Origin: Rhodospirillales bacterium
Lineage (GTDB): Bacteria; Pseudomonadota; Alphaproteobacteria; Rhodospirillales; UBA2165
DNA length: 64,000 bases
Direction of reading: 5' to 3'
Assembly: GCA_046582495.1 (NCBI GenBank)
Contig: JAYGEG010000067.1
Span: forward strand, 13,666 to 77,665
Part shown: one piece after another, positions 1 through 64,000 of the stretch
Numbering within the stretch: position 1 is the first letter of the stretch
Layout: the number at the start of each line of letters is the position of its first letter
Notes under the pieces: generated by a model
Database searches by the model: none
The model's input: only the letters and a program-made list of their open reading frames with translations
What the model was told of the DNA's origin: nothing
Translations under genes and position numbers: made by a program

Positions 1-569
1 CCATCCACTTCTGAAAATTTCAACGACAATGCCGCACCTCGGTAAGAGACCGCGGACAACCCCAATAAGGCCGCAGACGCCAATCCAAACAGTGCCGCCT
101 TCTCGGTCAAGGAAAACAAAATGTCTTTAAGACCCGTACCGGATTTAGCACTCGACAGCATAAAGACGCCAATTAGGCTAATTAAGATTGCCAAAAGTGC
201 ATTGCTGGAAACAGTTTCTCCCAAAAGAACCACAGTGAAAATCGCAGTTTGTAACGTCTCGGTTTTGGCATAGGCCGTTCCGACGGCAAACCCTCGCAAA
301 GAAAAGGCGCGCAATAAACTTACCATTGCTAAAATTTGCGCCGTTCCTCCGACAAAAGCATAGATCCAAAACAGCGAGCCCCAGTTGAGCGCGTCATCTA
401 GAATCCACCGCAGAGCGATCCAGTAGATAATTGCCAAAGGCAGACCAAAGGCAAAGCGCGTATAGGCCGCCCCAGTTGTCGAGAGAACACTATTGATCGA
501 TTTTTGCAGACCATTGCGCAGGTTTTGCAGAAAAGCGGCGGCGATGGTGAAGAGTATCCAGGCTTCCAT
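1..569 (-). CDS. EamA/DMT-family permease, 3' end runs off the window
   Basis: Hand-translated from the reverse strand, starting at the ATG at 569-567: MEAWILFTIAAAFLQNLRNGLQKS...FVGGTAQILAMVSLLRAFSLRGFAVGTAYAKTETLQTAIFTVVLLGE. It is a multi-TM protein with DMT-like repeats. It is absent from the ORF track because no stop lies inside the window. Confidence 0.6.
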   Translation of the reverse strand, partial: MEAWILFTIAAAFLQNLRNGLQKSINSVLSTTGAAYTRFAFGLPLAIIYWIALRWILDDALNWGSLFWIYAFVGGTAQILAMVSLLRAFSLRGFAVGTAYAKTETLQTAIFTVVLLGETVSSNALLAILISLIGVFMLSSAKSGTGLKDILFSLTEKAALFGLASAALLGLSAVSYRGAALSLKFSEVD

Positions 570-575
570 AGCTGT

Positions 576-881
576 TTAAGGCAGATAAACACCGCGCTTT
601 GCAAGCGCTTGTTCAATCATCCACTGGGTTGCGCCCAAAGCTTTATCCATGTGTTTAACGACGGCAGCGAACTCAACCACCCAAAAATAAGGCAACAATC
701 CCCAAGATGTGAAAAATGCCGCCAAGAAGAAGGCGGTGTCCTCGAGCCCTAAAAGCGGCGGCCACCACGTCGCAAACCAAAAGGTCACAGCAACAAAACA
801 CAAGCCCACTAGCATCGGCAGCACGAATGCTGCAACCACAACCATCCATCTCAAAAAATGCAAAGCCACTATCTTCATCAA
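576..881 (-). CDS. hypothetical small membrane protein
   Basis: 101-aa ORF with about 3 hydrophobic segments. It ends 7 nt upstream of the EamA start, so the two are probably co-transcribed. No family recognised. Confidence 0.4.
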   Translation of the reverse strand: MMKIVALHFLRWMVVVAAFVLPMLVGLCFVAVTFWFATWWPPLLGLEDTAFFLAAFFTSWGLLPYFWVVEFAAVVKHMDKALGATQWMIEQALAKRGVYLP

Positions 882-1044
882 GCGACCTTATCGCCGCCTA
901 AAGAAACTGTCTATGAAGCATGATCCCAAGCTGCACAAAGCCATAGGCGATCATACCAAATAGAGCGGCGTAGAGAAAAACTTTGAAATGGGATTTTAAT
1001 TTTTGCATAAAACTTTTTTAACATTAATTTCCCCCTCACCCTAA

Positions 1045-1119
1045 CCCTCTCCCTCCGGGGGAGAGGGAATTTAGACAAAAAGCCCATTATTCTTCCCCCT
1101 CCCCCCTTCGAGGGGGAGG
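1045..1119. repeat. pair of GC-rich polypyrimidine/polypurine hairpins (REP-like; possible terminator of the hydrolase gene)
   Basis: Hairpin 1 is CCCTCTCCC-tccgg-GGGAGAGGG (1045-1067). Hairpin 2 is CCTCCCCC-cttcga-GGGGGAGG (1098-1119). Both lie just downstream of the minus-strand gene that ends at 1153. Confidence 0.6.
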
Positions 1120-1152
1120 ACTAAGGTGGGAGGGCTTACAATTGGATTGTCC

Positions 1153-1875
1153 TCAAAAATGCTTCGCCAGAAACGCCAATTGTTTCTCCCAGGAATCTTC
1201 AGAGGCTTCATGGCGATAAGGATCGGGATCACGGCCACTCGTCGAGTTCATAAAAGCATGTCCCGCGCCATCATAGCGGTGGAACTCGTACTCAACGCCG
1301 GCGTCTTTGAGGGCTTGCTCTTCGATATCTGCATCTTCCGGCGATGGGTTGCCATCGTCATTGCCATAAATGCCGAGCACCGGGCATTTAATCTGCGGCG
1401 TTAATTCAATCGGCGCGGGATTTCCTTCTCCCCAGCCCACGCTTTTATTACCGCCCCACATGGTCGCCATCGCTTTGTAGTTTGAGTTTTGAGCAGCAGA
1501 CAACCAAGATTGCCGCCCGCCCAGACAATGACCCACAATGCCGATGCGGTCATTGTCGACACTTTCGTTTTCAACCAACCACTGATAGGCGGCCTCCTGA
1601 TCTTGGTGCATTTCAATATCATTTAAGCTTTCGCGCTTAATTTGGCGGTCCATATCCGACGGAAAGCGATAAAAAATAAACGGCACAATGCAGATATAGC
1701 CATTTTCTGAGAAGCGTTGGATGACGTCTTCGGTAAACTGATCCCCGACCAAACCCGCATGCGCCGGCATGTGCATCGCGATCATCAGTGCTGGATGGGG
1801 ACCCTCGCCCTCCGGCAAAGATATCATCGCCGGCATTTCATTGCCATCGACGTTCAATGAAATCATTTCATACAT
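1153..1875 (-). CDS. dienelactone hydrolase family protein
   Basis: The ORF was trimmed to MYEMISLNV, which has a GGGGAGAA RBS upstream. It carries the GHCLGG nucleophile motif and an alpha/beta-hydrolase layout with a C-terminal GAGHAF. Confidence 0.8.
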   Translation of the reverse strand: MYEMISLNVDGNEMPAMISLPEGEGPHPALMIAMHMPAHAGLVGDQFTEDVIQRFSENGYICIVPFIFYRFPSDMDRQIKRESLNDIEMHQDQEAAYQWLVENESVDNDRIGIVGHCLGGRQSWLSAAQNSNYKAMATMWGGNKSVGWGEGNPAPIELTPQIKCPVLGIYGNDDGNPSPEDADIEEQALKDAGVEYEFHRYDGAGHAFMNSTSGRDPDPYRHEASEDSWEKQLAFLAKHF

Positions 1876-2089
1876 TTTATTCTCCCCCAATATTGACGAT
1901 ATTCTGGTTGAATTCAGTTTAGCGCAAATGCTCAAACGAGAAAACCATGGTGGTTTCAAAAGCGCGCAGAATGGCCACCAATTTTCCAAGTATTCTGAAA
2001 TCAGTCATTGAATCACTAAATTTAATCCATATCTTATAGGTATCGTGGCATATAGTGGTACTCACATTTTGAACCCTCCCAATCTTAAA

Positions 2090-2859
2090 ATGCATCCTTT
2101 TAGATCGGCATTAATGCCTATTGTTTTGGCAATTGGGTTTGCGTATTCGAGCCCTGCAAGTTCAGCCGATAATTCCAATCAAAACACCATTCGCTTCGGC
2201 ATGGCCGCGGCAGAATACCCACCCTATTTGATTTATAAAGATGAAAGCTTGCGTGGTATCGTCGGCGATACATTCTTTAAAATTTCAGAGTCTATGGGAT
2301 TCAAAATCAATTTAACAGTCCTTCCCAGAAAACGACTTCAATATAAAATTAAAAATGGCGAAATTGATGCCTATGCCACTGCTCTCGAGTGGGTAAAATA
2401 CACTTCTGATCATATCTGGACGGACGGCATCATTCGAGTTTTGGACAATGTCATTATGGTCAAAGATCACAGAACGAGCATCACAAGCGCGCGAAAATTG
2501 GCGGGTAAAAATATCGCTGTAATGAGCGGCTACAAATATCCTTCGCTGGATAAAATGATCAAAGATGGAACGGTTAAAGCGATCCAAGCTAATCGTTTTG
2601 AAAGTCTTCTCCGCATGGTCGAATTTCTGCGCGTCGATTACGGCATTTTAGATAAAATGTCGCAAACTGGACGATACAAAAGCAAAATCTCATATTCAAA
2701 AAACCGCTACACATCGCCACGCCGGGTTTCGACGCGGTCGAATTTCGGATCGTCATGTTCTCCCAATAATGGGCACCCGTTGTTCAAAAATTCAATAAAG
2801 CCTTGGCCAAATTTAAATCAAGCAATGGCTGGTCGAAACTCTTGGACAAGTACCGCTAA
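2090..2859 (+). pseudogene. family-3 periplasmic solute-binding protein (amino-acid ABC type), frameshifted and carrying an in-frame stop
   Basis: Signal peptide MHPFRSALMPIVLAIGFAYSSPASSA. The reading frame is lost at the A4 run 2654-2657. The continuation NVANWTIQKQNLIFKKPLHIATPGFDAVEFRIVMFSQ*WAPVVQKFNKALAKFKSSNGWSKLLDKYR is in another frame and contains a TAA at 2767-2769. Confidence 0.75.
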
Positions 2860-3044
2860 TCTGCCGCCAGGTGGAAATTCGGAGTTGAATGCGAAATTGC
2901 CACCTCCTCATCGGACATATCCGCTTCAACATTGTCAAATAACGGTGTGCTAAGATAGCGCTCACCGGTATCGGGCAACATGCAAAGGATTGTCGCACCA
3001 CTGCCGGATTTAACGCTCATTGCCGATCCTAAATCTGTGATCAT
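2856..3044 (-). pseudogene. C-terminal fragment of a cysteine synthase (CysK/CysM-like PLP enzyme)
   Basis: GSGATILCMLPDTGERYLSTPLF is the typical CysK C-terminal motif. Only about 55 codons are present and nothing lies upstream. Confidence 0.6.
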
Positions 3045-3231
3045 TCGAAAGTTTAAACTTCTAAACGAAGGGTATTCACGCGGCAGCTACGCCTATGGCG
3101 TCGCCCATCCGATCATCCTGGTATTAGATCAATCCGGCCGCATCACCCACCGCTTCTCCGAAACGGGCTATGTCAGCCGGCCGTCGATTGATTTGGTCTT
3201 GAGGGCGTTGAGCGGCAAAGGTCAAGGTTAG
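2980..3231 (+). pseudogene. C-terminal fragment of a redoxin/peroxiredoxin-like protein
   Basis: LTLIADPKSVIIRKFKLL...YGVAHPIILVLDQSGRITHRF resembles the distal half of AhpC/TSA-redoxin proteins. The catalytic N-terminal half is missing, and a stop lies 8 codons upstream of the ORF start. Confidence 0.45.
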
Positions 3232-3408
3232 GCCATCATCACCCCTGGCTTCATCCTCCCCTACCGGCCAATTACAAATCAAACTGCTTTTTCTAAATGT
3301 TTTAATAATTGGAGTGCAATTGACATTTACAGCCAACAATCAATTCGCATAGCATATCAATCTGTCCGGTTAAGCGTGGATCTCCGGACCTACGGATAGG
3401 GATTTAAC

Positions 3409-3768
3409 ATGAAACAACAAATTGACCGGTCCAAGACGATCCCCGGAACGATGATCTTCGATGGGCTGCGAAGCCATAAAGGCTACCGTATCAACAAGCT
3501 AGCCTTCTCAATGAACATTGCTGAAAACCGGGACAGTTATGTGGCCGATCCGGAAGCTTACATGGATCGCTATAATTTGACCGAAGAAGAGAAAAAGCCG
3601 CTGCGCGAGAAAGATTGGCTAGGCGTCGTCAAGGCGGGCGGTAATATTTATATGATTATGAAAATCGGCGTTCTACTCGGTGAAGGCCTTTATCCCATGG
3701 GCGCCCAACAGAAGGGCATGACCTATGACGAGTTTCTTAAATCCCGCAACGTTGGCGGGGCGACTTAA
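3409..3768 (+). CDS. ligA: protocatechuate 4,5-dioxygenase alpha subunit (LigA family)
   Basis: 119-aa ORF immediately upstream of a LigB-type subunit. Size and sequence are LigA-like. Confidence 0.8.
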   Translation: MKQQIDRSKTIPGTMIFDGLRSHKGYRINKLAFSMNIAENRDSYVADPEAYMDRYNLTEEEKKPLREKDWLGVVKAGGNIYMIMKIGVLLGEGLYPMGAQQKGMTYDEFLKSRNVGGAT

Positions 3769-3770
3769 AG

Positions 3771-4610
3771 ATGGCAAAAATTATTGGTGGCATCGGCACA
3801 TCCCATGTCCCCTCCGTCGGTGTCGCCTATGATAAGGGCGAGCAAAACTCGAACGCGTGGAAGCCGTTGTTTGATGGTTACAAACCGGCCCAGGAATGGC
3901 TGAAAGAGATCAAACCCGATGTAGCGATACTGGTCTACAACGATCATGGTTGTGATTTCTTTTTTGATAAATACCCGACATTCGCCATCGGTGCGGCGAA
4001 TGAATATCCCATTGGCGACGAAGGTTTCGGCACCCGCCCGCTCCCCCCGGTCAAAGGCAATGCAGAATTTTCATGGGCACTCTGCGAACATCTGATTTAC
4101 AACGAGTTTGACATCACTGTCTGCCAGGAACTCATGGTCGAGCATGGCTTCCTCGTGCCGATGAACTTACTGTTTCCCAACGATCCTGACTGGCCCATCG
4201 AGGTTGTCCCGGTGCAGGTCAATGTAATTCAGCATCCTTTGCCGACGGCGATGCGATGTTATCGGCTGGGCCAAGCCATTGCTCAAGCAGTGGATTCTTT
4301 TGACGATGACAAAAAGGTGGTCATTTTAGGAACCGGGGGCATGTCTCATCAATTGCATGGCGCACGTTTCGGATATTTGAATTCCGAGTTCGACAATTGG
4401 TTTATGGATCAGATCGAAAGCAATCCCACCGCTCTTACCGACATGACACATCAGGAATTGATGGAAAAAGCCGGTGCCGAAGCCGTTGAATTGATCATGT
4501 GGCTGGTCATGCGGGGCGCGATGAATGAAAAGGTACGCCGAATCCACCGCAACTATTATGCGCCCATGACAACGGGAATGGGGCTCATCTGTCTGGAAAA
4601 CGACGACTAG
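3771..4610 (+). CDS. ligB: class III extradiol dioxygenase beta subunit (protocatechuate 4,5-dioxygenase or gallate dioxygenase type)
   Basis: MAKIIGGIGTSHVPSVG...VYNDHGCDFF...EHGFLVPMNLL, which are typical LigB motifs. Confidence 0.85.
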   Translation: MAKIIGGIGTSHVPSVGVAYDKGEQNSNAWKPLFDGYKPAQEWLKEIKPDVAILVYNDHGCDFFFDKYPTFAIGAANEYPIGDEGFGTRPLPPVKGNAEFSWALCEHLIYNEFDITVCQELMVEHGFLVPMNLLFPNDPDWPIEVVPVQVNVIQHPLPTAMRCYRLGQAIAQAVDSFDDDKKVVILGTGGMSHQLHGARFGYLNSEFDNWFMDQIESNPTALTDMTHQELMEKAGAEAVELIMWLVMRGAMNEKVRRIHRNYYAPMTTGMGLICLENDD

Positions 4611-5110
4611 GGAGAATAGGAAAACCACCGAGGACACAGAGTGCTCAGAGTTTTGGTAGGGCGGAGAAAGTCCGCTTACCGGTGTAAAGCAGACACTATT
4701 TACTCCGCACCAAAGAGTCCGCTACTAGCCAATAGAGGACATAAGAGCGGCTGCGGAGGGTTGCTGATCGTAAATGCCAAAGTCAATAGACGCTGGACGA
4801 AGTAGGAACCAAATTTGAGAGTTGATTTCGAGGGTCTAGTCGCTCATCTGGCTGCAATGGCCCACGAAATTGAAAAGAAAGCAGCCACAGTGACGCAACT
4901 CGAAGTAGTCGGGATCGATTGCACCTGATCACCCACCTTCCCAACCGGTAGATTTGCGATGTACGTTCCGTGTGTAGCAGTTGTTAGAATATGGTAAAAA
5001 TCTGGGATATTTCGACCGGATTGGTCGCCTCCCTCTCCTTCCGCCATATTTCAAAAGCCCGCAATCGGGGGCATTTTGATTTATGGCGGGTAGAATGGAA
5101 AACCAGTAAA

Positions 5111-5260
5111 TTAATGAAACATTTCGCCATGCTGATTAAGATCCAACCCCACTGCTTCTCCTTCTTCGCTTACTCGGAGACCAATAGCCTTATCAATGAC
5201 AAACAATAAAATCACCGATGCAACACCGCTCCATATGACGGTCGCAGCGATACCATAGAG
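5111..5260 (-). pseudogene. 3'-terminal remnant of an ammonium transporter (Amt) gene
   Basis: Hand translation gives LYGIAATVIWSGVASVILLFVIDKAIGLRVSEEGEAVGLDLNQHGEMFH*. This is the characteristic last TM helix plus the GLRVSEE..GLD...HGE tail of Amt proteins. An in-frame stop lies just upstream. Confidence 0.7.
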
Positions 5261-5606
5261 ATGTAATCGGGCTTTGTGGTACCTCAATTAAACATATGAC
5301 CCAGCCATTTCAATATAAGTCATTGAAAACATTGATAGTCGATGCAAGGTCGAACTAGGGATTCGCTGATTAAGTGTCATGTAATCTCGGCAACTTCATC
5401 TATGTCGGGTTTTTTTTCACGGCTTTTGAATTATGTTACTAAAATCGTTACTTAAAATGAATTATGAAATAAAATTTAGCCAGTATTATTTATATAACCT
5501 ACTGTATTTAATAATATAATAATGATTATGTAATTTTATAATTACTTGCAACAAGTACATGTCCTCTTAATTCTCGTAGGATCAAGTCCGGTGTGACGGA
5601 GAAGGA

Positions 5607-7058
5607 TCAGCCAAGCTTTTTCTTGAGTAACTCATTGACCATTTGCGGGTTGGCTTTGCCTTGGCTGGCTTTCATCATTTGGCCGACGAACCAGCCGGCG
5701 ACTTTGGTATTGCCGTCGCGATATTGCTGGGCTTGATCTGGGTTATCGGCAATCAGCTGGTCGATCATGGTTTCAATTTCGCCGGTGTCGGTGATTTGTT
5801 TGAGGCCCTTGTCCGCGACGATTTGCGCAGGATCGTCGCCGTCACGCACCATCTTTTCGAAGACATCCTTAGCGATGCGGCCGGAGATTGTATCGTCGGC
5901 AATCAGAGCAACAAGTTTGCCGAGGTTCTCCGATGAAACCGGACTTTCCGAAATGCTCAAGCCGTCTTTGTTGAGCACGGCAAAAAGCTCATGGATCACC
6001 CAATTGGCGGCGAGTTTTGGATCGCTCGCCTCGGCCATTGCTTCGAAATAATCTGCAGTGTCTTTATCCGCCACCAAAGTCGCGGCATCATCGACGGTGA
6101 CGCCAAAATGATCGATAAAGCGTTGCTTCTTGGCATCCGGCAATTCGGGCAGGCCCGCTTTAATCTCATCAACAAATTCTTGAGTGAGATCAATCGGTAG
6201 CAAATCAGGGTCGGGAAAATAGCGATAATCATGCGCTTCCTCTTTCGACCGCATCGAGCGGGTTTCATCTTTGTTGGCATCGTAAAGCCGGGTTTCCTGC
6301 ACAACTTCGCCGCCGTCTTCGTAGACATCAATTTGGCGCTGAGCTTCGTGCTCAATCGCCGCCATGACAAAACGAACCGAGTTGATGTTTTTAATCTCGG
6401 CGCGGGTGCGAAGCTCGGTTTCACCAACCGGGCGCACAGAAACATTGGCATCGCAGCGCAGCGACCCCTGCTCCATATTGCCATCGCAGGTGCCGAGATA
6501 ACGCAGAATGGCGCGTAGTTTTCGAATGTAAGCGCCAGATTCTTCGGGGCTGCGCAAATCGGGTTTGGAGACAATTTCCATCAACGCCACGCCTGAGCGG
6601 TTGAGATCGATGAAGGTGCGCTTGGGGTCCTGGTCGTGCAACGACTTGCCGGCATCCTGTTCCATATGCAGGCGCTCAACACCGATATCACGCGGTCCCT
6701 CCGGCATATCGAGCGTGATGATGCCTTCGCCAACGATCGGCTCCAGGAATTGTGATATCTGATAGCCCTGCGGCAAATCTGGATAGAAATAGTTTTTGCG
6801 CTCAAACACCGAATGGAGATTAATCTGAGCGTTAATCCCAAGACCCGTCCGAACGGCTTGTTCGATACAGATTTTGTTGATCACCGGCAGCATGCCCGGC
6901 ATCGCCGCATCAACGAGCGAGACTTGGCTGTTGGGTTCGGCGCCAAATTCGGTCGCAGCGCCTGAGAACAATTTGGCCTTTGAGGTGATTTGGGCGTGAA
7001 CTTCGAGGCCGATCACGACCTCCCATTCGCCGGTTTCGCCTTCGATTAAATACGTCAT
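5607..7058 (-). CDS. gatB: Asp-tRNA(Asn)/Glu-tRNA(Gln) amidotransferase subunit B
   Basis: 483-aa ORF with the canonical GatB N-terminus ([13 protein letters not shown]) and the C-terminal YqeY-like tail. Confidence 0.95.
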
Positions 7059-8587
7059 TTGATGATCTCCCCGTCAGCGCTGCGCTCTTCCGTTTTATTT
7101 TCCCGCTCCTCGGGAGGGGCCAAATAGGAAGGTTGGGCCTTGAAGTCAGCTGCCTCTTCCAGCACACCGCCGACCCGGAAAAGCGTTTCCTCATCAAACG
7201 GCTTGGTAATGAGATGAAGCCCGAGCGGCAATCCTTCTTTGGAAAGGCCTCCCGGGATCGAAATCGCCGGCAGTCCGGCCAAACTCGCCGGCACGGTAAA
7301 GACATCGTTCAAATACATCTGCACCGGGTCGTCCATTTTTTCGCCAATCGCAAAAGCGGCAGACGGTGCGGTGGGTGTCAGCATTACATCGACGCTCTCA
7401 AAAGCTTTTTGGAATTCTTGCAGGATGAGGGTCCGAAGCTTCATCGCTTTGACGTAATAGGCATCGTAATAGCCGGCGCTCAGCACGTAGGTGCCGATCA
7501 TAATGCGGCGGCGCACTTCTGCGCCAAAACCTGCACCGCGGGTGTTTTTATACATCTCGTCCAAGCTGTCGCCCGGCACTCGAAGGCCATACCGCACGCC
7601 GTCATAGCGCGCGAGGTTCGAAGACGCTTCCGCAGGCGCGACAATATAATAAGTCGGCAACGCGTATTTGGTATGCGGCAGAGAAATCTCAACCGGTTCT
7701 GCCCCCGCCGCCTTCAGCCACTCAATACCTTGGCTCCACAGCGTTTCAATTTCGCCCGGCATACCATCCAAGCGATACTCGGCAGGGATACCAACACGCA
7801 AGCCTTTAATGTCGCCGGTGAGGGCTGCTTCAAAATTCGGGATCGGCTGATCGACGCTTGTTGAATCTTTTTTATCATAACTCACCATGCTTTGCAGCAT
7901 GATCGCTGCATCCTGCACCGAGCGCGTCATTGGGCCGGCCTGATCAAGCGAGGAGGCAAAGGCCACCATGCCCCAGCGGGAACAGCGCCCATAGGTCGGC
8001 TTCATGCCGACAATGCCGGTGAAGGATGCAGGCTGCCTGATCGAACCGCCGGTATCTGAGCCTGTCGCAGCAATCGCCAAATGGCCAGAAACCGCTGTCG
8101 CTGAGCCGCCGGATGAGCCGCCCGGCACGCGGGTCTTACCGTCATCAAGGCTCCAAGGATTTTTAACTTCGCCGTGATAGCTGGTGATATTAGCCGAGCC
8201 CATCGCAAACTCGTCCATGTTGGTTTTACCCAGCATGACCACGCCGGCATCCCGCAAATTTTGCGTGACTGTCGATTCGTAAGGCGGTGTGAAGCCGCCT
8301 AAAATGTGCGAGCCCGCCGTGGTTTGAACATCTTCCGTGCAGAACAAATCTTTCACCGCAATTGGAATGCCGTCCATGCCACTTGCAGCGGTGCCACTGG
8401 CGCGGCGTTCATCCGAGGCCTTAGCGCGTTCCAGTGCGAGTTCAGGCGTTTCCGTGATAAACGCGTTGAGATCACGGGCTGCTTCAACCGCCGCAATATG
8501 CGCTTCGGTCAGCTCGACCGAGGTGTAGTCGCCTTTTGCCAAGCCATCGCGGGCTTCAGAAATTGTAAGATCGGTAAAATTGCTCAT
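7055..8587 (-). CDS. gatA: Glu-tRNA(Gln) amidotransferase subunit A
   Basis: Amidase signature GGSSGGSA. It overlaps gatB by 4 nt and gatC by 1 nt. Confidence 0.95.
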
Positions 8588-8877
8588 TATTCGATGACTT
8601 TCGGCACGGTGAAAAACTGTCGGCCATCTGCGGGTTTGTCCGGCGCATTTTTAAGCACACGCTCAGCATCACCGCCGTCGTTTACATCATCGCTGCGGCT
8701 CGGCATATCCATCGCAACCACACTCGTCATCGGCTCAACGCTGTCGGTATCGACCTCATTCAACTGCTCGATCCAATCGAAAATATTGGTGAGTTCGCCG
8801 GCGAGACTTTCCATCTCGGCGTCTGAAACCTTAATCCGCGCTAATTTCGCGATGTTGTTGACGGTGGCTTTATCCAA
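8587..8877 (-). CDS. gatC: Glu-tRNA(Gln) amidotransferase subunit C
   Basis: 96-aa ORF upstream of gatA, with the typical GatC sequence ([13 protein letters not shown]...). Confidence 0.9.
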
Positions 8878-9009
8878 CGGCTGTACTCTCTTTAGGTGGT
8901 TTTAAGACCGGCGGAAACTATCATTGAGGCCCATGATCTGCAAGTAAAGAGGTGCGGTTTGAAGCTTCCGGCGCGGTCTTTTATAGTTGACGCAAGGAGA
9001 TGATAAAAC

Positions 9010-9657
9010 ATGACAGTAGCAACGCTCAAAATCGGCAATAAAAATTATTCATCCTGGTCTTTGCGAGGCTGGCTTGCCGTCAAGATGTCCGGCCTCGAGT
9101 TCGATGAAAAAATCGTGCCATTGTTCGAAGCTAATCACGCTGAAACCATGGCGCGGGAAACGCCAGCCAGCAAAGTGCCGGTCTTGCTGCATGACGGTAG
9201 CAAAATTTGGGAATCGCTTGCAATCGCTGAATATGTCGCCGAGCTGAAACCTGAAGCCAAGATGTGGCCGGAAAATGCAATGTTGCGCGCTGAGGCACGC
9301 TCTATCTCTTGCGAAATGCTGTCCGGCTTTACCGGACTGAGATCGCAGTATCATATGAACTGCCGAAAAGTCTTTCCCGACATCGCACCCACTGAAGCGT
9401 GCCAAAGCGATATCGCCCGCATTCAGAATATTTGGCTGGACTGTCTATCTAAGTCGAGCGGGCCGTTTTTATTCGGCGCTTTCTCCATCGCTGACATCAT
9501 GTACGCACCGGTGGTCTCTCGCTTTAAAACTTACGAGGTCCCGGTTAGCGACACTATTCAGGCTTATATGGACACGCTCCTCTCCCTCCCTGACATGCAG
9601 GATTGGTACACCGCCGCCGAGGCGGAAGAGTGGATTATCGAAGAAGAGGAATACTGA
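9010..9657 (+). CDS. glutathione S-transferase family protein
   Basis: N-terminal thioredoxin-like fold (KVPVLLHDGSKIWESLAIAEY) plus a helical C-terminal domain. Confidence 0.8.
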   Translation: MTVATLKIGNKNYSSWSLRGWLAVKMSGLEFDEKIVPLFEANHAETMARETPASKVPVLLHDGSKIWESLAIAEYVAELKPEAKMWPENAMLRAEARSISCEMLSGFTGLRSQYHMNCRKVFPDIAPTEACQSDIARIQNIWLDCLSKSSGPFLFGAFSIADIMYAPVVSRFKTYEVPVSDTIQAYMDTLLSLPDMQDWYTAAEAEEWIIEEEEY

Positions 9658-9662
9658 GGTAT

Positions 9663-9702
9663 TTGTAATAAAGGTTCCAGGAACCTTTATTACAATGTTA
9701 AC
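9663..9702 (+). repeat. REP element copy 1 (33-nt palindrome plus TGTTAAC tail)
   Basis: TTGTAATAAAGGTTCC-A-GGAACCTTTATTACAA followed by TGTTAAC. It is identical over 40 nt to 10413-10452 and overlaps the RAYT stop codon. Confidence 0.9.
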
Positions 9703-10359
9703 TATTTTTTCGAGGGCGACCACGTTTTCCAGAAGAAAACTTTAGTCCAAAACTTTCTTGCAGCATTCCAAGAAATTTTTCATCGCCTGCAGGAATTCCT
9801 TTATTTGTTGATGTCCGCAAAGAATTAAGGCGCGACTCACTCGGCTTGATCGACAGAAAATCCGCCCAATTACCTATTCTTTCTGCCAACGACGATTGAA
9901 CAACCATATCATCCCGGCATTGCCCCAAATGTGTCGGAGCACTGCTCCAGTTCCATTCATTGGCATATTTTACTAAATTCGAACGAACGGGGTTTTGTTC
10001 CACATAGCGCATAGCGGACAATGTATGGGCTTCGTCCATAACACAGGAATAAAATCGCTCCTGCCAAAGATGACCCGTCCAATCCATGCGTTTATTGATC
10101 ATTCTTGAATAGCGCCGATGAACCTGCCCGACCATTGAACTCAAACCATCAGATGTTGATGGGACTACAATGAGGTGAACATGATTGGGCATTAAGCAAT
10201 AAGCCCAAATTGCAATATCTCTTCGTTGGCACCATTCTGCCAACAATAATTTATAAGCTTGATAATCTCCGGGACCAAAAAAGTCTGTTGCCGCCGTGTA
10301 CCCCGTTGAGTTACGTGGTGCGGCATTCCGGGAACAATAAGGCGTGGGTTACGTGGCAT
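9698..10359 (-). mobile_element. REP-associated tyrosine transposase (RAYT, IS200/IS605 TnpA-like HUH enzyme), reading frame broken by a 1-nt frameshift
   Basis: The N-terminus MPRNPRLIVPGMPHHVTQRGTRRQQTF (ATG at 10359) is in one frame. FFGPGDYQAYKLLLAEWCQRRDIAIWAYCLMPNHVHLIV...MRYVEQNPVR is in another. That second part carries the HUH motif HVH and a Tyr-helix region. The two frames join at the A6 run 10277-10282. Confidence 0.85.
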
Positions 10360-10412
10360 GTAGTTAATATGCAGGGCCTAGAGGGCATTTTTCCACGCTT
10401 TGAGAAATTTAA

Positions 10413-10452
10413 TTGTAATAAAGGTTCCAGGAACCTTTATTACAATGTTAAC
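10413..10452 (+). repeat. REP element copy 2
   Basis: 40 nt identical to 9663-9702 and in the same orientation. It lies 54 nt upstream of the RAYT start and 3 nt after the methyltransferase stop. Confidence 0.9.
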
Positions 10453-10454
10453 AA

Positions 10455-11246
10455 TTACCCCGGTTTGAACGCCAAAAAAGCGTAGCCGTAGACTTCGAAG
10501 GCACGGGCGTTTGGCTCACCGCCGGCGCCGCCAAAGGTGTCTATCGGATCACCAATATCGACATTCACAAAGCCCGTGTCTTCCAACATTTTCTGCCAAC
10601 CTGCACACGGCAGGCCACCGGCAATTCAGGCGGTCCAGAGGTCAATGTTGTTGAGGGCGCCCTCCGGGACCGGTTTGCCATTGGCAATGTCGGCAAATTG
10701 CAGCCGGCCTCCTGGCCTGAGCACTCGGTAGGCTTCGCTAAAAACCCCCTGCTTGTCGGAGCAGAGATTAAAAACGCCGTTGCTGATGAGAATGTCTGCC
10801 CAACCATCTTCAACCGGCATCTCTTCCAACAGACCTTCGCGGAATTCAACATGATCGAGTTCCATGGCGACGGCCGTCACGCGAGACTTTTCGAGCATTT
10901 CTTCGGTCATATCGATGCCAATCACTTTACCCGATGGCCCGACCTGAGCAGCCGCGACAAACGAATCAAATCCGGCACCTGATCCCGCATCAACAATTTT
11001 AGCACCTTCTTCCAAAGGCATCATCGAATGCGGATTGGCAACGCCGGCAAATGATTCGACCGCTGCATCCGGCATCGGATCGACAATGGCCGCGTCATAC
11101 CCCAAGCGATGCGCCAAATAGCGCCCGGTATGAAAATGAAATTCGCCATCCGGGTCAGTCGCGACTTCCCGGTATTTTTCTTTGACTTGCTCCCGAAGCT
11201 CATCAGGATCAACCGATGGTTCAAAATTTGGTGCATCTTTTGGCAT
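10455..11246 (-). CDS. ArsM/UbiE-like class I SAM-dependent methyltransferase with an internal in-frame TGA (Sec candidate or nonsense mutation)
   Basis: SAM motif IVDAGSGAGFD. The ORF stops at TGA 10628-10626 after ...NNIDLWTA. The same frame then continues IAGGLPCAGWQKMLEDTGFVNVDIGDPIDTFGGAGGEPNARAFEVYGYAFLAFKPG* to the TAA at 10457-10455. Confidence 0.7.
10598..10616 (-). promoter_or_regulatory. candidate bacterial SECIS-like hairpin downstream of the in-frame UGA
   Basis: The mRNA reads UGA-AUUGCCGGU-GGCCUGC-CGUGU-GCAGGUU. This is a 7-bp stem (2 G-U pairs) and a 5-nt loop containing G. The loop begins about 17 nt after the UGA. Confidence 0.3.
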
Positions 11247-11370
11247 AAAATTCTCCCGTTGCTTACCAGCAAGTATGCCATATTTTGAGCCTCAACGGGG
11301 GGCCATTCGTTAAATATTTATGAACGAAGCAAAAGAATCAAAAAATATTTACAAACAGGCCAACTAAGTA

Positions 11371-11439
11371 TTGACCCAAATTTCAATTAGCCTACTATAT
11401 CTAGTGGTCGATGGGCCATCTTGACGACATATATGGGAT
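11371..11439 (+). promoter_or_regulatory. putative nrdAB promoter with two NrdR-box-like sites
   Basis: TTGACC (11371-76), a 16-nt spacer, then TACTAT (11393-98). Box 1 is CTACTATATCTAGTGG (11392-11407). The weaker box 2 is ACGACATATATGGGAT (11424-11439). The box centres are 32 bp apart. Confidence 0.45.
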
Positions 11440-11750
11440 CAAGAGGCACATGGGGAGCCGATCGGGAAGTGGGAGACATCATCCAACACCGGTTTTACCT
11501 AAGGATTTCAAGTGGTTAGCGCCATATTTACGAAGTCAGCGCACTATTTATTTCGACACCCCCGTTCACATGGGCCATCGAAATAGGTCAGGGGATAGTC
11601 GTTTTAAGGTCTGCTCATCCATACCAAAGACCAAACCGTCAGGAAGGACGGATTAATAGGGGCATGCGATCCTCAGCTTTGAGATCACCGTCATATCAAT
11701 CCAGCTTCTTGGTTAATGCGAACCAGCAAAGTAACGGAGGTCTCTAAATA

Positions 11751-13607
11751 ATGGATGGCAATATGCTGGATTCAATCCAAACGACAAAAGGTCCGCGTGT
11801 AAAAACAGACAGCGAGCGGGACGTCAATCTCACCGATTTTGGCAAGGCTGTTTTAGAAGATCGTTACTTACTCCCCGACGAAAGCTACCAAGATTTATTT
11901 GCCCGCGTTGCCAGTACTTACGGCGATGACGATGAGCACGCCCAGCGCATTTATTCCTATATGAGCAATCTTTGGTTCATGGCCGCAACACCCGTTCTCA
12001 GTAATGGTGGTGCCGGACGCGGATTGCCGATCTCGTGCTTCTTAAACGAAACCAGTGATAGCCTGGACGGCATTGTTGCCCTTTGGACCGAAAATGTTTG
12101 GCTCGCCTCCAGCGGCGGCGGCATTGGCAGCTATTGGGGCAATCTGCGCTCTATCGGCGAACAGGTCGGCCTGGCCGGCGGCAAAACCTCGGGCGTAATT
12201 CCGTTTATTCGGGTGATGGATTCTTTGACGCTTGCGATCAGTCAAGGCTCGCTGCGCCGCGGCTCGGCGGCGGTCTACCTTCCGGTCAACCACCCCGAAA
12301 TTGAAGAATTTATTGAACTACGCCGACCAACTGGCGGCGATCCCAACCGTAAAACGCCCAACCTCCACCACGGCGTTTTGATCTCGGACGCGTTTATGCG
12401 GGCGGTTGAAAATGATGAAGAATGGGCTTTGTTGAGCCCGAAAGATCAGGCTCCTGTGCGCAAAGTTACTGCGCGTTCAATTTGGATCCGGCTTTTGACC
12501 GCACGTGTCGAAGTCGGTGAGCCATATCTGATCTTCTCGGATACCGTCAATAAAGCGATGCCGGAACATCACAAACTTGCCGGCCTGACGGTTAAGACAT
12601 CAAACCTCTGCAGCGAAATCACCCTGCCGACCGGTACCGATCATCTCGGCAATGAGCGCACAGCGGTTTGCTGTTTGTCCTCGCTCAATTTGGAAAAATA
12701 TAGCGAGTGGAAAGATGATCCAGTCTTCATTGAAGATATCATGCGTTTCTTAGATAATGTTCTGCAGGATTTCATCGACCGCGCGCCGGACAATATGGCA
12801 AAAGCAAAATACTCAGCCATGCGGGAACGCTCTGTTGGTCTCGGCGCGATGGGTTTCCATTCCTTCCTGCAAGCCAACATGGTGCCGTTCGAAAGCGCCA
12901 TGGCAAAAGCCTGGAATTTGAAAATTTTTCGCCACATTCAAGCCGGCGTCGATGCCGCCTCTCAATCTATCGCAGAAGAACGCGGCGCCTGTCCCGATGC
13001 CGCCGATTACGGCATGAAGGAGCGTTTCTCTAACAAAACAGCAATCGCGCCGACGGCTTCAATTTCGATAATTTGCGGCGGTGCCAGCCCTGGCATTGAG
13101 CCAATTAGCGGCAATAGCTACATGCACAAAACGCTGTCCGGTTCCTTCAATGTGCGCAACCGTCATCTCACCGCTTTGCTGGAAGAAAAAGGCTGCAATG
13201 ACGAAGAGACTTGGAGTTCCATTACCGTCAAAGAAGGCTCGGTTCAGCATTTGGATTGCCTGACCCAAGATGAAAAGGATGTATTTAAAACCGCGTTTGA
13301 GTTGGATCAACGCTGGGTGATTGAGCTCGCAGCCGACCGCACGCCTTATATTGATCAGGCGCAATCGGTGAACGTCTTCTTGCCGGCAGATGTCCACAAA
13401 CGCGATCTCCACCAAATTCACTTTACCGCCTGGAAGCGCGGCATGAAGAGTCTTTATTATTGTCGCTCCAAATCAATCCAACGGGCCGAAGATGTCTCAA
13501 CCAAAGACGCAGGCTTCGAGAGCGCCAATGATGCGATTGCAATCGAGCAGCCATTAGCTGCATCAAGTGAATCAACAGATTACGAAGAATGCTTGGCCTG
13601 TCAGTAG
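11751..13607 (+). CDS. nrdA: ribonucleoside-diphosphate reductase alpha subunit (short class I type)
   Basis: 618-aa ORF with RNR catalytic-core motifs (LSNGG, SNLCSEI, C-terminal CLAC pair). It is followed by nrdB. Confidence 0.9.
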   Translation: MDGNMLDSIQTTKGPRVKTDSERDVNLTDFGKAVLEDRYLLPDESYQDLFARVASTYGDDDEHAQRIYSYMSNLWFMAATPVLSNGGAGRGLPISCFLNETSDSLDGIVALWTENVWLASSGGGIGSYWGNLRSIGEQVGLAGGKTSGVIPFIRVMDSLTLAISQGSLRRGSAAVYLPVNHPEIEEFIELRRPTGGDPNRKTPNLHHGVLISDAFMRAVENDEEWALLSPKDQAPVRKVTARSIWIRLLTARVEVGEPYLIFSDTVNKAMPEHHKLAGLTVKTSNLCSEITLPTGTDHLGNERTAVCCLSSLNLEKYSEWKDDPVFIEDIMRFLDNVLQDFIDRAPDNMAKAKYSAMRERSVGLGAMGFHSFLQANMVPFESAMAKAWNLKIFRHIQAGVDAASQSIAEERGACPDAADYGMKERFSNKTAIAPTASISIICGGASPGIEPISGNSYMHKTLSGSFNVRNRHLTALLEEKGCNDEETWSSITVKEGSVQHLDCLTQDEKDVFKTAFELDQRWVIELAADRTPYIDQAQSVNVFLPADVHKRDLHQIHFTAWKRGMKSLYYCRSKSIQRAEDVSTKDAGFESANDAIAIEQPLAASSESTDYEECLACQ

Positions 13608-13655
13608 AACAGGCGTTACGATCCCTAAAATAGGGTGGGTGAGGAATAAAAATAA

Positions 13656-14615
13656 ATGTCGTTATTAGACGCTAATCCGGTTTACAAACCGTTCGAATAT
13701 CCCTGGTGCTATGATGCCTGGTTAATCCAGCAACAAGTTCATTGGTTGCCGGAAGAAGTGCCTTTGGCGGACGATGTCAAAGATTGGCATCACAAGCTTT
13801 CAGAATCTGAACAACATCTCATGACCCAGATTTTCCGCTTCTTCACCCAGTCGGATATCGAGGTTAACAATTGTTATATGAAACATTACGCGCAGGTGTT
13901 TCAGCCTACCGAAGTGCAAATGATGCTGGCGGCATTCTCCAACATCGAAACCGTACATATCGCTGCTTATTCCCATTTGCTTGATACCATCGGCATGCCG
14001 GAAACAGAATATTCGGCCTTCCTTCAATACAAAGAAATGAAGGATAAGTTCGATTACATGCAGGGTTTCAATGTCGATTCCAAAGCCGATATTGCCCGCA
14101 CCCTTGCCGTATTCGGTGCCTTTACCGAAGGCCTGCAATTGTTTGCCAGTTTTGCCATGTTATTGAATTTCCCGCGCTTCAACAAAATGAAGGGCATGGG
14201 CCAGATTGTTACCTGGTCAGTCCGGGATGAAAGCCTGCATTGCCAATCAACGATTAGATTGTTCAAGACGTTTTTATCTGAGAACCCGGAAATCAATACA
14301 CCGGAATTGGAACGAGACCTCTACAAGTCCTGTGAGACCATCGTTACCCATGAAGACGCCTTTATTGATTTGGCCTTTGGTCTGGGGCCGGTAGAAGGAC
14401 TGACGGCGGCGGATGTTAAATCCTATATTCGCTACATTGCTGACCGCCGATTATCGCAGCTCGGCCTTCAACCAATCTATCAAATCGAAAAACACCCGCT
14501 GCCCTGGCTGGACGCTATGCTTAATGCCGTTGAGCACGCCAATTTCTTTGAAAATAAAGCGACCGAATACTCCAAAGCAGCAACTCAAGGCACTTGGGAA
14601 GAAGCTTTCGATTAG
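13656..14615 (+). CDS. nrdB: ribonucleoside-diphosphate reductase beta subunit
   Basis: 319-aa ferritin-like di-iron R2 protein with a C-terminal acidic tail ending WEEAFD. Confidence 0.9.
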   Translation: MSLLDANPVYKPFEYPWCYDAWLIQQQVHWLPEEVPLADDVKDWHHKLSESEQHLMTQIFRFFTQSDIEVNNCYMKHYAQVFQPTEVQMMLAAFSNIETVHIAAYSHLLDTIGMPETEYSAFLQYKEMKDKFDYMQGFNVDSKADIARTLAVFGAFTEGLQLFASFAMLLNFPRFNKMKGMGQIVTWSVRDESLHCQSTIRLFKTFLSENPEINTPELERDLYKSCETIVTHEDAFIDLAFGLGPVEGLTAADVKSYIRYIADRRLSQLGLQPIYQIEKHPLPWLDAMLNAVEHANFFENKATEYSKAATQGTWEEAFD

Positions 14616-15112
14616 TTTCTTTTGATCGCTGATCGGATGGTCGACACCAACTGCTCGTTACTGGTGAGCGATTTAACCAGCGTCGCTTTGATGTCATCAG
14701 AGGCTGTCGAGAATTTTATTTCCTTCGCTGAAAATACGATAAAGGGCGGCGCAGCTAATTCGGATTCATGCGCCACAGCAAACAAATCTTCGCCCGCCCC
14801 ATCCGGCAACATCAAATCAAGCACCACCAGATCGAAACTGCGGGTACGCAAATAATTTTTGCCCTCCGCCAAACTCGCCGCCAACGTGACAGTTGCCACA
14901 TCCTCAACCAGGGTTGAAACGACGCGCGCAACATCCAAATTATCTTCAACATGAAGGATTTGGGGTTTAGCCGCCGCCCCGGTTTGAATAGCACGGTGCA
15001 ATGCCCGGTTTAGATATTCATGATCAATCGGCTTTTGAATCCAATCTATGATCCCAAAGGCATGGCCATTTAGCTCATTTTTGCCTTCGACAGCCTTGGC
15101 TGAAACCACCAC
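14612..15112 (-). pseudogene. 5'-truncated remnant of a multi-receiver signalling protein (tail of one REC domain plus one complete REC domain)
   Basis: TRDLPIVVVSAKA...IDWIQKPID is the end of a receiver domain. KPQILHVEDN...DLVVLDLMLPDG...IVFSA...LVKS is a full second receiver. There is no ATG, no RBS and no upstream kinase, and an in-frame stop lies about 25 codons upstream. Confidence 0.5.
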
Positions 15113-15418
15113 AATCGGGAGATCTCGAGTAGAACCAACAATTTTCGAGATCGACCCAAGCCAGATCGACCAACGGGCCTATCACCTGGAGCTTCGCCGC
15201 GTTGCTTGCAAAACCCGAAGAGAAATGTTTCGCAATCTCTGGAATAAAATTGCACGTTCCTTAAAATCTCCCCAGTTTGTCGAAAATCGATTAGCCAAAG
15301 AACAACAGCTCAAAGATACGTATCTCGAAAAAATCGAGAACGAAGCGCCGACGTATATCAAAGGCTGGATAAAATCCGGTGGTTGGTAAGCTAATAATCA
15401 ATTAATCGGGGATACCAA

Positions 15419-16155
15419 ATGTTTACAGAAGTATTAGATCAAAGCCTTGCCATCGCTGCTATTGTCGCTTTTGTCAGCGCCATGATCCAAGGCTATTCCG
15501 GTTTTGGCGGCGGTCTCGTCATCATTCCTATCTTAGCTGTTTTATGGGGGCCCATTGAAGCAATAGCCATCACCGCCGCAGCCGCCCTTATTGGCAATTT
15601 TTTGCTCTGGCCGGAAGCTGTGAAAAAAGCGAATTGGGCGGAAGCCGCACCACTTTCAATCGCCCTCGCCATCTCGATTCCACTGAGTTTACTTTTTTTG
15701 GTGTCCGCCGATCCTGTGATTATTCGGCGTGGCATGGGTGTTTTTATCCTCGTCGCAGCATTTATCTTAATGAGCGGCTGGACCTATTCCGGCAAGCGAA
15801 ATGTTGTTGCCAGTGCCACGGCGGGCGCTTTGGCCGGCGGCATAACAGGCGGTTTTGGCATTCCTGGAGGACCTTTTTTGTCATTTATTATCTTTCATCA
15901 CCCGACGCGCCACCCGTTCAGCGCGCTAATATTATTGTTTCGGTCGCCGTGGCAATCGTATTTTTACTAGTTGGGATGATCGTCGAAGGTGCTTATACTG
16001 AGGCAACAATTGCGCGCACCATTATTGTCGTACCACTTTTTATCCTAGGTGCCTGGTGTGGACGAACATTGTTTACAATCGCCCCGTTCGCTTGGTTCAA
16101 AAAAATAACCTACGCCATTCTTATTGCGACGGGCGTATCGATCCTGGCGATTTAA
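15419..16155 (+). pseudogene. TauE/SafE (DUF81) family anion exporter, frameshifted
   Basis: The first ORF (15419..) ends its homology at ...GGFGIPGGPF. The second ORF (..16155) continues FVIYYLSSPDAPPVQRANIIVSVAV... The switch is at the T6 run 15874-15879. Confidence 0.8.
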
Positions 16156-16205
16156 AATTTAATTGCTTTCCTTTCGAATGCGGATTTTTGGCGTTATGTT
16201 AGGCT

Positions 16206-16676
16206 ATGATCCATGAAACCATAGCCGAACTAGCCGATAGCCTGCCGCCTAAACAGCGCTTTCTGGGGCTTGATGTCGGCTCCAAGACCATTGGACTTGC
16301 TGTTTCTGACAGTGATTTAAAAGTCGCAACAGCGATCGATACAATCCGGCGCTCTAAATTCACCAAAGATTTTGAGCTTCTCACAGAGATCATTGAGGGG
16401 CGCGACATTGGTGGTCTGATCATTGGACTGCCGGTGAGCATGGATGGCACTGAAGGCCCCGCTTGCCAATCTATCCGCCAATTCGGCACCAACATACTGG
16501 ATCGCATGGACATCAACATTGCCTTCTGGGATGAACGATTATCAACCTCCGCGGTTCAGCGGTTTCTGACCGACGAAGCAGATATGACTCGCAAGCGACG
16601 GGGAGAAGTGGTTGATAAATTAGCTGCCGCCTACATATTGCAAGGCGCACTTGATTCGCTTCAGAACAACAATTGA
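16206..16676 (+). CDS. ruvX: YqgF/RuvX putative pre-16S rRNA nuclease / Holliday junction resolvase-like protein
   Basis: FLGLDVGSKTIGLAVSD...GLPVSMDG...DERLST, the classic YqgF motifs. Confidence 0.9.
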   Translation: MIHETIAELADSLPPKQRFLGLDVGSKTIGLAVSDSDLKVATAIDTIRRSKFTKDFELLTEIIEGRDIGGLIIGLPVSMDGTEGPACQSIRQFGTNILDRMDINIAFWDERLSTSAVQRFLTDEADMTRKRRGEVVDKLAAAYILQGALDSLQNNN

Positions 16677-16754
16677 TAGTCCGCTGAAATAAAAGCAAAA
16701 AATCCTAAATTGGAGACTTGCCCATTTCAAAAGTCGTCCCTATAGTGCGCCTTT

Positions 16755-17726
16755 ATGGCAAACAGCCCTAAAAAATCCCCCTATCCGCACCGCCATCTCC
16801 TAGGCATTGAAGGCCTATCCGTCCAGGAAATCTCCCATATTCTTCAGAAATCTGATGAATATGTCGGACAGAATCGCCAGACAGATAAGAAAGTTGACGT
16901 GCTGCGCGGGCGAACGGTTATCAATTTATTCTTTGAAGATTCAACCAGAACCCGCACATCTTTCGAGCTGGCCGGTAAACGTCTAAGCGCTGACGTCATT
17001 AATATGACGGTGCAAAGTTCCTCGGTGAATAAAGGTGAGACGCTAATCGATACAGCTTCTACCTTGAACGCCATGCACCCGGATGTACTGGTCGTACGCC
17101 ATGGACAATCAGGTGCAGTCCAGCTGTTATCCGAAAAGGTTAATTGTGCGGTCATAAATGCCGGCGACGGCAGTCACGAGCATCCCACTCAAGCCCTCCT
17201 CGATGCTCTCACCATTCAACGGCGCCGCGGCAAGCTTGAAGGCCTCAAAATAGCGATTTGCGGTGACATTTTGCACTCACGGGTCGCCAGATCGAACATC
17301 TACTTGCTGATGACAATGGGCGCTCAGGTAAATTTGGTCGCGCCGATGACCTTGCTGCCGACAGGCGCAGAAAATTGGGGCGTCAAGGTTTTCAACAACA
17401 TGAAGGAAGGTCTCAAAGACTGCGACATTGTAATGATGCTGCGTCTGCAAAATGAACGCATGCAAGGCAACTTCTTTCCCTCGGTTCGCGAATATTTCCA
17501 TTTCTTCGGCCTCGATTATGAAAAACTCTCTGTGGCAAAACCGGACGCCTTGATCATGCATCCGGGACCCGCAAACCGAGGTGTCGAGATCGATTCAGAA
17601 GTAGCCGACGATTACAGCCGCAGCGTCATCCGCGAGCAAGTTGAGATGGGTGTCGCGGTTCGCATGGCCTGTCTCGATATATTGTCCAATAACCTTCAGT
17701 TAGAAATGCAGGAGGCAGCAAATTGA
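16755..17726 (+). CDS. pyrB: aspartate carbamoyltransferase catalytic subunit
   Basis: STRTR and HPTQ motifs, 323 aa. Confidence 0.95.
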
Positions 17727-19069
17727 CTGGTATTTGGACAGCGGCGCGCCCCGATGAAACACTTGGCCAGAAAGCTTATATAAATGTGCGATTGCTCGAC
17801 CCGGCGAGTGGATTGGACGTCATTTGTGATGCCGAGGGCGGCGTGCTGACGAACGGCGAGAAAATTGCCGATATTGGTCCGGACATTTTTAAAAAAGGGC
17901 CGCCAAAAGGTGCCGAAGTTATCGATTGCGGCGGCTTCTGCCTCAGCCCTGGTCTCGTCGATATACGCGTACAAGTGAGAGAACCCGGCTACGAACATAA
18001 AGGCACGATCGAAAGCGCTGGCAGGTCGGCGACCGCCGGCGGCGTTACGACAATGGTCTGCCTGCCCAACACCGACCCGATTATTTCTGATATGTCGCAA
18101 GTCGAATTTGTTGCCCGGCGCGCCCGCAAAATCGGCCTCACAAAAATTTACCCCTACGCTGCACTGACAAAAGGACTAGAAGGCAAAGAGCTGACGGAGA
18201 TTGGCATTCTCGCCGAAACCGGCGCCGTCGCCTTTACCGATGGCGACCGCGCGATTGCCAATGCTCAAGTGCTACGCCGCGCGCTCAGCTATGCCCGCAC
18301 CTACGATCTGCTCATCGTTCAACATGCAGAAGAGCCATCACTGGTTAACCGTGAAGGCATGAATTCCGGCGAAACAGCTACTCGGCTGGGTCTGCCCGGC
18401 ATTCCGCCGGAAGCTGAAATTATCATCGTTGAGCGCGATTTACGTCTGGTTGAAATGACCGGCGGCAAGCTCCACTTTGGCCACATCTCTACCGGCGAAG
18501 CCGTTGACGTTATCCGCAAAGGCAAAAAACGCGGTCTGAATATCACCTGTGATACCGCACCGCCGTATTTTGCCCTCAATGACCAATCTGTTGGCGAATA
18601 CCGGACGTTTTCCAAATTATCGCCACCGCTTAGATCAGAGAGTGACCGCCTCGCCATTGTCGAAGGCATCAAGGACGGCACGATTGATGCAATTGCCAGC
18701 GACCATACGCCGCAAGATGCTGACAGCAAGCGCCTGCCCTTCACACAAGCCGAAACCGGCGGCGTCGGTCTCGAGACCTTGCTTGCCGTAAGCCTCGATC
18801 TTTATCACAACAAAGTCATGTCGCTGCTGGAGGTCCTCGCCAAAATCACCTATATGCCGGCTGAACTTTTGAAATTGCCCGCCGGCAAGCTCACCAAAGG
18901 AGCTGCGGCAGATATTATGGTGTTCGATCCCGAGCGCGGCTGGCAGGTCAAAGATACAGATCTTGCCAGTAAAGCCAAGAACACGCCTTTCGATTTAAGG
19001 CTGGTGCAAGGCGTCGTACTCCGTACCGTCATTGACGGACGCACCGTATACCGACTGGAAGAAGACTAA
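17723..19069 (+). CDS. dihydroorotase-like protein lacking the first HxH metal motif (PyrC'/PyrX type)
   Basis: It aligns with class I DHOases ([25 protein letters not shown]...PNTDP), but HVH is replaced by RVQ. It overlaps pyrB by 4 nt. Confidence 0.85.
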
Positions 19070-19073
19070 TTCA

Positions 19074-19703
19074 ATGCCCGAAAATATGATTGAGCTCGTC
19101 TCAATGGCGCATCTTATTGTCGCGTTGTTTGCTTATTTACTGGGCTCCATTCCTTTTGGCTTGGTGCTGACGCGCCTTGCAGGTCTTGGCGATATTCGTG
19201 AAATCGGCTCCGGCAATGTCGGTGCCACTAATGTGCTGCGCACCGGCAATAAACCACTCGCTTTGCTGACATTGGTATTGGATGCCGGTAAAGGCGGAAT
19301 TGCCGCGCTCATTGCCTATCATCTCTACCCCGGCGGAGAGGAAGGGCTCGACTTTGCGATAATCGCCGGCCTGGCTGCTGTGATCGGTCACAACTTCCCT
19401 GTTTGGCTTAAATTTAAAGGCGGCAAAGGCGTTGCAACGACGCTCGGCACGTTGATAGCTGTGTATTGGCCGGTCGGGCTAGCAGCTTGTATTACCTGGG
19501 CCATTATTGCAGCAATTTTTCGTTATTCATCCCTAGCGGCATTGGTCGGACTAGCCGCCTCGCCGTTCTATGCGTGGTTTATGGGCGCAGAAAAAGTTGC
19601 CGTCCTAGCCGCACTCCTGGCAATCCTCGCCTTTATTCGCCATCACGAAAACATCAGGCGATTAATCAAAGGCGAAGAAAAAAAAATCGTCAAGAAATCT
19701 TAA
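19074..19703 (+). CDS. plsY: glycerol-3-phosphate acyltransferase PlsY
   Basis: LLGSIPFG...GSGNVGATNVLRTG...HNFPVWLKFKGGKG. The start was trimmed to the ATG at 19074, after the pyrC' stop. Confidence 0.9.
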   Translation: MPENMIELVSMAHLIVALFAYLLGSIPFGLVLTRLAGLGDIREIGSGNVGATNVLRTGNKPLALLTLVLDAGKGGIAALIAYHLYPGGEEGLDFAIIAGLAAVIGHNFPVWLKFKGGKGVATTLGTLIAVYWPVGLAACITWAIIAAIFRYSSLAALVGLAASPFYAWFMGAEKVAVLAALLAILAFIRHHENIRRLIKGEEKKIVKKS

Positions 19704-19738
19704 CGGCGTAAAGAGTTTCTCACCAGCATGACGAAATA

Positions 19739-20047
19739 TCAGTTTGAAGGTTCCACCGCTTGCTGTCTTTTGGCGAGTGCGTATTCAACACCTTTCGCTA
19801 CAAAAAAAGTCGTTATGCATGCCAAAGGTATTAATTGACGCCCCATTTCATAATAAAGTCCACTTAAGAACATGGCCGGCACCAAAGTGACCCAAAATCC
19901 AATCCAAATGCTGAAGGCAGCCCAATATTCGGAACGGATGGCCGAAATTTCTTTTTCCGGGTCTTTAAAAACAAAAATTGCCAATACGGCTAAAATAATC
20001 CCGCCCGCCGTCGGATATCTCGTATCATCCGGTATGGCACGGGGCAT
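19739..20047 (-). CDS. hypothetical small membrane protein occupying the position of the dprA 5' region
   Basis: About 3 hydrophobic helices (GIILAVLAIFVF, YWAAFSIWIGFWVTLVPAMFL, LIPLACITTFFV). The ORF extends 133 nt beyond any plus-strand ORF. The start codon is uncertain and no family was recognised. Confidence 0.4.
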   Translation of the reverse strand: MPRAIPDDTRYPTAGGIILAVLAIFVFKDPEKEISAIRSEYWAAFSIWIGFWVTLVPAMFLSGLYYEMGRQLIPLACITTFFVAKGVEYALAKRQQAVEPSN

Positions 20048-20711
20048 TGATACCGCAGCCCATGAAGGCGCGCTAACCACTGGCACCGTTGCCGTACTCG
20101 CCGGCGGCGTCGACGTCGTCTATCCAAAGGAAAACCAAGCACTCTACGAGCGCATTGCCGAGACCAATGTGGTTATCTCCGAAATGCCGGTCGGCACGGT
20201 GCCGCAAGCCCGCCATTTTCCACGTCGCAACCGTATTATTTCAGGCGCGGCGCGGGGTATTGTCGTCATCGAAGCGGCCAAGCGGTCGGGCTCTCTTATC
20301 ACCGCTCGGATGGCCCTTGAACAGAATCGCGAAGTGTTTGCGGTTCCCGGCTCTCCCCTCGACCCCCGTGCAAAGGGAACAAATGAATTAATTCGTCAAG
20401 GCGCTCATTTGGCAGATTCCGCCGAGGAAATAATTCAAATTTTAAACGGGCAATTTATGAGCTCTTTGTGTGAGCCGCAACCCTTTGTAATTAAAGAGAT
20501 AAATATACCTCAGCCCAGTTCGGTTGAAATAGATTCTGCCAGGGGCGATGTACAAAAAATATTAAATACTTCGCCGGTTAGTGTTGACGAAATCATTCGG
20601 CGATGCCACATGTCCCCTGCAGTGGTGTCTACGATCTTGTTAGAAATCAAATTAGCAGGACGATTAGAGCGACACCCTGGCAACCAGGTTTCAATTATAG
20701 GCGATCTATAA
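19872..20711 (+). CDS. dprA: DNA-processing protein DprA, N-terminally short or truncated
   Basis: Clear DprA homology runs from GYLVSSGMARGIDTAAHEGAL through FPRRNRIISG, the FAVPG motif and the C-terminal winged helix. The SAM-like N-domain is absent. The Rossmann beta1 motif (VGSR) is absent or degenerate (ISFSGSLKT). Confidence 0.7.
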   Translation: MAGTKVTQNPIQMLKAAQYSERMAEISFSGSLKTKIANTAKIIPPAVGYLVSSGMARGIDTAAHEGALTTGTVAVLAGGVDVVYPKENQALYERIAETNVVISEMPVGTVPQARHFPRRNRIISGAARGIVVIEAAKRSGSLITARMALEQNREVFAVPGSPLDPRAKGTNELIRQGAHLADSAEEIIQILNGQFMSSLCEPQPFVIKEINIPQPSSVEIDSARGDVQKILNTSPVSVDEIIRRCHMSPAVVSTILLEIKLAGRLERHPGNQVSIIGDL

Positions 20712-20719
20712 AAAATAAA

Positions 20720-23437
20720 ATGTCGAACGTCGTTATTGTCGAATCGCCCTCCAAGGCGAAAACTATTAATAAGTATTTAGGCTCGGACTATACGGTTCTG
20801 GCGAGCTACGGCCATATCCGGGATTTGCCGTCTAAAAATGGCTCAGTCAGTCCGGACGATGACTTCAAAATGATTTGGGAAATCGACAGCAAATCGCAAA
20901 AGCAGATCAAAGAAATCACCGCAGCGATGAAGGGCGCGGATCGTTTGTATCTCGCGACCGACCCGGACCGAGAAGGCGAAGCTATTTCCTGGCATGTTCA
21001 GGAAGTTTTGAACGAGAAAAATTTATTGGACGGCGTTGAAGTAAAACGTGTCGTTTTCAACGAGATTACCAAATCAGCGATTTTGGAGGCGTTCAGCCAT
21101 CCGCGTGAACTCGACAAAGAATTGGTCGATGCCTATCTTGCGCGCCGGGCTTTGGATTACCTCGTTGGCTTTACGCTATCGCCGGTGTTGTGGCGCAAAT
21201 TGCCTGGCAGCCGATCAGCCGGACGCGTGCAGTCAGTGGCGCTCCGCCTTATTTGCGAACGCGAAATCGAGATCGAAGCTTTTAATCCGGTAGAATATTG
21301 GTCGATCAAAGCTCAATTTACCAAATCCTCGGGCCAGACATTTACAGCCAATCTCACTTATTTAAATGGTGAACGGCTGGATAAGTTGGCGCTTAAAAAT
21401 GAACAAGACGCGCAAAGTGCTGTCGCCCAAATTGAAGCCCAGAATTTCAACGTCTCGAAAGTCGAGAAAAAACAATCCCGGCGCAATCCGCCGCCGCCGT
21501 TTACGACATCGACCTTGCAGCAGGAAGCCGCGCGCAAGCTTTACTTTGGTGCCCAAAAAACAATGCGCACCGCTCAGCGCCTTTATGAAGGCATAACGAT
21601 TGGTGGAGAAACTCTTGGCCTCATCACATATATGAGGACCGATGGCGTATCGATTGCTAACGAAGCAATTGCCTCAATTCGGGATCATGTTGGCAGCACT
21701 TATGGCAACAACTACGTGCCCGCAAGCCCCCGCGTCTATAAGTCCAAGGCAAAAAATGCCCAAGAAGCCCATGAGGCTATTCGCCCAACCGATATCACGC
21801 GGCTGCCCAAAGATCTCACCATACTCGATGAGGACCAACGGAAACTGTATGAGCTAATCTGGAACCGAACCGCCGCCAGCCAGATGGAATCGGCTGTATT
21901 GGATCAAGTCGCAGCAGATCTCAGACCCGCCAGCGCTGACCAAAATGACAACGCCGTTACGTTACGCGCGACGGGTTCGGTCATTGCCTTTGATGGTTTT
22001 TTACGATTGTACCAGGAAGGCAAAGACGAAAAGCGCGACGGCACTCGGGACGACCCAGACGATAAAGAGCGCATCTTGCCGCCGCTTAATGAAGGCGAAG
22101 GCCTGGACCGCAAAGAGGTTTTGCCAGAGCAGCACTTTACCCAGCCACCACCGCGTTTCTCTGAAGCCAGTTTGGTTAAAAAGCTTGAAGAGCTTGGAAT
22201 TGGCCGGCCGTCTACTTACGCGTCGATTTTGACAGTGCTCCAGGATCGCAATTATGTAAAACTTGAAAACCGCCGCTTTTTTCCGGACGACCGAGGCCGC
22301 TTGGTCACTGCGTTCCTCTCCAGCTTTTTCTCTCAGTATGTTGAATATAGCTTCACCGCCGATCTCGAAGAAAAGCTCGACAAAATTTCGGATGGCAAGT
22401 TGGCATGGAAAACTGTCCTCAAAGATTTTTGGACCCACTTCAAAACGGCTGTCGACGGCACCGCTGATCTTCGCGTCCGCGAAGTCCTCGACAATCTCAA
22501 TGAAATTTTGGGACCGCATTTTTTCCACGACACTGGTGATGGCAATCCGCGCCAATGTCCCTCCTGTGCAGATGGAGAGCTAAGCCTGAAATTAGGCCGT
22601 CACGGCGCCTTTATCGGCTGTTCCAGATATCCAGATTGCCGTCATACCCGACCGCTCACGGTTGGCAATGGCGAAAATGGCTCGGATATCACCGATAGCG
22701 GACCGAAAGAACTTGGTAAACATCCGGAACTTGGCTTCGATATTACACTTCGGCGCGGACCCTACGGCTTCTATGTTCAATTGGGCGAAGGTGAAGGCAA
22801 AAAAAAGCCGAAACGCAGTTCGCTCACCAAATCGATGGACCCAGTCGACGTCGATCTGGAAATGGCGTTAAAGCTTTTAACTTTGCCGCGCGAAGTGGGC
22901 ATCTATCCTGAAACAGGCCAGATGATTACCGCCGGTATCGGTCCGTTTGGCCCGTTCATTAAATTGGCCGGCACCTATGTATCGCTCAAAGAAGATGATG
23001 TTCTTGAAATTGGCATTAACCGGGCATGCGAGCTTCTTGCGAACGCTCCCAAAAAACCTGAACCCAGAGAAGTTGGCATCCATCCACGCACTAAAAAGCC
23101 GGTGATGATGCGCTGGGGCCGCTGGGGACCATTTGTTCAGCACGGTAAGATTAAAGCCAATATGCCGAAGGATATGAAATCCCCGAAAGGCGAGGAAGAC
23201 AATCAAGTCACGCCAAGCCTGGAAGAGGCTTTAACCTGGCTGGCAGCTAAAGGCGATAAGACAGCTGCCAAGAAAAGGGCGCCGACTAAGAAAAAGCCAG
23301 CTAAAAAGAAAGCTGCTGCGAAGAAAAAAGCCAGTGCTAAAGAGAAAACGGCGGAAGCTGAAACAGCAGCAATTGCGCCTGATGCAGAATCACCAATTGA
23401 TCCAAACACAGAAGCAGAAGTAGTTCCTGGATCGTGA
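20720..23437 (+). CDS. topA: DNA topoisomerase I
   Basis: Starts MSNVVIVESPSKAKTINKYLG (Toprim), has Zn-ribbon repeats and a Lys/Ala-rich C-terminal tail. Confidence 0.95.
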   Translation: MSNVVIVESPSKAKTINKYLGSDYTVLASYGHIRDLPSKNGSVSPDDDFKMIWEIDSKSQKQIKEITAAMKGADRLYLATDPDREGEAISWHVQEVLNEKNLLDGVEVKRVVFNEITKSAILEAFSHPRELDKELVDAYLARRALDYLVGFTLSPVLWRKLPGSRSAGRVQSVALRLICEREIEIEAFNPVEYWSIKAQFTKSSGQTFTANLTYLNGERLDKLALKNEQDAQSAVAQIEAQNFNVSKVEKKQSRRNPPPPFTTSTLQQEAARKLYFGAQKTMRTAQRLYEGITIGGETLGLITYMRTDGVSIANEAIASIRDHVGSTYGNNYVPASPRVYKSKAKNAQEAHEAIRPTDITRLPKDLTILDEDQRKLYELIWNRTAASQMESAVLDQVAADLRPASADQNDNAVTLRATGSVIAFDGFLRLYQEGKDEKRDGTRDDPDDKERILPPLNEGEGLDRKEVLPEQHFTQPPPRFSEASLVKKLEELGIGRPSTYASILTVLQDRNYVKLENRRFFPDDRGRLVTAFLSSFFSQYVEYSFTADLEEKLDKISDGKLAWKTVLKDFWTHFKTAVDGTADLRVREVLDNLNEILGPHFFHDTGDGNPRQCPSCADGELSLKLGRHGAFIGCSRYPDCRHTRPLTVGNGENGSDITDSGPKELGKHPELGFDITLRRGPYGFYVQLGEGEGKKKPKRSSLTKSMDPVDVDLEMALKLLTLPREVGIYPETGQMITAGIGPFGPFIKLAGTYVSLKEDDVLEIGINRACELLANAPKKPEPREVGIHPRTKKPVMMRWGRWGPFVQHGKIKANMPKDMKSPKGEEDNQVTPSLEEALTWLAAKGDKTAAKKRAPTKKKPAKKKAAAKKKASAKEKTAEAETAAIAPDAESPIDPNTEAEVVPGS

Positions 23438-25716
23438 CGAAATCCGGAAAAAAACCGGCACCTCCTTTCAGTAAAAATCAAATTGTCGACTTTATCGGCG
23501 GCCACCGCGAAGGTGTCGGAATCCGTAATATTATGATCGGTATCGGCACCAAAGACAGAACCGGCGTCAAGCAAGCCGTCAAAGAACTAGAGCAAGCCGG
23601 AGAGATCGAACGCACCCGCGGCAAGCAATATGTACTCGCGGGTCGTCTGCCTCGCGTCACCGTTATTGAAGTTACCGGCACCGACGAATACGGCGATGTT
23701 GTCGCAACCCCTTTGACCTGGGAGCGGGAAGATGAGCCGCCGATCATCTATATAAACCCGGACAAACGCGGCAATGCACGTCAGGCCGCACTCGGCAAAG
23801 GAGATCGCGCCTTGGCCCGGCTCACGCCAATAAACGATAGCTCTGGCACGGAAGCCTATAATGCCTCGATCATTAAACGCATTGGCTTTGCCCCCAAAAC
23901 CATATTGGGCATTTACCGCGACGGACCAGAAGGCGGTGTTCTAGAGCCAACCGACCGCAGGCACCGATTTGACTTTGTTGTGCCGCCCGGAAACGTCAAT
24001 GGCGCGAAACCTGGCGATTTGGTCGTTGCTGAAATTGAATCGGGCAGAAAACTTGGTCGCGCCTCAGCCAGTATCACGGAGGTTTTAAACATTGAGCGGC
24101 CTGATACCGCGCGCGGAGATCAGCCCTATACCAAAATTGCACTGCACGACCACGACGTCCCCTATATTTTCACCGATCTCGCTGTCGAACAGGCCGAAGC
24201 GGCCAAGGCGGCTCCGCTTTCTTATTCTGGCGGCAAACGAGACGATCTTCGCAAAATCCCACTCGTCACCATCGATGATGAAGATGCGCGGGATTTTGAC
24301 GACGCGGTCTTTGCTGAGCCCGATAGCGACACCGCAAATCCCGGCGGCTGGCATGTGATCGTCGCCATCGCTGATGTCGCCTGGTATGTCCGACCTGGCG
24401 ACGCGTTGGATAAGACCGCGTATGAACGCGGCAATTCAGTTTATTTCCCAGATCAAGTGGTGCCGATGCTGCCCGAAGCGCTCTCGAATGGTTGGTGCTC
24501 CTTGAGGCCCGACGAAGACCGGCCGTGCCTTGCCGTCCATATGTGGATGAACGCCGATGGGCACGCGCTACGCCATCAATTTGTCAGAGGCCTGATGCGC
24601 TCTCATGCAAGACTGACCTACAACAGAGTGCAAGCGGCCATGGACGGCAATGCCGATGAATTGACTGCCCCTCTCCTTGAAACTGTTATCAAGCCCCTCT
24701 ACGGCGCTTACAACGCCTTCTGCCGGGAACGTCTTGACCGTGAGCCACTGGATCTAGATCTGCCTGAGAAAAAAATCATTTTGGACGAGAACGGCAACGT
24801 TCATGAAGTGCGCTCTCGACTTCGTCTCGACAGCCACAAGTTAATCGAAGAATTTATGATCGCCGCCAATGTTGCTGCTGCGACAACCTTGGAAAAGACC
24901 AAACAGCCTTGTCTCTATCGCATTCATGATGAGCCACCGGCAAAGAACTTGGAGAATTATCGGAGTTTTCTAAACGGCGTTGGTTTCAAATTGGCGAAAG
25001 GCCAGGTTTTGATGCCGCGCCACTTCAATCAAATATTGAAAAAAGCAAAAGACGGCGATTTTTTTGACGCGATCAGCCAAATGACGTTGCGCTCTCAATC
25101 ACAAGCCACCTACACAGGTAAAAATGTTGGTCATTTTGGCCTCGCGCTCAGACGTTATTGCCATTTCACTTCTCCCATCCGGCGCTACGCTGATTTAATC
25201 GTCCACCGCGCATTGATTTCCGGATTGGGCTTGGGCGACGGCAGCTTGGGCGACAAACCGATAGATACCGAAGAAATTGGCGAGCATTTGAGTGTTACTG
25301 AACGGCGGGCTGCTATTGCCGAGCGCGACGTCGTTGATCGATTCTCGGCGGCTTATCTTGCCGGAAAAATTGGCGAAAAATTCAGCGGAAAAATAAATGG
25401 CGTAACCAATTTTGGGTTGTTTGTAACCATCGATGGGATCGCTGCGGATGGATTGGTTCCCATTCGATCACTCCCGGATGATTATTACGATTTTGATGAA
25501 AAGCGCGTGGCGCTCAAAGGAAAAAGCACCAAACTGGTGTTTCATCTCGGCATGAAAGTAGAAGTGATTATTAAGGAAGCCAATCCGGTATCGGGATCAC
25601 TGATCCTGGAAATTGCCGGCTCGAACGCAACGCACAGCCGACCTCGACATAAAAATACCAAGAAAACCGGTAAAAAATTTGGCTCTAAGCGGAATAGACG
25701 TACACGAAATAGATGA
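23434..25716 (+). CDS. rnr: ribonuclease R
   Basis: RNB domain motifs (DDEDARDFDDAV, HFGLA...YCHFTSPIRRYADL), an S1 domain and a basic tail. The GTG start overlaps the topA stop. Confidence 0.9.
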   Translation: MTKSGKKPAPPFSKNQIVDFIGGHREGVGIRNIMIGIGTKDRTGVKQAVKELEQAGEIERTRGKQYVLAGRLPRVTVIEVTGTDEYGDVVATPLTWEREDEPPIIYINPDKRGNARQAALGKGDRALARLTPINDSSGTEAYNASIIKRIGFAPKTILGIYRDGPEGGVLEPTDRRHRFDFVVPPGNVNGAKPGDLVVAEIESGRKLGRASASITEVLNIERPDTARGDQPYTKIALHDHDVPYIFTDLAVEQAEAAKAAPLSYSGGKRDDLRKIPLVTIDDEDARDFDDAVFAEPDSDTANPGGWHVIVAIADVAWYVRPGDALDKTAYERGNSVYFPDQVVPMLPEALSNGWCSLRPDEDRPCLAVHMWMNADGHALRHQFVRGLMRSHARLTYNRVQAAMDGNADELTAPLLETVIKPLYGAYNAFCRERLDREPLDLDLPEKKIILDENGNVHEVRSRLRLDSHKLIEEFMIAANVAAATTLEKTKQPCLYRIHDEPPAKNLENYRSFLNGVGFKLAKGQVLMPRHFNQILKKAKDGDFFDAISQMTLRSQSQATYTGKNVGHFGLALRRYCHFTSPIRRYADLIVHRALISGLGLGDGSLGDKPIDTEEIGEHLSVTERRAAIAERDVVDRFSAAYLAGKIGEKFSGKINGVTNFGLFVTIDGIAADGLVPIRSLPDDYYDFDEKRVALKGKSTKLVFHLGMKVEVIIKEANPVSGSLILEIAGSNATHSRPRHKNTKKTGKKFGSKRNRRTRNR

Positions 25717-25747
25717 CGGCAGCCAAAAAATCGACAACAATGCCGGT

Positions 25748-27355
25748 ATGGATACACCGGTGTTAAAATATAACAACATATCCAGCTATGCACGATCTGC
25801 CGTTTTCGCGCTACTGGCTCTTCTGGCCGGCTGTGCGACTCCGCAATCCGATATTGGCCAAAATTCTACAAGCTTTGAAAATGAGATGGCGGTCAAAACA
25901 TTTTCTTCCGGTTATCGCCAGATTTCTGAGCGCTATATCGAAAAACTTTCACCCTACGAGCTGGCCCTTGAAGGCTTAAGAGGATTGGCGACAATAGATC
26001 CGACCTTCAAAGTAGATGTCGACCGAGATGACGTCGTCATTCGTTCAGAAGTCGTCCAGTCCCATAGATACACCGCGCCGGCAAAAAACGATGTCGAGGG
26101 CTGGGCCAATTTAACTGTTCAAGTGTTGATCGATGCACAAAATGAGGCCGCCGTTTTCAAACAGGCAAAAGTTGGAAATCTATATGAAGCGGTTTTTGAC
26201 GGTTCTTTGTCGTTGCTGGATACCTTTTCCAGATACGCAAGTGTCGAGCAAGCAAAACGAAATCGCGAAAAACGGTCAGGATTTGGCGGCATTGGCATTC
26301 GTTTTAAACGCACCGATATGGGTCTTACTGTGACACAGGTTTTTCCGGAAACACCTGCCAGCAAATCGGGATTGAAGCCGGACGATATTATAACCCATGC
26401 GGATGGCCGATCTTTGGCGGGTTTGGAACGCCGTATGGCAGGCAGGTATCTACGGGGGGAAATCGGCTCGATCGTCGATGTCAAAGTAATGAGGCAAGCC
26501 ACAATCCTAAACATCTCCATCAGACGGGATCGAATTGTAGCGCCAACGGCGTCACATTCAGTTCGAAATGGCATCGTCCACGTCCGGGTAAGTGGGTTCA
26601 ATAATCGCACCACCCGACAGGTTGCCCGCAATCTCGCCCGAGGCCTCAAAGAGGCCAGGCGGCAAACCGGGCAAAAAGCGAAGGGAATAATATTCGATTT
26701 GCGTGGCAATCCGGGTGGATTGTTAAAACAAGCGGTTAACGTTTCGGATCTGTTTTTGGCCGATGGACGCATTATTTCAACACGTGGGCGCCACCCTGCC
26801 AGCGACCATGACTATGAGGCCAAGGGAGCAGATATCGCCAAAGGTCTGCCGCTCGTGGTTCTGATTAATGGGCGCTCAGCCAGCGCTTCGGAAATTGTCG
26901 CTGCAGCCTTACAGGATCATGAACGCGCCATCGTTATCGGCACCACGTCATTTGGCAAAGGCACCGTTCAAACTGTCATTCGATTACCCAATGATGCAGA
27001 AATCACTTTAACCTGGTCACGGTTTCAAGCACCGTCCGGCTATTTTCTTCATGGCCTCGGTGTTCCGCCTTCGATTTGCGCACCTCTGGACAGCAAAGTC
27101 GGCGCGAGCGATCTGATTGACAGCGCGTTGGAGAATGCCGTCCGACACAGCGAAACGCTTCAAGCCTGGCATTCTGTTTCAATCCAACAAAAGTCGGAAC
27201 GAGAGCGCCTGAAATCGATTTGCCCGTCGACCAATAAACGCAACCCGGTAGATATCAAGATCGCCGAAAAACTGCTCCAGGACGCATCACTCTATCAGCG
27301 GGTGAAGGCGTTGAGTCCATCGATCGCTTCGGCAAGTACCGGTGGCAACAAATAA
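25748..27355 (+). CDS. S41-family C-terminal processing peptidase, lipoprotein
   Basis: Lipobox LLAGC, a PDZ segment, the GNPGG motif and INGRSASASEIVA (Ser nucleophile region). Confidence 0.85.
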   Translation: MDTPVLKYNNISSYARSAVFALLALLAGCATPQSDIGQNSTSFENEMAVKTFSSGYRQISERYIEKLSPYELALEGLRGLATIDPTFKVDVDRDDVVIRSEVVQSHRYTAPAKNDVEGWANLTVQVLIDAQNEAAVFKQAKVGNLYEAVFDGSLSLLDTFSRYASVEQAKRNREKRSGFGGIGIRFKRTDMGLTVTQVFPETPASKSGLKPDDIITHADGRSLAGLERRMAGRYLRGEIGSIVDVKVMRQATILNISIRRDRIVAPTASHSVRNGIVHVRVSGFNNRTTRQVARNLARGLKEARRQTGQKAKGIIFDLRGNPGGLLKQAVNVSDLFLADGRIISTRGRHPASDHDYEAKGADIAKGLPLVVLINGRSASASEIVAAALQDHERAIVIGTTSFGKGTVQTVIRLPNDAEITLTWSRFQAPSGYFLHGLGVPPSICAPLDSKVGASDLIDSALENAVRHSETLQAWHSVSIQQKSERERLKSICPSTNKRNPVDIKIAEKLLQDASLYQRVKALSPSIASASTGGNK

Positions 27356-27461
27356 ACACTCTATTCGAGACGAATAATCGTGAGATCAATCTTGACATGG
27401 GCTCTTTGATCTCTATTGTGCGCCGCACTTCAATAATTTGAATAAAAACGGACGTTGAGAT

Positions 27462-27629
27462 ATGGCGAAGTCAGCAACAGTTTTAGTGAAACTTGTCAGC
27501 ACAGCTGATACCGGTTTTTACTATGTGACTAAAAAGAACCCGCGCAACCAAACGGAAAAAATGGAATTCCGCAAATACGATCCGGTTGTCCGCAAACATG
27601 TTCTTTTTAAAGAAGGTAAGATTAAATAA
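27462..27629 (+). CDS. rpmG: 50S ribosomal protein L33
   Basis: Hand-translated 55 aa: [55 protein letters not shown]. It falls below the ORF-track size cutoff. Confidence 0.9.
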
Positions 27630-27682
27630 ATCTGTCTTTTCGGGCGCACGCCTTTTAGCAAGGTTATAGGCGCAAATAAAAC

Positions 27683-27710
27683 AGGACCGCTTTTGGCGGT
27701 CCTTTGTTTT
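27683..27710. terminator. bidirectional intrinsic terminator between rpmG and divK
   Basis: AGGACCGC-ttttg-GCGGTCCT followed by TTGTTTT, with an A-rich tract on the other side (aaataaaac). Confidence 0.75.
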
Positions 27711-27742
27711 GGCTGCAATTGAGTTGATTTTAACGAAAAAGC

Positions 27743-28117
27743 TTAACCGAGAAATCCAGATACTGTTTCAAGAAAATTTGGAACGGAAATCGGCTTTGCG
27801 ATATAGCCATCACATCCACCTTCCATGATCTTTTCTTCGTCGCCTTTCATTGCAAAAGCGGTGACAGCAATGACAGGGATATCTTTCAATTCATCTTTCT
27901 CTTTGATTAGCTTTGTGATCTCCAGGCCGGAAATTTTCGGCAGTTGGATATCCATCAAAATCAAATCAGGACGATGCTTTTCGGTCAACGCAACCGCTTC
28001 ATTGCCGTCTTTGGTCTGGAGCGTGTCATACCCATGCGCCTGCAAAAGGTCATTAAACAATTTCATGTTTAATTCATTGTCTTCAACGATCAATATAGTT
28101 TTGGCCATGCCTGCCAC
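27743..28117 (-). CDS. divK: single-domain response regulator, DivK-like
   Basis: [33 protein letters not shown]...[16 protein letters not shown]...[26 protein letters not shown] is near-identical in pattern to Caulobacter DivK as I recall it. Confidence 0.8.
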
Positions 28118-28258
28118 TGCTCCAAAGATGTAAAATTGTTACTAGCAACTGTACCCGATTTTTTCGGTATGAATAACATTTTGGGTCTAATTTCGTTTAT
28201 TCAAGGTATAAAGGCCTAGATTCTTTACAATTTTGCAAATTTATTCGCGGAAAAACAC

Positions 28259-28954
28259 CTATCCACGGACTTCTTCCATCATATTTTCAAGAGCCATTAC
28301 ATCGCAAATGACCAAAGAATCCTTTTCGCGTTTCACAATGCCCTTTTTTGAAAGATCACTTAATACCCGAGCCACGGTTTCACGTGTTGTACTCGCTCTG
28401 CTTGCCATATCGCTGTGCACGGGGATCGGTTTGATAATTGCCGTATTATCGGCTGAAGCTGACGCTGCCGCTTGCCTTAGAAGCTCACCATGCACGCGGT
28501 TATTCGCGCCCGGCGTACTCAGATCAATGATCCGCTCCGTTGAAGTGCGTATGATACTTGCCAAATTGCGCATAACCTTAAGCGCCACATCAGGGTGCAT
28601 TTTCAAAACCGTTTGAAATCGCTCAGGTGACATCTTTGCGATATCCGCATCTTCTAAGGCAATCACGGATGACGAGCGGGGAAGACCATCAATTGCGGCT
28701 AATTCTCCAAAATATTGACCTTCATTCAAATCTTCGAGAGCGACCTCTTTTCCAGAGATCGTAAAATTAACCACACGCACCCGACCTCGCGTAATGAAGT
28801 AAACATCTCGCGAATCGCTTTGCTGGTCGATAATCTGTTCATTGGGTGCAAATCGCCGCCACCGGCAGGATTTTTCAAAATCCCGGCGCTGTTCGTCGTC
28901 CAGATCCACAAGCAGCTCGATACCCGCAAGATCGTGTTTCTCCGGTGCGCTCAA
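28259..28954 (-). CDS. Crp/Fnr-family transcriptional regulator
   Basis: A cNMP-binding domain (YFGELAAIDG.PRSSSV) plus a C-terminal HTH (TRETVARVLSDLSKKGIV). Confidence 0.85.
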   Translation of the reverse strand: MSAPEKHDLAGIELLVDLDDEQRRDFEKSCRWRRFAPNEQIIDQQSDSRDVYFITRGRVRVVNFTISGKEVALEDLNEGQYFGELAAIDGLPRSSSVIALEDADIAKMSPERFQTVLKMHPDVALKVMRNLASIIRTSTERIIDLSTPGANNRVHGELLRQAAASASADNTAIIKPIPVHSDMASRASTTRETVARVLSDLSKKGIVKREKDSLVICDVMALENMMEEVRG

Positions 28955-29024
28955 AAACCACTCCCACCAATTGATCGCAATTTAGATTTGAACCTCGGTC
29001 TGAAGCCTTGCATAGGACTATATA

Positions 29025-29036
29025 GTGTTGCAACAC
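29025..29036. promoter_or_regulatory. perfect 12-bp palindrome in the crp / glycosyltransferase divergent promoter region
   Basis: GTGTTGCAACAC. It is embedded in a 9-bp direct repeat TATAGTGTT (29021-29029 and 29044-29052). Confidence 0.35.
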
Positions 29037-29179
29037 CTCGTTTTATAGTGTTTTTCCGATACACGAAATGCGCTGAGAAGCTTGCGCCAATTTACCGACC
29101 CGACTATGATTCTTTTGTGCCAAATGATTTTTCAGATTTTAGCCCCGCTTCGCAATCTTCAGTCGGAAAGAAAGCCAAT

Positions 29180-30130
29180 ATGCAGCATATAGCTGTCGTT
29201 ATACCGTGTTACCGCGAAAAACATCATATTCTTGATGTCCTCGGTAAATTTGAGGCGACGATTGATCAGATCATCGTCGTGGATGATGCCTGCCCGGATA
29301 AAACCGGCGAATTCGTGCGCGAGAATACAAATGATCCCCGCATCACAATAGTTACTCATGAAAAAAACCAAGGCGTTGGGGGCGCGACAATTTCCGGTTA
29401 TCAGAAAGCGATGGCGTTGGGTGCTGACATTATTGTCAAAGTAGATGGTGACGGCCAAATGGATCCCGCGATGATCAAAACGCTTATCCAACCCATTTTG
29501 CTAGGAAAAGCGGACTATGCTAAGGGCAATCGTTTCTATCGGTTAAATGGCCTATCCAAGATGCCTGCCTTCAGGTTGATCGGGAATCTAATTCTCTCTT
29601 TTGCCTCAAAAATGTCGAGCGGGTATTGGAAAATATTTGATCCTACCAACGGTTTTACAGCCATCCACAGCAAAATCGCCCAGGAATTGGCGCTCGACAA
29701 AATCAGCAAAGACTATTTCTTTGAATCTGACATACTGTTTCAATTAAATATCGCCCGCGCGGTGGTTGCAGATGTTCCGATCCAAGCGATCTACGGCGAA
29801 GAAACCAGTAACCTGAAAATTTCTCGAATTTTGCTACCGTTTATTGCCAAGCATATTGCAAATTTATTCCGGCGAATTTTTTACAACTACTTTTTGCGGG
29901 ACTTTAGCGTTGCCTCAATTGAACTGGTGGTCGGCGTCGTTTTTATGTTGTTTGGTACCATTTTCGGCGGCGTCGAATGGTATGAAAGCAGCGCAACGGG
30001 TGTAACGGCAACGCCCGGTACGGTGATCATCGCGGCCCTTCCGTTGGTCGTCGGCAGCCAGCTTCTAATCAGCTTCCTAAATTTTGACGTCCAGAATCAA
30101 CCTGACCAGCCCCTTCACCCCAGTCTATAA
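29180..30130 (+). CDS. family 2 glycosyltransferase with C-terminal TM segments
   Basis: MQHIAVVIPCYREKHHI...VVDDACPDKTG...KVDGDGQMDP (DxD-type). The C-terminus is hydrophobic. Confidence 0.8.
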   Translation: MQHIAVVIPCYREKHHILDVLGKFEATIDQIIVVDDACPDKTGEFVRENTNDPRITIVTHEKNQGVGGATISGYQKAMALGADIIVKVDGDGQMDPAMIKTLIQPILLGKADYAKGNRFYRLNGLSKMPAFRLIGNLILSFASKMSSGYWKIFDPTNGFTAIHSKIAQELALDKISKDYFFESDILFQLNIARAVVADVPIQAIYGEETSNLKISRILLPFIAKHIANLFRRIFYNYFLRDFSVASIELVVGVVFMLFGTIFGGVEWYESSATGVTATPGTVIIAALPLVVGSQLLISFLNFDVQNQPDQPLHPSL

Positions 30131-30248
30131 ATGCAACATAAACCGCAAATGAGTGGCCACTGCCGAATATAGCATATAATTGACTCTCCAATGATGTGCC
30201 TTCATGATTGGTGCTCTACAATATGAGACACAGCTTAAAAGAAATCGT

Positions 30249-30857
30249 ATGTATCTGTCTTTTTATCGTAACTTATTGATATTGTTATTCTTTCTGATAG
30301 GAATTGGCACCGCTCCATCGCCTGCGGTGGCCGAAGAAGGTGTCATAAGTTCAGTCGCCTATCGACCTCTGCCGAATGGTGTCGAGATTGTTGTGAAGCC
30401 TTGGGACAATTCAGACGAAAATATGAAAACGGCGCGGATCATTGAGTCTCACCTTAGATTTCTTGGCTATAAAATCTCCCCCACCGCCAAATTTGTTCTT
30501 TCATTTGAAACAAAAAGTTCGCTTGGCAAGTGGTCAAGAGCGACACGAAACACCTCGGTCGAATTTAAAGCCGAAGGAAGTTCTGCGAGTGGTAAAGATG
30601 CAGAGGTCCGCCTCAATTTGTTTTCCAGCTCTGATGGCGGTGTCTTCAACCCGGGCACAAAACCGGGCGAAAATATTCTTTCCAAAGTCAGTTTAGAAAT
30701 TACTCTTGATCAGCCGAATGGCCCGCGTTTTTGGCAAGGCGAAGCTGTTGCCGGCATTCATCAATCCGATGGCGCATCGGTTGCCCGTCGGCTCTCACCT
30801 ATATTGTTGGAAAATCTCGGCAAAACTATCCGCCGAAAATCTGTTCAAATCCCCTAA
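30249..30857 (+). CDS. hypothetical exported protein
   Basis: Signal peptide MYLSFYRNLLILLFFLIGIGTAPSPAVA. No family recognised. Confidence 0.5.
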   Translation: MYLSFYRNLLILLFFLIGIGTAPSPAVAEEGVISSVAYRPLPNGVEIVVKPWDNSDENMKTARIIESHLRFLGYKISPTAKFVLSFETKSSLGKWSRATRNTSVEFKAEGSSASGKDAEVRLNLFSSSDGGVFNPGTKPGENILSKVSLEITLDQPNGPRFWQGEAVAGIHQSDGASVARRLSPILLENLGKTIRRKSVQIP

Positions 30858-30926
30858 TAGGTGGTGCATCCTTCTGAAATAACTTTTATAAACAGCTGCG
30901 AATTTAGGTATTCCAGTTAAACGGAT

Positions 30927-32111
30927 TTGACACGCATGAACGACACCACTCACCAAGGGCTTTTGCCTGCCGGTCTCGCCGATATTCTGCCTCCGGAGGC
31001 GGAGTTTGAAGCGAAAGTGACTGAAAGTCTTATGGCATCATTTTCCAAGTTTGGATATGAGCGGGTCAAACCACCTCTGGTCGAATTTGAAGAAATTTTG
31101 CTGAGTGGCAGCGGTAGTGCCACAGCGCAGCAAACCTTTCGCATGATGGACCCTGTTTCACAGCGCATGCTGGGCGTTCGCGCTGATATGACGCTACAAA
31201 TTGCCCGCATTGCCTCCACTCGGTTGAGCGATGTACCGCGCCCTATTCGGCTGAGTTATGCCGGACAGGTTTTGCGCGTTAAAGGATCGGACCTCCGGCC
31301 AAAACGTCAGTTTGGTCAAATCGGCGCCGAGCTAATTGGCTCGACCGCGCCGGAAGCAGATGCTGAGGTCGTGCTGATGGCGGCAGAGGCTTTGACCGAT
31401 TTGGGTGTCCCCAATTTATCAGTTGATATCGGATTGCCGACCTTGGTACCGGCAATCTGTGCCGCCTTGGAAATAGATATAGCGGCAGATGATGGTGGCC
31501 TCAAATCTGCCCTCAACCAAAAAGATGCGCCGGCGATCACGGCGCTGAGCGATAAGATTGGCGACACCGCAGTTGCGCTTTTTTCGGGCCTCTTAAAATC
31601 CGTAGGGCCAGCTAATAAGTCATTGGAAATATTAAACAAAATTGATCTTCCTAAAAATGCCAAAGAAGAACTGGACACCCTTTCATCGGTCGTAGCGTGT
31701 CTCCAGGAGCGCGCGCCGAAGTTGAAAATCACGATCGATCCGGTGGAAACGCGGGGGTATGAATATCATACGGGTGTCACTTTCACATTTTTCGCTCTTG
31801 ATGTTCGAGGTGAGATTGGACGCGGCGGACGGTACTTGGCGAATGATGCCAACGGCAACGACACCGAAGAGACTGCAACCGGCGTTTCTTTATTTGTCGA
31901 CACCATTTTACGCGCCCTGCCGGAGCCGGCTTTGCACGACCGAGTTTATGTTGCCGACGCCCCCGAAGTCGCGCAAAATTTAAGATCCGAAGGATGGATT
32001 GTCGTCGAACAATTTGCAGCCGATCCACAAATCAGTGATCAAATAGAGCAGCAAGCGGAACAAGCCGGCTGTACACATTATTGGAATGGCAGCGACATCT
32101 CAGCTGTTTAA
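30927..32111 (+). CDS. hisZ: ATP phosphoribosyltransferase regulatory subunit HisZ
   Basis: HisRS-like core without an anticodon domain (GLLPAGLADILPPEA..., RLSYAGQVLR). The start may be the TTG at 30927 or the ATG at 30936. Confidence 0.85.
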   Translation: MTRMNDTTHQGLLPAGLADILPPEAEFEAKVTESLMASFSKFGYERVKPPLVEFEEILLSGSGSATAQQTFRMMDPVSQRMLGVRADMTLQIARIASTRLSDVPRPIRLSYAGQVLRVKGSDLRPKRQFGQIGAELIGSTAPEADAEVVLMAAEALTDLGVPNLSVDIGLPTLVPAICAALEIDIAADDGGLKSALNQKDAPAITALSDKIGDTAVALFSGLLKSVGPANKSLEILNKIDLPKNAKEELDTLSSVVACLQERAPKLKITIDPVETRGYEYHTGVTFTFFALDVRGEIGRGGRYLANDANGNDTEETATGVSLFVDTILRALPEPALHDRVYVADAPEVAQNLRSEGWIVVEQFAADPQISDQIEQQAEQAGCTHYWNGSDISAV

Positions 32112-32135
32112 AATTCTTAGAGGAAACAAAATATT

Positions 32136-33428
32136 ATGGCGAATGTAGTCGTCGTCGGCGCTCAATGGGGCGACGAAGGAAAAGGTAAGATTGTCGATTG
32201 GCTTTCAGAGCGGGCCGATGTGGTCGTAAGATTTCAAGGTGGACACAATGCGGGCCATACGCTGGTGATCGACAATGTCACTTACAAGCTAAGCCTATTA
32301 CCGTCCGGCATTGTCCGTCCTGGCAAAAAATCGGTGATCGGCAATGGTGTCGTGCTGGATCCTTGGGCTCTGTTGCAGGAAATCGAAACTCTCAAGGGCC
32401 AAGGCGTCGACGTTTCGCCGGACAATCTTTCGATTGCGGAAAACACCTCTTTGATTTTACCGCTTCATTCAAAATTGGATAAAGCCCGAGAAGAAACTTT
32501 GGGCGGCGCTAAAATTGGCACGACCGGCCGCGGCATTGGTCCGGCATATGAAGACAAAGTCGGGCGGCGCGCAGTTCGTGCCGGCGATTTGGCCGATGTC
32601 GAAACGCTGGAAGAACGCATCGATAATTTATTGCTGCATCATAATGCGTTGATGCGCGGACTTGGCTCTGCGGAATTCACACGTGACGAAATTCTTGGGC
32701 CTCTTCTGGAAGTCGCACCAAAAATCCTGCCCTTCGTGAAGACTGTCTGGCATCAGTTGGACGAAGCCCGGCGCGATGGCAAACGCATTCTTTTTGAGGG
32801 CGCACAGGGCGCAATGCTGGATAACGACCACGGCACCTATCCGTTTGTTACCTCCTCCAATACGGTTGCTGGAGCCGCCACCGTCGGATCTGGACAAGGG
32901 GCAAAGGCCGCCAATTACAATCTTGGAATCACAAAGGCCTATACGACGCGGGTCGGATCAGGTCCTTTCCCCACAGAGCTAGAAGATGAAATCGGCCAAA
33001 AACTCGGTGAACGCGGTCACGAATTTGGTACCGTCACGGGCCGCAAAAGACGCTGTGGCTGGTTTGATGCCGTCATGGTACGCCAAGCCGTCAAAGTAAG
33101 CGGTATCACTGGTATCGCCTTAACGAAACTTGATGTGCTGGATGGCTTCGACGAATTAAAAGTATGTACGGGATACACCATCGACGGCGAGAGCATAGAT
33201 CATTTTCCGGCATCAATGATCGGTCAATCAAAAGTCGAGCCGGTTTATGAAACACTCGAAGGTTGGACCGAAGGCACTTTTGGCGCGCGGTCCTGGGCTG
33301 ATTTGCCGGCAACAGCGATTAAATATATCCGGCGCATTGAAGAGCTAATTGAAGCGCCGGTCGCCATGCTTTCGACCAGTCCAGAGCGCGAAGACACTAT
33401 TTTAGTGAACGATCCTTTTGAAGATTAA
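32136..33428 (+). CDS. purA: adenylosuccinate synthetase
   Basis: [31 protein letters not shown] and other canonical PurA motifs. Confidence 0.95.
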
Positions 33429-33604
33429 GCATATTTAAATTAACGCATGCGACAAACTTCAAGAAAGAATTCTAAAAGTTTGCCCAATTGTGCGTTATGA
33501 GGAGCATTCTGGCGTATTTGCTCTATAATGAGTGCTCTGAAAGAGGTCGAATTAGCTAACCGACAGTTATCGAAGACCTGACGCTAGAAAAATGATCAGA
33601 ATTT

Positions 33605-34102
33605 ATGGCGGATACGTCAACAGAACTGGAAATTGGCTCAGAGCCTAATCCGGATAAAGATGAAGGAATGCCCCCACCAGCCGAAGGTGCAGCCGCGCCC
33701 GAAGGTGATTCTGCTGAGGGCGAACCGACTGATGCGCCCGATTCGCCGGATGTTGTAGAAGAACATTCTCCGAGTGGAAATGATGACTCAGAACCTTCGG
33801 AAAGTAGTGAATCGGCCGATATACCCGAACTATCAAATCAACTTGATTCGCCGGAAGAAGCGGAAAAGGGCGAGGAAAGCGACGTCGCTGAGCAGGAATC
33901 CTCTGCCCCGGACGAGTCAGAGACTTCAGAGGAACCAGAGGAGGATGAAGAGGCTGAAAATGAACCTCTTGAATCGGACCCAACTGAAACTCAAGGTATA
34001 ACGGACGATCAAGACGCAGCACACGAAACCACGCCGCCATCAACTGTTTGTACTGCCATTTTATTTCACTCCACCCAATTAATTGAGGCCACCTCAAAAT
34101 GA
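33605..34102 (+). CDS. hypothetical highly acidic, low-complexity (D/E/S/P-rich) protein
   Basis: 165-aa ORF with an ATG start in an otherwise empty 800-bp gap. There are no recognisable domains. The long antisense ORF is explained by the GAA/GAG-rich composition. Confidence 0.35.
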   Translation: MADTSTELEIGSEPNPDKDEGMPPPAEGAAAPEGDSAEGEPTDAPDSPDVVEEHSPSGNDDSEPSESSESADIPELSNQLDSPEEAEKGEESDVAEQESSAPDESETSEEPEEDEEAENEPLESDPTETQGITDDQDAAHETTPPSTVCTAILFHSTQLIEATSK

Positions 34103-34226
34103 CCTTTAATTCTTTGCCTTGCGTTTCCATAAGGTTAACGAAAGGTAAAATTATGATGCCGGGAGAGCGCTTCTGGGTCAATTTACGAAGTGTGCGAAAG
34201 TGTAAGCGACTGTTACAAAGGCTAAT

Positions 34227-35210
34227 TCAGGCTTCCAAAAGAGCCAAAATATCGCGGGGAAGTGGGCTTTTGAAGCTTATTTTCTCCCCACTAGTGGGGT
34301 GGTAAAAACCGATCAAATAGGCATGTAAGGCCTGCCGATTTAGCGTTTTTACGGTGTTTTGAAACACGATTGAAACATCATTTTTCGATTTTTTGGCATT
34401 TTTTGACCCATAAATCGGATCTCCAATGATCGGGTGACCCATGCTTGTCATGTGAACTCTGATTTGATGTGTCCGTCCGGTTTCCAATCTACATTCGATC
34501 AAACTCGCCCAATACACATTGTCCAGTCCAATGCGCTTTTCGACTTTGTAATGCGTTAGAGCATGCTTTCCGCCTCGCTTGACGATTGCCATTTTCTTCC
34601 GGTTGCGAGGATTGCGCCCAATATTACCTTCGATCTCACCTGACTTCGATTTGGGCACACCCCAGACCACTGCTTTATAGGCACGATCTAAACTGTGATC
34701 GGAAAATTGTGCGGCCAATCCACGGTGGGCAATGTCGTTCTTAGCCGCAACGATCAGGCCGCTGGTATCTTTGTCCAGGCGATGAACAATGCCAGGGCGA
34801 GCTTCGCCGCCGATACCGGAAAGGCTCTCGCCGCAATGAGCAATTAAGGCGTTGACCAAAGTGTTATCGGGATTGCCGGGGGCAGGATGGACGACAAGTC
34901 CGGCAGGTTTATCAATGATGATCAAATCATCGTCTTCATAAACCACATCAATATCTATATTTTGGCCAACTGGGATTGCCGGCTTTGTGGCTGGAACCGT
35001 AATTTCATAGCCTTCACCGGGTTTGACCCGGCGCGAAGGGTCCGTTACTTTCGCCCCCGCACGCGTTATATATCCGTCCACAATTAAGGTTTTAATGCGG
35101 CTGCGGGAATGTTCGGCAAAACTTTCGGTGAGAAACTTGTCGAGACGACTGCCAGCGAATTCGGCTCTCACCGTCACATTTAGGATCTGATTGTTCGATT
35201 GCTCGTTCAT
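34227..35210 (-). CDS. rluD: RluA-family 23S rRNA pseudouridine synthase (RluD-like) with an S4 domain
   Basis: HRLDKDTSGL catalytic motif, an N-terminal S4 domain, and the GRTHQIRVH motif. Confidence 0.9.
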   Translation of the reverse strand: MNEQSNNQILNVTVRAEFAGSRLDKFLTESFAEHSRSRIKTLIVDGYITRAGAKVTDPSRRVKPGEGYEITVPATKPAIPVGQNIDIDVVYEDDDLIIIDKPAGLVVHPAPGNPDNTLVNALIAHCGESLSGIGGEARPGIVHRLDKDTSGLIVAAKNDIAHRGLAAQFSDHSLDRAYKAVVWGVPKSKSGEIEGNIGRNPRNRKKMAIVKRGGKHALTHYKVEKRIGLDNVYWASLIECRLETGRTHQIRVHMTSMGHPIIGDPIYGSKNAKKSKNDVSIVFQNTVKTLNRQALHAYLIGFYHPTSGEKISFKSPLPRDILALLEA

Positions 35211-35233
35211 GTGGAGAAGACTGGACTAAAAAC

Positions 35234-35602
35234 ATGCATAAAAACAAGGCCTTAGTTTCACTTGTAGTGGGTCTCGGTATCATTATTGTCGTCGGACTTG
35301 TTGTGTTGGGTTATGGATTGAATCAGCGCGCCTCCAATCCCGACTTTAAATTTTTCAAAACCAGCGACACAGCACCTGCAAAAGTCAGTAAAGCTTCGGC
35401 GGTTCAGGCTCAAATTCAAGCAAAGCTGCCGACAAATGTATCGATCCCCTTGGCGCAAGGTTCTTGGGTGAGGGAGATAGAAACCTCGGGCGATAAAATC
35501 ATTGTTCATATAATCAATGAGGCGAAGCGCGATCGCATACTCATCTTGGATGCTGAAACCGGTGCCGTCCTGCGGCGCATCCGGTTTGATCACAAACAGT
35601 GA
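35234..35602 (+). CDS. hypothetical membrane-anchored protein
   Basis: N-terminal TM segment (ALVSLVVGLGIIIVVGLVVLGY). Its stop overlaps the start of the next gene (GTGA). Confidence 0.5.
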   Translation: MHKNKALVSLVVGLGIIIVVGLVVLGYGLNQRASNPDFKFFKTSDTAPAKVSKASAVQAQIQAKLPTNVSIPLAQGSWVREIETSGDKIIVHIINEAKRDRILILDAETGAVLRRIRFDHKQ

Positions 35603-36018
35603 TCACCTGCAGCCAATCGCAACTCAATCAAATTAAGGCTGCCGCCGAAGCCGCCTACCCGTCAGAATGTTGCGGCTTGTTGGTGGGGAGTGGCAACAGC
35701 TTGGTCGTGAGCCGCGTTGTTTCAAGCCCAAATCTTCTCACCGATCAAGGCCTGGATCGCTTCGAAATAGATCCGCAAATCCGTATCGATCTGGAACGCA
35801 AGCTCCGCGGATCGGCGGAACAAATAATCGGCCATTATCATTCCCATCCTGATCATCCGGCAATGCCGTCCGCTACCGATCTCGCGATGGCTTTTGAGCC
35901 AGACTTGATTTGGTTGATTGTGTCAGTCCGAGACGGTCAGGCAGCAGAAATTAAAACCCATCAATTGGATCAAACGGCCAATAAATTTAGGGAAGTAAAC
36001 TGCAAAATTATAAATTGA
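35599..36018 (+). CDS. Mov34/MPN/JAMM-family metalloprotease
   Basis: E..CG motif (SECCG) and the JAMM motif HYHSHPDHPAMPSATD. Confidence 0.85.
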   Translation: MITCSQSQLNQIKAAAEAAYPSECCGLLVGSGNSLVVSRVVSSPNLLTDQGLDRFEIDPQIRIDLERKLRGSAEQIIGHYHSHPDHPAMPSATDLAMAFEPDLIWLIVSVRDGQAAEIKTHQLDQTANKFREVNCKIIN

Positions 36019-36042
36019 GAAATCGAGCCGTTCAAATATATA

Positions 36043-36249
36043 TCAACCGGTGGTGCCGGTAGCATTTCCAGATGAAGGTTTTACCGGCGGGGTGCGCGTC
36101 CTCGATTGGTGTTGCACAGCTTTTAAATCCATATCAATGGCCCTAACCGTATCTTCTAGAAATTTAACTTTCTCATCTAGTGATTTGATTATATCGCGGT
36201 CCGTCTCGACCTGCTTGCGAAGATTATTATTTTCCTTGCGATCCGTCAT
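36043..36249 (-). CDS. hypothetical small coiled-coil protein
   Basis: 68 aa, MTDRKENNNLRKQVETDRDIIKSLDEKVKFLEDTVRAIDMDLKAVQ... It looks heptad-like and has a Pro/Thr/Gly tail. It could instead be an antisense artefact of the decayed regulator next door. Confidence 0.3.
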   Translation of the reverse strand: MTDRKENNNLRKQVETDRDIIKSLDEKVKFLEDTVRAIDMDLKAVQHQSRTRTPPVKPSSGNATGTTG

Positions 36250-36263
36250 GATCGCCTCTTTGA

Positions 36264-36686
36264 GAGGCTTTATATTTAACCAAGCCGTTCGACCCGGAAG
36301 AACTTGTCTTGAGAGTTCACAATTTACTTGGCAGGTCCCGAGGCTATGGGACAATAGACATTTCCTCACGAGACAATGGCGCGATTGAATTTGATGGCTA
36401 GAAAGTGGATATGAGTGGTCGCTCGATCACAAACTCTGACGGCAGTGATGTTATGCTCACCAATGCCGAGTTTAATTTGTTTTCCGCCCTCGTCAAAGCG
36501 CCCAACCGCGTGCTTACTTGCGACTTTTTATTGGATGCCGTCAGCCGAGACGACGATGCGCCATCGGATCGCTTGATAGACGTCTTAATCAGCCGAGTTC
36601 GCAAAAAAATTGAGAGCGAACCCAAAAAGCCAAAGCTAATCGTTACGGTTCCCGGCTGCGGCTACAAATTCACCGGCTCGCTTTAA
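36264..36686 (+). pseudogene. OmpR/PhoB-family response regulator remnant (5'-truncated, in-frame TAG)
   Basis: The frame reads EALYLTKPFDPEELVLRVHNLLGRS...AIEFDG*KVDMSGRSI...LTNAEFNLFSALV...DRLIDVLISRVRKKIE...TVPGCGYKF. The TAG at 36399-36401 sits where this family has Trp. The receiver domain upstream of YLTKPF is missing. Confidence 0.75.
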
Positions 36687-37612
36687 AATGCAACCTGATC
36701 GCCGCCTTTAAGCGCCAGTCGTTCGCGCGCCTCGGTAGGTGTCGCCACTTCCAAAGATAAATCTTCGACAATGCGCCGAATTTTAGTGACTTGATCGGCA
36801 TTGGATTTGGCCAATTCGCCTTTGCCGATGTAGAGCGAATCTTCAAGACCGACCCGTACATTACCGCCGAGAATGGCACCGGTGGTGACAAAACTCATTT
36901 GATGGCGGCCAGCGGCCAAAATCGACCATTCGTAATTTTCCTCGCCGAAGAGCTTGTTGGCAATTCGGCGCATATGCATAAGGTTCTCAATATCAGCGCC
37001 AATGCCGCCGAGAATGCCGAAGATTGTCTGCACAAAGAATGGTGGTTTAACCAGGCCTCGATCAACAAAATGGGCTAGGTTATAGAGATGGCCCATGTCA
37101 TAACATTCAAACTCAAAGCGCACGCCATGGCCTTCGCCAAGTTCCTTCAACACCCATTCAATATCTTTAAAAGTATTGCGGAAAATAAAATCGCGGGTCA
37201 TTTCGAGATATTCCGGTTCCCACTTATATTTCCAGTCAAACGGCTTATCGAGGATCGGATAGAGGCCAAAATTCATCGAGCCCATATTGAGCGATGTCAT
37301 TTCAGGGCTGGCACGCAATGCACCGGCGCAGCGTTCTTCAAGCGTCATACCATGTCCGCCGCCGGTCGTAATGTTCACCACAGCATCTGTCGACTGCTTG
37401 ATGCGAGGCAGGAACTCCATAAAAGTGTCGGGCGACGGCGTTGGGCTACCATCTGGATTTCGGGCGTGTAGGTGAAGAATAGAGGCACCGGCTTCGGCCG
37501 CTGCTATCGCACCTTCGGCGATTTCGTTTGGCGTGATCGGTAAATATTCCGACATCGTCGGTGTATGGATGGAGCCGGTAACCGCGCAGGTGATGATGAC
37601 GCTTTTAGCCAT
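36683..37612 (-). CDS. beta-keto acid cleavage enzyme (BKACE / 3-keto-5-aminohexanoate cleavage, DUF849) family
   Basis: MAKSVIITCAVTGSIHTP...LHLHARNPDG...TTGGG, the typical BKACE TIM-barrel motifs. Confidence 0.8.
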   Translation of the reverse strand: MAKSVIITCAVTGSIHTPTMSEYLPITPNEIAEGAIAAAEAGASILHLHARNPDGSPTPSPDTFMEFLPRIKQSTDAVVNITTGGGHGMTLEERCAGALRASPEMTSLNMGSMNFGLYPILDKPFDWKYKWEPEYLEMTRDFIFRNTFKDIEWVLKELGEGHGVRFEFECYDMGHLYNLAHFVDRGLVKPPFFVQTIFGILGGIGADIENLMHMRRIANKLFGEENYEWSILAAGRHQMSFVTTGAILGGNVRVGLEDSLYIGKGELAKSNADQVTKIRRIVEDLSLEVATPTEARERLALKGGDQVAF

Positions 37613-37626
37613 TGTTTTAATCTCCT

Positions 37627-38403
37627 CTATTCATCAAAAATGGCGACAGCACGGGTCCAGCCCGCTGACGCGCCTCTAATTTTTACGGGGAAACACGCAA
37701 TCTCAAAACCATCGCCAGGAAGCTCTTCAAGATTGTGAAGCTTCTCCAAATGGCAATAGCCGATTTCCCGGCCGGCTTTATGACCTTCCCAAATCAGAGA
37801 TGCATCGCCGGTTTCTGCGTATTTATCTTTGGTATGGACAAAAGGTGCGTCCCAGCTCCAAGCGTCTGTGCCCGTCACCCGAACGCCGCGTTCCAACAAA
37901 TACAGCGTCGCCTCCCGTCCCATGCCTGCACCGGCTGAGACATAATGGTCCGATCCATAGGCTTTGCCGGCTGCTGTATTTACAACAACAATTTCTAATT
38001 CTTGTAGCTCATGGCCGATGCGGGCAAGCTCGTTTTCAACATCCTCGGCAGTGATAACGTAGCCATCTTCAAGCCCGCTAAAATCGAGTTTTACCCCGGG
38101 TCTAAAGCACCATTCCAAAGGCACTTCATCGATTGTGATCGCCCGCTCGCCTTTGTTCATTGTCGAGTGAAAATGATAGGGCGCATCCAAATGCGTGCCG
38201 TTGTGGGTCATCAATTTAATCCATTCGATGGCCCATCCTTCACCATCCGGCAAATCCTCTTCTTTGAGGCCTGGGAAAAACTCGACGACATCTTTGGCAG
38301 TATCCTTATGGGTAAGATACTCAATCTTCGGCCCATAGCCGGGCGGGTCGGAAATCACATCGTTTTCCAAATGCATCGAGATATCAACAAATCGTCTCGC
38401 CAT
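37627..38403 (-). CDS. cyclase-family hydrolase (kynurenine formamidase / isatin hydrolase-like)
   Basis: [12 protein letters not shown] motif (HxGTHxDxPxH), 258 aa. Confidence 0.8.
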
Positions 38404-38414
38404 CTCAGACCGCC

Positions 38415-39428
38415 TTATTTAATGACTTGCGGATTGATCGGAGAGCCGGTACCGCGCGATATCACCAGAGGCGGTGCACACAGGAAAAACTCATAGACGC
38501 CGTCTTTAGCACAATCCGCAACAAGTTCGCGGAGATACCAAATTTCGCCGTGAACAATGCCGATATAGGGGATTGTCACCCAATGCCAAGGCTGGTTCGT
38601 GCCATCGACTGTTTTGTTGGGTCGTACTTCGATGCCCCAGGTGTCGGAGCAAATACCGGCAATCTCTTTTTCATGGATCCAATCGACGGTTTCGAAGGCC
38701 AGTCCCGGTGCATCGCCGCCGGCATAGCCACCCCATTCACCGCGGTCGAGGCAGTCGGCCATATGGCCGGTGTTAAAAATAACAAAATCACCGCGCCGAA
38801 CTTCGACACCTTGCGCCTTGGCCGTCCGGTTGAGGTCATTGATTGTGATGCCATAGCCGTCTGCCAAGCGATCTTTCTTTTTATAGCGCGCCACATCAAG
38901 CAGCACGCCACGACCGACCATCTTGTCGGCAAATTTCTCGATACCATTTCTGTGCGCGCCCATCGAATCGACCAGCGCGGCATCGTAACCGTTCCACATT
39001 TTATCACCGGCAAAAACATGGGCCAGCGCATCCCATTGACTGGCACACTGAGTTGGCAAATTGATAAAATCATCGGCATAACGTAGGCCAACGGTTTTAT
39101 CCTGTCGACCTGCTATTGCATCGGTGCCGGTTGCCATCATGTGATGCAAGGGATTCCAACGACCACCGAACAATCCATTTTGTGGACCTTTTTCATCCAG
39201 TTCCAAGCCGAGCCGGAAAACCTTGCCTTTTTTGATCAGTTTCGCGGCATCAACAATATCTTGCGGTGTGATGTAGTTGAGCACGCCCAATTCATCGTTT
39301 TTGCCCCACTTGCCCCAATTCGACAGCTGTTTGCCTTTGCGAACGACATCAGCCTTCGTCAGGCCTTTCTTTTGGCCTTTCTTTTGGCTTTTCTTCTTAG
39401 CTGGCTTTTTGGCAGGTTTTTTGGCCAT
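38415..39428 (-). CDS. cyclase-family protein (long subtype) with a Lys-rich N-terminal tail
   Basis: The core resembles putative cyclases (QWDALAHVF..., GVLLDVAR). The N-terminus is [22 protein letters not shown]. Confidence 0.7.
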
Positions 39429-39601
39429 CGTCTCATCTCCCTTGGATCATATTCATTGATGCTTTTTGTGCAGTCTATGTCAGCCTGAATTCGCTGTCGA
39501 GAATTAATGATCAAGTGCTTACTTAGAGGTAGGTGTCTTGTTGTCTGTTGTTCAATTGTGTTTTATAAGGCCTTTCAGATAACAATGTAGGCTCGTTAAA
39601 A

Positions 39602-41005
39602 ATGACCGATTGGATGGACCGCCCCCTCGCCGATATGGCCCAAGCTTTGCGCGACGGAAATGTGACAGCGACAGAGATTGGCGAAACAGTGATTGCACGG
39701 CATGACGCTTGGGACGAAAAACTGACGGCTTACAAAAATTGGAATGCGGAAAACACACTGGATCAAGCGACGGCCGCCGATCATGCCCTAAAAACAGGTA
39801 ACGACCTTGGCGCGCTGGCTGGCATTCCGATCTCGGTTAAAGACATTTATGGCGTTGAAGGTTTCCCGACATTTGCCGGCTCGCCAAATCAGCTGCCACC
39901 CGAATGGGAGAAAGAAGGCCCGGTTGTGAAGGCCGTTCGCCGCCAGCTTTGTGTCATCCCCGGAAAAACCCACACCGTCGAGTTCGCCTTTGGCGGTCTT
40001 GGCATCAACCCCCATTGGGTCACGCCGCGCAATCCGTGGGACGCTGAAAACCACCGAGCACCCGGCGGTTCCAGTGCCGGCGCTGGTGTCAGCCTCCATG
40101 AAGGCTCGGCGATGGTGGCGTTTGGCACGGACACAGGTGGCTCTGTTCGCATTCCAGCCTCACTCACCGGCAATGTCGGCATTAAAACCTCAAAAGGACG
40201 CTGGTCGACCGACGGTATTGTGCCGCTGAGCACGACTTTTGATACGCCTGGCATTTTGACAAAATCTGTTGCCGATGCGGTTTTTGCTTTCGAGGCAATC
40301 GATGCCAAAAGCCGCCACAGTACTGCTAAAATTCATATCAAAGCGGCGAGCGAAATTACACTCGGCGTGACCACCGATTTTTTCTGGGATAAATGCCAGG
40401 ACGATATCGCCGCAGTCGTCGAGGACACGATTTCTGAACTGGTCAAAGCGGGTATGAAATCTCGCGCTGTCAGCATGCCGGAGGCGCATGAGGCAGTTGA
40501 AGTCATGGCCGGCGGCATCATTGCCGCGTCTGAAGGCTACGAATTCCTTTCAAACGAATTGCCCGAATGGATTGATACACTTCATCCCATTGTCGGAGCC
40601 CGCATGAACACCGGCAGCGATTCTGCGGCCTTTGGATATCTAACCGCCATTCGCCAAGTGCAGCGTCTCTGGGCACGCGCCGATGCGCAATTGGCGGACG
40701 TCGATGTCTTGGCAGTACCAACCATTCCGATCACGCCGCCGATCCTTTCCGAAGTTGAGGAAATGGAGGCTTATGGCACCGCCAACATGCTGACCCTCAG
40801 CAATACCATGGCCGGTAATTCGCTTAATTTGTGCAGCGTCACGATACCAGTTGGACTGGATAAAGCCGGTATGCCGGTCGGGCTGCAATTGCTGACCCGC
40901 CTCCACAATGAAGAAACACTGCTGGCCGTAGCCTTGGCGGTGGAAGCCGTTATCGGCATCCCCGCCGATCGTTTGGGAAAACCTCCTCTCGGTGGCAGCC
41001 TCTAA
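39602..41005 (+). CDS. amidase-signature family amidohydrolase
   Basis: GIPISVKD, APGGSSAGAG and GTDTGGSVRIPA motifs. Confidence 0.85.
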   Translation: MTDWMDRPLADMAQALRDGNVTATEIGETVIARHDAWDEKLTAYKNWNAENTLDQATAADHALKTGNDLGALAGIPISVKDIYGVEGFPTFAGSPNQLPPEWEKEGPVVKAVRRQLCVIPGKTHTVEFAFGGLGINPHWVTPRNPWDAENHRAPGGSSAGAGVSLHEGSAMVAFGTDTGGSVRIPASLTGNVGIKTSKGRWSTDGIVPLSTTFDTPGILTKSVADAVFAFEAIDAKSRHSTAKIHIKAASEITLGVTTDFFWDKCQDDIAAVVEDTISELVKAGMKSRAVSMPEAHEAVEVMAGGIIAASEGYEFLSNELPEWIDTLHPIVGARMNTGSDSAAFGYLTAIRQVQRLWARADAQLADVDVLAVPTIPITPPILSEVEEMEAYGTANMLTLSNTMAGNSLNLCSVTIPVGLDKAGMPVGLQLLTRLHNEETLLAVALAVEAVIGIPADRLGKPPLGGSL

Positions 41006-41061
41006 ATTGGTGCCGGGTACATGTTAATTAGTTAAATTATATCAATGAGTTAGGATTTTGA

Positions 41062-41961
41062 ATGTCGTTAAAAGTGGGTATTGTTGGGCTTGGAATTATG
41101 GGCGGTTCCTTCGCCAAAAACTTACGAGAGGCCGATTTCGAAGTTTGCGGATTTGATATTGTCGAAAAAAATGTAGAGGCGCTCGTCGCTTTAGGCGGCA
41201 CAGCCTGTGATTCGCCCAAAGAAGTCGCCGAACAATCAGATGTCGTGATCACCTCGCTGCCGAGTATCCCGGCTTTTCATGCAGTGATGAGCGGTGATGA
41301 TGGCTTCACAGCTGCCAAGAAAGACGGGCTCATTGTCATTGAATGCTCAACGTTACCGATTGCAGACAAACAGGCAGCGCATGATGCGCTCCGAGAAGTC
41401 GGCACAATCTTGATGGATTGCCCAATCAGTGGCACGGGCTCGCAGGCCATCAACAAGGATCTCTCGATTTATGTCAGCGGCGAAGAATCCGCGCACGCAA
41501 AATGCCAAGATGTTTTCAACGGCTTTGCAAATATCAATTTCTACGTCGGGGAATTTGGCAATGGCAGCAAAATGAAGTTTGTTGCCAATCTTCTGGTCCA
41601 TATTCATAACGTCGCCTCCGCTGAAGCCATGGTGCTCGGCATGAAAGCCGGGCTTGAACCGCAAACCATACTCGATGTTGTAAAAGTTGGCGCCGGCGGC
41701 TCGCGGGTGCTCGAGTTGCGCGGCCCGATGATGGTGGCTGACAATTACGATGACGCAACCATGAAAATGGACATCTGGCAGAAGGATATTAAAGTGATCA
41801 GCGAGTTTGCCGCTGACCTTGAATGTCCAACGCCGCTGTTTACCGCAGGGATTGATATCTATCGGTCCGGCCTCGCCAAAGGCATGGATAAACTCGATAC
41901 CGCCTCGGTCTGCCGCGTGCTGGAAGAAATGGCCGGGCTAGAGAGAAAGAAGGAAAGTTAA
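41062..41961 (+). CDS. NAD(P)-dependent 3-hydroxyacid dehydrogenase (3-hydroxyisobutyrate dehydrogenase family)
   Basis: VGIVGLGIMGG Rossmann motif and the HIBADH-type C-domain (GSKMKFVANLL). Confidence 0.8.
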   Translation: MSLKVGIVGLGIMGGSFAKNLREADFEVCGFDIVEKNVEALVALGGTACDSPKEVAEQSDVVITSLPSIPAFHAVMSGDDGFTAAKKDGLIVIECSTLPIADKQAAHDALREVGTILMDCPISGTGSQAINKDLSIYVSGEESAHAKCQDVFNGFANINFYVGEFGNGSKMKFVANLLVHIHNVASAEAMVLGMKAGLEPQTILDVVKVGAGGSRVLELRGPMMVADNYDDATMKMDIWQKDIKVISEFAADLECPTPLFTAGIDIYRSGLAKGMDKLDTASVCRVLEEMAGLERKKES

Positions 41962-41962
41962 A

Positions 41963-42835
41963 ATGGACACACCGCGCGAAAGGCTTCCCTACTCCGCCAT
42001 CATCGACCGGCCCAAACTGGAATTGCCAGGCGGTGCCCGCATGGCCGTCTGGACCATCATGAATGTCGAACATTGGGACAGCACCAAGGCGCAACCCCGC
42101 ACCATATTGCCGCCGCCGATGGGCCAGCCGTTATTGCCAGATGTGCCCAACTGGTCATGGCATGAATACGGCAATCGGGTGGGTTTTTGGCGTCTCAACG
42201 ATATGTTCAAAAACTATGACGTGACGCCGACCCTCGCGATGAACGGCATTATTTTGGAAACTTATCCGCGTATTGCCGAGACCGCGCTCGAAGGCGGCTG
42301 GGAAATCATGGGCCACGGCTATATCCAAGGGCCGATGCATAAACTTGAAGATCAGCGCGAACATATCCAAAGCACGGTCGAGGCGATCAAAGATTTCACC
42401 GGCAAAGGCCCGGTCGGTTGGGAAAGCCCCGGCCTTACCGAAACCATGGAAACGCTCGATATTTTGTCCGACTGCGGCATTGAATATGTTGCCGATTGGC
42501 CGCTTGATGACCAACCGGTGGAACTTAAAACAACCACCGGCAAGCAGATGTTCTCTATACCCTACCCGCTTGAGACCAATGACATTACGATAATGGCTCT
42601 GCAACAGCATTCCTCGGAGGAATTTGCCAAACGCTGTATCGATCATTTTGACCGGCTTTATGAAGACAGTGCCGATATCACGCGCATCATGGGGATCAGC
42701 ATGCACACCTATATTTCCGGCGTGCCGCACCGCTCGAAATATGTCGAGCAGGTTTATGAGCACATCACCAGCAAACCCGATGTTTTGATTTGGACCGGCG
42801 AGCAGGTGATGGATTGGTATAAAACACAGATATGA
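41963..42835 (+). CDS. polysaccharide deacetylase / PuuE-like (NodB-fold) hydrolase
   Basis: WSWHEYGNRVGFWRL and NodB-like blocks. It starts 2 nt after the preceding stop. Confidence 0.7.
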   Translation: MDTPRERLPYSAIIDRPKLELPGGARMAVWTIMNVEHWDSTKAQPRTILPPPMGQPLLPDVPNWSWHEYGNRVGFWRLNDMFKNYDVTPTLAMNGIILETYPRIAETALEGGWEIMGHGYIQGPMHKLEDQREHIQSTVEAIKDFTGKGPVGWESPGLTETMETLDILSDCGIEYVADWPLDDQPVELKTTTGKQMFSIPYPLETNDITIMALQQHSSEEFAKRCIDHFDRLYEDSADITRIMGISMHTYISGVPHRSKYVEQVYEHITSKPDVLIWTGEQVMDWYKTQI

Positions 42836-43518
42836 AAACCCTCGCTTTAATTTTCGGTATCTTAATTTGTCACGCTTCGGATGTTGTTGCTCAAACGGCA
42901 CCCTCACCAGATGAAATCAGCAATTATACCGGCCTCCACGCTGCGGCGGCAAAAGGCGACATTTCTAAAATAATTTCTTTGGATAAATCAGGCAGCGATC
43001 TCAACGCACGTGATGGTTTTGGCCGAACAGCATTGATGATGGCGACCTATCAGAACCATATGGCAGCCGCCAAAGTTTTGATTGCGGCGGGGGCCGATCT
43101 CAATGCGTTCGATAGCGAACGCTACGACATGATCACCATCGCAGTCGTCGCCAATACACTTCAGATGATGAATTTGGCGATTGGCTCCGGCGGCAATGCC
43201 AAACTGATGACCAGCCCCTATGACGGCACGGCACTTATCGCCGCCGCCCATCTCGGCCATGTTGAAGTGGTCCGCAGCCTCATTAAAGCCGGCGCGCCGC
43301 TCGATCACATCAATAATTTAAAATGGACGGCACTGATTGAGGCAATTGTTTTAGGCGACGGCGGTAAAAATCATCAACTCATTCTGCAAGATTTGATCTC
43401 TGCCGGGGCTGATATCAATTTGGCGGACGGCAGCGGCGACACGCCGCTCACATTGGCGCGCAATCGAAATTACGCTGCCATGATTAAAATGCTGGAAGCG
43501 GCGGGCGCAAAGCCCTAG
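42832..43518 (+). CDS. secreted ankyrin-repeat protein
   Basis: Signal peptide MKTLALIFGILICHASDVVAQ. There are 4-5 ANK repeats (TGLHAAAAKGD..., GRTALMMA..., GTALIAAAHLGH..., GDTPLTLA...). ATGA overlap with the upstream gene. Confidence 0.8.
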   Translation: MKTLALIFGILICHASDVVAQTAPSPDEISNYTGLHAAAAKGDISKIISLDKSGSDLNARDGFGRTALMMATYQNHMAAAKVLIAAGADLNAFDSERYDMITIAVVANTLQMMNLAIGSGGNAKLMTSPYDGTALIAAAHLGHVEVVRSLIKAGAPLDHINNLKWTALIEAIVLGDGGKNHQLILQDLISAGADINLADGSGDTPLTLARNRNYAAMIKMLEAAGAKP

Positions 43519-43553
43519 AAACTCACCACAGAATTCATTCAGGAGAACACCAA

Positions 43554-43853
43554 ATGGCTAATCTCGTAAATCTCGTGCACGTGTCATGTGATGCCAGCAT
43601 TCGCGAAGAATTGCTCGATAAACTGTGGGTTAATGTTCACGCCGCGCGCGAAGAAGAAGGCTGCTATCAATTTGACGTATCAGTCCAAAGCGACGACCCA
43701 AACGCGTTCATATTCTATGAAGTCTATAAAGACGAAGCCGCACTCGCCTGGCACAAGGAGCAGCAATATTTCCTCGACTACTTTAAAATCGTCACTGACC
43801 TCGGCGACAAAGTGAACCGTTCCTTTGTCACCTATTGGGTCGAGGATAAATAA
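43554..43853 (+). CDS. antibiotic-biosynthesis-monooxygenase (ABM) domain protein
   Basis: 99 aa with a ferredoxin-like ABM pattern (GCYQFDV...FIFYEVYKDEAALAWHKEQ). Confidence 0.75.
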   Translation: MANLVNLVHVSCDASIREELLDKLWVNVHAAREEEGCYQFDVSVQSDDPNAFIFYEVYKDEAALAWHKEQQYFLDYFKIVTDLGDKVNRSFVTYWVEDK

Positions 43854-43860
43854 TTAACAA

Positions 43861-43891
43861 TGTAATAAAGGTTCCAGGAACCTTTATTACA
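43861..43891. repeat. REP element copy 3 (31-nt palindromic core)
   Basis: TGTAATAAAGGTTCC-A-GGAACCTTTATTACA is identical to the core of the RAYT-flanking REPs. It fills the 38-bp gap between convergent genes. Confidence 0.9.
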
Positions 43892-44785
43892 TTACTCGAC
43901 GAGTTTGCGGTCTATGCCGGCTGAGGTTTCGATGGCTTTACAGACGGCAGATGTGTCGAGATGGCCGAGGCCTTGGGCAATGGCGGAATTAAATTTTTGC
44001 CAGGCTGAGACATAAAGATCGATCGGTGCCCTGACTTCTGCGGCATAGGACGTGATGATGCTGGCGTCTTTCTCATAGACAGAAAACATTGTGCCGCCGC
44101 CTTCGCGGTAGTCACTTTCGGACATCATTTTGCCGCGAATATCGAACATTTTTGAGCCACCGGCACTTTCCTTGATCACCTCGTAGATGAGCTTTGGATC
44201 AAAACCAGCTTTCTGGCCGAGGGTAAAACATTCCGCCGCGGCGGCATTGTGAACATGGACAAGGTAGTTCGCCAAAATCTTCATGCGGCTGCCATCACCG
44301 ACGTCACCAACATAGAAATTACTTGCCGTGAAGCCGTCAAAAATTGACAGGCATTCTTTGTAAGCAGCTTCGTCGCCGCCGATATGACACGACGCCATGC
44401 CTTTGGCCAGCATCGGCGGCGTTGCACTAATCGGCGCATCCAGCATGTTTTTACCACTTTCTTTGAGCGTCGCCGCGACATCAATTTTTTGCTGAACTTT
44501 AAGCGTCGAACACTCGATGACGATCTGCCCCGGTTTATCCGTTTGGTTCAGCTGTTCAACGACATTTTCGACCGCTGCAATAACCGGCAAAGAAAGGATG
44601 ACGACATCCGCCTTTTCTGAAACTTCCGCAACGCTCGCCGCTGCCTCCAAGCCAAACTCATCAAGAGCTTCAATGCATTTGGGATCGAGATCAAAGCCAA
44701 TGACTTTAAATTGTTTTTTTAAAAGAAGCCCCGCGACATTGCCGCCCATAGGTCCCAATCCAATAACACCAACTGTAACGCTCAT
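43892..44785 (-). CDS. NAD(P)-dependent 3-hydroxyacid dehydrogenase (HIBADH family), paralogue of 41062..41961
   Basis: VGVIGLGPMGG. It shares the same domain order, with roughly 40 percent identity by eye to the other copy. Confidence 0.8.
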   Translation of the reverse strand: MSVTVGVIGLGPMGGNVAGLLLKKQFKVIGFDLDPKCIEALDEFGLEAAASVAEVSEKADVVILSLPVIAAVENVVEQLNQTDKPGQIVIECSTLKVQQKIDVAATLKESGKNMLDAPISATPPMLAKGMASCHIGGDEAAYKECLSIFDGFTASNFYVGDVGDGSRMKILANYLVHVHNAAAAECFTLGQKAGFDPKLIYEVIKESAGGSKMFDIRGKMMSESDYREGGGTMFSVYEKDASIITSYAAEVRAPIDLYVSAWQKFNSAIAQGLGHLDTSAVCKAIETSAGIDRKLVE

Positions 44786-45179
44786 TTTACCCCTCCAAAA
44801 GTTAGGTGATTTTCAATACTTTTAATTCTTACTCAATTTTCTTTGGGCGCATTCATACCATTTGCAACGCCCTAAGCAAGGCTTCAGTTTAACTACATTT
44901 TTGGTGCATATACTTGGTTTATTCGATAGCTATGCGTTTCATGCATACCAGAATAAGTAAATTAACAGCAGTAATCCGGGATAATCGGGCGTATATACTC
45001 CCCATGAAACACAGATCAATCATACAGAGATTTTTGGCGCGGCGGCGTTTTTTGACCCGCTCATTTTGGCGTCACACCACTCATTACCGCGGCCATTAAT
45101 ACCCTCGGCAGTGGGCGCGTTCGATTAATCTATCACTATCCAGATAACCGAACGATCTCTTTAAAACGAAAATTAAATC

Positions 45180-46100
45180 TTACTCGACCAGCTCGAACAA
45201 TCGATCCCCTAAACGGGCGCGGTGTTTGGCGACCAAGGGCGTAACCGCATCCTCGAAGGCCCTACGTTCGTCATCGCTTAACCTCACGATATCGTTTTCA
45301 GCTGGATCAAGAGCGTTCATGACCTCGTCGTCTTCGGCTTGAGCAAAGCCTCGTTGCGCCACAGTTGCGACATCGACTGAGGCTTGAACGGCGTCTTGGA
45401 TCTCGGCCGGCCAGGATTGATACATCTCATTATTAACCATCACCAACACCATTCCAAAGAAATGGCCGGTCAGGGTAATGTGACGATGATACTGATAGGT
45501 GCCAAAGCGGTAGGTGTTGGTCAGCGGATTTTCCTGGGCATCAATCTCGCCGGATTTTACTTTTTCAACGAGATCAGCGACATCAACAAAAGTCGGCTCC
45601 ATGCCCAACAGCTTAAAAAACTCCTGGTGGACCTCAGAATTCATCGAGCGCATTTTCAAGCCGGCGCAATCGGCTGGCGTGCGTATCTCTTTGACACCAT
45701 TGGTAAAATGGCGAAAACCGTTATCCCAAAAGCCCAAAATTCGAACGCCCATTTCAGCAAGAAACTTTTCTTTCAGCAAATCACCCAATTCGCCGTCAAG
45801 CGCTGCGTAGGCTTTGTCCCGGCTTTGAACAACAAACGGCAGATCAAAGATCGCCACTTCCGGCACGCGCTCCGCCATGTAGCTGGAGGCGAAATAACAC
45901 ATCGTTAACTCACCGGCTTCGACCAAATTGGGCAAATCAATGGCTTGGATGCCTTTGGTTTCACACATATTGCCATCCATTTTGTAGCTCACCACATCAC
46001 CCACACGCTTCGCCAATTCTTCGCCAAAAACTTCAGCGGCACGATTATGGACTGAGGTCGGGGGCTGGTAGCCGCCTAATTTGATTTTTACAGGGCTCAT
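45180..46100 (-). CDS. DctP-family TRAP solute-binding protein homologue without signal peptide, orphan
   Basis: DctP-like blocks (KIKLGGYQPPTSVHNRAAEVFGEEL..., FWDNGFRHFT). The protein starts directly at the mature-domain position with AAGGAC 7 nt upstream of the ATG. There is no adjacent dctQM. Confidence 0.7.
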   Translation of the reverse strand: MSPVKIKLGGYQPPTSVHNRAAEVFGEELAKRVGDVVSYKMDGNMCETKGIQAIDLPNLVEAGELTMCYFASSYMAERVPEVAIFDLPFVVQSRDKAYAALDGELGDLLKEKFLAEMGVRILGFWDNGFRHFTNGVKEIRTPADCAGLKMRSMNSEVHQEFFKLLGMEPTFVDVADLVEKVKSGEIDAQENPLTNTYRFGTYQYHRHITLTGHFFGMVLVMVNNEMYQSWPAEIQDAVQASVDVATVAQRGFAQAEDDEVMNALDPAENDIVRLSDDERRAFEDAVTPLVAKHRARLGDRLFELVE

Positions 46101-46210
46101 TGAGCAGGTCCTTATTTTTCATTATGAAGTCTTATATAAGAGTGTTTAGTCAGCGGCAGCGTTTATATCAACCCTTGATCTACAGAGGGGATACACTTTT
46201 CGATGAGATT

Positions 46211-46708
46211 TTATTCTTCATCGACCAATTGGAGCGGCTGTTGATAGAAACTGATGAAATAACGTTTGTCAGGTGTCCACCAACATTGTTCCTGATCGGG
46301 AACTATTTCAATGAATGAGCCAAAATTAGAGAGAGAGTATTTTTGAGTACAGCCAAGCCAGGTAACCAATGCTGTATTTTTAAAGAATTCAATAGGACCA
46401 ATTTCTGTACGTTCGGCAGATAGGCCCGTTTGGTTTTTCAAAAAACAATTGCCCACGCGATCGTGTCGGCACTTGGTTTCATTGCTGTTGGTGATTTTGA
46501 CATGATGAACAATACCATCAACGACCTGAAAACCATCATCATCCAACATACGGCAGTCATCATTGGGGGGTATTTGACTGTGGGCAAATTCACAACGAAA
46601 CCAGACACCCTCCAGCACATTTGATGACTCCGCAGCCCTTAGCGGCTGGGATGCCAATATTGCCACCGCAACGACGAGTAATTTTAACAAGACCTTTGAA
46701 CAAATCAT
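46211..46708 (-). CDS. hypothetical secreted Cys-rich protein
   Basis: Signal peptide MICSKVLLKLLVVAVAILASQPLRAA and 6 Cys in the mature part. No family recognised. Confidence 0.5.
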   Translation of the reverse strand: MICSKVLLKLLVVAVAILASQPLRAAESSNVLEGVWFRCEFAHSQIPPNDDCRMLDDDGFQVVDGIVHHVKITNSNETKCRHDRVGNCFLKNQTGLSAERTEIGPIEFFKNTALVTWLGCTQKYSLSNFGSFIEIVPDQEQCWWTPDKRYFISFYQQPLQLVDEE

Positions 46709-46757
46709 TCTATAAATATAGTAGAAATAGAATGTGACTGAAATAGGGAGAAAAAAA

Positions 46758-47156
46758 ATGGCGATCGAGCGCATCAATCCACCGGAAATCTATCTACCGA
46801 ATAAGGGCATTTATACTCAAGTTATTAAAGCAACAGGCAGCACGCACGTGTTTTTGGCCGGCATTGTGCCCTTCGATAATGATCAAAACATCGTCGGGCT
46901 TGACGACATGCACGCCCAAGTGAAACAGGTGCTGCGTAATATTGAACACGCGCCAGTCGCCGCCGGTGCAAAGCCATCCGATGTTGTACGCATTAATGCG
47001 CTTGCCACCGATGTTGATCTTTATATCCAAGAAGGTGCGCCGCAGGTCATCGCTTTTTTTGGCGACACAAAACCAACATCGACGACGTATCAGGTTCAAA
47101 GGCTGGTTCATCCCGATTGGCTTATTGAAATTGAAGCAACCGCAATGGTTGATTGA
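46758..47156 (+). CDS. RidA/YjgF/L-PSP family reactive-intermediate deaminase
   Basis: MAIERINPP...YTQVIKATGSTHVFLAGIVP...IEIEATA. GGGAG RBS. Confidence 0.8.
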   Translation: MAIERINPPEIYLPNKGIYTQVIKATGSTHVFLAGIVPFDNDQNIVGLDDMHAQVKQVLRNIEHAPVAAGAKPSDVVRINALATDVDLYIQEGAPQVIAFFGDTKPTSTTYQVQRLVHPDWLIEIEATAMVD

Positions 47157-47340
47157 CCTAGAAGCATTAATCTTAATAACCAAATCACATTTTCAGATTA
47201 ACCTTGATCTCGGTTTCGTGATCAAGTTACAGTCACATATTGAGTACTTAAGTTACCCAGCGGTTGTCAAAAATGAGATTAAACTCAGGCAGCGCGCGGT
47301 TTGTTTATCGTTTTATCAATCCACACAAGGAGAAAATGGT

Positions 47341-48600
47341 ATGTTCAAGTCTCTAACTCACCCCCTACGTATGTTTGTTGTCACGGCCATGATTGCCGCT
47401 GCAATGTTATTTGCGCTACCGGCAAATGTTCAGGCCAAAAATCTAAAAATTGGTTTCAGCATGGCGTTGACCGGACCTTTGGCTGGTGCAGGTAAAGCAG
47501 CCCTCATTGCCATGAAAATCTGGAAAGACGACATCAATAAAAAAGGCGGCCTATTAGGGCGCAAAATTGAATTTGTCTATTATGATGATGCAACGTCGCC
47601 CTCCAAGGTGCCCGGCATCTATTCTAAATTGCTGAACGTCGACAAAGTTGATCTCGTGGTATCCAGTTATGGCACCAACGAAATTTCGCCGGCGATGCCG
47701 ATCATTATGCGCAAAGGCTTGGTGTTCATGTCTTTGTTTGGCTTGGCAGTGAACGACAAGTTCAACTACGACCGCTATTTCCAAATTATGCCAGCGGGTC
47801 CTATTCCAAAAGATGACTGGTCTCGTGGCTATTTCAAACTCGCCATGGAGCAAAACCCAAAACCGAAATCTATTGCTCTCCTGTCTGAAGACGCAGATTT
47901 TGCTTTGAGCGCGGTTGCCGGTGCCAGGCGCCACGCCAAACGTCTCGGCCTAAAAATTGTTTATGACAAAACATTCCCGTTCGGCTCCCCCGATGTGACC
48001 TCGGTCATGCGGGCAATTATAGCTGCCAAGGCGGATTTGATCTATATCGGATCCTATCCCGGCGGCTCGGTTGGTCTTGTCAAAGCGGCTAATGAGTTGG
48101 ATCTTAAAGCCAAAATGTTCGGCGGCGGCATGGTTGGTTTGCAATTTGCCGGCATTCAGAAAAACTTAGGACCGATGCTCAACGGCATCGTCAATTATGA
48201 TTTCTGGGTACCAGAACCAACTCTTAATTTCCCTGGCGTCAAAGAATTCCTGAAAAAATATCAGGCGGGTGCCAAGGGTAAAGGTGTTGATCCGTTTGGT
48301 CACTATCTGCCGCCTTTCGCCTATTCCTATCTCCAAATTTTGGGCGATGCGGTAACGGCAGTCGGTAGCCTCGACCAAAAGAAAATCGCCGCCTACATCC
48401 ATAAGACGACCTTCAAGACGGTGGTTGGAAATGTGAGCTTCGCCAAGAACGGCGAATGGGCAAAAACCCGCACGCTGCAGATTCAATTCCGCGATGTTAA
48501 AGCCAATGATATCGCGCAATTTAACAAGCCGGGAAAGCGGATCGTGCTTTATCCCGATAGTGTTAAATCCGGAAGTATTGTATATCCATATAAGCAGTAG
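47341..48600 (+). CDS. branched-chain amino acid-type ABC transporter substrate-binding protein (LivK/Peripla_BP_6)
   Basis: Signal peptide ending ANVQA and GFSMALTGPLAGAGK. AAGGAG RBS. Confidence 0.85.
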   Translation: MFKSLTHPLRMFVVTAMIAAAMLFALPANVQAKNLKIGFSMALTGPLAGAGKAALIAMKIWKDDINKKGGLLGRKIEFVYYDDATSPSKVPGIYSKLLNVDKVDLVVSSYGTNEISPAMPIIMRKGLVFMSLFGLAVNDKFNYDRYFQIMPAGPIPKDDWSRGYFKLAMEQNPKPKSIALLSEDADFALSAVAGARRHAKRLGLKIVYDKTFPFGSPDVTSVMRAIIAAKADLIYIGSYPGGSVGLVKAANELDLKAKMFGGGMVGLQFAGIQKNLGPMLNGIVNYDFWVPEPTLNFPGVKEFLKKYQAGAKGKGVDPFGHYLPPFAYSYLQILGDAVTAVGSLDQKKIAAYIHKTTFKTVVGNVSFAKNGEWAKTRTLQIQFRDVKANDIAQFNKPGKRIVLYPDSVKSGSIVYPYKQ

Positions 48601-48663
48601 ATAATAGCTGCAGTTTAAATATCGTATTAGTTCAACACCAAGGTAACAGGGGCCCGCATAACA

Positions 48664-49539
48664 GTGTTTACAGTTGATTTATTATTAAACGCTGTTTTTG
48701 CGGGCCTTATGCTTGGTGCGTTTTATGCGGCGGTGGCGCTCGGCTTGTCGATTGCTTTTGGCCAGCTCGACATCGTCAACATTGCGCATCCGACATTCGT
48801 TATTATGGGTTCCTTCGTTGCATACATTCTCAATGAAAATTTCGGCATTGATCCGGTTCTCATCGGCGTTGTATTTGTGCCGGTTTTTTATTTTATAGGC
48901 ACAAACCTTTACCGATTTTACTATGTTAGCTTCGAGCGCACCAGCCAGGAATCTCTCAGCGGGCTCGCCTTCTTTTTCGGCCTTATGTTCATTATCGAGG
49001 TTCTCTTGATCCTGACGTTCGGCGTTGATTACCGGCTCGTAAGTGCGCCCTATATCGGCAAGACATTGCATATTGGTGTTCTCGACCTGCCTTACAGGAT
49101 GCTGGTTCCTGCAATTGCCGCCTCCATTATGACCGGCGCAGTTGTTTTATACATGAGCAAGACGTTTATGGGAAAAGCCATACTGGCGGTTTCCCAAGAT
49201 AGCCTCGCGTTGCAGCTCATGGGCGCTAATCCCCTGAAGGTAAAACGCGTGGCCATGGGGATCGCGATTGCCTCTGCGGCTCTCGCCGGCGCGCTGTTGA
49301 TCATCATTCAACCGGTCGAGCCGTCGGTTGGCAGGCTCTATATCGGCCGAATTTTCGCCATCGTCGTTCTCGGCGGCATGGGCAGTATCAGTGGCACCTT
49401 TCTCGCCGCTATTTTAATTGGTGTGGTCGAAAGCTTCATTGCCACTTTTTATGGCCCGTCATGGGCACCGGCAGTCGGTTTCAGCATCCTTCTTTTAACC
49501 TTGGCTCTCCGGCCACAAGGAATATTTGGCAGGGCTTAA
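48664..49539 (+). CDS. branched-chain amino acid ABC transporter permease (LivH-like)
   Basis: 291-aa polytopic protein with the LivH pattern (LGGMGSISG). Confidence 0.85.
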   Translation: MFTVDLLLNAVFAGLMLGAFYAAVALGLSIAFGQLDIVNIAHPTFVIMGSFVAYILNENFGIDPVLIGVVFVPVFYFIGTNLYRFYYVSFERTSQESLSGLAFFFGLMFIIEVLLILTFGVDYRLVSAPYIGKTLHIGVLDLPYRMLVPAIAASIMTGAVVLYMSKTFMGKAILAVSQDSLALQLMGANPLKVKRVAMGIAIASAALAGALLIIIQPVEPSVGRLYIGRIFAIVVLGGMGSISGTFLAAILIGVVESFIATFYGPSWAPAVGFSILLLTLALRPQGIFGRA

Positions 49540-50492
49540 TGAAGATAGATAAATTCTGGATATCGGTCATTGTCATCCTCATCGCCGGGTTCGCCTTTAC
49601 CAAAATCGCCGACAATGAGTTTTATTTCTTTACCACCTACGTCGTCCTGCAAGGCCTGGTGATGGCGGTGGCGTGGAATATTCTGGGCGGTTTCACCGGC
49701 TACGTAAATTTTGGCAGCGCCGGGTTTTTCGCTGTTGGCGTCTATACGACAGTCGCCTTAAACAAGGCGTTCGCGCTGCCGTTACCGATTTTGATTTTGG
49801 CCGCTGGCGTTATTTGCGGGCTTTTAGGTTTGGCGGCGGGGTACCTCACCCTTCGGCTAAAAGGCGTTTATTTCGCAATCGCTACCCTGGCCACCGCGTT
49901 GGTATTCGAAACGATTATCTACAATTGGAAATATGTCGGCGGCGGTGCCGGCACCTACGTTCTTCAGCCTAAAGGCTCCTTTATTTTCGACAACTACATC
50001 GAGCTTTTATTTATGTTGATGCTCGTCATTGCCGTTGCTGCGACGGCGATCTCGCGATATCTCAGCTCATCGCGTTTAGGACAGGGTTTAACAGCGGTCC
50101 GTGACGATGAGGTCGCCGCTGAATGTATGGGTGTTCCGACGCTCAAATTGAAATTGATTTCGACGACAACGATGGGCGCTCTGATGGGCATCGCTGGGGC
50201 ACCCTTTCCATTTTTTGTGACCTTCGTCGATCCTGTTTCTGCCTTTGCATTGGTCATCGCCGTCAATGCCATCGCCATGCCGATGATTGGCGGCACGGCG
50301 GTTTGGTACGGCCCGGTGATTGGCGCGCTGCTTCTTGGCGTTGTCCAGGAAACAGCGACTGTGACCATTTCCTCCGAGCTCAATCTGCTCATTGTCGGCG
50401 TCATGCTGGTGCTGTTTATCACGCTGGCACCACGTGGCATTGTCGGCTTGGTGGAGGATTACAAAAAAAGGAAGGGCCTGAAAAATGGCTGA
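49539..50492 (+). CDS. branched-chain amino acid ABC transporter permease (LivM-like)
   Basis: MKIDKFWISVIV... TAATG overlap with the previous gene. GYVNFGSAGFFAVGVYT motif. Confidence 0.85.
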   Translation: MKIDKFWISVIVILIAGFAFTKIADNEFYFFTTYVVLQGLVMAVAWNILGGFTGYVNFGSAGFFAVGVYTTVALNKAFALPLPILILAAGVICGLLGLAAGYLTLRLKGVYFAIATLATALVFETIIYNWKYVGGGAGTYVLQPKGSFIFDNYIELLFMLMLVIAVAATAISRYLSSSRLGQGLTAVRDDEVAAECMGVPTLKLKLISTTTMGALMGIAGAPFPFFVTFVDPVSAFALVIAVNAIAMPMIGGTAVWYGPVIGALLLGVVQETATVTISSELNLLIVGVMLVLFITLAPRGIVGLVEDYKKRKGLKNG

Positions 50493-51210
50493 AACTGTCC
50501 TCGAAGTTACTGATTTAACCAAGCGCTTCGGCGGCTTTGTAGCGTTGGATTCCGTCAGCCTTCATTTAGATAAAGGTGAGCGGCTTGGATTGATCGGACC
50601 CAATGGGTCCGGAAAAACGACCATGATCAATTGCATCTCAGGCGCGCTTTTTAATGATGAAGGAAAAGTTGAATTTGAAGGCAAGGATATCACCTCCCTG
50701 CCGGCCCATAAACGCGCTCACATGGGGATTGCCCGGAGTTTTCAAATTCCAAAGCCGTTTAAAAGCATGACGGTACTGGAAAATTTATGCATCCCGCTGG
50801 AATTTGCCGCGTGGGATCGGGCGGACCACCGCCACATCAATGAACAGGCGATGGAAATTCTTGAAACGATCAAATTCGCTGATCGTGCGCACGAAAATTC
50901 AGGTAATTTGACCCAGGTAGATATGCGAAAATTGGAGCTCGCACGTGCCCTCGCAGCTAAGCCGACCTTGCTCGTATCGGATGAAGCCATGGCTGGCCTG
51001 TCCAGTTCCGAAGTCGACGAAATACTTGAAATACTGATGGGGCTGAATGAGCAAGGCGTCGCCGTCATCATGATCGAACACATCATGCGCGCGGTGATGC
51101 GGTATTCGGAGCGAATTGTCGTGCTCGACGCCGGTAAAAAAATTGCCGACGGCGCGCCCGACGACATCATCCACAATCCAGACGTGGAAAGGGCTTATTT
51201 TGGGGAATAG
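50485..51210 (+). CDS. ABC transporter ATP-binding protein (LivG-like)
   Basis: Walker A GPNGSGKTT, signature motif and Walker B LLVSDEAMAGL. Confidence 0.9.
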   Translation: MAETVLEVTDLTKRFGGFVALDSVSLHLDKGERLGLIGPNGSGKTTMINCISGALFNDEGKVEFEGKDITSLPAHKRAHMGIARSFQIPKPFKSMTVLENLCIPLEFAAWDRADHRHINEQAMEILETIKFADRAHENSGNLTQVDMRKLELARALAAKPTLLVSDEAMAGLSSSEVDEILEILMGLNEQGVAVIMIEHIMRAVMRYSERIVVLDAGKKIADGAPDDIIHNPDVERAYFGE

Positions 51211-51931
51211 CATCACCGTCAAAGATGTTGAAGCCGGCTATGGATCGGTCCACGTACTGCACGGCGTCTCGATCAATGTGAGCGATGGTGAAACCGTTGT
51301 CCTGCTCGGCTCGAATGGCAATGGAAAGTCGACGCTGATTAAATGCATTACGGGATTGGTGGAACCCTCCTCAGGCGAAATTACCGCCGAGATCGATGGT
51401 GTAACCACCAATTTGGTCGGCAAAGCCCCCGAGGAAATCGTTGATTTGGGAATCGCGCTGGTACCCGAAGGCCGGCGGTTGTTTCCTTCACTTACTGTCG
51501 AGGAGAATTTGACCCTCGGAGCCTACCGGCCTGATGCCCGCGCCAAGATCGATGAAAACCTCAAATTTGTCTTTGAGACATTTCCAAGATTGGAAGAACG
51601 GCGCAAACAATTGGCCGGCAGCATGTCTGGCGGCGAACAGCAGATGGTTGCCGTCGCCCGCGCGCTGATGTCCGATCCAAAGATTTTGCTGATTGACGAA
51701 CCATCCGTTGGTTTAGCCCCGATTCTTGTGAGCCAAATGATTGCTAAGATTAAAGAATTGAAAGAGCTTAAAAATCTAACCATTCTGATGGCCGAGCAAA
51801 ATTTCAATCAAGCCATCAAGATTGCTGATCGTGGCTATATCATTGTCCACGGACAGATTGAATTCGAAGGCAAAGACACCGCCGCTCTTGAAAATAACGA
51901 TATGATCAAACAATATTATCTCGGTGTTTAA
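51200..51931 (+). CDS. ABC transporter ATP-binding protein (LivF-like)
   Basis: Walker A GSNGNGKST, MSGGEQQM signature, LLIDEPSVGLAP. TTG start inferred at 51200. Confidence 0.85.
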   Translation: MGNSITVKDVEAGYGSVHVLHGVSINVSDGETVVLLGSNGNGKSTLIKCITGLVEPSSGEITAEIDGVTTNLVGKAPEEIVDLGIALVPEGRRLFPSLTVEENLTLGAYRPDARAKIDENLKFVFETFPRLEERRKQLAGSMSGGEQQMVAVARALMSDPKILLIDEPSVGLAPILVSQMIAKIKELKELKNLTILMAEQNFNQAIKIADRGYIIVHGQIEFEGKDTAALENNDMIKQYYLGV

Positions 51932-52090
51932 ATAAAAATTCCCCTAAGATTTACGTGCCTCATCTTGAATCATGGCCGGTTGCAGCCACAGCACCAATTA
52001 GTGCGTCGCAACAGGCATTGCACAGAACCGCTTGATTTATTAAGGTCCGCCCACTTTTAAAAACAAATGAATTTAAGGAACGAAAAGACA

Positions 52091-52726
52091 ATGATCGATT
52101 TATATACGTGGTTCACCCCAAATGGCCGCAAAGTATCTATTATGTTGGAAGAAACCGGCATCGAATACGAGGTTCATCCAATCGCCATCGGCAAAGGCGA
52201 GCAAAATGATCCTGAATTCCTGAAAATTGGCCCGAATAATAAAATTCCTGTCATTGTCGACCGTGATAGTGGTCTTTCGATCATGGAATCCGGGGCCATC
52301 CTTCAATACCTCGCCAAAAAATCCGGCCAGTTTATGCCGACCGAAGGTGATGATTATTGGAAAATGCAGGAATGGCTGATGTTCCAAATGGCGAGTGTCG
52401 GCCCGATGTTTGGTCAAGTGCACACCTTTGTGCGTTATCAGGAAGGTAAAAACGTTGAGGCCTCTGAACGCTACCTCAACGAAACCAAACGCATTTATGT
52501 TGTGATGGACAAACATCTTGCGGAGCGCGAATATTTCCTCGATTGGGGCTATTCCATCGTCGATATCGCAATTTTCCCATGGGTGGGTCGCTGTGACTGG
52601 CAAACCATTGATCTCAACGAATATGAGAACGTCAAAAAATGGTATCTCAATGTGAAAGAACGTCCAGCCGTCATTCGGGGTTGGAATGTTCCGGAAAATG
52701 ATCAACCAATGCCAATGCCGGCGTAA
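52091..52726 (+). CDS. glutathione S-transferase (YfcG/YghU-like)
   Basis: MIDLYTWFTPNGRKVSIMLEE...INPNNKIP-like block, ESGAILQYLA. Confidence 0.8.
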   Translation: MIDLYTWFTPNGRKVSIMLEETGIEYEVHPIAIGKGEQNDPEFLKIGPNNKIPVIVDRDSGLSIMESGAILQYLAKKSGQFMPTEGDDYWKMQEWLMFQMASVGPMFGQVHTFVRYQEGKNVEASERYLNETKRIYVVMDKHLAEREYFLDWGYSIVDIAIFPWVGRCDWQTIDLNEYENVKKWYLNVKERPAVIRGWNVPENDQPMPMPA

Positions 52727-52743
52727 CTCAGAGGAGATTTGTA

Positions 52744-53052
52744 ATGACTGCTTATTGGATGGCGCGTTCAAAAATAAATACGCCGGAAAATTATTCAAAA
52801 TACACGGCGTTGGTTGGCGATATTTTGAAAAAATACGGCGGCAAGCCACTGTCGAGAGGCGGCAAATTTCAAATGATGGAAGGCCCGGATTATTTCGAGC
52901 GCTTTGTTATTGTTGAATTTCCAACCTTCGAAGATGCCGTTGCCTGCTTTGAATCGGATGAATACCAAGCTGCGGCAGAACATCGTCGCGACGGTTCCGG
53001 TGAAGTTGAGACCGTCATTATGGATGCGACGGACGGCATGGGCGCAAATTAA
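52744..53052 (+). CDS. DUF1330 domain protein
   Basis: 102 aa with the typical DUF1330 pattern (YWMARSKI...EFPTFEDAVACFESDEYQ). Confidence 0.75.
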   Translation: MTAYWMARSKINTPENYSKYTALVGDILKKYGGKPLSRGGKFQMMEGPDYFERFVIVEFPTFEDAVACFESDEYQAAAEHRRDGSGEVETVIMDATDGMGAN

Positions 53053-53079
53053 TCCACCCAAAAAATCAAAATCGAACAT

Positions 53080-53114
53080 GGCGGCCCGGCTTATTTTTCG
53101 TGGCCGCCTTTTTT
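53080..53114 (+). terminator. intrinsic terminator after the DUF1330 gene
   Basis: GGCGGCC, a 15-nt loop, GGCCGCC, then TTTTTT. Confidence 0.65.
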
Positions 53115-53124
53115 GCTTAAAAGG

Positions 53125-53138
53125 TGATCAAATGATCA
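53125..53138 (+). promoter_or_regulatory. operator candidate TGATCAAATGATCA, site 1 (upstream of dctQ)
   Basis: Identical 14-mer to 57887-57900 and to the reverse complement of 63920-63933. It lies 124 nt upstream of the dctQ ATG. Confidence 0.6.
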
Positions 53139-53261
53139 TTAACGCTAGCAATATTGTGAAAACTCGTTAGAAATATAATCCTTGTTACTAATGGGATAGA
53201 TGTCTTATAGAAGACCACAGGAATAAAAATTAAAAAATACAGAGAGGTAATTGGGAGCTAC

Positions 53262-53813
53262 ATGTCTAGTGAATTACCGGCTTGGGAGGCTAAAATTGAG
53301 GGCGTCGCTGAGTCTTTTGCAAAAACGCTGAACATTATTTCAGGCGTTTGGTTGTCTTCAATCGCACTGTTAATTTTATATGATGTGATTGGCCGAGAAG
53401 CCTTTGGCATACCCTTCCACGGCACCAATGAGATTGTCTCCAATTCTGTGCTCTCCATTTTGATGCTCCAACTACCGTTAGCGATCTTGAACCGCAGCTC
53501 TTTAAGGACAACCATTCTCTACGGCAAATTGGGTCCTCGCGGCAAAAGCATCATTGAAGCTGTATCATACTTTTTTGCAGCCCTGCTATTTCTTGGTATT
53601 GGCTTTGGCGGCTGGGATAATATGATCGAGGCCTGGGACATTCTCGAACTTGAAGGATCCGGTGTTGTTGAAATTCCGGTTTATCCGATCCGCTCGTTGG
53701 TCGTCATCATTGGCTTCATCGGCTCATTTGTCTGCTCATTAATGGTCTATCACGCGCTAAAAAGACCGGAAGACTTTGCCGAGGAAGTTGCTGTTGAAGA
53801 AATGGGTGAATAA
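53262..53813 (+). CDS. dctQ: TRAP transporter small permease (DctQ family)
   Basis: 183 aa with 4 TM segments, directly upstream of dctM. Confidence 0.8.
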   Translation: MSSELPAWEAKIEGVAESFAKTLNIISGVWLSSIALLILYDVIGREAFGIPFHGTNEIVSNSVLSILMLQLPLAILNRSSLRTTILYGKLGPRGKSIIEAVSYFFAALLFLGIGFGGWDNMIEAWDILELEGSGVVEIPVYPIRSLVVIIGFIGSFVCSLMVYHALKRPEDFAEEVAVEEMGE

Positions 53814-53888
53814 CACCACTAAAAGAAATTAGGGGAGGAACAGCCGGCCATTTACTTTGACCTGATCGGGTGTCTTTAAAATAATCAC

Positions 53889-55226
53889 ATGGAATTTGAC
53901 CAAACTACAATCTTATTAGGCATGTTTGCCATTATGCTGACCGGCATATTGATTGGCATCCACATCGCCTTCGCCTTCGCGATTACCGCTCTCGTCGGCA
54001 ATATTCTGATTTTCGGTGATGGTGATTTACAAGAAGGGTTGGACATTGCTATCAACGGTCTTGGCAGTGTGGCCTATGAATATCTTCGCAGTGAAGTTTT
54101 TGCCGCCATTCCGCTGTTTATGCTGCTGGGTGACTTTGTCAATAAATCCGGCTCCGCCCGCGATCTCTATAAATTAATCAATCACTCGATGAAATTTATT
54201 CCGGGCCGCCTGGCCGTCGCGACAGTGGCTGGTAACACCGTCTTTGCCGCGGTGACAGGAGTTAGTATTGCCGCCGCCGCTGCCTTTAGCCGCATTGCCT
54301 ATCCACAAATGCGATTTCATGGCTATAACCGTCAGTTTGCCCTCGGCTCAGTTGCCGGTAGCGCCTGTCTCGGCATGATCATTCCGCCAAGTGTGTTGCT
54401 GATCGTTTGGGGCATTATTGCCGAGAAATCTATATCGCAGTTGTTCATCGCTGGTGCGATCCCGGGTTTGGTCTTGGCATCATTCTTTATGGTTTACATC
54501 ACCCTCTCCGTAACTCTTAAGCCAGAAATAGCACCAAAATTTGCAGAATCGGCAGAACAAAGTACGTTGACGGTACCCGAAATTTTCAGTGGCATCGGCA
54601 TTGGTCTGTTGATCGTATTGATTATGGGCGGCATTTGGGGCGGCTTGTTTACGCCTTCTGAAGCGGCTGGCGTTGGCGCAGCGGGTGCCATGGTGCTCGG
54701 TGTCTTAAAAGGCATGCGGGCAAAACAATTGGCCATCGCGATTGTCGATTCAGGTAAAACTGCTGCACCGATCATGTTCCTGCTTTTAACGGCAAATATG
54801 TATGCGAAGTTTATGGAAGCCGCTGGCATGTCCGAGCTGATCCGGAATACTTTTGAGCATTACAGCTTGGGCCCAACCGGCATTGTCGTTGTTATCATTT
54901 TAATCTGGTTGTTACTTGGCATGATTTTAGATTCGATCTCGATCATCTTGATCACCGTGCCGATTTTTGCTCCTTTGACGGAAGGTTTTTTCGACCCAAT
55001 TGCCTTTGCCATTTTCGGTATTCTAGTAATTGAGGCAGGCCTGTTGACCCCGCCCTTTGGACTGCTGGTTTATACGGTGAAGAGTTCGATTGACGATAAA
55101 CAGGCGACACTTTCTGAAATTTTCAAAGGCTCCATCCCCTATTGGATGCTCATGCTCGTTGTTATGTTGATGATATGGCGTTGGCCTGAAATCGCAACAT
55201 GGCTGCCCACCCTGATGTTGAGTTAG
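53889..55226 (+). CDS. dctM: TRAP transporter large permease (DctM family)
   Basis: 445-aa polytopic protein with DctM-like blocks. Confidence 0.9.
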   Translation: MEFDQTTILLGMFAIMLTGILIGIHIAFAFAITALVGNILIFGDGDLQEGLDIAINGLGSVAYEYLRSEVFAAIPLFMLLGDFVNKSGSARDLYKLINHSMKFIPGRLAVATVAGNTVFAAVTGVSIAAAAAFSRIAYPQMRFHGYNRQFALGSVAGSACLGMIIPPSVLLIVWGIIAEKSISQLFIAGAIPGLVLASFFMVYITLSVTLKPEIAPKFAESAEQSTLTVPEIFSGIGIGLLIVLIMGGIWGGLFTPSEAAGVGAAGAMVLGVLKGMRAKQLAIAIVDSGKTAAPIMFLLLTANMYAKFMEAAGMSELIRNTFEHYSLGPTGIVVVIILIWLLLGMILDSISIILITVPIFAPLTEGFFDPIAFAIFGILVIEAGLLTPPFGLLVYTVKSSIDDKQATLSEIFKGSIPYWMLMLVVMLMIWRWPEIATWLPTLMLS

Positions 55227-55333
55227 GGGCATATTTCACTATTCGAACACATTCCACGTCTATCCATTGATATTAAAAATTACCACGCTGACCCGCTGTG
55301 CTAGTGGATTTAGGGTCATAAACTTACTTTAAA

Positions 55334-56447
55334 TTGGTAGAATTTGAATTGAATACCATTATTAAAAAAGTCGGAATTCTTGGCGTATCGGTAGCGGTCG
55401 CTGCGATGGCTTTTGGATCAGTTGCAGAAGCAGCTTCCATAAAAGGCAATAAAATTACGATGCGCATTGGCTCTGGCCACCCGCCCTTCATCACTTATGT
55501 GAAAGGCGCGAGTAAGTCTTTTGTTCCAGCCGTAAAAAAACGTGTTGCCGCTGAAACAAAATACACCATCGATTTCAAAGAACACTATGCCGGTACCGTT
55601 GTTGGCGTATTTGATACCCTAGAAGGTGTACAGGACGGACGCCTCGACATTGGCGCATTTTGTGTTTGTTTTGACGATGACAAAGCGATGGCCATGAACT
55701 TGACCTACTATGTGCCTTTCCATGAGCCAAATGCGGTCAAAAACCAAAAAATATTTTTTAATCTGGTGAAAAAACATCCTTCACTCCAACAAGATTTTTC
55801 CAAGCGATACAAGCAAACGCTGATCGGTATCGGTGGTTTCAACAATTACGGCATGCTAAGCGCCTTTGACTGAAAAAAATTTGAAGATCTGAAAGGCCGC
55901 AAAATATTGGCGGCGGGACCCAACCTTTCGTGGGTTGTTGCCGGTATCCCTGTTCGTATGACCATTCCAAAATCTGCTCAACAAATGCAGACCGGTGTGG
56001 GCGAAGCGGTCATTTTGTTTCCAGACACTGATTTTAAATTGAAGCTTCATGAATCGATTAAAGGTGGCTACTACACGGTTACTGACTTTGGTGCTGTGGT
56101 TCAGATCAATTTGAACATGAACAATAAGACGCGTAAAAAATTGCCCCCAGAAGTCGTCAAAATTATTGACGAAGAAGGCGTTAAATACGGTGAAACGGTC
56201 GCTCAATGGTCTCAGAAAGACCATCAGTGGGGCCCGGATCAACTCGCCAAAGCAGGCACGAAAGTTCGCAACATTGATCCCGCCGCTAAAGTAGCGTGGG
56301 CGCAAAAATTGGCAGCCTGGCCAAACGAAAAAGCTCAAGCTGTTAAATCCAAAAAGAAAATCGACATGTCCTATGATCATGCGCGATTACATCAAAATGG
56401 TCGAAGCAGGCGGTCACAAATTTCCGATTAATTACGTTATTAAATAA
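55334..56447 (+). pseudogene. DctP-family TRAP solute-binding protein, inactivated paralogue of 56695..57792
   Basis: It is colinear with the downstream paralogue. There is an in-frame TGA at 55871-55873 where the paralogue has Trp (SAFD*KKFEDLKGRKILAAGPN). A frameshift near 56370-56378 precedes the conserved tail IMRDYIKMVEAGGHKFPINYVIK*. Confidence 0.8.
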
Positions 56448-56474
56448 TTAATCAGCAATTTTTTCGAACGCAGA

Positions 56475-56505
56475 GAGGCAACCTTAACCGGTTGCCTCTT
56501 TTTTT
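56475..56505 (+). terminator. intrinsic terminator after the dctP pseudogene
   Basis: GAGGCAACC-ttaacc-GGTTGCCTC followed by T7. Confidence 0.8.
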
Positions 56506-56694
56506 GTCTTTCACATAACCGCGAGCAACACGATATGCGCTGGTTTTTTCTTCCGTTGGACCATAATTTGTTTACCAATTGCATCAGAATCGTCTAAAGT
56601 AGTTCTTGTATGAACAACGGCTTAGCGCAAAATGACATGAGATCGTGATATTGGCCGTTTACTAATCACTAATATCCAAACAGGGAGTTTAACG

Positions 56695-57792
56695 ATGAGT
56701 AACGTACTATCTAAACTAAGCGTCATTGGCGCGGCTGCTGCCACCATTGTTGCCTTTAGTGCAACAACTCACGCAGCTTCGGTAAAAGGAAATAATATTA
56801 CGCTGCGAATTGGCTCAGGCCATCCACCGTTTATTACCTACGTGAAGGAAGTTTCGAAATACTTCGTCCCAAATGTGACAAAACGTGTCGCAGCGGAAAC
56901 CAAATATAAAATCACCTTCAAAGAGCATTATTCCGGCACCGTTGTGAACGTGTTTGATACGCTCGAAGGAACCCAAGACGGTCGCCTCGATATTGGCGCT
57001 TGGTGTGTTTGCTTTGATGACGATAAAGCCATGGCAATGAACCTTTCTTATTACGTGCCATTTGGTGAACCTAATGCCATTAAAGCAACCGCCACATTCG
57101 GCAAATTAATTCAGCAGCATCCAGACATTCAAAAAGACTATGAAAAACGCTATAAACAGAAGCTGTTGGCAGTTACTGGCTTTAACAACTATGGCCTGCT
57201 CAGTGCCTTTGATTGGAAAAAATTTGAAGACCTAAAAGGTCGTAAAATCTTAGCCGCTGGACCGAACCTTCCATGGGTGAGCGCTGGCATTCCAGTTCGT
57301 ACGACGATTCCGAAGGCTGCTCAGCAGTTACAAACAGGTGTTGGCGAAGCTATCGTGCTTTTCCCGGACACTGATTTTAAATTGAAATTGCATGAAGCCA
57401 TCGGCAAAGGCGGATTTTATACGATCACCGACTTTGGTGCAGTTGTGCAAATTTCTCTGACGATGAATTTGCGGTCGCGTAAAAAACTGCCGCCTGAAGT
57501 CGTTAAAATCATTGATGAAGAAGCAATGAAATACCAAACGCATTCTTCACAGACCTCTCAGAACGATCATCAATGGGGTCTCGATAAATTGGCAGGCGCA
57601 GGCATCACAGTTCGTAAGATTGATCCCGCCGCTAAAATTGCCTGGGCAAAAAGTTTGGCTGCATGGCCAAATTCACGGGCCCAAGCCGTATCGAAAAAGA
57701 AGAATATCGATATGGGTAAAATCATGCGCGCCTTCATGGACGCCACACGAGCCGGTGGGCACAAATTCCCGGTTGATTATGTGATTAAATAG
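56695..57792 (+). CDS. dctP: DctP-family TRAP solute-binding protein (intact copy)
   Basis: Signal peptide ...AFSATTHA, 365 aa. RIGSGHPPFITYVK...LEGTQDGRLDIG blocks. GGGAG RBS. Confidence 0.8.
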   Translation: MSNVLSKLSVIGAAAATIVAFSATTHAASVKGNNITLRIGSGHPPFITYVKEVSKYFVPNVTKRVAAETKYKITFKEHYSGTVVNVFDTLEGTQDGRLDIGAWCVCFDDDKAMAMNLSYYVPFGEPNAIKATATFGKLIQQHPDIQKDYEKRYKQKLLAVTGFNNYGLLSAFDWKKFEDLKGRKILAAGPNLPWVSAGIPVRTTIPKAAQQLQTGVGEAIVLFPDTDFKLKLHEAIGKGGFYTITDFGAVVQISLTMNLRSRKKLPPEVVKIIDEEAMKYQTHSSQTSQNDHQWGLDKLAGAGITVRKIDPAAKIAWAKSLAAWPNSRAQAVSKKKNIDMGKIMRAFMDATRAGGHKFPVDYVIK

Positions 57793-57816
57793 TCAAATCG
57801 GCGTTTGAAAACGAGA

Positions 57817-57848
57817 GAGGCAGCCTCAAAAGGCTGCCTCTTTTTTTT
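57817..57848 (+). terminator. intrinsic terminator after dctP
   Basis: GAGGCAGCC-tcaaaa-GGCTGCCTC followed by T8. It has the same architecture as the terminator at 56475. Confidence 0.8.
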
Positions 57849-57886
57849 AATGCATTCACACATTTTAATGTGTAATATAAAGTTAT

Positions 57887-57900
57887 TGATCAAATGATCA
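57887..57900 (+). promoter_or_regulatory. operator candidate TGATCAAATGATCA, site 2 (upstream of the cupin gene)
   Basis: Identical 14-mer, 37 nt upstream of the ATG at 57937. Confidence 0.6.
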
Positions 57901-57936
57901 TTAGTTTTTTTCACTCAGCTATTTTGAAAGTTAAAA

Positions 57937-58458
57937 ATGACCGTCACACCCGAAGATATGAAGAAACGCACCGCACGTTTCAAAGACTTGAGCTATAGCA
58001 CGCAAGGCTATCTAGATACCCGTATCCCGGCACATGAACGTAATACCTACAATGTTATTGGACGCGGTGTAACGGAAGACCCCAAGCTGGCACCTGCCAT
58101 TACCGATGCACCTAACTTTAACCTTACCTATATTGGAGCTGATCCTGGCAAAGGGGCAGCCCTTCATGATCATCCAACTGTCGAAGTCTTTATTCCGATG
58201 ACGGGTCAATGGACCTTCCTTTGGGGAGAAAATGGCGAACACGAAATACTCATCGATCAATTTGATGTCATTTCGGTTCCTCCCGGCGTGATGCGGGGCT
58301 TTCGCAATGAAAGTGATGAGCATAGCTTTATCATGGCCATTTTGGGAGGCACGGATTCTGGTAGCGTATCTTGGGCAAGCAATGTCATAGATGAAGCCGA
58401 AAAAACCGGCCTGAGACTCAATGAAGATGGAACCATCAGCGAAATAGAACCGGCTTAA
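57937..58458 (+). CDS. cupin domain protein
   Basis: GAALHDHPTVEVFIPMTGQWTF...VPPGVMRGFRN (cupin motifs 1 and 2). Confidence 0.75.
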   Translation: MTVTPEDMKKRTARFKDLSYSTQGYLDTRIPAHERNTYNVIGRGVTEDPKLAPAITDAPNFNLTYIGADPGKGAALHDHPTVEVFIPMTGQWTFLWGENGEHEILIDQFDVISVPPGVMRGFRNESDEHSFIMAILGGTDSGSVSWASNVIDEAEKTGLRLNEDGTISEIEPA

Positions 58459-58469
58459 AGAGAAGAACA

Positions 58470-58880
58470 ATGCCCCTTGAAAAAATTGATCACTATGCCA
58501 TTCGCACTTTGAAAATGGACGAAACCAAAGAGTTCTATGAGGCCCTTGGTCTTTATGCGGGACCGCGCCCTGAATTTCCGTTTCCAGGCCATTGGATGTA
58601 TGCGGGCGACACGCCGGTGGTTCATCTTGTTGGCATTGATCCTGAAAATCCAGAAGGGTTGTATGGTTATCTTGGAGTGAAAAATGTTAAATTTCTGGAT
58701 GGCGGCGGCGCCATTGACCATCTCGCCTTCAGTGCGTCCGACCCCAGCGGCTTAAAAAAAATATTGGAAGAGCGCGGCGTCAACTACCGGGAACGCGAAG
58801 TGCCGGATATGGGACTTTTACAAATATTTGCCGAAGACCCTAATGACATCACCGTTGAGATAAATTACTACGACCAGTGA
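58470..58880 (+). CDS. VOC (glyoxalase / extradiol dioxygenase) family protein
   Basis: IDHYAIRT...IDHLAFSA...EINYY, the paired beta-alpha-beta-beta-beta module pattern. Confidence 0.75.
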   Translation: MPLEKIDHYAIRTLKMDETKEFYEALGLYAGPRPEFPFPGHWMYAGDTPVVHLVGIDPENPEGLYGYLGVKNVKFLDGGGAIDHLAFSASDPSGLKKILEERGVNYREREVPDMGLLQIFAEDPNDITVEINYYDQ

Positions 58881-58887
58881 GAAGGCC

Positions 58888-60096
58888 ATGGCTGACGGTG
58901 CAATCGAAAACCTAGATCAAAAAACCCGTCCCAGCCGCGCTGAAATGCTGGAACGTGCTGAGGCTCTGGTTCCAGCGCTCAAAGATCGCGCCCTTGAGAC
59001 CGAGCAACTCGGCAAGGTTCATCCAGATACGATTAAAGCTCTCCATAATACCGGCCTGTTTCGCATCAATCAGCCCGCGCGCGTGGGCGGCGGCGACTAT
59101 GACTATCGCCTGCTCATGGAAGTGACTTCAATATTGGGCAAAGGCTGTGGCTCGACGGCGTGGGTTTATATCAATCTCGCCTGTCACCATTGGATGCTCG
59201 GCATGTGGCCAGCCAAGGCCCAGGATGAACTATGGGATGAGAACATTGACGTTTTAATAGCGTCCTCAGTCATTTATCCCACTGGCCGCGCGACCAAGGT
59301 CAAAGGCGGCTACCAACTTTCCGGACGCTGGCCGTTTTGCAGCGGTGTTGATTGGTCCGATTACGTGATGCTTGGCGGCACTGTTTATGACGACAAAGAT
59401 GAAATCCTCGACAGACGGGTGTTTATTGTCTCAAAACAAGATCTAACCGTGCATGACAATTGGGATGTATCGGGTCTTTGCGGTACCGGCAGTAAAGACA
59501 GTGAAGCCAAGGACGTCTTTATCCCGGAGCACATGACTCTCGCCGGCCATGATATGCAAAACTGCAAAACGCCTGGCTCTGGCGTAAACCCTGCGCCGCT
59601 TTTCAATTTGCCGCAGGCAGCGCTTTTTCCGCATATTATCGCAGCACCTATTATTGGCATGGCAGAAGGCGCCTATGATCATTTTGTCGATGCCAATAAA
59701 GTCGCTAAATCTACCTACAACACCTCGCGCATTGCAGAGTATCAGGCGATCCAAACCAAAGCAGCCACAGCTGCAGCTGCAGTAGAGGTCGCCAAAACCA
59801 TGATCAACGCCAATTGCGATGAAGCGACCGCGACGCTCACCAGAGGCGATATTTGCAGCGAAGAGCAAAAGCATCGCTGGCGACGGGATGCTGCGTATGC
59901 CGCCAATCTTTGCTTTGATGCAATTGAAGGGCTCTATAAGGCCACAGGCGGTAGAGGCGCTTATAAGAGCAATCCAATCCAGCGGCACTACCGAGATGCC
60001 AGTGTTGGCATTACCCATATCAGCATGTCCTGGGATGTCATGGGCGCGGAATATGGCCGCTATGTTCTAGGCCTTGGCGGCAATCCTTCGATTTAA
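58888..60096 (+). CDS. acyl-CoA-dehydrogenase-fold flavin-dependent monooxygenase (group D, HsaA / HpaH-C2-like oxygenase component)
   Basis: 402 aa with ACAD-like N, middle and C domains (WPFCSGVDWSDY, WDVSGLCGTGSKD). Confidence 0.7.
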   Translation: MADGAIENLDQKTRPSRAEMLERAEALVPALKDRALETEQLGKVHPDTIKALHNTGLFRINQPARVGGGDYDYRLLMEVTSILGKGCGSTAWVYINLACHHWMLGMWPAKAQDELWDENIDVLIASSVIYPTGRATKVKGGYQLSGRWPFCSGVDWSDYVMLGGTVYDDKDEILDRRVFIVSKQDLTVHDNWDVSGLCGTGSKDSEAKDVFIPEHMTLAGHDMQNCKTPGSGVNPAPLFNLPQAALFPHIIAAPIIGMAEGAYDHFVDANKVAKSTYNTSRIAEYQAIQTKAATAAAAVEVAKTMINANCDEATATLTRGDICSEEQKHRWRRDAAYAANLCFDAIEGLYKATGGRGAYKSNPIQRHYRDASVGITHISMSWDVMGAEYGRYVLGLGGNPSI

Positions 60097-62474
60097 ATCT
60101 TCCCAAGTGCCTGGAGGATGCGTTCGGGCGTAAACGGCTGCACGGTGACTTTGGCATTTAACGGATGGAGCGCATCATTGATGGCGTTCATCACAACGGC
60201 TGGTGCCCCGCCGGTGCCAGCCTCGCCAGCGCCTTTAGCACCAAGTTCAGAATCGAGCGTCGGGCTTTCAATATGACCGACTTCGATATCAGGCATTTCC
60301 GCCGCCATCGGCACAAGGTAGTCCGCCATCGTGCCGTTCAAGATCTGGCCTTCCGGGCTATAGAGGCATTCTTCATAAAGTGCACCGCCAAGCCCTTGGA
60401 TGACACCGCCCCGTACCTGCTCATCAACCAGCTGCGGATTAATTACCGTGCCGCAATCTTCAACCACACAATATTTTTTGAACTCAATGAAGCCAGTGTT
60501 GGTATCAACTTCGATATAACAACCCTGAACGCCGTTGGTGAAAGCAAAGGGAAATTGCTTCGGCACGTAGTGACGCGTCACCACGAGCTCAGACTGATAG
60601 TCCTTTGGCAACGTATCCGGGCGGTAGTAACAAACCCGCCCGACTTCGGCGAGGGTCATGCGTTCCGTTCCATCTGCAATATCAACGATATTGTTGTCTC
60701 GGATATCAAGCGTGGTCGGATCGCTTTGCAGCATGATACCTGCAACTTCGACAATGTTCTGACGCAGTGCTTTACCGGCTTGTACGGCAGCCTCGCCGCC
60801 GATACCAGCCGCACGGGACCCCCAGGTACCGCCGCCGTAAGGTGTGATGTCTGTATCACCAGAGATGACTTTAATTTTATCCATCGTGACGCCAAGCGCG
60901 GTCGCCGCACATTGGGCGACAACAGCTTCCGCGCCTTGGCCCTGCTCGGTGACACCAATTTCGACAATGACATTGCCTTTGGCATCAAGTCGCATGGTTG
61001 CGCCGTCCTGCGCTGAAATCGGCGCACCGCCGACGCCATAGAAAGCGGGCCCTGGATTGGTCACCTCAATAAAAGTTGCAAGACCAATACCCCGGTAGAT
61101 GCCTTGCTCGCGTGCTGCCGCCTGATCTTTGCGTAATCCATCATAATCCATCATTTTTACCAGCTTTTCCAAACTCGCTTGATGGGAAAGATTTTCAAAC
61201 GGCATGCCAGAAGCCGATTTATGAGGATAGGCATCGTCGGGAACTAAATTTTTACGGCGGATTTCGAGCGGATCCATCCCGATAGCCCGTGCGGCATCAT
61301 CGACAATTCCTTCGGTGATCAACGTCAAAATAGGATGCCCGACAGCGCGGTATTGGCACATCGGAGATTTGTTTTGATAGACCACCGTCGCCTGCGCCCG
61401 GTAATTTTCGTGTTGATATTGCCCGCCGGTTAGATTGACGACTTGGTTGGCCTCAATCCCGCTGGTCCGCGGATAAACCGAATACGGTCCAATACCGGTG
61501 AGATCGTCGATTTCCATGGCTTGGATTATGCCGTCATTGGAAACAGCGATTTTAGTCGTAATTCGGTGATCACGCGCATGAATATCACTGGTGAAAGATT
61601 CCAGGCGATCAGCAATAAACTTCACGGGACGCTTCAACATATAAGCCAGAGCAACCGTCGCGTATTCATCCGGATAAGAATGTACTTTAATACCGAAGGA
61701 GCCGCCGACATCTTTACAAATCACGCGGACTTTGTGTTCCTCGATATCAAGGTGTTTGGCAAACAGGCTCTGCATCATGTGCGGCGCCTGAGTTGAGTGA
61801 TAGATCGTCAGCTGATCTTCGCCGGGATTATAATCTGCCAAGATGGCCCGCGTTTCCAAACACACACCCGTGTGGCGATTGGAGATATAGGTCTCTTCAA
61901 TGACGTGGTCCGCATTGGCAAAAGCTGCGTCAACATCGCCGACATCAAGATTTCGGCGCCAAGCCAAATTATCACCAAGGTCGGGATGGATGACCGGCGT
62001 ATCGTCTTCGAGTGCGGTTTCCATATCGGTGACGACCGGCAGTTCCTTCCACTCGATATCAATAAGCTCAATTGCATCTTCTGCCTGAGCGCGGGTATGT
62101 GCGACAACGGCAACCACGGGTTCTCCCTGCCAGGATGCTTTTTTTACTGCCAACGCATGTTGCGGAGCTGATTTCAGGCCTTCCAAATGGCTCAGCACGC
62201 CAACCCAAGGCGCGCAGACTTCTGCCATTTCCACGCCGGCAACAACTGCAACGACGCCGTCGCTTTCTTTGGCTGCACTGGCGTCGATTGAAACAATCTC
62301 CGCATGAGCGAAATGCGAGCGCAGAAACGCAACATGGGTCATGCGCGGCAGTTTTATATCGTCGGTAAAAGTGCCTCGCCCGCTCAGCAATCGCTTGGCG
62401 TTTGGCCGCGGGACTGAGCGTCCTATATAGCTATTGGGGCGATCGAGGATGTGGTCCTTAATCATATCAGCCAT
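60093..62474 (-). CDS. molybdopterin-binding large subunit of a xanthine dehydrogenase/CoxL-family hydroxylase
   Basis: 793 aa with aldehyde oxidase/xanthine dehydrogenase a/b-hammerhead and Mo-binding blocks. The active-site loop reads MCQYRAVGHP, not the AYRCSFR of form I CODH. Confidence 0.9.
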   Translation of the reverse strand: MADMIKDHILDRPNSYIGRSVPRPNAKRLLSGRGTFTDDIKLPRMTHVAFLRSHFAHAEIVSIDASAAKESDGVVAVVAGVEMAEVCAPWVGVLSHLEGLKSAPQHALAVKKASWQGEPVVAVVAHTRAQAEDAIELIDIEWKELPVVTDMETALEDDTPVIHPDLGDNLAWRRNLDVGDVDAAFANADHVIEETYISNRHTGVCLETRAILADYNPGEDQLTIYHSTQAPHMMQSLFAKHLDIEEHKVRVICKDVGGSFGIKVHSYPDEYATVALAYMLKRPVKFIADRLESFTSDIHARDHRITTKIAVSNDGIIQAMEIDDLTGIGPYSVYPRTSGIEANQVVNLTGGQYQHENYRAQATVVYQNKSPMCQYRAVGHPILTLITEGIVDDAARAIGMDPLEIRRKNLVPDDAYPHKSASGMPFENLSHQASLEKLVKMMDYDGLRKDQAAAREQGIYRGIGLATFIEVTNPGPAFYGVGGAPISAQDGATMRLDAKGNVIVEIGVTEQGQGAEAVVAQCAATALGVTMDKIKVISGDTDITPYGGGTWGSRAAGIGGEAAVQAGKALRQNIVEVAGIMLQSDPTTLDIRDNNIVDIADGTERMTLAEVGRVCYYRPDTLPKDYQSELVVTRHYVPKQFPFAFTNGVQGCYIEVDTNTGFIEFKKYCVVEDCGTVINPQLVDEQVRGGVIQGLGGALYEECLYSPEGQILNGTMADYLVPMAAEMPDIEVGHIESPTLDSELGAKGAGEAGTGGAPAVVMNAINDALHPLNAKVTVQPFTPERILQALGKI

Positions 62475-62477
62475 CGG

Positions 62478-62966
62478 TTACGCTCCCTTTCTTGTGTTTG
62501 CGACGGTCTCTATCGCATCGACAATCGCTTCATAGCCGGTACAGCGGCAATAGTTTCCAGATAAATATTCGCGGATTTCTTGCCGGCTGGGATCAGGATT
62601 TTTCTCTAACATTTCGGTTATCGCCATCAACATGCCTGGCGTGCAGAACCCACACTGAAGGGCATTGCGTTCATGAAACGCTTTTTGGAGATCAGCTATT
62701 TCACCGCTGTCGTCAGAGCCTTCGATGGTGACCACCTCTAATCCGTCCGCTTGGATCGCCAGCATCAAGCAGCCACGGACAATTTCACCATCGATGCGGA
62801 CGGTACAGGCGCCGCAAACGCCGTGCTCACATCCGACATGAGTGCCGGTGAGCTCCATTTGATTGCGTAAAAAATCGACAAGATTTGTGCGAGGCTCGAC
62901 CAAAGCCGTGACTTTTTCACCGTTCACAGTCGTTGTCACTTGGATTTGTTCTATTTGATTTGTCAT
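62478..62966 (-). CDS. [2Fe-2S]-binding small subunit of the Mo hydroxylase
   Basis: CEHGVCGACTV and CGFCTPGM cluster motifs. The start was trimmed to MTNQ, which has a GGGGGG RBS. Confidence 0.9.
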   Translation of the reverse strand: MTNQIEQIQVTTTVNGEKVTALVEPRTNLVDFLRNQMELTGTHVGCEHGVCGACTVRIDGEIVRGCLMLAIQADGLEVVTIEGSDDSGEIADLQKAFHERNALQCGFCTPGMLMAITEMLEKNPDPSRQEIREYLSGNYCRCTGYEAIVDAIETVANTRKGA

Positions 62967-62970
62967 GTAA

Positions 62971-63828
62971 TTACCCCCCACTCAGCGTGGTAAGCACGCG
63001 CTTGGTCAATTCTTTGGCGTAGTGCATTTTAAGCGCTGCTGAACTATGGAGATCATCAAACGGCGACAAATCCTGCTCCAAGGCATTTTGCGCAGCCGCA
63101 ATACTGGCATCATCCACCGATTGGCCTTCCATTGCATTCATTGCCTTTTTCGCGGTAACGGGTGTCGAGCCAACGGCAAAGAAAACCAGCCGTAAGTCAG
63201 ATAATTTGCCGCCGTCGACTTTTGCATGAGCAGCAACCCCGGCCATGGCATAATCACCGTGGCGACGGGCCAATTCATCAAAGGCTGAGCGATAGCCGGC
63301 GCCTAATTTAGGAATTTCGACGGCCGTTAATATTTCGCCTTCGGCCATATCCGTTTCATACAAGTCTTTGAAAAAGTCCTTGGCTGCAACTTTGCGCGCG
63401 CCGCTCTTGCCGGTAACTTCCACTTCTCCGTCCAGCGCACAGAGACAAGCCGGCAATTCGGCCGCCGGGTCCGCCATTGCAATACTGCCGCCAAAAGTAC
63501 CGCGATTTCGGATCGCGGGATGAGCGATATACGGCATCGCCATAGAAATAAGCGGCGCGTGCTCTGCAATTCCAGGGGAGTTCTCAATTTCCGTGTGGCG
63601 TGTCAGGGCGCCAATTCTTAGATTTTCACCATCAACGGAAATACCGCTCAAATCGGACAAGCCATTGATATCTATGACCAATGCTGGTGCGGATAGACGC
63701 ATATTCAAGGTTGGCATCAGACTTTGGCCGCCGGCCAAAATTGTCGCCTCATCGCCATATTCGCTCAGCAGACCAAGGACTTCATCAACAGATGAAGGCT
63801 TGGCATAATTAAATGCCGATGGTTTCAA
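62971..63828 (-). CDS. FAD-binding medium subunit of the Mo hydroxylase (CoxM-like)
   Basis: ILAGGQSLMP and RNRGTFGGS motifs. A TTG start is inferred from the AGGGAGG RBS 5 nt upstream. Confidence 0.85.
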   Translation of the reverse strand: MKPSAFNYAKPSSVDEVLGLLSEYGDEATILAGGQSLMPTLNMRLSAPALVIDINGLSDLSGISVDGENLRIGALTRHTEIENSPGIAEHAPLISMAMPYIAHPAIRNRGTFGGSIAMADPAAELPACLCALDGEVEVTGKSGARKVAAKDFFKDLYETDMAEGEILTAVEIPKLGAGYRSAFDELARRHGDYAMAGVAAHAKVDGGKLSDLRLVFFAVGSTPVTAKKAMNAMEGQSVDDASIAAAQNALEQDLSPFDDLHSSAALKMHYAKELTKRVLTTLSGG

Positions 63829-63919
63829 TTGAACCTCCCTAATTTTTTTTCGTTCAGGAGCCACTTGGGTGACTTCATTTTTTAAAGAATACTAGGCAAA
63901 TTAAGTTATTATTATTATA

Positions 63920-63973
63920 GTGATCATTTGATCAATAAGAGATTGATACTACGCCCCATTCGAATTCTGTCAA
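63920..63973 (-). promoter_or_regulatory. putative Mo-hydroxylase operon promoter plus operator site 3
   Basis: On the minus strand: TTGACA (63973-63968), a 17-nt spacer, TAGTAT (63950-63945), then TGATCAAATGATCA (63933-63920) about 12 nt downstream of the -10. Confidence 0.55.
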
Positions 63974-64000
63974 TGGGTCCGATACTGAAATTATTGAGCC

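Follow-up and report, generated by a model that had tools for sequence, protein, structure and literature searches.

A single-copy tyrosine nuclease gene between identical, dispersed 40-nt hairpin elements in a Rhodospirillales genome: a probable REPtron-like cassette of the TIRtron type

The window, i.e. the whole stretch of 64,000 nucleotides from a Rhodospirillales bacterium which was analysed here, harbours a small cassette between two convergent genes, a GST gene (stop codon at 9655-9657) and a methyltransferase gene (stop codon at 10455-10457). The cassette fills this junction and consists of a tyrosine nuclease gene with one 40-nt element on each side (Table 1). The element, TTGTAATAAAGGTTCCAGGAACCTTTATTACAATGTTAAC, is found exactly twice in the window, both times on the + strand, and its chance expectation there was 0 in 100 shuffles. 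It is composed of a 33-nt hairpin, a perfect 16-1-16 palindrome, and a TGTTAAC tail. As single-stranded DNA it folds with -12.8 to -13.6 kcal/mol (z about -7), and none of 200 shuffles folded equally well. Identity and direct orientation of the two copies, the palindrome in their first 33 nt and a third copy of the core near 43861 had been described in a reading of the letters alone (the sequence-only reading), and all of this proved exact. The third copy shares its inner 31 nt with the flanking copies and differs from them in the two outermost bases. The nuclease gene takes its TAA stop codon (9698-9700, minus strand) from the GTTAAC tail of the downstream element, and 54 nt separate the hairpin end of the upstream element from the nuclease ATG. 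Being palindromes, the ends of the cassette are inverted repeats and direct repeats at once. The hairpin foot reads (A/T)TGTAAT in all copies. The GT[AG]G tetranucleotide which belongs to the definition of REPs (PMC6006769) is absent, and the repeats are therefore not canonical REPs. The cassette is also devoid of the GGGGWSAS motif.

Table 1. Coordinates of the cassette and its parts in the window.
Feature	Position	Strand	Remarks
Whole cassette (hairpin element, nuclease gene, hairpin element)	9658..10454	.	797 bp
40-nt element downstream of the nuclease gene	9663..9702	+	hairpin 9663-9695, TGTTAAC tail 9696-9702
Y1/HUH tyrosine nuclease gene (RAYT/TIRYT type)	9698..10359	-	intact form 220 aa
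HUH codons (H60-V61-H62, intact numbering)	10175..10183	-	from the sequence and an alignment to E. coli TnpA-REP
Frameshift site, T6 on the coding strand (A6 on +)	10277..10282	-	aligned to L018, L019, L020 (T7)
Conserved motif GGAAAAATGCCCTCTAGGCCCTGCATA before the ATG	10368..10394	-	common to RAYT genes of the same clade
40-nt element upstream of the nuclease gene	10413..10452	+	hairpin 10413-10445, tail 10446-10452
Third hairpin copy, solo	43860..43892	.	TTAACA tail at left; fills a convergent-gene junction

The gene between the repeats encodes the N-terminus MPRNPRLIVPGMPHHVTQRG, PNHVHLIV with the HUH residues and the tyrosine motif RYVEQNPVR, and hereby contains every motif (the last one as YVEQNPVR) for which the sequence-only reading had claimed it. 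The codon of the catalytic Tyr119 is located at 10004-10006 and is followed by the 'NP' signature of class 2. A fact beyond the REPtron of the earlier account is that the frame is broken. The gene is split into an N-terminal ORF (10359..10192), genuine over its first 27 codons, and the catalytic frame (10300..9698), one base out of step with these codons. A protein search retrieved an intact 220-aa version, 99% identical to the window product. Intact alleles of the nuclease are P0127 and P0001. P0127 equals the window product except for the reading …QQTFFGPGDY… and is encoded exactly by two contigs, L024 and L025. Together with L018, L019 and L020 these are metagenome contigs of the same species from different samples, and five out of five carry the intact gene with T7, at the same locus (methyltransferase, RAYT, GST, gatC) and between the same flanking 40-mers. 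Since the intact contigs of the species all have T7, the window sequence is short of one T of the homopolymer. The frameshift stems from an error of the assembly or else from a null allele at strain level, and the gene is here either inactive or mis-assembled. Two further variants are found in the population. The alleles P0001, P0126 and P0128 carry P124S in the otherwise invariant 'NP' beside the catalytic tyrosine, and a 1.4-kb deletion in three contigs, which removes 9861-11293 of the window, leaves only a minor part of the RAYT gene and neither the upstream hairpin nor the methyltransferase gene. Both variants suggest a weak or relaxed constraint on the nuclease gene and look like decay.

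Concerning the protein family, the nuclease reaches 65.4 bits with the Pfam model Y1_Tnp (cut-off 23) and 77.8 bits with the NCBIfam model REP_Tyr_transpos (NF047646), just below the cut-off of 80. Such a near miss is to be expected of a model centred on subclass 2.2-like proteins; three paralog hits of the genome scan scored 66-75 bits with it. With the IS200 model NF033573 it remained below the cut-off (33.2 bits, cut-off 55). The best match in the PDB is E. coli TnpA-REP (4ER8, E 4e-5), with the ISDra2 TnpA behind it (E 0.06). These scores put the nuclease nearer to RAYT than to IS200 and back the RAYT identity given by the sequence-only reading, with the reservation that the gene is frameshifted. 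With H60-V61-H62 and Y119-VEQ-NP the nuclease shows the hallmarks of class 2 TnpA-Y1 proteins (HUH, Y---NP, Y1_Tnp), whose Y---NP signature was defined in PMC6006769. Subclass 2.1 is characterised in Table 1 of that paper by NHVH, W[EQ], Y[IV]ELNP, SS in the proximal tail and a median length of 238 aa; the nuclease has PNHVH, HLWQE, YVEQNP, WNWSS and 220 aa, and its tyrosine motif differs from the YVELNP of both paralogs. A Pfam scan of the last 93 residues with E up to 5 revealed no HTH-like distal domain (Bac_DnaA_C, HTH_23, HTH_28), and the sole match in this part was AT_hook, a weak one over KRGRPRK with 13.6 bits (cut-off 17.4). The distal C-terminal domain is heterogeneous in group 2.1.2 (PMC6006769). 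Quentin et al. 2018 (PMC6006769) equate subclass 2.1 with RAYT group 1 (Bertels et al. 2017, PMC5581495) and with TIRYT, the nuclease of TIRtrons (Di Nocera, De Gregorio & Rocco 2013, PMC3733652).

A scan of species-representative genomes for relatives yielded more than 588 loci from many phyla, all at most 52% identical to the nuclease. Flanks were compared at 53 homologous loci for which they were full, alongside two controls. An exact repeat of at least 14 nt common to the upstream and the downstream flank was present at 35 of the 53 loci and at 1 of 53 in each control. Most of these repeats are inverted, and their sequence includes GGGGACA(S)…TAC…TTAATT. Oriented GGGGACA occurs forward in the upstream flank of 47 of the 53 loci, most commonly at -55, and reverse-complemented in the downstream flank of 41, a pattern that matches the TIRtron signature GGGGWSAS (PMC3733652). 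Among 100 homologs which cluster with the nuclease, 68 have GGGGACA and 10 more have flanks of the GTGACA type. In a maximum likelihood tree of 101 proteins, the window gene falls into a clade (support 100/99) with L002 (genome G013), L003 (G007), L004 (G011) and the metagenome contig L150, all four from the same bacterial family as the host. This clade is sister (93/89) to one made up of C147, a paralog from the same genome, and its orthologs. GGGGACA ends are found in none of the 11 genes of the two sister clades, and each of them has its own self-folding hairpins, which in the clade of the window gene stand on both sides of every member. The second paralog, C200, branches among the canonical GGGGACA members. 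By its motifs and its place in the tree, which also answers the sequence-only reading's call for a placement among the RAYT groups, the nuclease classifies as TnpA-Y1 subclass 2.1 / RAYT group 1 / TIRYT. The hairpin-using clade is confined in this sample to the family of the host. A core GTWCCWGGWA, common to this gene, L002 and L004, was considered as a case of protein-DNA co-variation and discarded; it requires three changes on the tree and clusters no better than shuffled labels.

The genome to which the window belongs (G000) is a draft of 3.35 Mb in 216 contigs, 95.8% complete. The hairpin is present in it in 10 copies, the two flanking ones and eight solo copies, and because of the draft state of the assembly this number is a lower bound. 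Nine copies agree in all 29 nt of the core, the tenth is diverged, and the attached tail is TGTTAAC or a close variant of it. All are located outside gene bodies. Six of the eight solo copies lie between the stop codons of convergent ORFs (at least 170 aa), abutting or often overlapping the stop codon, one is found between co-directional genes and one after a gene beside a gene fragment. The nuclease gene itself is single-copy, the next best copy being 47% identical. Its intact paralogs, at C147:24121-24765 (47% identical) and C200:10987-11640 (44% identical), are each bracketed by their own, different hairpins, and the flanks of C200 hold the canonical GGGGACAC (GGGGWSAS) arms. The census bears out the dispersal stated by the sequence-only reading. 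Neither of the two outcomes which that reading had named as refuting it was found, as the element is present at more than three places and the gene is no multi-copy IS. No two solo copies are adjacent anywhere in the genome, so that doublets of the BIME or REPIN kind are absent. The suggestion of that reading that this pairing may be what defines the organism's REP family has to be corrected, in view of only 10 copies, two further cassettes with different hairpins and a commoner repeat. The 16-mers of the flanking copies have 13 occurrences on both strands and rank among the top dispersed words of this repeat-poor genome, and they are outnumbered by the TAATTAAGTGACAGTC family with 25. When all copies are read with their tails in one direction, an A stands at the centre of the two flanking hairpins and a T at the centre of each of the eight solo ones. 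Hence the flanking copies of today did not simply give rise to the solo copies, and an origin by recombination between the flanking 40-mers, after the manner of solo LTRs, is unlikely for the same reason. As the central base varies in the hairpins of two congeners, G007 and G005, it carries little meaning.

These two congeners are the only ones among 40 relatives in which the hairpin family is found, with seven copies in G007 and two in G005. Three copies of G007 are identical to those of G000 and four have a GGTACC stem tip. In G007, which is 94% complete, nucleases do not come nearer to the window gene than 50% identity, and the seven hairpins all lie away from RAYT genes. Thus, hairpins persist without a nuclease gene of the window type. 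Three of the solo copies in G000 have counterparts at orthologous junctions of G007; in two of these three pairs the 29-nt cores are identical except for the central base, and the flanks are only 77-80% identical. At the 43860 junction, a hairpin occupies the orthologous site in five further species (G007, G008, G011, G005 and G003). Its stem tip is GGTTCC/GGAACC in G000 and G007 and GGTACC in G008, G011 and G005, where one arm of G005 reads GGTATC. These paired stem changes, from GGTTCC/GGAACC to GGTACC/GGTACC, fit host selection on the structure and nuclease activity equally. Another junction, C166, is occupied in G000 and G007 by the window hairpin family, in G011 by the family which flanks that species' own RAYT gene (L004), in G005 by another hairpin and in G003 by none. 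Among the indirect evidence for a placement of nuclease-linked hairpins at such junctions this is the strongest, and it is compatible with selection by the host, too.

The presence of the cassette itself varies among the relatives. In three congeners, G007, G008 and G011, the GST gene and the methyltransferase gene converge directly on each other, with stop codons 3 nt apart and no cassette, and alignment to these congeners made no target-site duplication visible at the cassette junctions. The nearest RAYT in the 40 relatives searched is 56% identical. The cassette of G007 (L003) sits at a convergent junction which is empty in G000, and L150, 54% identical and with different hairpins, has a cassette at the same methyltransferase-GST junction and in the same orientation. 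The flanks of L150 are closest to G013, whose methyltransferase-GST junction is empty. These patterns of insertion and absence imply that whole cassettes are gained or lost at convergent junctions. The history of the methyltransferase-GST junction comprises either independent insertions or a single old insertion with precise losses later on. Between paralog C147 and its counterpart in G007 (66% identity, different hairpins) synteny is retained, which indicates vertical descent with co-evolving repeats. The term 'domesticated', which the sequence-only reading had applied to the enzyme, is doubtful for a cassette that is an indel difference to the congeners and whose population variants look like decay.

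Very probably the locus is a REPtron-like cassette of the TIRtron type, a single-copy nuclease of subclass 2.1 bracketed by identical, dispersed 40-nt elements. The more exact name is a TIRtron with self-complementary ends, not a canonical REPtron with GTAG-REPs. Of the REPtron proposed by the sequence-only reading, the single-copy RAYT-like Y1/HUH nuclease with its own dispersed hairpins holds, and the repeats are not REPs of the canonical kind. The anatomy of the cassette, its copy number, the placement at gene ends, the protein family, the indel status and the co-inheritance of repeat type and clade are direct observations. The course of mobilisation is modelled on E. coli TnpA-REP and the IS608 TnpA. 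By this analogy, the enzyme would bind the folded hairpin on single-stranded DNA, namely the lagging-strand template, and would cut beside it through Tyr119, which would form a 5'-phosphotyrosine link. Rejoining of the DNA would then leave hairpin elements, perhaps the whole cassette, copied or moved without target duplications. Speculatively, the basic KRGRPRK tail with its weak AT-hook match may hold the AT-rich stem. To our knowledge, activity has been demonstrated for no enzyme of subclass 2.1. Biochemical assays were proposed as future work in PMC3733652, and no REPs or REP-like structures were found for the subclass in PMC6006769. Counting against the reading as a TIRtron-type cassette are the low copy number, the frameshifted gene, the variants which suggest relaxed constraint, the hairpins of G007 without the gene, the paired stem changes at the 43860 junction and the central base in which solo and flanking copies differ.

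The cassette is genuine, if unremarkable, as a further member of the already known REPtron/TIRtron kind. With TIRtrons and their TIRYT it shares NHVH, WQ, Y-x-E-x-NP and WSS in the proximal tail, a protein length of about 220-240 aa, a low-copy gene with a repeat on each side, a patchy taxonomic distribution and, in paralog C200, even the canonical arms. The moderate repeat abundance agrees with RAYT group 1 (13 here, reported group mean 12). It differs from TIRtrons in that GGGGWSAS is missing and both ends consist of a perfect, self-folding palindrome of 33 nt plus a 7-nt tail; wholly self-complementary TIRs were already noted by Di Nocera et al. (PMC3733652). Within subclass 2.1 it stands apart by the weak AT-hook-like KRGRPRK in place of a detectable HTH/DnaA-C-like distal domain, and by flanking hairpins where Quentin et al. 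(PMC6006769) reported no REP-like structures. Compared to the E. coli REPtron (rayT/yafM, TnpA-REP, 4ER8; subclass 2.2, RAYT group 2) and to the Pseudomonas REPIN-RAYT systems, there are similarities as well as differences. Common to all is a single-copy Y1 nuclease gene bracketed by cognate palindromes which are dispersed at the 3' ends of genes, with a repeat family of its own for each paralog, and E. coli TnpA-REP is the best structural relative by sequence. In contrast to these systems, the foot is TGTAAT instead of GT[AG]G, the stem is perfect and has no bulge, doublets are lacking, 10 genomic copies take the place of hundreds, the protein is longer by a C-terminal tail of about 80 aa, and the cassette is an indel between congeners and not a stably inherited locus. 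The elements of the IS200/IS605 family (IS608, ISDra2; subclass 1.1) have in common with it the HUH/Tyr fold, sub-terminal hairpins of the same orientation and the absence of target duplication, but the window gene has Y---NP and not Y---Q, misses the IS200 model, is single-copy and without tnpB, and lies between identical ends, where the left end and the right end of IS200/IS605 elements are distinct.

An autonomous IS200/IS605-like insertion sequence, in which the hairpins would be the left and right ends, the 0.8-kb unit would transpose as a whole and the solo hairpins would be by-products, could explain why G000 has the complete unit at a junction which is 3 nt long and empty in three congeners, why the related cassette of G007 is likewise inserted in a junction empty in G000, and why a 54%-identical cassette lies at the same methyltransferase-GST junction in another lineage, of which the nearest sampled genome, G013, has this junction empty. 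It is also in line with the missing target duplication, as expected of Y1 transposases, and with the direct orientation of both elements including their tails, like the ends of IS608. Yet such an element is distinctly unlikely in a genome with one copy and paralogs of 44-47% identity, at a locus which is fixed in every recovered contig of the species. The score with NF033573 and the Y---NP motif speak against it, tnpB is absent and the gene is bordered by a GST gene and a methyltransferase gene, eight solo hairpins stand against one cassette, the synteny of C147 with its G007 counterpart indicates vertical descent, and even distant relatives of the nuclease are found on only 9 of 72,556 plasmid records. 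Less probable still is that the T run acts as a switch, by slipped-strand phase variation or by a -1 ribosomal or transcriptional slip on T_TTT_TTG, which would set the level of the nuclease. On the heptamer T TTT TTG, a shift of -1 brings the frame back exactly, and both T6 and T7 alleles exist among the assemblies of the species. However, all five other full-length contigs have T7, and the single T6 assembly is what a homopolymer error or one null mutation would leave. Paralogs and homologs use other codons for FF (e.g. TTC TTT in C200), so the T run is not conserved.

The hairpins might instead be host structures, e.g. two-way hairpins at transcript ends, which are kept by selection and among which the nuclease sits, or which it targets, without spreading them; we consider this unlikely. 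It would account for the six of eight solo copies at convergent junctions, some of which supply the stop codon, for a hairpin kept at the 43860 junction in five species with compensatory stem changes, where that of G003 resembles a plain terminator of A-tract, stem and T-tract, and for the retention of the family in G007 and G005 without a close nuclease. Against it stand nine copies with an identical 29-nt core and a conserved 7-nt tail of no structural role, since selection on a stem would not keep the sequence identical. A consensus terminator scan calls none of the hairpins, and the nuclease genes have their own repeat on both sides far more often than the controls (35/53 loci, 1/53). Moreover, the methyltransferase-GST junction is free of hairpins in the congeners, which implies that the gene did not land in a resident hairpin, and one and the same junction carries, in different species, the nuclease-linked hairpin of the respective species. 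A wider version of the TIRtron-type reading holds that one family-confined clade of subclass 2.1 swapped its GGGGACA repeats for hairpins and that the nuclease installs or maintains hairpins at gene ends which the host uses; it, too, is rather improbable. If true, identical hairpins would be kept exactly at convergent stop-codon junctions, with each species placing its own nuclease-linked hairpin, and the nuclease would be an installer or maintainer of host-used hairpins and not a purely selfish element.

The TIRtron-type cassette is of value as a clear-cut case for comparison within a subclass in which one survey saw no association with REPs. An intact allele (P0127), a defined 40-nt substrate and natural frameshift and deletion alleles come together with congeners that have hairpins but no gene and with junctions where species differ in their nuclease-linked hairpins. 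With this material it could be tested directly if the enzymes of subclass 2.1 mobilise their flanking repeats and if the hairpins are of use to the host where convergent genes end.

An Rfam scan of 9400-11400 with E up to 1 found nothing. When the motif GGAAAAATGCCCTCTAGGCCCTGCATA was compared by eye to the consensus of sigma-70, sigma-54, sigma-32 and ECF promoters, none fitted; our guess is a promoter or a regulator site. Members of the 11-gene clade have such a conserved motif about 10-35 nt before the ATG. It is present in 7 of 13 aligned upstream regions and, further, in L139, L140 and L150.

The junction between the methyltransferase gene and the convergent GST gene, where the RAYT/TIRYT cassette of the window resides, is occupied differently among related genomes. 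At L150, a homologous locus on a metagenome contig, the same junction holds a RAYT gene in the same orientation that is only 54% identical to that of the window, between hairpins which differ from those of the window and have GTGACTGGTGTAATT arms. The flanks of this locus are closest to a genome of the same bacterial family (G013), in which the junction is empty (6 nt). Either the junction is a recurrent landing site, or an old insertion has been followed by repeated precise loss. Within the species, three metagenome contigs (L021-L023) carry a 1,433-bp deletion as compared to the window. Lost with it are the upstream hairpin, the methyltransferase gene and the bulk of the RAYT gene, of which an ORF of 57 aa is left next to the downstream hairpin. 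The deletion junction shows a microhomology of 2 nt. Coordinates are compiled in the table.

Features in the window, elsewhere in the genome under study (G000) and in a metagenome contig
Feature	Location	Strand	Remarks
1,433-bp deletion	window 9861-11293		from comparison with loci L021-L023
Upstream motif GAAAAA-N4-CTCT(A/G)G-N-CC-N2-C-ATA	window 10368-10394	-	conserved; about 10 nt before the RAYT ATG
SAM methyltransferase gene	window 10455-11246	-	in-frame TGA at 10626-10628
Locus L150	metagenome contig ERZ24794645 NODE_3903		compared with window 9658-10454
Further intact RAYT/TIRYT cassette	G000 C147:24046-24858		outside window; own flanking hairpins, TTAATCAACAACTGTTGATTATTAA
Further intact RAYT/TIRYT cassette	G000 C200:10881-11747		outside window; own flanking hairpins
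Solo hairpin, convergent-gene junction	G000 C166:46156-46195		compared with orthologous junctions of G007, G011, G005 and G003
Most diverged solo hairpin copy	G000 C185:8926-8965		outside window; between co-directional genes

The methyltransferase itself is very likely a selenoprotein. Its frame continues for 44 further codons past the TGA and ends at a TAA (10455-10457). Each of the 16 orthologs retrieved from the bacterial family likewise has exactly one TGA in frame. The TGA occupies what is probably the conserved Cys site of ArsM-like enzymes, and tRNA-Sec is encoded in G000 (C108:402-498). The UGA is followed by a hairpin, the fold energy of which is not exceptional.

Concerning the two further cassettes of G000, the hairpin of the C200 type has a stem of 26 bp and a loop of 22 nt with the canonical GGGGACAC within its arms, and each of the two hairpin types has several dispersed relatives. 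Both RAYT genes are preceded by the conserved upstream motif, as are those of the homologous loci L002, L003, L004, L007, L139, L140 and L150. The RAYT genes sharing it are only 44-57% identical and their hairpins are unrelated. Compared by eye, the motif does not fit the consensus of sigma-70, sigma-54, sigma-32 or ECF promoters; it may represent the site of a shared regulator or an unusual promoter.

The commonest repeat of G000 is a composite element found at 19 loci (e.g. C178:145336, C54:66768 and C65:2693, outside the window). Its three parts are TTAATTA-AGTGACAGTCACT-TAATT, a linker that is conserved (ATTCACAACTTCCTTAATTA) and another small palindrome; the palindromic boxes (GTGACAGTCAC, CAACTGTTG, GGGGACACAATAC, CGACAGTCG) are interchangeable. 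The commonest box flanks none of the RAYT genes of G000.

At the C166 junction, the hairpin family varies by species among G000 and its relatives: G000 and G007 carry the family of the window cassette, G011 the one flanking its own RAYT gene, G005 another hairpin and G003 none. The tail of the C185 solo copy (TGTTAAGGAAAT) supplies an AAGGA that resembles a Shine-Dalgarno sequence and stands 8 nt ahead of the start codon (ATG) of the cupin-like gene downstream, a layout matched in the G007 ortholog.

Follow-up and report, generated by a model that had tools for sequence, protein, structure and literature searches.

A short ArsM-like methyltransferase gene of a marine Rhodospirillales-like bacterium with an in-frame TGA that very probably encodes selenocysteine

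The in-frame TGA at 10628-10626 of the 64-kb window (by which we mean the whole stretch of DNA analysed) is, with high confidence, a selenocysteine codon within a translated and intact gene for an ArsM-like methyltransferase. An earlier sequence-only reading of this locus had claimed a methyltransferase ORF that stops at this TGA, and translation confirms it: the minus-strand ORF 11246..10626 encodes 206 aa and ends with ...NNIDLWTA directly before the TGA. Beyond this codon the same frame continues as IAGGLPCAGWQKMLEDTGFVNVDIG...AFKPG up to a TAA at 10457-10455. The open frame claimed for this part is real, with 56 sense codons; the 57 codons given previously include the stop. With the TGA decoded, the residues flanking the selenocysteine (U207) read LWTA-U-IAGGLPCAGWQK, and tblastn matches of relatives cover query residues 1-263. 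The product is matched by the Pfam models PF13847 (Methyltransf_31, 96.6 bits), PF08241 and PF13649 (i.e. Methyltransf_31/11/25 domains), covering residues 79-208, and its best PDB matches are ArsMs (5EVJ with E = 3e-24; 4FR0, 4KW7 and 5EG5 with ~2e-21; range 3e-24 to 3e-21). By both kinds of match the 263-aa protein has the class I SAM-binding methyltransferase fold. The features of the locus are compiled in Table 1.

Table 1. Features of the methyltransferase locus; positions refer to the window.
Feature	Position	Strand	Description and basis
Predicted intact selenoprotein gene for a 263-aa ArsM-like SAM-dependent methyltransferase	10455..11246	-	206 codons + Sec-TGA + 56 codons + TAA; translation, Pfam/NCBIfam models
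In-frame TGA, probable codon of selenocysteine U207; motif U-I-A-G (UxxG, residues 207-210)	10626..10628	-	Cys220/Cys224 column of solved ArsMs
C-terminal 56 codons, translated only with TGA decoding	10458..10625	-	dN/dS and absence of stops
Bacterial SECIS-type hairpin	10594..10623	-	Lower stem 10623-10619/10598-10594; bulge GUG 10618-10616; upper stem 10615-10610/10604-10599; apical loop CGUGU 10609-10605
SAM-binding glycine-rich motif VDAGSGAGFD, residues 85-94	10965..10994	-	Alignment with LDLG(A/C)G(S/T)GRD of ArsM structures
Cys162 (NLC), invariant in Sec forms, candidate partner of U207	10761..10763	-	Alignment of forms
Shine-Dalgarno-like GGGAGA, 5 nt ahead of the start codon (ATG at 11246)	11252..11257	-	Read from sequence
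REP-like perfect palindrome directly adjoining the TAA stop	10410..10456	.	This copy and one other flank the adjacent RAYT transposase gene (repeat search)

The TGA falls on a conserved cysteine position, the last metalloid-binding Cys of ArsM, as had been proposed. In the solved ArsMs the aligned residue is the last As-binding Cys, within the motif ...GEC-LGG/LAG-A (Cys220/Cys224; Cys224 in CmArsM), and of the 120 best protein homologues 108 have Cys in this column (8 are truncated at ...DLWTA, 3 carry Trp and 1 is unmatched). The full-length protein homologues (~63-69% identity) have Cys here; every one of the closest protein relatives (80-86% identity) is a 205-215-aa ORF ending with ...DLWTA. 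A check suggested along with the sequence-only reading was whether orthologues carry Cys or TGA in this column. At the DNA level, a scan of genomes (one genome per species) yielded 80 loci, and in 79 of them a TGA followed by IAGG... occupies the position; the codon of the remaining locus (L016) was matched by neither search pattern and is counted as unread. These loci stem from MAGs labelled as Rhodospirillaceae, other Alpha-, Beta- and Gammaproteobacteria, Acidimicrobiia and Nitriliruptoraceae (Actinomycetota included). Even when metagenomes were scanned with a Cys form as query, 66 TGA, 6 TGC and 4 TAG codons were found among 76 scored loci. In nature, the short methyltransferase subfamily seems to consist mostly of selenoproteins. 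Within the species, the identical 206-aa ORF was found on 18 environmental contigs, in the same gene series of nrdA, methyltransferase gene, Y1 transposase and GST.

One has to consider that the TGA might be a recent nonsense mutation, in which case the gene would be a pseudogene whose downstream frame is still open for want of time. The window does contain decayed genes, namely the ORF 55334-56431 (a solute-binding paralogue with a TGA at a Trp position) and a RAYT gene with a 1-bp deletion, and it contains no Sec machinery (see below). However, the TGA stands at the same codon in loci from different phyla, and the synonymous divergence between the window and its relatives is heavy (pS 0.35-0.84, and 0.35-0.74 for the nearest relatives), yet dN/dS is as low as 0.05-0.14 after the TGA, about equal to the values before it (0.04-0.10). 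Variability by codon position past the TGA amounts to 0.135/0.107/0.365, i.e. third positions vary about three times as much as positions 1 and 2. Not a single stop occurs in the 52 codons after the TGA in any of 79 loci, and the extension past the TGA is 55-57 codons long in 77 of these 79. The DNA 3' of the TGA changes in the manner of coding sequence that keeps this frame. Furthermore, the true pseudogene in the window bears a second lesion: the ORF 55334-56431 carries a 3' frameshift besides its TGA and is therefore regarded as a pseudogene. The previous statement that the other pseudogenes of the window have several lesions each holds for this one, which is the one we checked. As the TGA is conserved across loci and the codons past it are under purifying selection, we exclude a recent nonsense mutation for all practical purposes and leave it only a very slim chance.

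The same ORF could be taken as a sign of a variant genetic code with TGA as a sense codon (Trp or Gly), since its TGA replaces the Trp codon of its paralogue, and some relatives of the methyltransferase have TGG at the position in question. But the frameshift marks this ORF as a pseudogene, the TGA-bearing relatives come from lineages with the standard code, and the column mostly holds Cys, not Trp. Moreover, 10 of the 40 long ORFs in the window (gatB, topA and GST among them) end in TGA, with the next in-frame stop lying 26-56 codons further on. Because these ORFs terminate at TGA, a variant code is excluded with near certainty.

The sequence-only reading had also claimed a hairpin, GGCCUGC-CGUGU-GCAGGUU, nine nt past the UGA. 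This sequence is present, and folding of the 49 nt from the UGA with ViennaRNA lengthens its stem to 11 bp, with a 3-nt bulge, the loop CGUGU and -15 kcal/mol. Taken as a single sequence the fold is weak (z = -1.62; 15 of 200 shuffles fold as well), so that the significance of the hairpin comes only from the comparison with relatives. The comparison rests on an alignment of 78 sequences, 73 of them distinct. Across the 73 distinct sequences the 6-bp upper stem is paired to 93%, compared to 21-52% when the partner strand is slid, and the whole 11-bp stem is paired to 90%. Compensatory cells in the upper stem number 17, against 4.2 expected, a value reached by none of 500 shuffles; the main change, found in 15 distinct sequences, is from G-C to U-A, the synonymous CTG-to-CTT being paired with GCA-to-GAA. 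Among forms with TGA (134 distinct) the upper stem is paired to 94%, among forms with TGC (8 distinct) only to 46%. Hence the hairpin is kept in TGA orthologues, with 90-94% pairing and compensatory changes, and is missing in TGC relatives, which answers the second check suggested for this locus. On one same-species contig an A-to-G polymorphism within the hairpin turns a U-A pair into a U-G pair.

The published constraints on bacterial SECIS elements (bSECIS) are an apical loop of 3-9 nt, an upper stem of 4-16 bp, a G in the first two loop positions, a distance of 16-37 nt between UGA and loop and an MFE <= -7.5 kcal/mol (PMC13188914). The hairpin agrees with all of these (5-nt loop, G at position 2, 6-bp upper stem, 16-nt spacing, -15 kcal/mol). 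The claim that a G-containing apical loop lies within bacterial SECIS distance stood up accordingly, with the loop 16 nt from the UGA and agreement with four published constraints. Like the bSECISearch consensus (PMC13188914), the element is located directly 3' of the Sec-UGA within the coding region and has a bulged stem and a small loop with a G then a U early on; unlike it, the stem is built from the codons for G-G-L-P-C-A-G-W with the loop CGUGU, and it belongs to no Rfam family. Searching Rfam gave no SECIS or other relevant match, neither at the gathering threshold over the whole window nor at E <= 10 over 10400-11800. In relatives from Actinomycetota the peptide P-C-A is changed to P-R-A, and the stem appears to be shifted by 2 nt with the loop still beginning CGUG, as read from the alignment and not from a fold prediction. 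If this reading is right, a shift of the stem with the CGUG loop retained hints at constraint at the RNA level rather than at the protein level. The only actinobacterial sequence folded (L053) has a different minimum-energy structure, which is no better than that of shuffles. RNAalifold, run on the 78 sequences, chose another 6-bp hairpin nearer to the UGA (columns 15-20/28-34), which is paired to 96% (95% in shuffles). With its loop only 8 nt from the UGA and almost no compensatory change (3 cells), this hairpin was rejected as SECIS; it possibly forms as an alternative fold.

A further possibility is that the UGA is read through without Sec, by a near-cognate Trp or Cys tRNA, or that it terminates translation to give a functional 206-aa product, the hairpin serving in pausing or mRNA stability. 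Such a reading, like that of a nonsense mutation, would be in line with the content of the window: we found none of selA, selB and selD in its 64 kb, neither among the ORF translations nor by tblastn with SelB, SelD and a PrdB-like protein from two relatives (L024 and L072), and ARAGORN found no tRNA genes there, hence no selC. It is also in line with the few relatives that have TGG (Trp) and keep the hairpin sequence (e.g. L081), and with the 3 Trp forms among the 120 proteins. On the other hand, Cys otherwise fills the column, as is characteristic of Sec/Cys pairs, and the hairpin matches the geometry of a SelB-type SECIS. Plain termination is unlikely because the 56 downstream codons, including the xIAGG motif common to ArsM, are under selection at the protein level. 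Most directly, sel genes lie beside the methyltransferase gene in seven relatives. In L024 the order is selB (TIGR00475), tRNA-Sec (anticodon TCA, 2800-2895), the methyltransferase gene (3001-3756) and selD (NF002098, 533 bits with a cut-off of 299), and L036 shows the same series of selB, tRNA-Sec, methyltransferase gene and selD. The gene is adjoined by selD in L014 and by selB in L041, L049, L069 and L072 (264 bits for the last, over its cut-off). Finally, variants with TAG at this codon come from bacteria closely related to Blastococcus deserti, a member of the Geodermatophilaceae, the family known for using UAG as Sec. Read-through without Sec or termination is thus very unlikely, and decoding as selenocysteine is the reading we keep; we infer that selenium is actually incorporated at U207 in the source organism.

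Decoding would proceed as follows. The UGA at 10628-10626 would be read as selenocysteine (U207) with the help of the mRNA hairpin 2-32 nt downstream (10623-10594, loop CGUGU), which would act as the bacterial SECIS and recruit SelB-GTP-Sec-tRNA(Sec) to the ribosome paused at the UGA. Sec would be inserted and translation would run on for 56 codons. In the enzyme U207 would take the place of the substrate-binding Cys224 of ArsM, beside the SAM site, and its selenolate, probably together with Cys162, would orient a soft substrate so that it can receive the methyl group of SAM by SN2 transfer. Candidate substrates are As(III), MAs(III), selenide, sulfide and persulfide. The mechanism would presumably be ArsM-like, with U207 and Cys162 binding a soft metalloid or chalcogen.

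The gene is a member of an already known kind, as arsenite (S-adenosyl)methyltransferase with the motif UxxG has been listed as a prokaryotic selenoprotein family (PMC9312934, PMC13188914), for which these reviews name Fomenko et al. 2007 (Science) as the source. A survey of the GOS marine metagenome reported 8 Sec sequences and 245 Cys homologues of arsenite methyltransferase (Zhang and Gladyshev 2008), and WP_011987699.1 is a published example of the family. A Sec/Cys pair in an ArsM-type family has therefore been in the literature since 2007-2008, and the gene in the window is a further, well-supported member. The peptide around the Sec had no match in the parts of the GOS supplements that were available to us. 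As in the published family (PRK11873/NF008823), Sec is found in UxxG (U-I-A-G in the window) at the position of the last As-binding Cys, Cys homologues exist and marine metagenomes contain the gene. The protein differs in being short (263 aa) and in scoring 210.4 bits against NF008823 (with U replaced by C), where the cut-off is 263. Its best NCBIfam matches over the methyltransferase domain are NF041537 (219 bits) and NF008823 (210 bits), and all matches are under the curated cut-offs. The first of these models describes one of three fusion selenoproteins, ArsM/AhpD (NF041537), ArsM/DUF2284 (NF041536) and methyltransferase/UXPK-star (NF047649), which have the same UxxG Sec motif (PMC13188914). 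The methyltransferase domain of the window protein matches these three with 219, 196 and 188 bits, but the scores are far under the cut-offs of 510, 575 and 460 and only profile positions 9-227 are covered. In contrast to the fusions, the protein is single-domain, with one TGA and no AhpD, DUF2284 or UXPK tail. The short stand-alone subfamily is thus captured by no curated NCBIfam model and is truncated by gene callers.

How close is this protein to canonical ArsM? It shares the Rossmann-fold SAM domain and the GxGxG motif with canonical ArsM/AS3MT (CmArsM 4FR0, Chlamydomonas ArsM 5EVJ and human AS3MT), as well as the motif ...C-(L/I)-(A/G)-G-(A/G), in which the window protein has Sec for Cys224. 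It lacks the C-terminal domain of the 377-387-aa canonical ArsMs, and two of their As-binding cysteines are replaced: the equivalent of Cys72 is Val (FAGVANP, compared to FWGCGNP in 5EVJ) and that of Cys174 is Gly (ISNGVFNL, compared to ISNCV(I/C)NL). Both are missing throughout the short subfamily, Cys forms included, and the Cys72 column has no conserved Cys in any form. CmArsM needs both Cys174 and Cys224 for each of its methylation steps (PMC3877260). For membership in ArsM proper, Cys72 of CmArsM was taken as needed for As(III) methylation. The protein is ArsM-like, as the sequence-only reading called it, but with 2 of 3 As-binding cysteines missing it is not a canonical ArsM. Since the short subfamily is without Cys72 and Cys174 of ArsM, arsenite is not a safe substrate assignment. 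Five residues downstream of the Cys174 equivalent lies Cys162, which is Cys in 80 of 80 Sec forms and in 3 of 3 Trp forms but in 45% of the Cys forms. Position 199 shows a different pattern, being Cys in 90% of the Cys forms (C-x7-C) and never Cys in the Sec forms.

The genomic surroundings of the relatives also differ from those of canonical ArsM, the neighbours being sel or sulfur-handling genes instead of ars genes. In some Alphaproteobacteria the methyltransferase gene is located between tRNA-Sec and selD. Operons of Actinomycetota contain an ArsR/BigR-like regulator fused to a rhodanese, an MBL-fold protein fused to a rhodanese and a DsrE-like protein; the actinobacterial MBL-fold/rhodanese fusion is persulfide-dioxygenase-like. 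In a clustering of the neighbours, the largest conserved groups consisted of shadow ORFs of the methyltransferase gene and were left out. The missing As ligands (2 of 3), together with the sel-gene and sulfur-gene neighbourhoods, led us to a tentative alternative, which we consider conceivable but on the whole rather unlikely: the short single-Sec subfamily might be a chalcogenide methyltransferase (acting on selenide, sulfide or persulfide) in Se/S handling and not an arsenite methyltransferase, in which U207 and Cys162 would trap the substrate as a Se-Se/Se-S adduct before methyl transfer. The routine label "arsenite methyltransferase", which is used for inferring arsenic methylation potential in metagenomes, is put in testable doubt by the missing cysteines and these neighbourhoods.

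In annotation, one 263-aa selenoprotein is the appropriate call for this gene; public gene calls for close relatives end at 205-215 aa. The source, an uncultured marine Rhodospirillales-like bacterium, is marked as a probable user of selenocysteine, and a methyltransferase family found widely among marine and soil bacteria gains a well-supported SECIS alignment. The REP-like palindrome that abuts the stop codon of the gene (Table 1) may act as a terminator. A third REP-like copy is located at 43863-43889, with 0 matches expected by chance.

On aligning 80 Sec forms of the methyltransferase with 108 Cys forms and 3 Trp forms, i.e. homologues with TGA, a Cys codon or TGG at the position of U207, we found that the partner cysteine differs by form: Sec forms always contain Cys162 and never Cys199, whereas 90% of the Cys forms contain Cys199 (C-x7-C) and just 45% Cys162. 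Cys214 is present in 84% of the Sec forms; as its codon is at the same time the UGU/UGC within the SECIS loop, this residue may be imposed by the RNA. Public gene calls (NCBI, JGI, ENA, Tara) cut the Sec forms at the TGA, leaving products of 205-215 aa labelled 'methyltransferase domain-containing protein' or 'arsenite methyltransferase' (protein clusters P0001, P0003-P0008 and P0024). For this reason Cys forms prevail in protein-level searches, even though in DNA-level scans the TGA forms prevail.

At the Sec position, TAG replaces TGA in four actinobacterial metagenome loci (L094, L098, L105 and L107), all with an intact SECIS sequence. This is consistent with the recoding of UAG as Sec reported in Geodermatophilaceae, where tRNA-Sec has the anticodon CUA (PMC5330540). 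Their close relative Blastococcus deserti (L081) contains TGG (Trp) at this position, followed by the same downstream sequence as in the TAG forms; this TGG form could be a fossil of that recoding, or something else.

In Actinomycetota (L078, L081, L083, L058 and other loci) the gene is accompanied, be it in the Sec, Cys or Trp form, by genes for an ArsR/BigR-like regulator-rhodanese fusion, an MBL-fold protein with rhodanese domains, a DsrE-like protein and an MFS transporter. The actinobacterial context is one of sulfur or persulfide, not an ars operon. Alphaproteobacterial MAGs harbor a 'selenium island' (L024, also L036 and L014), with the gene order selB, tRNA-Sec, methyltransferase gene (TGA), selD and a PrdB/GrdB-like gene at positions 75-6093 of L024. 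The latter gene has an in-frame TGA of its own (...MLIPV-U-PFC..., a UxxC motif) and so probably encodes another selenoprotein.

Within the window, the RAYT (REP-associated tyrosine transposase, Y1_Tnp) gene is flanked by two of the three REP-like palindrome copies (see table), and the 10410-10456 copy shares nucleotides with the stop codon of the methyltransferase gene. In the window a 1-bp deletion splits the transposase, which in metagenome contigs of the same species (L085-L088) is an unbroken 220-aa ORF.

Features located in the window
Feature	Position	Strand	Basis or remark
REP-like perfect palindrome (TTGTAATAAAGGTTCC.GGAACCTTTATTACAA), 3 copies	9660-9706, 10410-10456, 43863-43889		repeat search of window
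RAYT gene	9698-10359	-	directly downstream of methyltransferase gene
Cys162 codon	10761-10763
Codon 199	10650-10652
Solute-binding protein paralogue, damaged	55334-56431	+	compared with tandem intact copy, 56695-57792 (+)
Periplasmic substrate-binding protein-like ORF	2045-2953	+	ORF translation

The damaged solute-binding protein gene was rejected as a second selenoprotein: its TGA lies exactly at a Trp (TGG) of the tandem intact copy, to which it is 66% identical, and its C-terminus diverges in a frameshift-like manner. The comparison makes it a pseudogene carrying two or more lesions. The final ~80 residues of the substrate-binding protein-like ORF appear out-of-frame and of low complexity (…SPRRVSTRSNFGSSCSPNNGHP…), and this ORF may be another frameshifted pseudogene.

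Follow-up and report, generated by a model that had tools for sequence, protein, structure and literature searches.

NicR2 of Pseudomonas putida S16, which controls the Pspm operon for a molybdenum hydroxylase, is among the closest described systems to the locus analysed here; comparable examples are NicS/nicAB of P. putida KT2440 and XdhR of Streptomyces. Quinoline 2-oxidoreductase QorMSL of P. putida 86 is encoded in the gene order M-S-L, and the qor genes are under an XylS-type activator, not a TetR-family protein. As summarised in its published description, NicR2 regulates nicotine degradation by competing with RNA polymerase, and an intermediate of the pathway releases the repressor (PMC6550519). 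A second relevant group consists of LuxR, HapR, SmcR and OpaR, the TetR-family master regulators of quorum sensing in the Vibrionaceae.

The locus lies in a stretch of 64,000 nucleotides (the window) from a marine bacterium, and appears to represent an ordinary kind of bacterial gene control, here in a conserved cluster predicted to serve the breakdown of a ring-shaped acid. It contains a repeated 14-mer, which we consider very likely to be the core of an operator for an adjacent dimeric TetR repressor of this catabolic cluster.

A 14-bp motif in three intergenic regions

The 14-mer TGATCAAATGATCA occurs exactly at positions 53125-53138 and 57887-57900 on the plus strand and at 63921-63934 on the minus strand of the window. 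A preliminary description of this DNA had placed the first two copies identically and had recognised the third as a reverse complement, one nucleotide away (63920-63933). Its distances to the downstream genes hold, with start codons at ATG 53262 (dctQ), ATG 57937 (cupin) and, most likely, TTG 63828 (coxM-like, 92 nt from the motif). The genome-wide search that it suggested yielded four exact copies in 3.35 Mb, three of them intergenic and within 10.8 kb, while the fourth (C215:1049-1062) is inside a DctP-like coding frame. With up to two mismatches, eight matches were observed, against a mean of 0.97 in 100 dinucleotide shuffles; the remaining matches of this kind in the window (2548 and 34919) fall within open reading frames. 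Because the TGATCA hexamer is 2.2-fold over-represented in the genome (1890 copies; GATC is 1.5-fold over-represented), chance alone should produce roughly one TGATCA-N2-TGATCA pair in a genome of this kind (1.07, with four present), and the C215 copy is probably that one. The count of the 14-mer alone does not make the motif significant; its weight comes from the three clustered intergenic copies and their conservation in relatives.

The copies had also been read as a direct repeat with 8-bp periodicity, in the same orientation relative to each operon. This reading does not hold, since TGATCA is self-complementary and the centre of the element varies between orthologous sites (AA, TT, AC, CT, AT and GA) and flips in polarity. 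The element is therefore best described as an inverted repeat, a predicted palindromic operator without conserved polarity. The consensus of the roughly 22-bp operator is cTTATTGATCA-ww-TGATCAct, with the 14-mer as its core.

Position of the sites relative to genes and promoters

Site O1 (63917..63938, core 63921-63934, minus strand) reads TTATTGATCAAATGATCACTAT on the minus strand, an exact match, and lies in the control region common to the Mo-hydroxylase operon on the minus strand and the TetR gene on the plus strand. This operon (60093..63828, assigned by profile matches) encodes, in M-S-L order, a coxM-like FAD subunit (62971-63828, with its likely TTG start behind AGGGAGG), a 2Fe-2S subunit (62478-62981) and a molybdopterin subunit (60093-62474). 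The CO-dehydrogenase active-site loop (AYRCSFR or AYRGAGR) is absent. A sigma-70 promoter is predicted for the operon at 63946..63973 on the minus strand, with TTGACA (63973-63968), a 16-nt spacer rather than the 17 nt given before, and TAGTAT (63951-63946), matching at 10 of 12 positions. The O1 core starts 11 nt downstream of this -10 element, at about +5 to +18, and so occupies the repressor-like position that had been proposed for it. All six genomes compared share GTCAATGG (complementary to the -35 region) without change, and most of the -10 region is conserved as well. On the plus strand, the final -10 base of a predicted tetR promoter (63893..63921, TAGGCA-17-TATAGT, 9 of 12 matches) is the first base of the O1 core, so that binding at O1 would auto-repress tetR; the start of the tetR leader (63935..64000) runs to the window end. 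Four of six genomes keep the TAGGCA block, which is replaced by TGGGCA in G005 and by TATGCA in G013; the tetR -10 in relatives is TAAAGT.

Site O2 (57883..57904, core 57887-57900, plus strand; TTATTGATCAAATGATCATTAG; 30.4 bits) precedes an operon (57937..60096, plus strand) encoding a cupin (57937-58458), a single-domain VOC/glyoxalase-fold protein (58470-58880) and an HsaA-like oxygenase component of a two-component flavin monooxygenase (58888-60096), whose best solved relative is the 3-HSA hydroxylase oxygenase 2rfq (4e-68). The predicted promoter (57855..57883, plus strand) is TTCACA-17-TAAAGT, with TAATAT (57873-57878) as a better conserved alternative -10. O2 starts 3-8 nt after the -10 and covers the predicted transcription start with either choice.

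Site O3 (53121..53142, core 53125-53138, minus strand; 31.2 bits) is upstream of the TRAP operon (53262..57792, plus strand; assigned by Pfam DctQ, DctM and DctP and by synteny), which consists of dctQ (53262-53813), dctM (53889-55226), a DctP-like frame (55334-56431) interrupted between 55873 and 55907, and an intact dctP (56695-57792). Immediately before O3 is an inverted repeat, rich in G+C and with a run of T, which we read as the terminator of the DUF1330 gene. The likely dctQ -10 is TATAAT (53174-53179), in a promoter assigned by eye with no tool match. With this assignment, which gives the sole plausible start site for dctQ, O3 is at about -62 to -49, some 50-60 nt before that start and upstream of the -35, which is no classic repressor position.

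A second palindrome, GTCTTATAGAAGAC (53202..53215), is located between the likely dctQ -10 and the dctQ start, within a 21-nt block that is invariant in four genomes. It has 12 sites in the genome at up to one mismatch, 11 of which are intergenic, and one precedes a GntR+UTRA gene on contig C125. This palindrome probably serves as operator for a regulator of the GntR/HutC type, in which case two regulators would control the TRAP operon.

A TetR gene beside the window and conservation of the sites

The three operons had been described as a regulon without a visible regulator, and a scan of frames in 36.7-64 kb indeed found no transcription-factor gene. The predicted regulator was not visible because the window ends 51 nt before a TetR-family gene, found where the preliminary description had suggested looking, beyond position 64000 and divergent from the coxM-like gene. 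The gene, with ATG at 64051, extends over window-equivalent positions 64051 to 64704 on the plus strand (L001:717-1370) and encodes a protein of 217 aa (P0001), the start codon having been picked to agree with 216-aa orthologues. The protein matches PF00440 at 46.3 bits (cut-off 24), and its AlphaFold model (pLDDT 89.4) is all-helical with a TetR fold. Arg10 and Arg12 are near-invariant among 60 homologues.

Synteny of the cluster extends across six to seven genomes of related, uncultured Rhodospirillaceae from the sea, with TetR orthologues that are 70-89% identical. Its order, GST-DUF1330-dctQMP-[cupin]-VOC-[HsaA]-MoLSM/TetR-TctCBA, is largely kept in G003, G005, G006, G007 and G013, while G008 has the Mo/TetR/Tct part on a contig that begins inside a Mo gene. 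The VOC gene is present in all relatives' clusters and the cupin in G000 (the genome of the window) and G003 only; no HsaA-like gene turned up in the G005 and G006 clusters, and none was called in L051. The linkage persists at 55% identity: in a Rhodospirillales MAG, the Mo MSL genes are divergent from the TetR gene, after which come VOC, a pair of HsaA-like genes and a cyclase gene.

TGATCA-N2-TGATCA recurs at the same three intergenic positions in the related genomes, with losses at single sites, and operator columns are 86-94% identical, versus 56-64% for the remaining intergenic DNA. In the O1 core, 11 of 14 columns are invariant (six genomes), compared with 41 of 257 in the rest of the intergenic alignment. 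O2 keeps its location in G013 (exact), G007 and G003 (one mismatch) and G005 (two mismatches), with 10 of 14 core columns invariant. O3 is the least conserved: its position holds a perfect palindrome, TGATCAATTGATCA, in G006 and a copy with one mismatch in G007 and G003, and no site is recognisable at up to three mismatches in G013 and G005.

Further sites emerged from a scoring matrix built from the relatives' sites alone, without those of the window. In G000 it ranks O1 to O3 first to third, with O1 the best match genome-wide (35.4 bits), then a site 35 nt before a HisD-like dehydrogenase gene on another contig, then O4. The HisD-like-gene site can be recognised at the corresponding position in all but one of six genomes, G005 having only a remnant. 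O4 (39504..39525, plus strand; TTAATGATCAAGTGCTTACTTA) is a weaker variant, the genome's fifth-best site at 25.9 bits, in a 173-bp divergent region between a cyclase/cyclase/BKACE operon (minus strand) and an amidase-HIBADH-deacetylase operon (plus strand). The pattern ctgtcgag..TTAATGATCAnnTGCT(T/C)ACT is at the same position in G007, G008, G003 and G013, and probably also in G006. A related site precedes a second TctC gene. The earlier proposal that a shared site ties the TRAP, VOC/monooxygenase and Mo-hydroxylase operons together is supported by the conserved positions of the site, and the predicted regulon is wider than three operons, with at least five to six candidate promoters.

Proposed mechanism and alternatives

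The analysis shows the sites, their specificity in the genome, their conservation, the adjacent TetR gene and promoter-like hexamers; we infer binding of the TetR protein to these sites, repression and the nature of the inducer. In the absence of an inducer, the repressor would occupy O1, where it would cover both the early transcribed region of the Mo promoter and the transcription start of the tetR promoter; it would also be bound on O2, over the start site for the cupin/VOC/flavin-monooxygenase genes; on O3, upstream of the TRAP operon; on the weaker O4, between the amidase and cyclase/BKACE operons; and before the HisD-like dehydrogenase gene. A pathway substrate or early intermediate in the C-terminal pocket would release the DNA, and uptake and degradation would be switched on together. 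A carboxylated N-heteroaromatic or phenolic acid is the probable pathway substrate. DNA would probably be read as by LuxR/HapR, with helix 3 in the major groove over TGATC and the N-terminal Arg10-x-Arg12 arm reaching into the TTAT flank, in its AT-rich minor groove.

A much less probable explanation is that the operator is genuine and belongs to another transcription factor encoded elsewhere, such as a TetR paralogue or a member of another family, with the adjacent TetR reading something else. In G006, whose TetR is 70% identical, no site can be recognised between the Mo and TetR genes themselves, and orthologous loci that are more distant (66% and 55%) gave no matrix match, although helix 3 is nearly invariant; there, either the operator has diverged or the assignment is imperfect. 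Also in line with this explanation, a site like that before the second TctC gene is found in G001, which lacks a TetR orthologue and has only a 41% paralogue, and paralogue loci carry related TGAnCA-N2-TGTTCA sequences. Against these points, no transcription-factor gene other than TetR was found in the conserved cluster, the best-conserved site is in TetR's own divergent promoter region (six of seven genomes), genomes of the family without a TetR orthologue (G001, G002, G009 and G012) have 0-1 sites, about the chance level, and the operator architecture is that of TetR's nearest characterised relatives.

Slightly less likely still is a LuxR/HapR-like dual regulator that represses at O1 and O2 and activates from O3, perhaps with no need for a small-molecule inducer. 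The location of O3 upstream of the likely dctQ promoter would suit activation, the sites combine a strong half (TTATTGATCA) with a weaker one, like LuxR activation sites, and the closest characterised relatives of P0001, in sequence and structure, are HapR, OpaR, SmcR and LuxR, which activate and repress (PMC8034623). However, P0001 is far from the HapR equivalog (about 21% identity; NCBIfam HapR 32 bits, cut-off 350), O3 is the site that relatives conserve least, the dctQ promoter was assigned by eye, and the catabolic, divergent context is typical of ligand-released TetR repressors, of which NicR2, as outlined in its description, is an example (PMC6550519).

Non-regulatory copies, whether chance hexamer pairs, dispersed-repeat remnants, methylation- or SeqA-type GATC clusters or a leader RNA hairpin, are very improbable: the over-represented TGATCA and GATC, the roughly one chance pair expected at any spacing and the one coding copy speak for them, but the three intergenic copies have an identical centre and keep their positions across six to seven genomes while the flanking DNA has diverged, their likeness stops about 4 nt beyond the motif on either side, so that they are not REP or MITE elements, and an RNA role is opposed by motifs upstream of one promoter and at the start sites of others, in both polarities, and by a 2-nt loop that makes a hairpin impossible.

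Comparison with known systems

The preferred reading, a TetR repressor acting on a shared palindromic operator, can be compared with three systems. The Mo enzyme most resembles those for N-heteroaromatic compounds, which lends some support to the N-heterocycle substrate first guessed: the best solved relative of the large Mo subunit is quinoline 2-oxidoreductase (1t3q_B, 2e-137), and related N-heteroaromatic Mo-hydroxylases include 6-hydroxypseudooxynicotine dehydrogenase (7dqx, 4e-103). The M-S-L gene order is common to both. The accompanying enzymes differ: a flavin monooxygenase of the HsaA-like type and a small VOC protein are present here, and a Rieske oxygenase in the quinoline pathway.

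In DNA recognition, P0001 probably resembles the LuxR/HapR/SmcR/OpaR proteins, with which it has the N-terminal R-x-R-L-S arm and most helix-3 and backbone contacts in common. Measured against the DNA-contact residues listed for LuxR (PMC8034623), Arg9, Arg11, Arg17, Ser49, Phe54, Tyr56, Pro58 and Thr59 are kept, whereas the phosphate contacts Arg32 and Arg36 and the base contacts Ala51 and Asn55 are not. The operator has the register and outer half-sites (TTATTGAT / ATCAATAA) of the 22-bp LuxR/SmcR motif TTATTGATAAATTTATCAATAA, and, with both of its flanks idealised, matches the SmcR consensus TTATTGATWWRWTWNTNAATAA in 20 of 22 positions, each real site having TTAT on one flank only. At positions 9 and 14 the operator has C and G, in contrast to A and T in LuxR-type regulators. 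Furthermore, the host is an alphaproteobacterium, and the setting is a local catabolic cluster without a quorum-sensing context.

In its predicted regulatory logic the locus is close to NicR2, a single TetR repressor that binds inverted repeats in more than one promoter of an N-heterocycle cluster. NicR2 (5fgl) is also among the structural neighbours of the P0001 model (about 18% identity, Foldseek E 3e-4), a likeness at the level of fold only, as operator sequence, organism, enzymes and probably substrate differ, and the predicted target promoters here number five to six or more.

The motif and the neighbouring TetR gene

The 14-nt motif TGATCAAATGATCA occurs exactly three times in the window, and all three copies are intergenic. 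Two lie on the plus strand, at 53125-53138 (123 nt before the dctQ ATG at 53262) and at 57887-57900 (36 nt upstream of the cupin start codon, ATG at 57937), and the third lies on the minus strand at 63921-63934, 92 nt upstream of the best candidate start codon for the coxM-like gene, a TTG at 63828 preceded by AGGGAGG. The preliminary description of this region had located all three copies, the last of them one base away from its true position. As TGATCA reads the same on both strands, the element is an inverted repeat.

That description had also proposed looking beyond position 64000 for a divergently transcribed regulator, and a TetR_N gene is indeed found there. The contig runs 12.6 kb further than the window end (stretch L001), and the frame directly past this end matches PF00440 (TetR_N) at residues 63-108 of the long frame, with 46.3 bits against a cut-off of 24. 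This tetR gene and the Mo-hydroxylase operon are transcribed divergently, the 222-bp region separating them contains the third motif copy, and TctCBA transporter genes come after tetR. The public protein call (P0002, 243 aa) begins at an upstream ATG (L001:639, window 63973 onward), which overlaps the -35 hexamer of the Mo-operon promoter on the other strand; its N-terminal extension is not conserved in orthologues, and the intergenic alignment has a non-coding pattern there. These observations, and agreement with 216-aa orthologues, indicate that the predicted real start is 26 codons further on, at the plus-strand ATG at L001:717, equivalent to window position 64051.

The protein belongs to the TetR family by its PF00440 domain and by the all-helical two-domain fold of an AlphaFold2 model built from 60 homologues (pLDDT 89.4, 10 helices). 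A Foldseek search with this model gave 75 PDB matches at E<=0.001, of which the best 50 are all TetR-family proteins, with HapR and SmcR ranked first, followed by PhlH, FadR, CecR and NicR2. Homologues are widespread in marine metagenomes (about 1000 or more). TetR-family regulators bind palindromic operators, often in their own divergent promoter region, and are released by a small ligand. The divergent region of tetR contains a conserved palindrome, which is the candidate operator, and this TetR very probably binds the motif.

Conservation in related genomes

TetR orthologues with 70-89% identity are present in six related genomes (G003, G005, G006, G007, G008 and G013), and weaker ones in G038 (53%) and G028 (44%); the closer relatives are uncultured marine Rhodospirillaceae MAGs. 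The neighbourhood is largely syntenic in G003, G005, G006, G007 and G013, in the order GST, DUF1330, dctQ, dctM, dctP, [cupin], VOC, [HsaA-like], then the Mo genes (L, S, M) on the other strand, and finally tetR (brackets mark genes that are not always present). TctCBA follows tetR wherever the compared DNA extends that far, except in G006. The G008 contig starts within the Mo large-subunit gene, so that only the Mo, TetR and Tct part is visible.

The site between the Mo genes and tetR is exact in G005, G007 and G008, and reads TGATCAAACGATCA in G003 and TGATCACTTGATCA in G013. The site before the VOC/cupin operon is exact in G013, with one mismatch in G003 and G007 and two in G005. Before dctQ, G006 has a perfect palindrome, TGATCAATTGATCA, and G003 and G007 have one mismatch; no recognisable site was found in the orthologous intergenic region of G005 and G013. 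When the three intergenic regions are aligned with MAFFT, identity is 94%, 91% and 86% in the 14 operator columns, versus 56%, 58% and 64% in the other columns. The central dinucleotide varies (AA, TT, AC, CT, AT, GA), and its polarity with respect to the genes switches from one genome to another. The common orientation of the copies, to which the preliminary description had drawn attention, is thus seen in this genome but is not conserved. Among more distant relatives, the orthologous loci L051 (a JGI contig, TetR 66% identical), L052 (55%) and L053 (56%) have no site by pattern or matrix, and G038 has merely a diverged TTATCGTTTGATTA at the equivalent place.

The motif could instead be bound by another factor. 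An intergenic site with one mismatch precedes a second TctCBA operon on contig C148, and a site of the same type occurs in G001, a genome without a TetR orthologue; a further intergenic one-mismatch site, on C96, lies beside a frame judged LexA-like from its sequence. Because the C148-type site is also found in G001, regulon membership of the C148 and C96 sites is ambiguous. Pfam scans of the 36.7-64 kb stretch, covering the majority of its larger frames, detected no second transcription-factor domain, and the family genomes without a TetR orthologue (G001, G002, G009 and G012) have 0-1 copies of the site each, the one in G002 sitting in an open frame. We regard binding by another factor as unlikely.

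Promoter geometry

All promoters described here are predictions from consensus matches. The Mo operon has TTGACA-16-TAGTAT on the minus strand (10/12 consensus matches), with a -35 block that is invariant in six genomes and a largely conserved -10 region. The core of its operator, O1 (63917-63938), begins 11 nt after this -10, at about +5 to +18. On the plus strand, a consensus scan assigns TAGGCA-17-TATAGT to tetR, and this promoter ends on the operator's first base, so that one dimer could block both promoters. A TetR dimer bound at O1 would then repress the Mo genes and tetR together, and tetR would be autoregulated. The plus-strand promoter of the cupin/VOC operon is either TTCACA-17-TAAAGT or has the better conserved -10 TAATAT at 57873-57878; with either -10, the operator O2 (57883-57904) spans the predicted start site. 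A promoter scan found no plus-strand promoter around O3 (53121-53142), the operator before dctQ, where the only plausible -10, TATAAT at 53174-53179, was read by eye and puts O3 at about -62 to -49.

If TetR binds the motif, simple ligand-released repression is the probable mode of action. Dual repression and activation in the manner of LuxR would better suit the upstream position of O3; we consider it quite improbable.

Frequency of the motif

The genome-wide search that the preliminary description had recommended was carried out on the whole assembly (3.35 Mb, 216 contigs, 49% G+C, in which the window is C207:13666-77665), and yielded four exact copies, after which a matrix scan gave additional predicted targets (see below). 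The sole extra exact copy, C215:1049-1062, lies in a DctP-like gene, in frame and coding NDQMII. Since the TGATCA hexamer is 2.2-fold over-represented in the genome (1890 copies), about one TGATCA-N2-TGATCA pair is expected by chance; other spacings give 0-4 pairs. We therefore rejected this coding copy as a regulon member, and it is plausibly a chance pair. The same C215 stretch (1-2029, L002) has a second Mo-hydroxylase large-subunit fragment beside the DctP-like gene, a pairing that echoes the main cluster.

The statistical weight lies in three intergenic copies with identical centres within 10.8 kb and, above all, in their conservation. That the motif is non-regulatory is highly improbable: the three copies share a flank of only ~4 nt, their similarity ending at about 22 bp, and are therefore not pieces of a dispersed repeat. 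A REP/MITE-type repeat was ruled out by the four exact copies, the lack of extended similarity and the location of three of the four in promoter regions, which also runs counter to the dispersed repeat mostly outside promoters that had been envisaged as a refutation. Readings of the motif as a Dam/GATC site or an RNA hairpin were considered and rejected. Palindromic words are strongly skewed genome-wide (CTAG 0.18, GTAC 0.29, GANTC 0.42, GATC 1.47 and TGATCA 2.24 of expectation), which may reflect restriction-modification or CcrM-type pressure.

Extent of the predicted regulon

A 22-bp weight matrix was built from 15 sites of the relatives, with no sequence from the genome under study (maximum 36.4 bits), and in that genome it ranks the three window sites first, with 35.4, 31.2 and 30.4 bits. 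A site with 26.9 bits, C46:25347-25368, lies 35 nt before a histidinol-dehydrogenase-family (HisD-like) gene that is divergent from an SDR-MFS pair. At the same position, G003 and G013 have an exact site, G007 and G008 one with two mismatches, and G005 a remnant. A further site, O4 (TTAATGATCAAGTGCTTACTTA, window 39504-39525, 25.9 bits), lies within the 173 bp that separate a cyclase/cyclase/BKACE operon from a divergent amidase/HIBADH/deacetylase operon, and the pattern ctgtcgag..TTAATGATCAnnTGCT(T/C)ACT occurs at this position also in G003, G007, G008, G013 and probably G006. The three operons of the preliminary description thus do carry sites, but the predicted regulon is larger, spanning at least 36.7-64.7 kb plus one distant locus. 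Among the relatives, sites also accompany an acyl-CoA dehydrogenase (one in G003) and a LivK-type ABC transporter (one in G013, two in tandem in G008); in G013 (L037) this transporter, with its own operator variant, is inserted between the oxygenase and Mo genes.

The dctQ leader also contains a perfectly conserved palindrome unrelated to the TetR motif, GTCTTATAGAAGAC at window 53202-53215. The corresponding pattern, GTCTTATA(N)AAGAC, has 12 copies in the genome at <=1 mismatch, 11/12 of them intergenic, including window 53202-53215 and 46129-46142, L001:1469-1482 (between the tetR stop and tctC), and copies on contigs C100, C125, C131 and C140. Most precede genes for transporter binding proteins (dctQ, an orphan DctP, two TctC and another DctP) and dehydrogenases. 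One copy, on C125, lies in the divergent promoter region of a gene for a GntR+UTRA (HutC-type) regulator, which is the likely cognate factor. Because this palindrome precedes both dctQ and a GntR+UTRA gene, the TRAP operon is apparently controlled by both TetR and GntR. Around position 4350 of C131, a GntR-type palindrome separates a flavin-reductase gene (PF01613) and a DctP gene, which are transcribed divergently; this reductase is a candidate partner of the HsaA-like oxygenase, whose cluster is without a reductase gene.

Enzymes and proposed pathway

The best solved relatives of the Mo large subunit are quinoline 2-oxidoreductase (2e-137), mycobacterial CoxL and 6-hydroxypseudooxynicotine dehydrogenase. 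Neither CO-dehydrogenase loop, AYRCSFR (form I) or AYRGAGR (form II), was found in it, and the NCBIfam CO-dehydrogenase models score 471-501 bits versus cut-offs of 950-991, so an aerobic CO dehydrogenase (CoxMSL form I/II) was rejected. The oxygenase component of the flavin monooxygenase is HsaA/C2-HpaH-like. The partner enzymes are a small VOC protein, for which a sequence search found no solved relative, an optional cupin, an amidase, two cyclase-type amidohydrolases, BKACE and a HisD-like alcohol-to-acid dehydrogenase; the transporters are of the TRAP, TTT and LivK types. In a Rhodospirillales MAG whose TetR is 55% identical, MoMSL is divergent from tetR, and VOC, two HsaA-like genes and a cyclase come after tetR.

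This set of enzymes fits the breakdown of a carboxylated compound that is N-heteroaromatic or, possibly, phenolic. In such a pathway, the Mo enzyme would hydroxylate next to the nitrogen, and a second hydroxylation, ring cleavage and amide hydrolysis would follow.

The clusters vary among the relatives around a constant core of VOC and MoMSL. The cupin was found only in the genome under study and G003, and G003 (L044) additionally encodes an FAD aromatic-ring hydroxylase. The clusters of G005 (L045) and G006 (L048) yielded no HsaA-like oxygenase, and none was called in L051. In the window, a promoter-proximal DctP-like frame (55334-56431) is interrupted between 55873 and 55907; at this place G003 has two DctP-like copies, each a full-length match without interruption.

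Implications and comparison with known regulators

The analysis assigns a probable regulator to what had been an orphan motif, which gives a concrete pair open to testing and a delimited, predicted regulon in an abundant, uncultured lineage of marine Rhodospirillaceae. The predicted members (the TRAP transporter, VOC and flavin monooxygenase, Qor-like Mo-hydroxylase, amidase and cyclase/BKACE operons, and HisD-like dehydrogenase) are thereby joined into one proposed pathway, and the regulon is the most useful handle for finding the substrate. Knowledge of the ligand would allow this regulator and its operator to be used as a biosensor. As a mechanism the system is textbook, its one mild surprise being a LuxR-type arm and operator architecture outside the Vibrionaceae.

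The best PDB sequence matches of TetR are TetRs of the HapR/OpaR/SmcR/LuxR type, all weak (E 8e-12, residues 7-177, ~21% identity), and there is no close solved relative among them. Its sole NCBIfam match is the HapR-type NF040929, at 32.2 bits versus a cut-off of 350, and it is therefore not a member of this equivalog. In LuxR-DNA structures, Ser49, Ala51, Phe54 and Asn55 contact bases, Arg17, Arg32, Arg36, Thr52, Tyr56, Pro58, Thr59 and Arg60 contact the backbone, and Arg9 and Arg11 of the N-terminal arm contact the minor groove, reaching the outer TTAT (PMC8034623). TetR Arg10 and Arg12 align (HMMER) with HapR Arg9 and Arg11 in an R-x-R-L-S motif, and this arm may likewise enter the minor groove. 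Both arginines are invariant in 14 homologues and near-invariant in 60. Across these 60, which go down to 48% identity, the R-x-R-L motif and helix 3 show little or no variation. TetR also keeps Arg18, Ser49, Phe54, Tyr56, Pro58 and Thr59, with Lys60 for LuxR Arg60; however, it has Ser for Ala51, Leu for Thr52 and Arg for Asn55, and two loop arginines are changed.

The LuxR/HapR/SmcR operator has 22 bp in a 9-4-9 arrangement, TTATTGATA-N4-TATCAATAA, with published motifs TTATTGATAAATTTATCAATAA for LuxR and TTATTGATWWRWTWNTNAATAA for SmcR. Our predicted consensus, cTTATTGATCAwwTGATCAct, has the same centre, register and TTATTGAT half-site, but differs in having C/G at positions 9 and 14 and in that real sites carry TTAT on one flank only, with only one flank conserved. 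This compatibility of protein and operator is circumstantial but independent of the argument from genomic context. Two further differences are that the host belongs to an uncultured, MAG-derived lineage of marine Rhodospirillaceae rather than to the Vibrionaceae, and that the predicted targets are a local catabolic cluster and a few loci rather than a global quorum-sensing network.

The Arg-x-Arg arm combined with a LuxR-type operator has been described in the literature as unique to the Vibrio quorum-sensing master regulators. As a tentative and rather doubtful proposal, an alphaproteobacterial TetR subfamily with such an arm and 22-bp operator might be the local, probably ligand-responsive switch of an uncharacterised supercluster for N-heteroaromatic-acid degradation, of ~27 kb and with five or more promoters. 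The pathway would then be a new marine one, and the regulator and operator a ready-made pair for a biosensor; if TetR also activates from asymmetric sites such as O3, it would be a catabolic counterpart of LuxR/HapR and a possible evolutionary precursor type.

Literature searches returned nothing relevant on TGATCA operators of TetR regulators, or on a TetR with a xanthine-dehydrogenase-family enzyme and TRAP. The functionally closest described case that we found is NicR2 of Pseudomonas putida, reported to be a TetR repressor whose targets are inverted repeats in two promoters, Phsp and Pspm, of the nicotine cluster; there it competes with RNA polymerase, and the intermediate HSP releases it (PMC6550519). 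By analogy, the present system would be an uncharacterised member of this well-known kind, apparently set apart by its LuxR-like DNA-reading head and by an unusually well-delimited, multi-promoter set of predicted targets.
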